A DNA stretch of 24,550 nucleotides from a virus (Duplodnaviria; Caudoviricetes). The notes beneath the pieces are model-generated. The model saw nothing but the letters and a program-made list of their open reading frames with translations, did not search any database and was not told where the DNA came from. The stretch is from the IMG/VR virus record IMGVR_UViG_3300028844_001876, positions 1 through 24,550 of that record. One strand, written 5' to 3'. The translations under genes were made by a program, and so were the position numbers. Below are positions 1 through 24,550 of this stretch, in pieces (position 1 is the first letter of the stretch; each line of letters starts with the position of its first letter).

Positions 1-807
1 ATAAACATTTTTATTCCACGCATATTCAAAAAATTCTAAATCTCTTGCTTGAAACATACCAAAATTAGCATCTGTTAAATAAACATCTCTATGCCCTATT
101 TTCTTAATTGCGTCGATATCTCGTTTTACAATGTCAAGTTCTTTCTTATAGACTTTACCACCTATGCCACCACCCCATTCACAAAAAACACACTGATAAG
201 GACATCCTCGTGTAGTTTCAAAAGTCAAGAACGGCTCTAAGTTTTCTTTCATAGCATAATTGTGAGCCTTTGTCAATAGGTCAATGTGATCTTCATATAT
301 CGAATAATCTTGTTTTGCAATGTTAAAAACAGTTTGTTTATCTGATCTTAACTCCCAACTAATGTTTTCAGCTACAATACCTTCCTCAAACCACATATTA
401 ATCATATCTTCAATAAAGACTTCACCAGGCTTTGTGGGTTTACATATGTAGTCGTACATCGTTCTAGTTGCAAGAAACTCCGGTTCATTTGTACCTATAT
501 GTGGACCACCCAGAACATTTATTATATTAGAATTTTTTTCTTTAAACAGTTTTGCAACATCATCACAAATTGTATAGTTCCATGCATAGCAACTGTATAA
601 TATAATATCTGCATTGCTTATTTCATCATAGACTTGATCATAATCAGTATAAACATTCCACTCAATCGGTGGTTCTAACCATTCTACATTTTCTGAATAT
701 TTTCCAAATCTATTGTAGTGGCTTTGAAACTGAAAATATGCAATATTGTTAGCAAGTGACCAGTCAGCATGTGGTGGATTTATGAATGCAATTGTTAATT
801 TACTCAT
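1..807 (-). CDS. Cobalamin (B12)-binding radical SAM enzyme, class B methyltransferase-like; partial, continues past the left edge
   Basis: Not in the ORF track because there is no stop inside the window. Manual translation from ATG at 807 (ATGA overlap with the stop of 804..1949) is open for 269 codons: MSKLTIAFINPPHADWSLANN...ADIILYSCYAWNYTICDDVAKLFKEKNSNIINVLGGPHIG (B12-binding Rossmann-type motifs S-x-Y-x-W-N and VLGGPH)...FETTRGCPYQCVFCEWGGG (CxxxCxxC at 181-204)...VYLTDANFG. Confidence 0.9.
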   Translation of the reverse strand, partial: MSKLTIAFINPPHADWSLANNIAYFQFQSHYNRFGKYSENVEWLEPPIEWNVYTDYDQVYDEISNADIILYSCYAWNYTICDDVAKLFKEKNSNIINVLGGPHIGTNEPEFLATRTMYDYICKPTKPGEVFIEDMINMWFEEGIVAENISWELRSDKQTVFNIAKQDYSIYEDHIDLLTKAHNYAMKENLEPFLTFETTRGCPYQCVFCEWGGGIGGKVYKKELDIVKRDIDAIKKIGHRDVYLTDANFGMFQARDLEFFEYAWNKNVY

Positions 808-1949
808 AACATTTTTACTTTTTGTCTAAATCCATATGTAAGATCATCTTCACCAACTCTCAGAGGTTTAAATCCTTTTGTTTTCTTGACATAATTGAAT
901 GTCTCTTTGAACACACATTCTTCCATATCATTATGATCTCCAGGCATATCAGCTTTTACAAAGCATGTGAATGGACATTTTTCATAATATTCACATGCAA
1001 AGCAATTGTACTTTTTTAAAAAGCTTTCTACTATTTCTCCTGTTTCAAATGGTTTATCATCTGTTTTTTTATCTCGTTGATACGCTACGCCACAACAACC
1101 ACCAGGTGATGAACCATCTGGAACAATAGTTATTGAATTTCCTCTGGTGCACATCATTGCGCCAGTCTGATTGTATGGATCATGAAACGCATCCATGTTT
1201 TCACAATCAGGATAGTTATCTATCAAATATTTATTGAATGCTAATAACTCACTGTCTTTAGGAATTAATTTTGAGTCTGCTTTAATTAGTGGTGATGGCA
1301 TATAAGCATCAAAATCAACAGGAAAGTTTTTATACAAATAGTCAAAGGTGCTTTTATCATTGCTAGTTATAATTGTTTGTACATTTTGACTAGTGGTAAC
1401 AATTGAAACATTTCTAATATAATTTTTAAAAGTCTCAACATTTTCCAAGAATATGTCTAGTTGATTTGTGTTAAACCTACCTCTTGGATCATAAGATGTT
1501 GAAAGCTTTATATCATGTTTCTTACAAAAGTCCATAACCTTATCTGAATTCTTTTTGTCAAACATGAAATTTGTAAGATAATTAAAATAAATTCTTTTGT
1601 CACCAATGTTAATCTTGGATCTGACTGAATCCATAAATTCATCATATATGTCTAAAAAGCCTTTTTCAATCCAAACATCTTCAAATAATTCTCCACCTAA
1701 TAAGTGTAGTTTATAATCTTTTGACCTTGGGGAATTATTAATAAACTTAGCTACAGTATCACTTTTAGCCAGAATTTCTTCCCTACTAGCACCTACCATT
1801 GAATCGTGATCTTGTGGGCAAAATACACATTTTAAATTGCAGTGTTCAAAAAATATCACAACAATTTCACTAGAGCGTGTTATTTTTTGTTCTATCAATT
1901 TATAGATGGAAAAATCTAATGGTCCTGGATTATCTGGTGCCAATGTCAT
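804..1949 (-). CDS. Radical SAM enzyme with C-terminal SPASM-type Fe-S domain
   Basis: CNLKCVFC (CxxxCxxC), LHLLGGEL (GGE motif), and a C-terminal CTRGNSITIVPDGSSPGGCC...CFACEYYEKCPFTC...EC matching the SPASM Cx2Cx5Cx3C pattern. Confidence 0.9.
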   Translation of the reverse strand: MTLAPDNPGPLDFSIYKLIEQKITRSSEIVVIFFEHCNLKCVFCPQDHDSMVGASREEILAKSDTVAKFINNSPRSKDYKLHLLGGELFEDVWIEKGFLDIYDEFMDSVRSKINIGDKRIYFNYLTNFMFDKKNSDKVMDFCKKHDIKLSTSYDPRGRFNTNQLDIFLENVETFKNYIRNVSIVTTSQNVQTIITSNDKSTFDYLYKNFPVDFDAYMPSPLIKADSKLIPKDSELLAFNKYLIDNYPDCENMDAFHDPYNQTGAMMCTRGNSITIVPDGSSPGGCCGVAYQRDKKTDDKPFETGEIVESFLKKYNCFACEYYEKCPFTCFVKADMPGDHNDMEECVFKETFNYVKKTKGFKPLRVGEDDLTYGFRQKVKML

Positions 1950-3052
1950 ATTAATGAAAACTCTCGTATTTTTTCAGGCTCGTCAACTCTATTCAGAATA
2001 TGATTTATGAGATATTTATTTATAGTATCAGAAGTATTTGAAAATATGGCATTACTAAAAATACTATCACTTTCATTTTTTCCTACATAAGCTTCATTAG
2101 TTAAAAACTCATATAGTTCATCTTTTGTAAAACCACTTTGTATATTTTTTATATGTCTTTTTAACATATCAAAATATTCTCTTGGTTGTTTAATATTTTT
2201 TATATATTGTTCTAATATCTCTATATCTTTATTTGTTATATTTTCAAATATTAAATTATGTCCATAGGCAGAAGGTTTTAAAACATACTTAGATCCAAAA
2301 ATTCTACTACTCATAAAGAAATTTCCAATAGGACTATCATCCTCATATATGTCTTCCAAATTATCTAGTGTATAGATTTTTTTTAGTTTAGCACACTGCG
2401 AAAATTTTATTTTATTAAATTCTGTCATAAATTCTATTTTTAATTCGACAAGATATTCTTCTGATACTTTTCTCATTATCATTTGAATCATATCAGACAA
2501 TTGTTTATGCATTTTTCCCGTAGATATAAATGTCGCTAGAACATATTCAATACTAGGATGTATGTCGTGCTGTTGTTTTACGAAAGCATATTTACCTTCT
2601 TGCTCATTATTCGACATTTTAAATTTATTGTAATAATCTCTAAACTCATTTTCAAGAATTTCTAAACTAATTGCACCTGATCCTGTATACCAATCATTAG
2701 CTTGATTTGTAACATTTTTTTGAAATATAAGTGATTTGTATATTAGAAATGCAGTATCTTCATTACTGTTAGGAAGTATAAAATTAATCCATGTTGCAAA
2801 CATTTTGGCAAGACTATCATCATCTCCATATATTACAAACTTCTTTTCATTTGTATAATTTTGTAAAGCATTTAAAAAAGATTCAGAATCTATTGATGTT
2901 CCACAGTCATGTAGTTTTCCACTAAAAGCTTTTTCGTGTGCCAGTTCACTCCACATGGGAAAACCAGCTATCTTAGAATATACGCATCTATCTTTATTAG
3001 GATCTAAATTTTCATCAGTCTCTAAATATACATTCCTATACAGATGAAACAT
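1946..3052 (-). CDS. Hypothetical protein (368 aa) in the radical SAM operon
   Basis: Long ORF overlapping both neighbours (4 bp and 17 bp); very AT-rich; no motif recognised. Confidence 0.8.
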   Translation of the reverse strand: MFHLYRNVYLETDENLDPNKDRCVYSKIAGFPMWSELAHEKAFSGKLHDCGTSIDSESFLNALQNYTNEKKFVIYGDDDSLAKMFATWINFILPNSNEDTAFLIYKSLIFQKNVTNQANDWYTGSGAISLEILENEFRDYYNKFKMSNNEQEGKYAFVKQQHDIHPSIEYVLATFISTGKMHKQLSDMIQMIMRKVSEEYLVELKIEFMTEFNKIKFSQCAKLKKIYTLDNLEDIYEDDSPIGNFFMSSRIFGSKYVLKPSAYGHNLIFENITNKDIEILEQYIKNIKQPREYFDMLKRHIKNIQSGFTKDELYEFLTNEAYVGKNESDSIFSNAIFSNTSDTINKYLINHILNRVDEPEKIREFSLI

Positions 3053-3704
3053 TTTCCAACAAACCTTCTCCGACCGCCCAAGTTAATACAAACATTGGAT
3101 TTTTTTCATAGGACCAGTAGTAGAATAGATTTTTACCTGAAAACATATATTCATTAAAATACTTTGAATAGTATTTCAGTGTTGTTTTATCGATTTTATT
3201 GTAGAAGTAATAAAAATCTTCATGCTTTAAAACGCTAACAAAGTTTATTCCTTTGATATCGTCGGTCTTATCTTCGGTATGAGATTTTACAAAATCTTGT
3301 ATAGTTTCATCTTGAATAATGTACATATTATATAATGTTAATGAATCTAATCTATTAGACCACTTTTCAATTATTTCTCGATTTTCTGTAATAAACGATT
3401 GTAGTTCGTCATCAATTGAGGTTAAATTTTTATAGCCATTAAGTACATTAATTGCAAATTTTTCTAAAATATCCACAGACAGTATTTGTGTAAAATTAAG
3501 ATAAGCTTTACCAAGTTCAAACATTTCAGAGTAGTTATCTATTTGTATATCACACGGCAATTCTAGGTTGCTGAGATATACCAGCAACTTTTCACCTTTT
3601 AATTCAGACTCACAATAATCAATTAAATATCGGGTATCTTTATCTTCAAAGTATAATTTTAAATCTTCAATATCTAATGGAGCTTTCACTTTTTTCAGAT
3701 TCAT
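3036..3704 (-). CDS. Hypothetical protein (222 aa) in the radical SAM operon
   Basis: ORF with an AGGAG Shine-Dalgarno at 3719-3715, about 10 nt upstream of the ATG; acidic and aromatic-rich; no motif recognised. Confidence 0.8.
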   Translation of the reverse strand: MNLKKVKAPLDIEDLKLYFEDKDTRYLIDYCESELKGEKLLVYLSNLELPCDIQIDNYSEMFELGKAYLNFTQILSVDILEKFAINVLNGYKNLTSIDDELQSFITENREIIEKWSNRLDSLTLYNMYIIQDETIQDFVKSHTEDKTDDIKGINFVSVLKHEDFYYFYNKIDKTTLKYYSKYFNEYMFSGKNLFYYWSYEKNPMFVLTWAVGEGLLENVSSV

Positions 3705-3710
3705 AATAAG

Positions 3711-4589
3711 TTATCTCCTTCCGCGAGATCCATGGCAAGAACTATGACAAGAGTTGTGACATATAGATACACCAGTTAATCCAAGTTGAGAATTTGCCGA
3801 ACTAGCATCTGATGCAGTTGATAACCAAGCTTGATATAAACTATTCATAAGAGTTTCTAAATGAGTATCATCTATAAGTTCATCTGTTGTGAGTAGTGCA
3901 GGATTTGCAACCTCAGAACTTGAAATATTAAATCCATATTTGTGGTGTAAAATTCCATAACCTGACGCAGAAAATGATGATTGTACTCTTGCGGCTCTGC
4001 CTAACAATTGATTTAATTCTGTAGCAGCCTTTGTCTGTGCTGCTTGTGGAACACTAGAATTAAAAAGAGTAAGTACATTTGCTTTATCTGATAGTAGATC
4101 GGGAAAAGAAAATGGTTCTGTTGGTCCACTGGTGGTATTAGCTGCAACAAAAGCATTTAATATTGCAGCACTTGCCGCAGTGTCTGCAGCATTTTTTGCA
4201 TTTGTAACTGCAGTGACCCAATTGACATTATATCGTAATACTTCTCTAGCCTTCGCAATTGCTTGTGTGTTTTTTGAAAGAATAGGCGTATTACCTCCTC
4301 CACCAGTTGACGAAATTGATATACTAATATTAATGTTTCTCACTCTAGTATACCTATTTAAATCTGCTAGTAAAGTATCATATATGTCAGACGCATCAAT
4401 TATCGCATTTGTACCAGGCAAATCTGCATTATCAGTAATGCCGGTAGAAGGTCCATCAATTAAATATGAAAAATCTGCAGACGGTAAATTTCCATCATGA
4501 AATTTTATCGCATTATTAATTTTATCAGTAACAAGTACATGATACCTGCCTAATAAATTACTTTCTTTCACTGATCCAGTTATTGGCAT
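3711..4589 (-). CDS. Putative modification substrate / virion-like protein with C-terminal (CHxS)3-RGRR tail
   Basis: 292 aa, rich in Ala/Ser/Thr/Asn like the structural proteins. All three Cys lie in the last 16 residues (CHNSCHSSCHGSRGRR). AGGAG SD upstream. Lies inside the radical SAM operon. The ORF is secure; the substrate role is inference. Confidence 0.7.
   Translation of the reverse strand: MPITGSVKESNLLGRYHVLVTDKINNAIKFHDGNLPSADFSYLIDGPSTGITDNADLPGTNAIIDASDIYDTLLADLNRYTRVRNINISISISSTGGGGNTPILSKNTQAIAKAREVLRYNVNWVTAVTNAKNAADTAASAAILNAFVAANTTSGPTEPFSFPDLLSDKANVLTLFNSSVPQAAQTKAATELNQLLGRAARVQSSFSASGYGILHHKYGFNISSSEVANPALLTTDELIDDTHLETLMNSLYQAWLSTASDASSANSQLGLTGVSICHNSCHSSCHGSRGRR
3714..3761 (-). 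repeat. Period-4 peptide repeat Cys-His-x-Ser x3 followed by RGRR
   Basis: TGT CAC AAC TCT / TGT CAT AGT TCT / TGC CAT GGA TCT / CGC GGA AGG AGA. Synonymous codon differences between units suggest conservation at the protein level. Confidence 0.9.
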
Positions 4590-4598
4590 TTTTTTCTC

Positions 4599-5648
4599 CT
4601 AGACATAATGGGCTAATTCCATCATCAGACTTTTTGGTGCTCCGCATATATCTCCTTCCCATCCTAACTGATGGCAATCACCACCACAATACTTAGCAAC
4701 AGGACAAGAAAGACAATTTGGATTTCTCATTTTTTCTTCTAATATATTTCTTATTCTCTTAGGGCTATTTATAAGAGTTTTAATAGAATCATCTAAATGT
4801 CCGAATTGAAATTCTGGCGCAGAGTTGGGACATCCGCTAATTGTACCATCGCCGTTTATAGTAAATAGCTTTTCTTCACAATCTCTGCAGAATGTACCAC
4901 ACGTAGTAAGAGTTTTTTCAAACTTAGCATATACATTTTCAAGAAAATCATTTTCAAACCAGTCTCTCGCGCCATACTTTTCACTTTGTATGTGCATCTT
5001 TAAAAAGTAATCATCAAGTTCTTTATTAGATGGAAATATTTCTGATGCTTTTCTAGCACTTCCGTTATTTGTAAGACGTTCTAAAGATACCTCTTGTACA
5101 CCCAATCTGCGGCACCACCTTAACAATGTGATGGGATCTTTTTCAAGAGTGTCTTTAGTCAAACTAATAAACAAACGTATAGTAACACCTTGACTTAATA
5201 AGGTCTTGACATTTTTATGCCACAAGCTATACTGTTTATTGTTGTCGAAACGAATTTTACGATCCCAAGAAGTGCCGAGTCTACTATTTAAAGGACCTTT
5301 GATGAAATCAATGTGCTGATCTTTTAATTTAAACACAAGATTAGTTGTTGCACCCCAACTCATATTATCCCAAAGACCATCACAAGCATCATATACTTTT
5401 CTCATTTGTCCTACAGGAACAAGAAATGGCTCACCGCCATGAAACTCCATGTGTATACTATCGTGTGTTGCATCTCTTGGACGTTTTGAAGCTAAGTGTG
5501 CCTCATTTCTAAATCTATGAATCCAATCAACTAACTTATCTGTATTCCAATAAATCTTTGCGCCATTACTGCCACTTGTGAAACAGTGAGCGCAATTTAG
5601 TTGGCAAGTCTCAGTTGTCTTTAGATAAAAGAGCCAATTCATCGTCAA
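4599..5648 (-). CDS. Radical SAM/SPASM enzyme, peptide or protein maturase-like
   Basis: YLKTTETCQLNCAHC (CxxxCxxC), EFHGGEP, and a full SPASM motif CEEKLFTINGDGTISGC...CLSCPVAKYCGGDC...IC. Start is TTG 5648 or ATG 5642, with GAGG SD at 5658-5655. Confidence 0.92.
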   Translation of the reverse strand: MTMNWLFYLKTTETCQLNCAHCFTSGSNGAKIYWNTDKLVDWIHRFRNEAHLASKRPRDATHDSIHMEFHGGEPFLVPVGQMRKVYDACDGLWDNMSWGATTNLVFKLKDQHIDFIKGPLNSRLGTSWDRKIRFDNNKQYSLWHKNVKTLLSQGVTIRLFISLTKDTLEKDPITLLRWCRRLGVQEVSLERLTNNGSARKASEIFPSNKELDDYFLKMHIQSEKYGARDWFENDFLENVYAKFEKTLTTCGTFCRDCEEKLFTINGDGTISGCPNSAPEFQFGHLDDSIKTLINSPKRIRNILEEKMRNPNCLSCPVAKYCGGDCHQLGWEGDICGAPKSLMMELAHYV

Positions 5649-6117
5649 CTTTTTCCTCTATAAATTTCTCTAAACCAAAACTGAGAGTAAGTGCCTCATG
5701 TTCGTTAATAGCTTGATGTTTTGTTCCTGCAGGAATATGAAGAAACGTACCTTCTTTAATAGTAAGAACCGTATCATCAAGTGTTAGTGTTTTTGAGCCT
5801 TCGCAACAATGTATAATAACATCATCTGGATCAGTATGTTCTTTAAAAGAATACGCGCCCGGCTTTGCATAAAATAGATGACACGTTATTGGTCCTGCAT
5901 GTTCATATTGATCTTCTAGTTCTAGACAATAAGAAAAAATATCTGAATTATAGTCTTCCATTCTTTCAATTTTAATTGAATGATCTGGATACTTCATCAC
6001 TTCAGCAAAGTTTTTTACTTTCTTCTCACGACCTTTTTTGTCTATGAAATAAACCATATTTTGATCATATACAATTTTTGATTGGATAGCTTTTAGGAAT
6101 TGATCTTTAGTAAACAT
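5611..6117 (-). CDS. JmjC/cupin-fold 2-oxoglutarate Fe(II) oxygenase, YcfD/ROX-like minimal domain
   Basis: HTD...EGSK...LHIPAGTKH gives an HxD...H facial triad plus a likely 2OG-binding Lys (H99, D101, K114, H139 in track numbering). True start is probably ATG 6117, since AAGGA SD lies 6 nt upstream and ATG 6132 sits almost at the predicted transcription start. Confidence 0.8.
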   Translation of the reverse strand: MFTKDQFLKAIQSKIVYDQNMVYFIDKKGREKKVKNFAEVMKYPDHSIKIERMEDYNSDIFSYCLELEDQYEHAGPITCHLFYAKPGAYSFKEHTDPDDVIIHCCEGSKTLTLDDTVLTIKEGTFLHIPAGTKHQAINEHEALTLSFGLEKFIEEKVDDELALLSKDN

Positions 6118-6140
6118 AATTGTTCCTTTCATGATAAAGT

Positions 6141-6169
6141 ATTATATCAGATAAAATAATATTTGTCAA
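6141..6169 (-). promoter_or_regulatory. Consensus sigma70-type (early) promoter driving the modification operon
   Basis: Minus strand reads TTGACA-aatattattttatctga(17 nt)-TATAAT with an extended -10 TGn, directly upstream of the oxygenase gene. Confidence 0.85.
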
Positions 6170-6183
6170 GGGCATTTTAGGGG

Positions 6184-6211
6184 TTGACAAATTTTAAAAA
6201 CCTGTTATAAT
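6184..6211 (+). promoter_or_regulatory. Divergent consensus sigma70-type promoter pointing antisense into the fibre gene
   Basis: Plus strand reads TTGACA-aattttaaaaacctgt(16 nt)-TATAAT with an extended -10 TGn; no credible plus-strand gene follows. Confidence 0.7.
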
Positions 6212-6213
6212 AA

Positions 6214-6233
6214 GATTCTCCTTAGTGAGAGTC
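6214..6233. terminator. Weak hairpin just after the fibre gene stop; possible terminator or processing site
   Basis: GATTCTC-CTTAGT-GAGAGTC: 7-bp stem with one G-U on the plus strand, one mismatch on the minus strand where it is followed by TTATTAT. Confidence 0.25.
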
Positions 6234-6237
6234 AGAG

Positions 6238-7455
6238 TCACAATTTAAGAATACATTCAATCATTTTCTCTCCTTCAAAATCATTTGATTCAAGAGCAAT
6301 TCCTACAATATGTGCACCGTTAAATTCTACACTCGCACAACCATTATGATATGCATATACAGCTTCACCCTTACGAATAGGACCAGAAATTCTTACAGGT
6401 ACACGACCTTTAAGAGCAAGTGCTTGTCCTTGTGCTTCAGAATTCATTAGAAAAGCTGGTTTTTCTGAGATAACGCCCACTGGAATACCAGAATTAGTAC
6501 AGTTTGTAGTTTCCCCATTTGGACCATGATTTACCATCATGACTGTACCAATGGGATGTTCTTCATCAGTAGTATATTTTTCTGCAAGGTCAGCATAGTT
6601 TGCAGATGTTGCATTACCTTGAAAGGTAGTCGCATAAACATTAGCAAACTTATTGCTTGCAGTACCTATATCTAATGTGTTATTTGTTGTGGTAGTTACA
6701 TGATCATTCACTTCAACAGTACTATTAAATATTGCTGCTTTATTAGCAGTAATTGTTCCGCCAGGAGAACCTGCACTATCACCAAATAAATTGACTCCTT
6801 CAAACGTCATAGCAGATGTAATAGTTTGTGGAGTTGTTCCATTATAACTACCACCAGTGTATACTAGATCCATAGGCAATGCGCTTTTTGCAACTGCACC
6901 ATAATCACCCGAATCTGGTCCATGAACAATTTTTTCTGCAGTAATATTAGGTATGTGTGAAGCATTTATTGTGCCGCCAATAAGTTTGCTTACACTAAGA
7001 CTAGATAATTGAGCATCAGGAAAAGTGCCTGTAGTAATTTTAGAAGCATCTAAGTTGGGAAGTCTAGCAACAGCAACAGTTCCTAAAGTTATTGTTGTAG
7101 CGTCAACACTTGATATTCTTGATGCGCCGAAAGCACCTGTAGTAATTTTAGAGGCATCTAAGTTCGGTATGTCTGTAGGTAAAAGTGCCGCGCGTGTTAG
7201 TGTTATAACACCAGTTATATTATTATATCCTAATGATACATAACTTCCTGCTCCAGCATTTGCACCTGAAATCAATGTTCTAGCAGTTGCTGCCGTAACA
7301 ACTTTGGCTTCTATTGAATTTAAAGAGCCTACGATAGTACCGCTATCATCAGTATTCAAATCATCTAAGTCACCTAAATAACTAGAAATGAGATTTGTTT
7401 TCTGCCTCCAAGCTTCTATAGAATTTCCGAGGTCAACTTTCTGTATTCTTGCCAT
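6238..7455 (-). CDS. Tail fibre / baseplate-attached fibre with C-terminal intramolecular-chaperone (Peptidase_G2-like) domain
   Basis: N-terminal SIEAWRQKTN segment typical of T4-like baseplate-attached proteins; 18-aa LDASKITTG-type repeats; C-terminal YADLAEKY...GVISEKPAFLMN...ALKGRVPVRISGPIRKGE...VGIALES. Confidence 0.75.
   Translation of the reverse strand: MARIQKVDLGNSIEAWRQKTNLISSYLGDLDDLNTDDSGTIVGSLNSIEAKVVTAATARTLISGANAGAGSYVSLGYNNITGVITLTRAALLPTDIPNLDASKITTGAFGASRISSVDATTITLGTVAVARLPNLDASKITTGTFPDAQLSSLSVSKLIGGTINASHIPNITAEKIVHGPDSGDYGAVAKSALPMDLVYTGGSYNGTTPQTITSAMTFEGVNLFGDSAGSPGGTITANKAAIFNSTVEVNDHVTTTTNNTLDIGTASNKFANVYATTFQGNATSANYADLAEKYTTDEEHPIGTVMMVNHGPNGETTNCTNSGIPVGVISEKPAFLMNSEAQGQALALKGRVPVRISGPIRKGEAVYAYHNGCASVEFNGAHIVGIALESNDFEGEKMIECILKL
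6919..7170 (-). repeat. Five 18-aa fibre repeats
   Basis: IPNLDASKITTGAFGASR / ISSVDATTITLGTVAVAR / LPNLDASKITTGTFPDAQ / LSSLSVSKLIGGTINASH / IPNITAEKIVHG. Units 1 and 3 share a 29-nt near-identical DNA block (7136-7164 and 7028-7056, 108 bp apart). Confidence 0.85.
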
Positions 7456-7457
7456 TT

Positions 7458-7670
7458 CTAGTCACCCATCTTTCTATTTAATTCTAACAGTAATTTTTTT
7501 ATATCCGACACTTCAGATTTTAATGTTTCAAATTCTTCTTCTTTTTCCATTCTTCTTTTTTTAGCTTCTTTAGCAGCACGAATGGATTCAACATCAATAT
7601 TTATTAGTGCAGTAGAATTTGGATCTTTCATAAAAGTTCTATCATCATATACTTGTTTTAAATTTGTCAT
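7458..7670 (-). CDS. Small coiled-coil protein of the type found after VrlC-like genes in T4-like marine phages
   Basis: 70 aa, KDPNSTALIN followed by heptad-like FETLKSEVSDIKKLLLEL; 4-bp overlap with the upstream gene. Confidence 0.75.
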   Translation of the reverse strand: MTNLKQVYDDRTFMKDPNSTALINIDVESIRAAKEAKKRRMEKEEEFETLKSEVSDIKKLLLELNRKMGD

Positions 7671-10600
7671 GTTGCTAACGCTATTGCCCTCAAATCTCTA
7701 ATTACTGGAACTTGACTACTATTTGTAGATTTCAGTACTGCTTTAAATTTAAATTTAGTAAACGACTTATCAGTAAATCCAGTAACACCTCCAATAGTAT
7801 ATGTGTAATCTCTGAAAACTCCAGGATCATTATCTGCAGGCATAAGAGTATCTGGTTCTTGTAAGATCCAAGGTTCTGTAGAATAGTCAACATCACTTAA
7901 ACATGCTTTATAATAAAAATCTATATTTGCAGTAACTGGTCTATTAGCACCTACTATAACTCTTATACCTATTGCGGGTTCAAATAACTCAACAGATTTC
8001 GTAATGTGTTTTGCTGCGGCTGATCCACCAAATGCACTAGTTTCTCTTTCAAACGTAGGTACAGTAACATTCTGATTTAGTGAAGTGTTAATTATGCTTG
8101 TAGAAATTGAATCACTATTGTCAATAATGTTTTCAATCAAATGCATAGAACATCTTTCCAAATCTATTACAGGCGAAACAAAACCATTTGTATTAGTTTC
8201 TGAGTTTAAAGATGCAGTAATAATTGCAGATTTTTTAGATAGTGCAGCCTCTTTTGCAGGACTTGCTATGAGTTGAGGTGCTGGAAAATAATTATTTTTT
8301 CCTATACTAATATTATACCCTGCCGCAGCGGAATTTTGTGTGTATGGAGTTTCTAAACCAGCATAAGATTTGCCAGTCATAGACTGCATTTTATATGAGA
8401 GAGATGTGGAACCTGGTGTCATTGATTGTATTGTAGGCCACATAACATTAAAAGGCGTTTGCTCGGTTGCAACAACTACAGCACCACCAGTATTTAAAAT
8501 TTGAAACACTTGAGGTGTGACTGGAAAAGACGCAAAGCCAGGATTGCTAATACTAGAATTTAAAAAAGTATAACCAGTATAATCAACCGCCGCAATTGTT
8601 TGTGTTCCATTTATCAAACTTGCGTATGTAGCATCTACAACTCCAGATATTGTCACACTATCGCCAACAACAAATCCATGATTAGAATGTTTTACTCTGA
8701 CACTTGTATGATCTTCTGGATTTTCAAATAAAACAATAGGATCAAATTCTAATATTTTGTTAGGCACGTTTGCATTCTTTAAAACCGCAGTGGATGCTGC
8801 AGTAGAAAAATCTGCACGATACAAAGTAAACTTCATATCTTCCCACTGAGATGGTTCCCAAGTTTGACTATTTTGAGATTTAAACAAAGAGCCTAAAAAT
8901 GGTTGTGTATTGATTTTTTTATCTGTTGAACCTAATACATATTCTCCAACTTTTGAGCAGAAAAGTGTGTAATCTGTATTATCTGTGTAACACACGATAG
9001 CGTAAGATGTATTAGGTTTCAAATAAACTGGATATGCAAATTCAAACGTTGTTGGACTAAGTGCGTCATTACTTGTAGCAACTTGAGATGAGGCAAGCGT
9101 TACTTGCGAACCAGGAATAACTTTATTAGAATGGGGATATCCGTTTACCATAGGTCTTAGTTCAACAGAAACAGATTTTGTTGGTGATTTAGTATTAAAG
9201 AATAAATCTACTTTAGTTACGAATGTACCTTGACCTGATGTATTAGAAACTAGAAATGATTGTGCAAGAGGATCAAAGAAACTGCATCCACCTGACCGAA
9301 CAGCTTGTCCTTCATCAGTAACAACGTGGTATCTATTTACGTTTGTTATATCACCTTCAACGTTTAATACGCGAGTTGATTCAATATCTTCTTGCCTAAT
9401 AAACAAGGTCCCAGTTGTTGCATATATTGCAGACGCAACACTTACAGCATCCCTTACATTATCAACGGTAATATCTAACAATCTAAATTCTGTTGCGCCA
9501 GTGGGAAATTTAAGTGTATCTGTTGACGGAATAAAAAATGAACCTTGTAATGTTCCGTGTGCATCAGTTACAAGAGTTGAAGATCCAAATGGGTGCGATA
9601 ATGCATCTTTATGCAAATTTCCATATTCAGTTTGTTTGGTTAAATTATGCTCCACCACAGCCTCTTGTTTTACCCAATCTTTTACATCAACGCCATCATA
9701 GAAAGCAAACATTTGTGTATTTGGTTGTAAGCCTCTTGCTTCAAAATACACTAACTTCGATCTTTGAAAAGGTATGTGGTGAAATGATATTTGTCTATCA
9801 CCTATAATTTCTGTTATAGTTTCGCTGGATACAACTTTATTTACTACTGTACCTGTAGTAATGTAATCTCCAGTTTCTGTTCTTTTGTAATGTCTTTTAG
9901 AAGTTTTTAGCCAACCAGATCGTACCGTCCAGTGGTGCGTATAACTATATGCGCCAACTTCCCGTTTTGTTTCGCCGGTATTTGAATTTGTAGCATCTCC
10001 TATTTGAAGATCATTAATATCTGTTCCGCCCCAATTCCATTCCCATTCATCCCATAATTGCGCGTTATCTGTATTCAATACACTGCCAAGATGAATGACA
10101 TGTGGGGCTATATAATCTGTATTTCGCCAATCATCAGATGATGGAGTAAGTGTTATTTTACCACTGTAAAGTGCTAAGATATATGGATTTACGTTATTTG
10201 TACTTGAACATAGTGCCTGCTTTATCATTTCTACACTGGTATACGATTTAAAAATCATATCACCTTTAACTGTAATATTGCTATTACCAGCGTCTGATGC
10301 ATCATAATAAAGACCAGAATTTTTAACATTAACACTAGGTCTAGCAAATCCACCTGCAGGATCTACCGATGCTCTGTGATCAGGAGAAAGTGTATCGGTA
10401 AAAGTTTGATCAGAAAAATCATCTGCAACAAAGCCACTTCGGGTTCTTGGATTACCATTAGCATCTAAAACATCAATACTTTTTGTATCAAGTTCTAATA
10501 AAGAAAGTGAAACAGCATCTTCAACTCTGTTTATTCTATTTTCTATTTTTCCAATATCGCGCATTGTATAACGTTTATTATCAACTATATTATAAGAAAC

Positions 10601-12979
10601 ATCTTGTTCATCAAGCGTAAATGGATTAACTCTTAAACGATATAGTTCCATAGACCTGGCAGGAACAGAAGGATATATAGGTTCAAAAGAAGGTGTTCCT
10701 TCAATATATTTTAATTCGCCGTTTTCTTGAATAACAAGTCTATCGTATCTAGGTAAATAATATTCACTATCACTTTCAACTGTTACGGCGTTTTTAGGAA
10801 TAGGTATATAATTAGCTGATGCATGTGAAAATGTACCATCCGTTCCTTTTTTAGGTCTAAAATCTAAATAGCTTTGCAAAGATACTGTCTGACCATTTTC
10901 TTTTGTGTAACTTGGAATATCTTTATATGTAAATCCTGTTCCTCCATATGAATTGGGAACAATAATATCACCGCCACTAATATCAAAGTAATCAAAGTCC
11001 ACATATATTACAGAAGCAGCAACTTTTTTACCTGATTTTAATCTTAATCGACTCATATCATAGAATGCATCTTTACAGCCATCATCAAGTTCAAATGACT
11101 GGCTACAATCTGATCCAGATGCACTTGTTAATCTTATCGAATTTATTTTATTAACGTGAAATTCATTTAGATCAATACCCGCACCACCATAAGAAAATGT
11201 GGCTTTAGTATTTCTAAGAGTTTTAGTTGCAATCGTTGGCGCAGAATTTACAACATATGCAATAATCGTTAATGTATCCGCTGCCGTAATAACAGTACTT
11301 GCAGTAATATTTACTGATGCGCCAGATGATACTAATGCAGTTGTAGCACCCGTGTCCAAAACTCCATTTTTATAAATTAACCAATTATCTTTATCTGTGA
11401 AAGTAAAATCTGATCCACCGGAAGATATAGATACCGAAGTACTGCCACTACCTACCACGCTTTTCGTTAGTTGTTGAGTAATTGAAATATTATTAGCAGC
11501 CTTCATTCTATAATATGTCGTAGGAACTAATAAACATTTTTCTTGGGTTCTGTGTATAATACTTGCGGATCTTTGTCGTAAAATATTACCAAATTTATCA
11601 ACATCACTACCTATGCTTAAACAATGTTCTCCAAAAGTTTTTGTATTGTCTGTAATTATAATATCAAAGATATAGAGTTTATACTCTGCACCGAAATCTG
11701 CATGATTAGTATAACTAGAGCCTGATCTACTATAATTTTCTATAGCCCTGACCCTACATGTGCCTATTGTTGAACCAGTATGACCTTCACCAGTTCTTAA
11801 ATTTAAAGTTCCTAATGTTTGAATATCAGGCATAAGTCTAAGAGTCTCTCCTGCAGGAACAGTCAATAGAACATAGTGACCATAACCTACACCAGTATTA
11901 TCATTTGGTACAATCTCAGATGTTTGGGATTTATTTATATCTAAGAAGGTAGGAACTGTCTTTTCAATTCTATATCCATTAACATAAGCTGTTGCTGGCG
12001 AAACTCTTATTTTTAATTTCGTATCTGTTGTATGTGATGTAAATTGAACATGAAAAGGATTTACTGTATAATCTCCAGATTCTTCATCCGTTCGTTTTGC
12101 AATCAAATCGTTTATTCTATTATATCCATCTTCACCTGTTACTCTATGAACGATATTGGAATTTTCTACCTTTGCAGCATAAACAAATGTTTGATTTGCT
12201 GTAATTGCGTCCTCTGTAGTGAGAGTGAGTTGTATTCTAAATCTATCTGCACCGGGAGCAGTAAAATTTGGATTCACACCTTGATTATCATAAATGCTAT
12301 TATCGTCTGCAGGTGTAACAATATCTTGGGTTACTAAAAATCCTACAGTTTTTGTAATTGATGATGTATACTTAGATATGATCAAATGTTGTAAAGGCGC
12401 ATGGACAAAAAATCCATTAGTGAAAAAATCAGCTTCGCCAAAAGAAATTCTAGTTCCCATTCCAACTGCTGGATTTAATGTTGTGTTTGTTGTCTGTACT
12501 GTCAATTTTGTAACACCTTGAACTTCACTCAATTCTTCACCAGGAGTTAAAGCAATTGAAGTTGTTCCTGCTGTTGCTGTTGATGTATCAAGGTATTGGA
12601 TATAAATTGTTGCAGGATCGCCGTCAACTGCAGGTAAAACTTCTAAGATTTGTACGGTAATGCCAGAGGTTTGACCAGTAAAAGATTTTCCCACTAAATC
12701 ATTAAATCCTGTTGGCAAAGCATTAATCGAAGTATCTAACTTAGCGAAACGATACTTAGCATTAATGAAAATACCACCAGGAGAAATTGCAGCACCTTCT
12801 TTAAAGATGTTTTTACCAAATCTGGTTATACCTTCTTGAATAATTGTTTGAAGCTGTGTTAATTCCCTAGCTTGCAAAGCCTTTTTATTATTAAAAAGGA
12901 TTCTATGAAAGCTTTTAGTTTCATCATAATCATCTTTGTAATCACTTGCAAATGTATTTGTCGTGTAGGTCTTTACCAT
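7667..12979 (-). CDS. Large virion structural protein, VrlC/DUF4815-like (baseplate-associated)
   Basis: 1770 aa; YKDDYDETKSFHRILF...LQARELTQLQTIIQ, APGADR, RTDEESGDYTVNPF, NKRYTMRDIGKIENRI, DPLAQSF, GSLFKSQN...W...EDMKFTLYRADF, terminal VPVIRDLRAIALA; directly downstream of gp8. Confidence 0.85.
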   Translation of the reverse strand: MVKTYTTNTFASDYKDDYDETKSFHRILFNNKKALQARELTQLQTIIQEGITRFGKNIFKEGAAISPGGIFINAKYRFAKLDTSINALPTGFNDLVGKSFTGQTSGITVQILEVLPAVDGDPATIYIQYLDTSTATAGTTSIALTPGEELSEVQGVTKLTVQTTNTTLNPAVGMGTRISFGEADFFTNGFFVHAPLQHLIISKYTSSITKTVGFLVTQDIVTPADDNSIYDNQGVNPNFTAPGADRFRIQLTLTTEDAITANQTFVYAAKVENSNIVHRVTGEDGYNRINDLIAKRTDEESGDYTVNPFHVQFTSHTTDTKLKIRVSPATAYVNGYRIEKTVPTFLDINKSQTSEIVPNDNTGVGYGHYVLLTVPAGETLRLMPDIQTLGTLNLRTGEGHTGSTIGTCRVRAIENYSRSGSSYTNHADFGAEYKLYIFDIIITDNTKTFGEHCLSIGSDVDKFGNILRQRSASIIHRTQEKCLLVPTTYYRMKAANNISITQQLTKSVVGSGSTSVSISSGGSDFTFTDKDNWLIYKNGVLDTGATTALVSSGASVNITASTVITAADTLTIIAYVVNSAPTIATKTLRNTKATFSYGGAGIDLNEFHVNKINSIRLTSASGSDCSQSFELDDGCKDAFYDMSRLRLKSGKKVAASVIYVDFDYFDISGGDIIVPNSYGGTGFTYKDIPSYTKENGQTVSLQSYLDFRPKKGTDGTFSHASANYIPIPKNAVTVESDSEYYLPRYDRLVIQENGELKYIEGTPSFEPIYPSVPARSMELYRLRVNPFTLDEQDVSYNIVDNKRYTMRDIGKIENRINRVEDAVSLSLLELDTKSIDVLDANGNPRTRSGFVADDFSDQTFTDTLSPDHRASVDPAGGFARPSVNVKNSGLYYDASDAGNSNITVKGDMIFKSYTSVEMIKQALCSSTNNVNPYILALYSGKITLTPSSDDWRNTDYIAPHVIHLGSVLNTDNAQLWDEWEWNWGGTDINDLQIGDATNSNTGETKREVGAYSYTHHWTVRSGWLKTSKRHYKRTETGDYITTGTVVNKVVSSETITEIIGDRQISFHHIPFQRSKLVYFEARGLQPNTQMFAFYDGVDVKDWVKQEAVVEHNLTKQTEYGNLHKDALSHPFGSSTLVTDAHGTLQGSFFIPSTDTLKFPTGATEFRLLDITVDNVRDAVSVASAIYATTGTLFIRQEDIESTRVLNVEGDITNVNRYHVVTDEGQAVRSGGCSFFDPLAQSFLVSNTSGQGTFVTKVDLFFNTKSPTKSVSVELRPMVNGYPHSNKVIPGSQVTLASSQVATSNDALSPTTFEFAYPVYLKPNTSYAIVCYTDNTDYTLFCSKVGEYVLGSTDKKINTQPFLGSLFKSQNSQTWEPSQWEDMKFTLYRADFSTAASTAVLKNANVPNKILEFDPIVLFENPEDHTSVRVKHSNHGFVVGDSVTISGVVDATYASLINGTQTIAAVDYTGYTFLNSSISNPGFASFPVTPQVFQILNTGGAVVVATEQTPFNVMWPTIQSMTPGSTSLSYKMQSMTGKSYAGLETPYTQNSAAAGYNISIGKNNYFPAPQLIASPAKEAALSKKSAIITASLNSETNTNGFVSPVIDLERCSMHLIENIIDNSDSISTSIINTSLNQNVTVPTFERETSAFGGSAAAKHITKSVELFEPAIGIRVIVGANRPVTANIDFYYKACLSDVDYSTEPWILQEPDTLMPADNDPGVFRDYTYTIGGVTGFTDKSFTKFKFKAVLKSTNSSQVPVIRDLRAIALAT

Positions 12980-12991
12980 CTAATTATTTCC

Positions 12992-14392
12992 TTATGTACA
13001 TCTATCAAGTCTAATGACAACTTTTATATCTTCTGTTTGATTAGGAACTCTTATAATAGGTGCCCTATTATCAATATATAATACGTCACCACTATAAGGA
13101 TTGACTTCAGGTTTCATTCTTTCACTATTACTATCTGTATGTATAGTGCCTGATCCAGTACCACCTTCTTCAGATATTGGTTCGCCAACTCTGAAATCTA
13201 AATATCCTGTGGAATCGTTTTGGTGATAGAATATCTTGGTGTTATCACTTGATAAATTATCAATGAACGCTTTTGCTCCGCTTGAATCTCCTGTCACAAG
13301 TCTATCTTTTGTAAAGTTTGGACTTTGTGCGGATAATTTCATATGAAATAGTGCTTGTCCAGTATTATCTGTAAAGTCCACTCCTGAAGTTCCTAAAGAA
13401 TCTTTCATATTTGCAAGTAATCCTACCTGCCTAAAATCTTGAGTCGTAATAAAATCAGTATTGCTTCCAGGAACTTTCACGTTTAACATCATATGTTGAG
13501 ATTTTAAATCTTGTACTGCGTTTGCTCCAATACCTTTTGCTGATGAAAATACCGGTCGTATGGTTGCTCCAGTACCTGTGCCATGTACCGTAGTGAGTAC
13601 TGCTCCTCTCAAACCTTGTCTTGAATGAATAGTACTTGAGTCGTTGTTGTATTCAACTTTTTTGATTGCTCCGCCATCGGTCTTAACTGTTGCACTATGA
13701 TACACGGTTCCATTAATTGCCACTTTACAACTGTCTGTGAAATTACTTCCACCATTACCACTATCGACAATAAATGAGACCAAATGTTGTCGTTTTGCAG
13801 TAGTTTGAATTTCAAATTGTTTTAATTCTATTCCTGTTGAATTTGAATCTGTAGACTCTTGAAATCTTACAGGCATAAAATTCTTTGTCAAATAATAGTT
13901 TGCATCAAGTGCCGACACAGTATAGAGAAATTTCCACACATAACCATCACTAGTTTCAAAAGGATGATTATTTGAACCCGTTGGTTCAACAGTAGATCCT
14001 TGTTTTCCATATGGCGCGGTATCTGATCTACCAGTTCTTAGACAAATATAAACTCCATGATTTAAAGTTAAAACGTAAAATGGAGTTGCGGCGGTATAAT
14101 CTTCTAGTTTTTTCTTATCATCATATTGTTCATAAGTTGTACCTGAAGTCCAATTATGTCTAGGAACAACGTGAGATGCACTATTGACGCGGGCAATACC
14201 CTGTAAAGAATTTCTAAAATCGTTTTCTTCTTTAGTAGTTGGAACAGCATTAGGTGCTGAATCTAATGAATTGAACCAAGGCTCTGCTCTTGAAAGACCG
14301 ACATAAAAAGCAGGACTCGCTCCCGAATTAATTTTAGTTAAGAGAGGATCAATTATCTCTTTTTTTAAATTTTCTGTTGCTATTGATGCCAT
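12992..14392 (-). CDS. gp8: Baseplate wedge subunit, T4 gp8-like
   Basis: VVPRHNWTSGTTYEQYDD, FYVLT...VYICL, DGYVWKFLY, terminal YSGDVLYIDNRAPIIR...QTEDIKVVI; synteny gp6-gp7-gp8. Confidence 0.88.
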   Translation of the reverse strand: MASIATENLKKEIIDPLLTKINSGASPAFYVGLSRAEPWFNSLDSAPNAVPTTKEENDFRNSLQGIARVNSASHVVPRHNWTSGTTYEQYDDKKKLEDYTAATPFYVLTLNHGVYICLRTGRSDTAPYGKQGSTVEPTGSNNHPFETSDGYVWKFLYTVSALDANYYLTKNFMPVRFQESTDSNSTGIELKQFEIQTTAKRQHLVSFIVDSGNGGSNFTDSCKVAINGTVYHSATVKTDGGAIKKVEYNNDSSTIHSRQGLRGAVLTTVHGTGTGATIRPVFSSAKGIGANAVQDLKSQHMMLNVKVPGSNTDFITTQDFRQVGLLANMKDSLGTSGVDFTDNTGQALFHMKLSAQSPNFTKDRLVTGDSSGAKAFIDNLSSDNTKIFYHQNDSTGYLDFRVGEPISEEGGTGSGTIHTDSNSERMKPEVNPYSGDVLYIDNRAPIIRVPNQTEDIKVVIRLDRCT

Positions 14393-14405
14393 GTCAATTT
14401 CCTGT

Positions 14406-15554
14406 TTATATTAATGTGTCTTTTAATTTGTTTATAGTTTTACGATCAATATCCGAGATAAGACTACTTTTTATATGATGTACTGGTTCATTACTATTTA
14501 TACCACCACAAGCGACATATTCTAAAATACTTCTGAACCTAGGTGCACCCACATAGTTTCCTCCAATTAAAGTACTACTATCTTCCATAACCCAATCTTG
14601 AATAAGTACATTGCCTATAGAATCTGATGCTGTCCAAGTTCCATTATAACCCCAACTATCTTGTGATGAAAACATTTCAGTTAACGGAGTTGATGTATCT
14701 ACGTTCTTGAGTGTGTGTTCTGATCCAAAATCTATTATACTTCCAATGCCAGAATCTAAAGTTAACCATTTACTACTATCATAATCCGAAAAACTCCAAG
14801 GTGAAGTGTATACGCTGTCTTCCATATAAATTGGTGTGATACCTCTATACTCTGCTACACTAATGCAGGGTATTATCTCACCGCCAATTCTTGCAATATC
14901 AAATCCGCTATCTATATTTAAGTCAGGATCTATATAGGGTTTTGGTTCAAATGCATTAACTTTTGTACTTCTATCTTCATTTTCAATTCGCATCTCTGCG
15001 GATAAAAAGAATCCTGCAGGATGAACAAATCTTTTATAAAAATCTTGATACGCACCTAAAGATATGTCAGATTTTATAAAAATCGACAATACTTGATATA
15101 CTTCACCATCTTGTAAAATCTTTTGTGATTCATGTCCTATGAATGATGCAGAATCGCCAATCGTAAAAATATCATTTTTTGGATATAATATTTCAGCATC
15201 ATTGTTATTATAGAACGCTCTGAAAAATCCTTCGGCAGAATACAGCGATCCTTTAACTCTAAAGAATTTAGCAAAGTTTCTTAAAACTTCTCTAGGTTCA
15301 GTAAAAAATTGTTGGCCAACACCAAGAGCCATTTCCCCAAACATATTATCTAAGTATTCTAGCTTTGTGGATTCTATATCTCTAATATCAATCAAATCTT
15401 TTATGAGAGAGCCAACCTGACCATCAGAATCCATATAAGAATAGTATTCATCTATGAAAGTAATCAACTTTGGATAGCTTGTAGCAAAATGCTCAGGTAA
15501 AACCTGTGTAACTAAATCCGGTCGTATGATTTGATTTATTCTATTTTCTCTCAT
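14406..15554 (-). CDS. gp7: Baseplate wedge initiator, gp7-like (short form)
   Basis: LPEHFATSYPKLITFIDEYYSYM, IRDIEST, FFRVKGSLYSAEGFFRAFY, VHPAGFF; located between gp6 and gp8. Confidence 0.72.
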   Translation of the reverse strand: MRENRINQIIRPDLVTQVLPEHFATSYPKLITFIDEYYSYMDSDGQVGSLIKDLIDIRDIESTKLEYLDNMFGEMALGVGQQFFTEPREVLRNFAKFFRVKGSLYSAEGFFRAFYNNNDAEILYPKNDIFTIGDSASFIGHESQKILQDGEVYQVLSIFIKSDISLGAYQDFYKRFVHPAGFFLSAEMRIENEDRSTKVNAFEPKPYIDPDLNIDSGFDIARIGGEIIPCISVAEYRGITPIYMEDSVYTSPWSFSDYDSSKWLTLDSGIGSIIDFGSEHTLKNVDTSTPLTEMFSSQDSWGYNGTWTASDSIGNVLIQDWVMEDSSTLIGGNYVGAPRFRSILEYVACGGINSNEPVHHIKSSLISDIDRKTINKLKDTLI

Positions 15555-15555
15555 T

Positions 15556-17418
15556 TTATCTTGTGCCTAGCGAAATCTTAGTTTCATCATTTTCTATATT
15601 ACCAAACACTTTTAATTGACCAATATCTAATGTTATGACGTAATTTCTAAGAGGTGTAACTATACTCTGATCATTAGGTATTGCAGTGACTTTAATATAA
15701 TTAACACCACCTTGAATTGCACCTGGATTAAAGCCTGTCAATTCTACAGTACCTAAAGATGGATTGTAAGAACCTATATTAGATGCTGTTATTGCAGACG
15801 TAGTTACATTAACGATTTCTATATTTGTACGGTTGAAAGAATTTCTAAAGAACGACATTTCATTATTAAAACTAAATTGACTTGATACTATCGAACTTTG
15901 ATTTGTAGATGGAGAAGCTATAGTTACAGGAAAATTAATTGTATATGAATTTGTTGAGCCTAGGGCTGGTAGAAATCTTTGTTGCATCTTTACGTCCATC
16001 TTTGAACTTAAAATTGCTTGATCTAAATCATCTATTCCCGTAAGAATTGCTGATCTACGAAATACATTGTTAAATTTATTCAAATTAAGAGTAAAATAAT
16101 TTGCAATGAATGCACTTACCATAGTTTTTAATTCAGACAGTGTTTTTGAAGTAAGACCTTGATTATAGTAAAATTCTGAACTTATCTCTAAATATGTTTC
16201 ATATGGTTCAACAAATTCATTTCCTATGGACATAATAGATAAGTTTTTAGTGAAATTAGTTGTTATCTGATTCTTAATTGTAGTTTTTACACTATCTAAA
16301 GTACCATCTGGAAATTTAAGTGATATAAAAACTTTACCATAATCTACAGGAATATTATCTTGACCACCCCAAACGGCAACGTCGGTCACTAGAGGAAAGT
16401 TTGATTGGATCATTCCTTTATAATCAAGTGGCGTGACAAGTCTTTGTTGTGCAGAAAATTGTATAGGAGCCAGTTTGCGAATTGATTCCAGAGACTCTTT
16501 GTCGCTACCGCCAATGGATTCTGTTTCAGAAGTAACATTGATATCATATTCTTCACCATTTGCCAAAGTTAATTTACTTACAGGTGTGTAGAACGTGGAT
16601 CCATTTGCATTTTCACCATCTACAGAATCATAAGTAACAACTACTTTACTACCAGCATTAGGCGTTTTACCGAATGATGTACCATCACCAAAATTAATTT
16701 CATAATATCCATTTGGAGATTCTTTTATGTCAAAATAAGTTGATGTTGCATCAACTGCAATTGCTTTCTGTAAAAATGTGTAAGTTTCAAATGTAGTACT
16801 ACTTACTGAAGGAAAAACATTTACTACAACACTGCTAGTATCTAAATTTTCATCTGGTATAACATATATCTGATCTTCTTTTACGCTATCGATCAGAAAA
16901 GTTTTGGTCTTTTGCGTGCCCTGATAAACCAATACATCTTCTGAACCCGCTGCAGATTTAAATTTATAGATGTTTGCATCGTTTGTAGCAACATAAGTTT
17001 CTCTTGTTTTAAACGTATAAGAAGTAGTTTGATTAGATGCAGTAAATGTAGTTCCCAAAGGTAATGTAATTGTTGATGGAAAACTACTGGCACCAGATAA
17101 GTTCAAATTAAGTTTAATTGAAGCATTTGATGAAACTTTTGATCTAGGTCTATATCCTAAAGCTTCAGCATGTGATACTACAGATGATCTTAATTGTGCG
17201 GTATTTAAAAAAGATTCATTTGTAGCAAAATTTGCTATTAAAGCATTAAAGTGTGTATTATAAGCTAATACATCCAGAAGATTATTTAGTCCCGCACCTT
17301 CAAAATTGTAATCTTTAAATTCTGCTTTTGGACTATTAGTGGGTCCTTCAAAATAAACTTTAAGCGCAGATTTAATATTTTCAAAATCTAGTTGAGTCGA
17401 TGTAATATTTGTTGCCAT
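15556..17418 (-). CDS. gp6: Baseplate wedge subunit, T4 gp6-like
   Basis: LDFENIKSALK, FKDYNFEGAGLNNLLDVLAYNTHFNA, ESFLNTAQLRSSVVSHAEALGYRPRS, YEINFGDG, QQRLVTPLDY, YGKVFIS. Confidence 0.95.
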   Translation of the reverse strand: MATNITSTQLDFENIKSALKVYFEGPTNSPKAEFKDYNFEGAGLNNLLDVLAYNTHFNALIANFATNESFLNTAQLRSSVVSHAEALGYRPRSKVSSNASIKLNLNLSGASSFPSTITLPLGTTFTASNQTTSYTFKTRETYVATNDANIYKFKSAAGSEDVLVYQGTQKTKTFLIDSVKEDQIYVIPDENLDTSSVVVNVFPSVSSTTFETYTFLQKAIAVDATSTYFDIKESPNGYYEINFGDGTSFGKTPNAGSKVVVTYDSVDGENANGSTFYTPVSKLTLANGEEYDINVTSETESIGGSDKESLESIRKLAPIQFSAQQRLVTPLDYKGMIQSNFPLVTDVAVWGGQDNIPVDYGKVFISLKFPDGTLDSVKTTIKNQITTNFTKNLSIMSIGNEFVEPYETYLEISSEFYYNQGLTSKTLSELKTMVSAFIANYFTLNLNKFNNVFRRSAILTGIDDLDQAILSSKMDVKMQQRFLPALGSTNSYTINFPVTIASPSTNQSSIVSSQFSFNNEMSFFRNSFNRTNIEIVNVTTSAITASNIGSYNPSLGTVELTGFNPGAIQGGVNYIKVTAIPNDQSIVTPLRNYVITLDIGQLKVFGNIENDETKISLGTR

Positions 17419-17888
17419 TATCTTAACCTTGATAGTGTTGTTTCTATTGTTTCTGTAGTATTAGTATTTAAGACTTTGAAAACTAGCCTTACAAAACATG
17501 AATTTTGATCAGGTTTCAAAGAAACTTGTAAATTTAAAATAGCAATTCTTGGCTCATATATTTCCAGAGCGTCTTGAATTTGCGATTCAATATCAGAAGA
17601 TGTAGTACCATCTACAAGATCAAATAAAAGACCTGTTACATTTGCCCCAAAAAATGGTTCAAATGGCTTTTCAAAATTATTTGTTCTTAATATATTTCCT
17701 ACAGACTGTTTTACCGAAGCTGCATCCGTCTTTTTAAAAATATCACGCCTTACTTCATTAGTATTTTTTGGATTAGTGGACTTAGGTGTAAACGATAAGT
17801 CTATATCCGAATAAGAATTTATGTTACGGGTTACCGTAACATTTGAGGATAAATCCCTATCTTCTAAAGCTAGATTTTTTACTACCAT
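17418..17888 (-). CDS. gp25: Baseplate wedge subunit, T4 gp25-like
   Basis: YSDIDLSF, SVKQSVGNILRTNNFEKPFEPFFGANV, ALEIYEPRI; adjacent to gp6. Confidence 0.93.
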   Translation of the reverse strand: MVVKNLALEDRDLSSNVTVTRNINSYSDIDLSFTPKSTNPKNTNEVRRDIFKKTDAASVKQSVGNILRTNNFEKPFEPFFGANVTGLLFDLVDGTTSSDIESQIQDALEIYEPRIAILNLQVSLKPDQNSCFVRLVFKVLNTNTTETIETTLSRLR

Positions 17889-17915
17889 TTTTTTGTCTCT
17901 TTTTATTCTTAATTC

Positions 17916-17923
17916 TATTTATA
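17916..17923 (-). promoter_or_regulatory. T4-type late promoter TATAAATA
   Basis: Exact TATAAATA on the minus strand in the 41-bp intergenic gap, 27 nt upstream of the gp25 ATG. Confidence 0.75.
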
Positions 17924-17929
17924 TGATTT

Positions 17930-20284
17930 TTAGCTAACTCTAATTATTTTCCAAAGATCGCCGTCAGGAATTACTTTATATACTCTATTTGGAAAGAATT
18001 TTCCATTTAAAGTTCTTTTTATTCCGTATTCAGCAATTTCTTTTGATCCATAAGGTCTTGCTAGATACTGATCTTCTTGTATTTGTTTGCTTTCTTCCGC
18101 AGAACTTGTCTCCGGTTGTTCCGTTTCTGTCGTAGCTGGCGTAACAGGTTCTGGCGTAACAGGTTCTGGCGTAACAGGTTCTGATTCTTCTTCAGGTTGA
18201 GGTACTTCTACTAAGTCTTTATTACTCAGAATTTCAAAATTATAGTATGTATCAACTTTCATATTAAAAAATGCGGTGTAGTCCTCTGGTATTGCTGGAG
18301 TATTTACAACAATTTGCGAGTGTACTTTGTCAGAATTTGGATCTACAGTATCATAGTATAATGATAATTTATCGTAATGTGCATTATCTTTTAGATACAC
18401 AGCCAAATCGTATGTTTTTTCATTATCTATTTCTCCTTTAGTATTTCTCAATTCATACGTTATTGATCTTCCGACCCTAGCCAAATCTTTTGTTGTGTCA
18501 GTTGCAGGAACAGCTTCATTAGGACCTAAGACGTAAATACCTTCAGCAACGTTTAGATTATATCCATCAAATTCATCTAGAATATAAAATAAATCTATGA
18601 TCATAGCATGAGGAAAAAGATTTCTGAATATAGGTTTTAATCCAGCTTGATCAGCAACATACTTTAGATTAGTACCATCAGCTGGTGCAGCAACAAATTT
18701 TGCCAAGCTTGATCGTTTTGTTAATTTCGTATTCATTTTAAATAAAGTTTGTGTAGCCGCATTAAATTGTCGTTCTGGTAATATAGTTGATGGTTTGGAT
18801 TTAGTTGAAGATTCTGAAGCAACAAAAGATTTAGATTTGGATTCTGCTGGATTATCTCCTATAACTTTTGTACCAGTTATCTCAGTTCTTTTTTCGCTTC
18901 TAAGTCTACCTACCTTTTCTGGAGAAGTTTCTTTAAATTTAGAACTTAAAACACCTCTTGAAATAGCATCTGAAGTAAAAGTATTGTTACTTAAATTACT
19001 TAGATTTTTTAGTTTGGATCTCATTCCAGCTATGGACAATTCTGTTTTTGAAACACCTGAAGTATTCACAGATTGATTGATAGAATTTTTGATGCCCTCA
19101 TCTTTGTCAATAACAACTTTTCTAATACCAAGATTTGATTTGTTTAATATTTCAGTAACTAGTGACGCATTAGGTCTTTGACCACCATCTGCAAATGGAT
19201 TATTACCATCAGCGCCTATTGGTGAGATTGTTCCAGGATCTGATATAGGTACAGTTGGTGTGCCTGGGCCACCTTTTGCGAGGGCAAAATTTGCTTTGTC
19301 AGCTAAGTTTGCACCTGTAGCTTGCCCAAATAAGTTTCCTTTAAACACTGGTGCATGTATTCGTGTTTCAGCTTTAATATCGGCATTGCTATGAATTGTT
19401 GTGGTTGCAAATAATGATTTACAATGCATAAACATATCATCAGCACCAATAGTACCTTTACCACCTATAACAGATAAATCATCGGCAAAAATATTTGTGT
19501 TCTTTGATGAAAAATCACTGCCAGTTTCAGACGTAAATTTAGAAACGCCTTTATGAAAATAATTGCCAATGCCTTCTACACGATTCGTAAAAGAACCCTT
19601 GACATTAGATACAAAATCTGATAAGTATGTGTTATTGACTAACCCCAATACAGTAGTCGAAAAAGAACCCTGTACGATCTGCTCAAAAATACCAGCAATA
19701 TAGTTTCTAGATGATCCTTCAATATTAACTTTTTGATCACCTGATACGTTTACATTATAATCGCCTTTTACATCTAAATTGTAATCTCCAGTAACAGTCA
19801 TATTCATATTTCCAGTATAATGAACGGTACCATCACCTTCAACAGTCATTTGATAATTACCACCAACAACTTCAATTCTGTTTCCTATGCCTTTGCCGGT
19901 TGCAATAAGAATTGTGCCATCTGGCAACATGTCAATGCCGCCACCTTTATTGTGTTTTAACAAAACTCTTTCATTTCCTGGAGTATCATTTACTTCATGT
20001 ATGTGCCCAGAAGAAGATTCATCTACCTGATTGAGTGGATAAAAAGAAGATGTTATAGGTGAATATTCTAAAGGAGTGCCAGCTATAGCATTGTGAACAC
20101 TTAAATTATTAATAGCACTTCCTCTAGCAGATTTATTAATAGAAGATTCGCCAGAATAGTTCTTTTTTGGATACTCATTATTAGGATCAGAAAATCCTTT
20201 TGGTGGTGTGCCTTCTGATACCGTAGTAGCTTGACCGAATAGTCCCGCTCTTTGTGAAATATCGTCTAGATCATCTTCTGCCAT
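17930..20284 (-). CDS. gp5 C-terminal half (baseplate spike beta-helix) with long C-terminal extension
   Basis: GFSDPNNEYP, YPLNQVDESSSGHIHEVNDTPGNERVLLKH, then 8-residue VxGxxxxx beta-helix repeats (VGGNYQMT VEGDGTVH YTGNMNMT VTGDYNLD VKGDYNVN VSGDQKVN IEGSSRNY); no OB-fold at the N-terminus. Confidence 0.8.
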   Translation of the reverse strand: MAEDDLDDISQRAGLFGQATTVSEGTPPKGFSDPNNEYPKKNYSGESSINKSARGSAINNLSVHNAIAGTPLEYSPITSSFYPLNQVDESSSGHIHEVNDTPGNERVLLKHNKGGGIDMLPDGTILIATGKGIGNRIEVVGGNYQMTVEGDGTVHYTGNMNMTVTGDYNLDVKGDYNVNVSGDQKVNIEGSSRNYIAGIFEQIVQGSFSTTVLGLVNNTYLSDFVSNVKGSFTNRVEGIGNYFHKGVSKFTSETGSDFSSKNTNIFADDLSVIGGKGTIGADDMFMHCKSLFATTTIHSNADIKAETRIHAPVFKGNLFGQATGANLADKANFALAKGGPGTPTVPISDPGTISPIGADGNNPFADGGQRPNASLVTEILNKSNLGIRKVVIDKDEGIKNSINQSVNTSGVSKTELSIAGMRSKLKNLSNLSNNTFTSDAISRGVLSSKFKETSPEKVGRLRSEKRTEITGTKVIGDNPAESKSKSFVASESSTKSKPSTILPERQFNAATQTLFKMNTKLTKRSSLAKFVAAPADGTNLKYVADQAGLKPIFRNLFPHAMIIDLFYILDEFDGYNLNVAEGIYVLGPNEAVPATDTTKDLARVGRSITYELRNTKGEIDNEKTYDLAVYLKDNAHYDKLSLYYDTVDPNSDKVHSQIVVNTPAIPEDYTAFFNMKVDTYYNFEILSNKDLVEVPQPEEESEPVTPEPVTPEPVTPATTETEQPETSSAEESKQIQEDQYLARPYGSKEIAEYGIKRTLNGKFFPNRVYKVIPDGDLWKIIRVS
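18136..18183. repeat. Exact 15-bp tandem repeat x3 encoding (EPVTP)3 linker
   Basis: CTGGCGTAACAGGTT three times plus CTG, with no mismatches. Confidence 0.95.
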
Positions 20285-20305
20285 ATTTTATTTCCTTTAT
20301 ACTTA

Positions 20306-22231
20306 TCAACTGAAGAAAGAATCTTCAACCCATCGATATGTGCTGTATATCTTTTTTGATCCTGATGGATGTGCGTATCCTGAAGAAAATTTATTTTCTT
20401 TTAAATTAAGATTGTGTACTCTTTTTGTATCTGGACCATGTCTACCAAATGCTGGATTATTTTTTGGATCGTCAATATAAGCTGGTGCATAATATGAACC
20501 GTCTTGCTTATTTGATAAACCTTGCCCACCCCACACTTGCATTCTGACTGGTTCATAATCTTTAGGATCTATTGTACTTCTTAAACCAGGAAACTTTTTA
20601 TTATTAGCTATTGCAGTTTCGTGTTTATCTTTGTCATAGAATGTTATTATAGTTCCTACAGGATGATCTCCCGCACCTACATCATGATATAATGTTGGTA
20701 AATCAGTATAAACTTTACCTACTGTACTTGCTGCTGGAGTTGTGGGTTCTTCGCTTTTTATTGCTGTAAATTTACCATTCTTTTTACCAAACTTATTTAA
20801 AACATAACTCTCACAATCAAATCCTGGATCAGTTTTTTGTGGATCTATGTCAGTATGACCTCGAACTTCACCACCAGGATAAACTTGATAAAACGCTTCA
20901 ATAAAAGTACCGAACGTTTTCCATTGAGCAGGCGTAAAAGACTCAGCACTCATAAAACGATCTGGATTCTTAGTGCCTGAAGTGCAGTTATAACCTCCTA
21001 CAAAACTAATTCCTACAGTAGATTCATTACGATTTTTAGTATGTTTGCCAACTTTATTTATTGGTCTACCTCTTTGTAAATTTCCGTTTCTTTTAATTAC
21101 ATAATGATATCCAATTCCATTCCAACCTTTTTCTGTATGCCATCTATGAATATCTTCAGCACCAATATTACCTTGGTCTATATAGTTTCCAGTCCAATGA
21201 ACAACAATTTCGTCTATTTTACGATCAGGTTCTCTAAAGTCTGATATTAGTTCTTCTTCACTCGACACATAAGTAAACTTATAATCATTGGCAGTTTTTT
21301 CATTTCTCCAATTATTTCCTATAGTAGAATTGTTTATCTTTTGCGTACTTCTAGCACCCATATTTGGAACATCATTTTGCTGACTATTAATTATATTAGA
21401 AAGTGAAGGATCAATTTTATATATTGCACTTTGCAGAGCACCGAGATTATCTAAAGGAAACGCTTCTACTACTTTATTTGTTATAAGATTTGTTATAATA
21501 TCTCTAGGTTCATCATCTAGTATACTCTGAATTACAGTTGTTGTTTCCGCTCTTGAAAGTAAGCCTTTGGACAGTTGTGTTACTTCATTTTCAAAAACAT
21601 TTGTTGTATTAGTTATTACTCTATTGAGAACACCACCCTTAAAACTACCTAAAGCAGCTTCAATATTTGTATCCAATGCACCTAAACTATTTTCAAAGTC
21701 TTTAGCGATGGATGTAAGTGGATTACTTGTGATGCTAGAAAACCCCGAACTAACTAAGTCTGAAATAATAGAAGTGTTTATTGTCGGAATTAAATTCTCT
21801 AGTGTTGCTGCAGATGCAGCTATACCTAAAACACCTTGTGCATTTGCTTGTATTGAGGCAATCGCAGGAGATGTTATTATCTCATTTAAATTTGATGCCG
21901 CAGCATCCGCTAGTCCGGTAAAAGTATTAAGTCTGCCTGTAAATGCTGGTGCAATTTCTGTTTTTAACTTTTCAAAGCCAGGCAGTTCTTCTGTAATTCT
22001 AGCAACACCCCTGTTTCTTATTAATTTGGTATCTACAAATCCATCAACTTCTTGGATTAAACATTCAACACCATTTACTTTATCAAGAGTGTTTCCTAAA
22101 ATACTTGAACTTGCAATAGATATCTTTTCACATTGAGTTGAAAGTTGATCTGCATATTTTGATATGTTGGTCTTTGCCTTAACACTTCTAGTCATGTTTG
22201 CCAATTGACCTATACTAATTGTATTTTTCAT
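20306..22231 (-). CDS. Virion-associated N-acetylmuramoyl-L-alanine amidase (Amidase_2 / T7-lysozyme-like domain) with long N-terminal helical region
   Basis: aa ~337-480: IVVHWT...IHRWH...GWNGIGYHYVIKRNGNLQRGRP...VGISFVGG...VRGHTDIDPQKTDPGF; putative Zn ligands H345, H459, D468. Lies between the two gp5 halves. Confidence 0.85.
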   Translation of the reverse strand: MKNTISIGQLANMTRSVKAKTNISKYADQLSTQCEKISIASSSILGNTLDKVNGVECLIQEVDGFVDTKLIRNRGVARITEELPGFEKLKTEIAPAFTGRLNTFTGLADAAASNLNEIITSPAIASIQANAQGVLGIAASAATLENLIPTINTSIISDLVSSGFSSITSNPLTSIAKDFENSLGALDTNIEAALGSFKGGVLNRVITNTTNVFENEVTQLSKGLLSRAETTTVIQSILDDEPRDIITNLITNKVVEAFPLDNLGALQSAIYKIDPSLSNIINSQQNDVPNMGARSTQKINNSTIGNNWRNEKTANDYKFTYVSSEEELISDFREPDRKIDEIVVHWTGNYIDQGNIGAEDIHRWHTEKGWNGIGYHYVIKRNGNLQRGRPINKVGKHTKNRNESTVGISFVGGYNCTSGTKNPDRFMSAESFTPAQWKTFGTFIEAFYQVYPGGEVRGHTDIDPQKTDPGFDCESYVLNKFGKKNGKFTAIKSEEPTTPAASTVGKVYTDLPTLYHDVGAGDHPVGTIITFYDKDKHETAIANNKKFPGLRSTIDPKDYEPVRMQVWGGQGLSNKQDGSYYAPAYIDDPKNNPAFGRHGPDTKRVHNLNLKENKFSSGYAHPSGSKKIYSTYRWVEDSFFS

Positions 22232-23523
22232 GTAGTATACCTTTCAATTGCAGCTTGTGTTAAGTTTAATCTAGCTTCTTTATCTTCTGTCGTTTTTTTA
22301 AGATAATGTCTCTTTACAGCTTCACTAGCAGTACTCATAGTTTTTGCTTCTTTAATCTTGCCTATAGATGCGATATTAGTTTCAAATTCATACATTGAAA
22401 ATCTTAGCTGACCAGCTAAACTTGAATACGATAGCCTTCTACTGTTAGAATATTCAACTAAATTTTGTTTTCTAGCACCTGTCCAACCAGCTAATCCGTA
22501 TGGAACGTCTTGAGGTTCTTCTAGTTCTCTATTTTCAACTGGAGTTGGCTGTGTACCTCTACCAGATAAAAACATTTGAGATTCTTGTTGCCGTCTAGCT
22601 ACAAGACCAGGAAGTGTTTTACCACCAGCTTTGTTGTATAATAACATTTTATTTGCTATAGTGTTATCATCTCTCCTGCTTCCATTGGCTGTCAAATTAT
22701 CTAACTGACCCGGACCTAAATTATATGAAAATGATGCTAAAGCATCCACTTGTCTTGGTGACCAATTATATCTATATTTTTCTTTTCTAGCATTAACATA
22801 TCCCAAATGTTTCGATAGTTCTCTTTGTAGCCGTCTTTCGGCTTCAGCCTCACTTATTACTTCAGTTGAACTTAATGCTTTGGTGCCATAACCATTAGAA
22901 AATTGTTTATAATCGTCAAATGCCTTAGCATGAAATCCTTCTTTACTTTTTATAAAATCTACCAAAGATGAACTTGTATTTGAAACTCCTTGATTGTATC
23001 CGTTTCTACCTGATGTTATATCAGGCTCTAATCCAGATTCAATAGCAAAATTACCTACGAATGCTGCAGCTTGTTGTGGAGAAAATCCTTGTTGTTGATA
23101 AAATTTGAATATCTTTTCACCATTACTATTTCCTAGTATATCATCATCTACTGTTATATTTGAAATATCTGCTCCAGGAAAATATTCATCTGTTCTATCT
23201 GATGAACCTGATCCTTGCTCAACTGTAGGAAGTGAACCTATGATGATAGGTATCTGTGATGCTTTACCATCTGCAAAAAATCCCACAACTTGAGATTTAT
23301 TTTTTAGTTTAGGCATCTTACCTTCACCAGATATTCCAGGTTCTGTAGATGGCAACATGGGTTGTGCCCAGGGCAAATCTCTTAAAGGTATATCACCTGG
23401 ATTTTCAGAGTGAACTCCACGAATTCTAACTTGAACTCTACCAAGTTTTAGTGGATCACTAGAATTATTTTCGACAATACCTACAAACCATCGAAAGGCA
23501 TCACCATAATAATCAATACTCAT
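22228..23523 (-). CDS. gp5: gp5 N-terminal half: OB-fold plus tail-lysozyme (Phage_lysozyme2-like) domain interrupted by a GH24 lysozyme domain
   Basis: aa 1-100: WFVGIVEN..DPLKLGRVQVRIRGVH...DLPWAQ...VVGFFADG..SQIPIIIGSLP (gp5 OB). aa ~184-320: FIKSKEGF...D...GYG...QVDALASFSYNLG...YNKAGGKTLPGLVARRQQE (GH24). Flanks GFSPQQAAAFVGNFAIESGL and YGLAGWTGARK...LAGQLRF. Confidence 0.88.
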   Translation of the reverse strand: MSIDYYGDAFRWFVGIVENNSSDPLKLGRVQVRIRGVHSENPGDIPLRDLPWAQPMLPSTEPGISGEGKMPKLKNKSQVVGFFADGKASQIPIIIGSLPTVEQGSGSSDRTDEYFPGADISNITVDDDILGNSNGEKIFKFYQQQGFSPQQAAAFVGNFAIESGLEPDITSGRNGYNQGVSNTSSSLVDFIKSKEGFHAKAFDDYKQFSNGYGTKALSSTEVISEAEAERRLQRELSKHLGYVNARKEKYRYNWSPRQVDALASFSYNLGPGQLDNLTANGSRRDDNTIANKMLLYNKAGGKTLPGLVARRQQESQMFLSGRGTQPTPVENRELEEPQDVPYGLAGWTGARKQNLVEYSNSRRLSYSSLAGQLRFSMYEFETNIASIGKIKEAKTMSTASEAVKRHYLKKTTEDKEARLNLTQAAIERYTT

Positions 23524-24550
23524 CCTGCCTCTGGCTCCTCTTGATTAGTGAGTTTTGTACATGACACGGCTGCATGATAAGCTTTGCCTGAAAAATGGTG
23601 TCGTACAGCATATATCATATATTCACCACTTTTTCTATTATCTCTTGAAACTTTATTATTTTCGGGTAGATTGACTAAAAATTTTATGTTAATAAGATTT
23701 CCAATACTAACGTTTTTTGAATCACTTATGAAATTTCTGCCTGGTACTGTGATGTTCATTGAAGATTTATGTAAGAAATGCCTCAAAGCTAGAGATTTTA
23801 CTTTATTCATATGAGATGATATATCAGGTGCTTCATAGTAGTTAGCAGAACCATCAGTATAAAGGTTAGTTGTAGATAACATACTTATTTCTTTTGTATC
23901 ATAATTCATCATAGTTTTACCATCTATCAAAGTTGTATTATCTAAAATCTCTTGACTCTGATTAGTCTTAAAGGCATTTCTATTTTTTAAACCTTGAAAA
24001 ACCTGATTTACATCAAACGTCTGTTTTTCAAAAGTTCCTTTAGTATGATCTAAAAAATTATAGGTTGCTGAAACAAGCCCCTGTGACGCTAATTCAATCT
24101 GATTTTCTTTACCTTTCATTTTATATGAAACGATATTATATGAATTTTTTATAATATCATGTGGTGTTGTATTCTTTGCAGCTACATCAGAATAAAGATA
24201 AGGATACACTGGATTCAAAGCTTTACCTGATATTATAGTTTCTAAATCAATAAATCTTAGTTTATCGTCTGCTACACAAGAGAAAAGAAAATACGGCATT
24301 CCTTCAATAGTTGTTGCTCTGGTTCTGATCCAAGTTGCAGCTTCAATAGGAGTTAAATTCGGAATAATAACTTTTATAGGAGTATTTGCTTCATTTGCTT
24401 TTCCTAAAGAAACTACTTCGGCATTTAAATAGTCTTTCATTATTCTTTCTATAATGATATTAGGAGTGTCCGTGTATGATTTAGATACTCTGGTAAGTCT
24501 TGATTTGTATCCTTTTTCTTCCATCAATTGAAGTAAAATGACCTCATGAT
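23520..24550 (-). CDS. Baseplate hub protein, gp27-like; partial, starts beyond the right edge
   Basis: The frame stays open upstream of the track start (a TTG at 24527) to the window edge (...HEVILLQLMEEKG). Motifs RVSKSY, VIIPNLTPIEAATWI, ITVPG...IGNLINI, SGEYMIYAVRH; immediately upstream of gp5. Confidence 0.65.
   Translation of the reverse strand, partial: HEVILLQLMEEKGYKSRLTRVSKSYTDTPNIIIERIMKDYLNAEVVSLGKANEANTPIKVIIPNLTPIEAATWIRTRATTIEGMPYFLFSCVADDKLRFIDLETIISGKALNPVYPYLYSDVAAKNTTPHDIIKNSYNIVSYKMKGKENQIELASQGLVSATYNFLDHTKGTFEKQTFDVNQVFQGLKNRNAFKTNQSQEILDNTTLIDGKTMMNYDTKEISMLSTTNLYTDGSANYYEAPDISSHMNKVKSLALRHFLHKSSMNITVPGRNFISDSKNVSIGNLINIKFLVNLPENNKVSRDNRKSGEYMIYAVRHHFSGKAYHAAVSCTKLTNQEEPEAG

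Follow-up and report, generated by a model that had tools for sequence, protein, structure and literature searches.

The gamma subunit of quinohemoprotein amine dehydrogenase, QhpC, has its cysteines cross-linked by the SPASM radical SAM (rSAM) enzyme QhpD and is kept in the final assembly. Cysteine is also acted on by the anaerobic sulfatase-maturating enzyme (anSME), whose target motif in sulfatases is C-x-P/A-x-R, and by the thioether synthase CteB, and the precursors of PQQ and mycofactocin, PqqA and MftA, present an invariant C-terminal core beside SPASM enzymes. To our knowledge, the SPASM maturases characterized so far join residues of a single peptide, and there is no described case of virion proteins being enzymatically tailored by rSAM enzymes; our literature search likewise found no report of such tailoring. 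HtkB is a three-residue cyclophane (triceptide) synthase that works on histidine, linking His C2 to Lys C-beta (PMC11499958). The bacterial antiphage system HXS consists of HxsA, the rSAM enzymes HxsB and HxsC, and HxsD; HxsA carries five His-x-Ser repeats, with the mapped modification in the last of them (SHRSS), and the rSAM-matured repeats of this effector block DNA entry (Li et al. 2026, PMC13128918).

Here we compare with these systems a cassette from a marine, T4-like phage in which a protein with a repetitive Cys-His C-terminus (T) is encoded between two rSAM genes (R1 and R2). In the window, by which we mean the whole 24,550-nt stretch of DNA analyzed, the cassette lies behind fibre genes in the fixed order cupin, R1, T, u222, u368, R2, B12-binding rSAM, with u368 and the last gene being optional members.

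7667..12979, minus strand: DUF4815 structural protein, 1770 aa (Pfam DUF4815, 3e-56), preceding the fibre gene and the cassette; 39 of 80 loci
6238..7455, minus strand: tail-fibre-like protein, 405 aa (phrog_19602 'tail fiber protein', 2.6e-16), directly upstream of the cassette; 51 of 80 loci
5611..6132, minus strand: cupin, 173 aa (Pfam Cupin_2, weak JmjC_2), with an H-x-D...H metal triad in its sequence; 65 of 80 loci
4599..5648, minus strand: R1, radical SAM/SPASM protein, 349 aa, with a SPASM domain (phrog_1802), ending 9 nt upstream of T
3711..4589, minus strand: T, Cys-His-tail protein, 292 aa by ORF call, a long form of its family
3714..3761, minus strand: codons of the 16-residue tail of T (residues 277-292), read from the sequence as CHNS, CHSS, CHGS and RGRR
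3036..3704, minus strand: u222, 222 aa (phrog_20767), always the gene directly downstream of T; 71 of 80 loci
1946..3052, minus strand: u368, 368 aa, optional, with no family match; 41 of 80 loci
804..1949, minus strand: R2, radical SAM protein, 381 aa, an R1 paralogue that falls in the same PHROG; 72 of 80 loci
1..807, minus strand: B12-binding radical SAM protein (Pfam B12-binding and Radical_SAM), methyltransferase-like, optional; 20 of 80 loci

The last of these genes is cut by the window edge and gives a KedN5-type NCBIfam match (1.2e-24), and the 405-aa fibre-like protein has a weak Pfam match, below cut-off, to the Peptidase_G2 autoproteolytic domain. The 292-residue open reading frame that had been proposed at 3711-4589 from the sequence alone does exist, but on the minus strand, the plus-strand frame being full of stops. 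Its stop codon occupies positions 3711-3713, and 6 nt separate it from u222. The protein ends in ...SICHNSCHSSCHGSRGRR, and all three of its cysteines (277, 281 and 285) do fall within the terminal repeat, as had been claimed, with no other cysteine elsewhere.

T belongs to a family of 731 clusters at 50% identity (E<=1e-3), almost exclusively of phage sequence, whose members range from 124 to 319 aa. The common form has 187-195 aa, and in the alignment the 292-aa protein carries a helical insertion of ~110 aa relative to it (residues 92-205). Mean pairwise identity is 27.6% in the body versus 81.4% in the tail, which across the family follows the consensus (Cys-His-x-Ser/Asn)x3-Arg-x-Arg-Arg. 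The tail is C-terminal in 88/88 T reading frames from 80 viral loci found through T and in 133 of a further 143 representatives of the family, and its Cys, His and three Arg residues (positions -4, -2 and -1) are invariant in all 88 of the former and all 133 of the latter, counts that come in part from searches baited with the tail itself. Alignment of homologues, which the sequence-only reading had suggested as a check, thus bears out an invariant Cys and His on a diverging body but not an invariant Ser. Among the 133 representatives, the three 'Ser' positions are S124/N8/Q1, S105/N24/A2/D2 and S121/N7/A5, so that a strict His-x-Ser triad does not hold, each position being Asn or Ala in some members. 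The tail recurs far beyond chance. It is nearly unchanged across hundreds of phages and is kept in phages of marine Alphaproteobacteria, Ralstonia, Burkholderia, Agrobacterium, Sinorhizobium, Pseudomonas and apparently Firmicutes, and this conservation across very different hosts implies a chemically exacting function on the particle and predicts a role that is independent of the host.

Linkage of the tail to the rSAM genes was examined in both directions. The set of loci recruited by R1 alone, which is the unbiased one, comprises 80 loci, five of them truncated; all 75 with downstream room contain a tail-bearing reading frame within ~1.7 kb, adjacent to R1 in 70 cases and behind one inserted reading frame in the other 5. 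In the reverse direction, the loci found through T (n=80) contain R2 (72 loci), R1 (71), u222 (71) and the cupin (65), in one fixed order, and each of the 80 has at least one same-strand reading frame of at least 200 aa with CxxxCxxC near the N-terminus. A second architecture, present in the three such loci that were read, consists of a giant fibre gene (at least 2556 aa), two consecutive T genes and then five or six consecutive CxxxCxxC reading frames. In one lineage, T lies behind a Gly_rich_2 domain or is fused to it, and the Gly_rich_2 part of one fused protein (P0152) matches phrog_863, 'tail fiber assembly'. This near-obligate co-occurrence in both directions makes the proposal that T is an rSAM substrate a likely one. 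R1, T and u222 are also tightly packed, with gaps of 9 and 6 nt. Gene linkage itself is silent on which protein acts upon which; we take the two flanking SPASM rSAM enzymes to be, most likely, the ones that act on the tail of T.

Searches of Pfam and NCBIfam gave no match for T, u222 or u368, PHROGs returned at most families without known function for these three proteins, and an ESM Atlas search gave no usable match. A tblastn search with the 292-aa T and a short form (P0012) against 50,697 phage records also gave no match, which reflects a failure of sensitivity and not absence of the family, because searching with R1 shows it in cultured phages. Cultured jumbo phages found in this way to carry the cassette, where it is unannotated, include Atu_ph07, RSL2 and others; the RSL2 annotation, which calls the T gene (ORF068) 'hypothetical' and the nearby ORF065 a 'virion structural protein', weighs against T as a virion protein. 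Our literature search found no paper describing the T family.

Structure prediction for the 292-aa T from 35 sequences was poor (pLDDT 59.9), whereas a short family member modeled from 125 sequences gave a confident body (pLDDT 90.7) and a tail of low confidence (pLDDT 55-63). As modeled, the body is a fast-diverging alpha/beta fold, with a folded domain of 170 aa kept across the family. This model gave no clear match to a solved fold, and a sequence search of solved structures with T returned nothing meaningful.

Direct evidence on the location of the protein comes from a published virion proteome. Gp170 of Atu_ph07 is a T homologue of 296 aa ending in CHSSCHASCHNSRSRR, related to the T family with an hhalign probability of 99.4 and by Foldseek at E 9.8e-7 (TMq 0.64). 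It is among the proteins listed for Atu_ph07 virions with 8 unique peptides and 35.16% coverage (PMC6102473 Table S5), and our computed protein masses agree exactly with the numbering of that table. The cassette neighbours gp168, gp169, gp171 and gp172 are absent from the list (PMC6102473 Table S5), gp169 being the homologue of u222. The stock was purified by PEG only, and the 131 listed proteins include non-structural ones (RecA-like, ssDNA-binding and ribonucleotide reductase proteins; PMC6102473), so that carry-over of gp170 is possible. With this homologue in the proteome of a PEG-purified stock, the suggestion that T is virion-like gains support. Gp170 was detected in gel slices 1-9 with peak abundance in slice 1, and the description of the loading buffer names no reducing agent (PMC6102473); migration in the top slice could therefore reflect disulfides formed through free tail cysteines, and a disulfide-linked gp170 would speak for unmodified tail thiols. 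The comparison of the repeat to a RiPP core on a large leader did not survive, given a body that folds as a domain (pLDDT 90.7) and peptides from virions covering 35% of the homologue. For the same protein family, a RiPP precursor in the usual sense, short and with a leader cleaved off the core, was rejected on the lengths (124-319 aa), the folded body and the gp170 body peptides in virions.

R1 contains CX3CX2C (C15/C19/C22) and a C-terminal cysteine set including CX2CX5CX3C, both invariant in the alignment. Its SPASM domain (TIGR04085) scores 37.9 bits against an NCBIfam cut-off of 27, and it has no N-terminal recognition domain. R2 likewise reads with an N-terminal CX3CX2C and CX2CX5CX3C near the C-terminus, and it matches Fer4_12 at 22.3 against a Pfam cut-off of 22. 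Searched by sequence against solved structures, R1 found 8vpo as the top chain (1.1e-9; an uninformative name) and, among its best matches, anSME (2e-9) and CteB (3.2e-7), with ChlB (2.2e-6) also appearing, R2 found no match, and the cupin found generic cupins only.

The cassette, as we read it, shares several features with HXS: maturation by two rSAM enzymes plus one additional small protein is directed at a protein and not at a short peptide, the substrate has tandem His-x-Ser repeats rich in basic residues (T has three H-x-S/N units), and the modified HxsA repeat adjoins Arg/Ser, as does the ...CHGSRGRR of T. The differences are extensive. T has no HxsA match (TIGR03979) at E<=0.01, R1 and R2 reach 36.3 and 27.5 bits for HxsB (TIGR03978) against a cut-off of 370, HxsC (TIGR03977) is not matched, and u222 and u368 match neither HxsD (TIGR03976) nor any other NCBIfam model. 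Each T repeat opens with an invariant Cys, at the extreme C-terminus, and T has no Pfam domain, hence not the peptidoglycan-binding domain of the HXS effector. Gene order is HxsD-B-C-A there and cupin-R1-T-u222-u368-R2 here, with cupin and B12-binding rSAM genes added, and a bacterial defence locus contrasts with a phage structural module. Despite its similar build, the T cassette thus falls outside the bacterial HXS system.

The other systems each share part of the arrangement. The QhpC/QhpD substrate is a protein subunit that stays in an assembly, as proposed for T, but R1 scores 19 bits against the QhpD cut-off of 453 (TIGR03906), the quinone-forming context is missing and the substrate motif is another one. 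R1 aligns near full length (residues 11-327) to the anSME model and shares its compact layout without a peptide-recognition domain, and the last unit of T, C-H-G-S-R, places Cys and Arg at the sulfatase spacing; however, R1 scores 37.2 bits against a cut-off of 349.45 (TIGR03942), the middle position in T is G, S or N and not P/A, and the first two cysteines have no Arg at +4. With the triceptide synthases the cassette has in common an aromatic-x-x pattern, to which H-x-S/N conforms, and rSAM proteins as the enzymes, and ChlB is among the solved relatives of R1, whereas XyeB, YhhB and FxsB score 16.3, 29.4 and 28.7 bits against cut-offs of 450, 445 and 370, the substrates there are short peptides, and an invariant Cys has no role in cyclophane chemistry. 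Ranthipeptide/SCIFF thioether synthases (PapB, CteB) resemble the proposed maturases as SPASM enzymes that cross-link Cys motifs recurring at regular intervals, but with other acceptor residues and another leader-peptide logic, and on the PapB model (NF047865), whose cut-off is 340 bits, R1 scores 34 and R2 26.4. As the matches of R1 and R2 to maturase families all lie far below the cut-offs, the chemistry is not readable from homology.

In our reading, T is probably a component of the virion with a tail that the rSAM enzymes of the cassette modify, the modification itself being putative. Late in infection, R1 and R2, which would be RRE-less enzymes of anSME-like layout with auxiliary Fe-S clusters, may act on the flexible tail, with Cys-sulfur cross-links (thioethers) and/or His-centred three-residue rings as the predicted product. 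The cupin may add oxygen and the B12-binding rSAM methyl groups, with u222 as a putative non-virion helper, and the finished T would be built into the tail or the baseplate periphery. Instead of a variable contact with receptors, we predict as candidate roles of the tail a rigid knot that is cationic or binds metal, or anchorage to a partner that is conserved.

It is unlikely that the tail is instead an unmodified metal site (Zn, Fe or Cu) formed by Cys-His pairs at i, i+4 and i+8, possibly between subunits, which would stabilize or anchor the virion protein while the rSAM enzymes act on another substrate. Such a site fits the invariance of Cys and His where the 'Ser' positions vary, and at intervals of four residues the pairs would share one helix face. 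T4-type fibres contain known metal sites lined by His, and gp170 in the top slice of a gel for which no reducing agent is named fits reactive free thiols. A metal site leaves unexplained, however, why an rSAM-like frame accompanies T in 80/80 loci and T accompanies R1 in 75/75 loci with room, and why five or six rSAM-like frames are stacked behind the T pair of the second architecture, and the invariant R-x-R-R end has no obvious metal-binding role.

Intermolecular cross-links appear improbable to us; in this view T would serve as a permanent rivet in the tail apparatus, its own tail being stapled covalently to a second T subunit, a fibre protein or a baseplate protein. Gp170 (31.9 kDa) peaks in slice 1 after 95 C in SDS, a slice holding proteins of 75-139 kDa, while proteins of 30-34 kDa peak in slices 7-8, and the constant position of T behind fibre genes and its fusion or adjacency to a Gly_rich_2 domain in one lineage agree with a rivet. 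The gel is explained equally by disulfides or by an oligomer that withstands SDS, a single phage and a single gel are involved, and the characterized SPASM maturases known to us link within one peptide. That T is a carrier whose tail, once modified, would be cleaved to release a diffusible small product or a cofactor, the pattern of an invariant extreme C-terminal core beside SPASM enzymes as in PqqA and MftA, is very improbable in view of its well-folded, family-wide 170-aa domain, the lack of any peptidase recognized in the cassette by NCBIfam or Pfam, the 35% coverage of its homologue in virions and a gene position within the structural module.

If the tail of T is tailored as we propose, a whole enzyme set, comprising two to six rSAM proteins, a cupin and sometimes a B12-binding rSAM protein, is apparently devoted to one 16-residue tail. 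The cassette could then yield new cross-link chemistry, and it may illuminate the recently described HXS defence of bacteria, built from similar parts. In a bolder and improbable version, the tail is an rSAM-forged, cross-linked Cys-His 'warhead' on a tail protein that acts in the host envelope at adsorption or DNA entry. The virion would then bear a covalent, cationic and possibly metal-bearing knot as the phage-side counterpart of the HXS effector; if true, this would be a protein cross-link chemistry not seen before and the first case of a virus particle carrying a post-translational modification made by rSAM enzymes. With the cassette present in cultured phages and a T homologue already in one virion proteome, the question is open to direct test.

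Some smaller features of the T gene had also been pointed out. Two loosely similar helices described in the body are at chance level, their ungapped BLOSUM62 score of 4 being matched by 914 of 20000 shuffles and exceeded by other 20-mer pairs within T. A search of our own for the T4-type late promoter TATAAATA gave 5 matches against 4.75 expected, which is no excess. The spot counts cited for locally GC-rich DNA hold exactly (26/60 at 4141-4200, 10/60 at 2161-2220), but the excess over the whole gene is small, at 35.8% for the T frame versus 33.3% for the window and 34-37% for the fibre and baseplate genes, and GC3 of T (15.7%) is the same as in neighbouring genes. A foreign origin of T on the basis of GC was rejected on these values, and with GC in the fibre and baseplate range and GC3 equal to the neighbours, the excess is attributed to the Ala/Gly/Ser/Thr-rich composition of the protein.

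The window makes up an entire IMG/VR record (24.5 kb; completeness estimate 9%) and derives from a T4-like marine myovirus; all of its large ORFs lie on the minus strand. Its gp6-like wedge protein shows 38% identity to Phage C48C1 and 32% to Pelagibacter phage HTVC008M. Pfam matches cover gp5-like lysozyme and needle parts, gp25, gp6, a wedge protein, gp8 and a 1770-aa DUF4815 protein, and PHROGs assigns a 405-aa protein as tail fibre. Directly after the fibre and baseplate genes comes a cassette in which R1 and R2, two radical SAM enzymes, flank T, the protein with the Cys-His tail.

Genes of the cassette in the window (coordinates, strand, product)
5611-6132, minus, cupin (Pfam/NCBIfam assignment)
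4599-5648, minus, R1, radical SAM/SPASM enzyme (Pfam/NCBIfam assignment)
3711-4589, minus, T, ORF of 292 aa
3036-3704, minus, u222, ORF of 222 aa
1946-3052, minus, u368, ORF of 368 aa
804-1949, minus, R2, radical SAM enzyme (Pfam/NCBIfam assignment)
1-807, minus, B12-binding radical SAM enzyme (B12-rSAM), cut by the window edge (Pfam/NCBIfam assignment)

Only 9 nt separate R1 from T and 6 nt separate T from u222, and R1 and R2 are paralogues within a common PHROG (phrog_1802). R1, read from the TTG given as its start, shares 38 nt with the end of the cupin gene (5611-5648); its actual start may be a little further downstream (second Met at residue 3). The sequence TATAAATA, the T4 late-promoter consensus, occurs at 4766-4773 (minus), within R1 and about 180 nt before T begins, and at 17916-17923 (minus), in the gap preceding the gp25 gene; it is not enriched in the window (5 occurrences, 4.75 expected by chance). 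The 405-aa fibre protein (6238-7455, minus) carries a repeated 'NLDASKITTG(A/T)F' motif, and its C-terminus weakly matches the Peptidase_G2 autoproteolytic chaperone domain at a score below threshold.

The sequence-only reading had proposed a 292-aa protein with a Cys-His tail at 3711..4589, and this was confirmed with minus as the coding strand; read on the plus strand, the interval contains many stops. The protein ends in ...GVSICHNSCHSSCHGSRGRR and has cysteines at positions 277, 281 and 285 only. The GC spot counts cited for this gene were exact (26/60 and 10/60), but the argument built on them was not sustained. The T gene has a GC content (35.8%) comparable to that of the genes for fibre and baseplate (34-37%), and in GC3 (15.7%) it does not differ from its neighbours; the excess over two AT-rich genes of no assigned function (26-28% GC) therefore reflects amino-acid composition. 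Two loosely similar helices described in the body were at chance level, with a score of 4 matched in 914 of 20,000 shuffles.

With T as the starting point, 80 viral loci were retained of 98 confirmed from 248 pattern matches and compared by BLAST with the window proteins. R2 was present in 72 of the 80, R1 and u222 in 71 each, the cupin in 65, the fibre in 51, u368 in 41, DUF4815 in 39 and B12-rSAM in 20, in the constant order [DUF4815, fibre,] cupin, R1, T, u222, [u368,] R2, [B12-rSAM]. Of the loci lacking R1, one is truncated at its edge and eight (L077, L053, L038, L054, L072, L074, L079 and L080; L169 is similar) have a second architecture. There, a giant fibre (at least 2556 aa) precedes a tandem pair of T genes (124 and 127 aa), followed in L077, L053 and L038 by a 353-365-aa ORF, a u222-like ORF and 5-6 consecutive CxxxCxxC ORFs of 340-393 aa, in variable order. 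Every one of the 80 loci contained at least one same-strand ORF of at least 200 aa with CxxxCxxC near its N-terminus, the modal number being four. A reciprocal set of 80 loci, retained of 371 confirmed, was found through R1 with the tail not used as bait. A tail-bearing ORF lay immediately downstream of R1 in 70 of these and past one inserted ORF in 5 more; T was thus present in 75/75 loci with downstream room, the other 5 being too short. The linkage between T and radical SAM (SPASM) enzymes is near-obligate in both directions, and this gene context supports the proposal that T is a radical SAM substrate.

A word-based search returned 156 relatives of T, five of them long forms (285-293 aa) and the remainder mostly 187-195 aa; relative to the common form, the window protein carries a helical insertion of about 110 extra residues (alignment A1 and structure model). 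An exhaustive profile search, clustered at 50% identity, yielded 731 clusters with E<=1e-3, of which 374 reach <=1e-10 and 100 reach <=1e-30. The terminus CH..CH..CH..R.RR was found in 133 of 143 newly listed representatives. The remaining 10 were truncated or small tail variants, with the middle Cys replaced (n=2), an extra Gly ahead of the Arg block (n=3), the middle unit displaced (n=1) or the third Cys-His unit absent (n=1). Tail variants include P0180, P0226, P0233, P0262, P0163 and L173, and the middle-Cys replacement reads CHSNH.NTCH.. in two members. Across the 133 tail-bearing representatives, 91 of which have no further cysteine, the Cys, His and three Arg residues are invariant. Mean identity in alignment A3, a set picked for tail presence, was 27.6% for bodies and 81.4% for tails. 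The expectation of invariant Cys, His and Ser on a diverging body therefore held for Cys and His but not for Ser, which occupies the fourth position of units 1, 2 and 3 in 124, 105 and 121 of the 133 and is otherwise mostly replaced by Asn. A strict His-x-Ser triad is not supported: the R1-found set includes tails such as CHSNCHSNCHSSRNRR, making Ser dispensable at all three positions.

The short member P0123 (187 aa), modelled from 125 sequences, gave a pLDDT of 90.7 and a pTM of 0.84, with helix 10-26, strand 29-32, short helix 57-60 and helix 69-85 in its first half and hairpin 86-96/109-120, helix 143-161 and strand 164-172 in its second. As the body models as a folded domain, the earlier idea of a RiPP core on a large leader is unsupported. 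The tail has a pLDDT of 55-63 and is probably a flexible, invariant element on a divergent folded body. Foldseek comparison of this model with solved structures returned none at E<=1e-3 (best 0.72), and all six BFVD matches at that threshold were uncharacterised phage proteins; the modelled body appears to resemble no recognised fold, which does not in itself prove novelty. Three BFVD hits (A0A8S5USJ8, A0A8S5USJ7, A0A8S5USV2) place the T-body fold in 504-660-aa proteins of one uncultured myovirus (ctijX18). In the L157 group (L157, L158, L160 and L162; 5016-5939), a Gly_rich_2 (PF21722) protein lies between R1 and a shortened T, and in P0152 this domain is fused N-terminally to T, the fused part matching phrog_863 'tail fiber assembly' (1.7e-6). 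This arrangement is an additional tie of T to the tail apparatus.

The proposal that T is a virion protein is supported by its homologue in the cultured phage Atu_ph07, gp170 (296 aa, C-terminus CHSSCHASCHNSRSRR), found in a virion preparation. Family membership of gp170 follows from synteny, a profile comparison (probability 99.4 across the last 72 residues) and Foldseek (E 9.8e-7, TMq 0.64). In Attai et al. 2018 (PMC6102473), Supplementary Table S5 gives it a mass of 31.89 kDa, 8 unique peptides and a coverage of 35.16%, from a stock that was PEG-purified only and a protein list containing non-structural proteins. Computed masses of gp170, gp176 and gp177 equal the tabulated ones, which shows that the numbering is shared; that table contains none of the cassette neighbours gp168, gp169, gp171 and gp172. 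Detected in gel slices 1-9, gp170 peaks in slice 1, the gel top, as do 75-139 kDa proteins; the maximum for the 43.5-kDa capsid protein is in slice 6 and that for 30-34-kDa proteins in slices 7-8 (PMC6102473). It therefore migrates at a size far larger than the monomer. The loading buffer is described with no reductant named (PMC6102473); disulfides between tail cysteines, an SDS-stable oligomer or covalent cross-links could each be responsible.

R1 has radical SAM cysteines at 15, 19 and 22 and the full invariant C-terminal cysteine set including CX2CX5CX3C, with no N-terminal recognition domain. Its best matches by model (DynA, CbpB, anSME, HxsB) and by solved structure (8vpo, anSME, CteB, ChlB) are all weak, so homology does not reveal the chemistry. 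R1 and R2 would modify the tail of T, plausibly by Cys-directed chemistry (a thioether or anSME-type oxidation) or alternatively by forming His-centred three-residue rings, which are known for HtkB (PMC11499958). The cupin, in which an H-x-D...H triad is combined with a weak resemblance to JmjC (Pfam), and B12-rSAM would add further groups. As the tail is alike in phages of unrelated hosts, we predict that its role does not depend on the host: it would form a rigid knot, cationic or metal-binding, or serve as an anchor, and is unlikely to be a receptor contact that varies.

Among described systems, the bacterial HXS defence comes nearest in make-up. It consists of two rSAM enzymes, one small protein and a protein effector that carries five HxS repeats, the last of which contains SHRSS, the mapped site of a +8 Da modification (PMC13128918). 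The phage cassette differs in gene order and carrier, and as a candidate HXS member it failed all model-based tests (NCBIfam). Mechanistic parallels exist with QhpC/QhpD, with anSME and its sulfatases, and with the ranthipeptide and triceptide synthases; the cassette enzymes stayed below the curated cut-off of each of these models.

Cultured carriers found via R1 are Agrobacterium phage Atu_ph07, Sinorhizobium phage Phosso, Ralstonia phages RSL2, RSF1, RsoM3USA and FLC4-x, Burkholderia phages FLC6, FLC8 and SURPRISE13, and Pseudomonas phage pPa_SNUABM_DT01, and the locus is unannotated in all of them. Passages from papers on these carriers name the genes solely as radical SAM, Fe-S oxidoreductase or cupin, role unknown (PMC8066314, PMC11898562), and our literature search turned up no publication on the tail family. 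The cassette, widespread in phages and so far undescribed, probably serves protein maturation, as a new variant of the way radical-SAM enzymes mature their substrates. Among 185,579 bacteria and archaea (one genome per species), only 13 T-family matches were confirmed, nearly all on cassette-carrying MAG contigs (Marinovum, Rickettsiales, five Bdellovibrionaceae, Gemella) plus a small Dysosmobacter isolate contig; the family therefore occurs essentially in phage sequence. The five cassette-carrying MAG contigs assigned to Bdellovibrionaceae or Pseudobdellovibrio (L166, L168, L170, L171 and L172; one of 299 kb) may be phage contigs binned wrongly or prophages, or the genes may truly belong to predatory bacteria. 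The tail on the Gemella-assigned contig ends CHSSCHSNCHHR.
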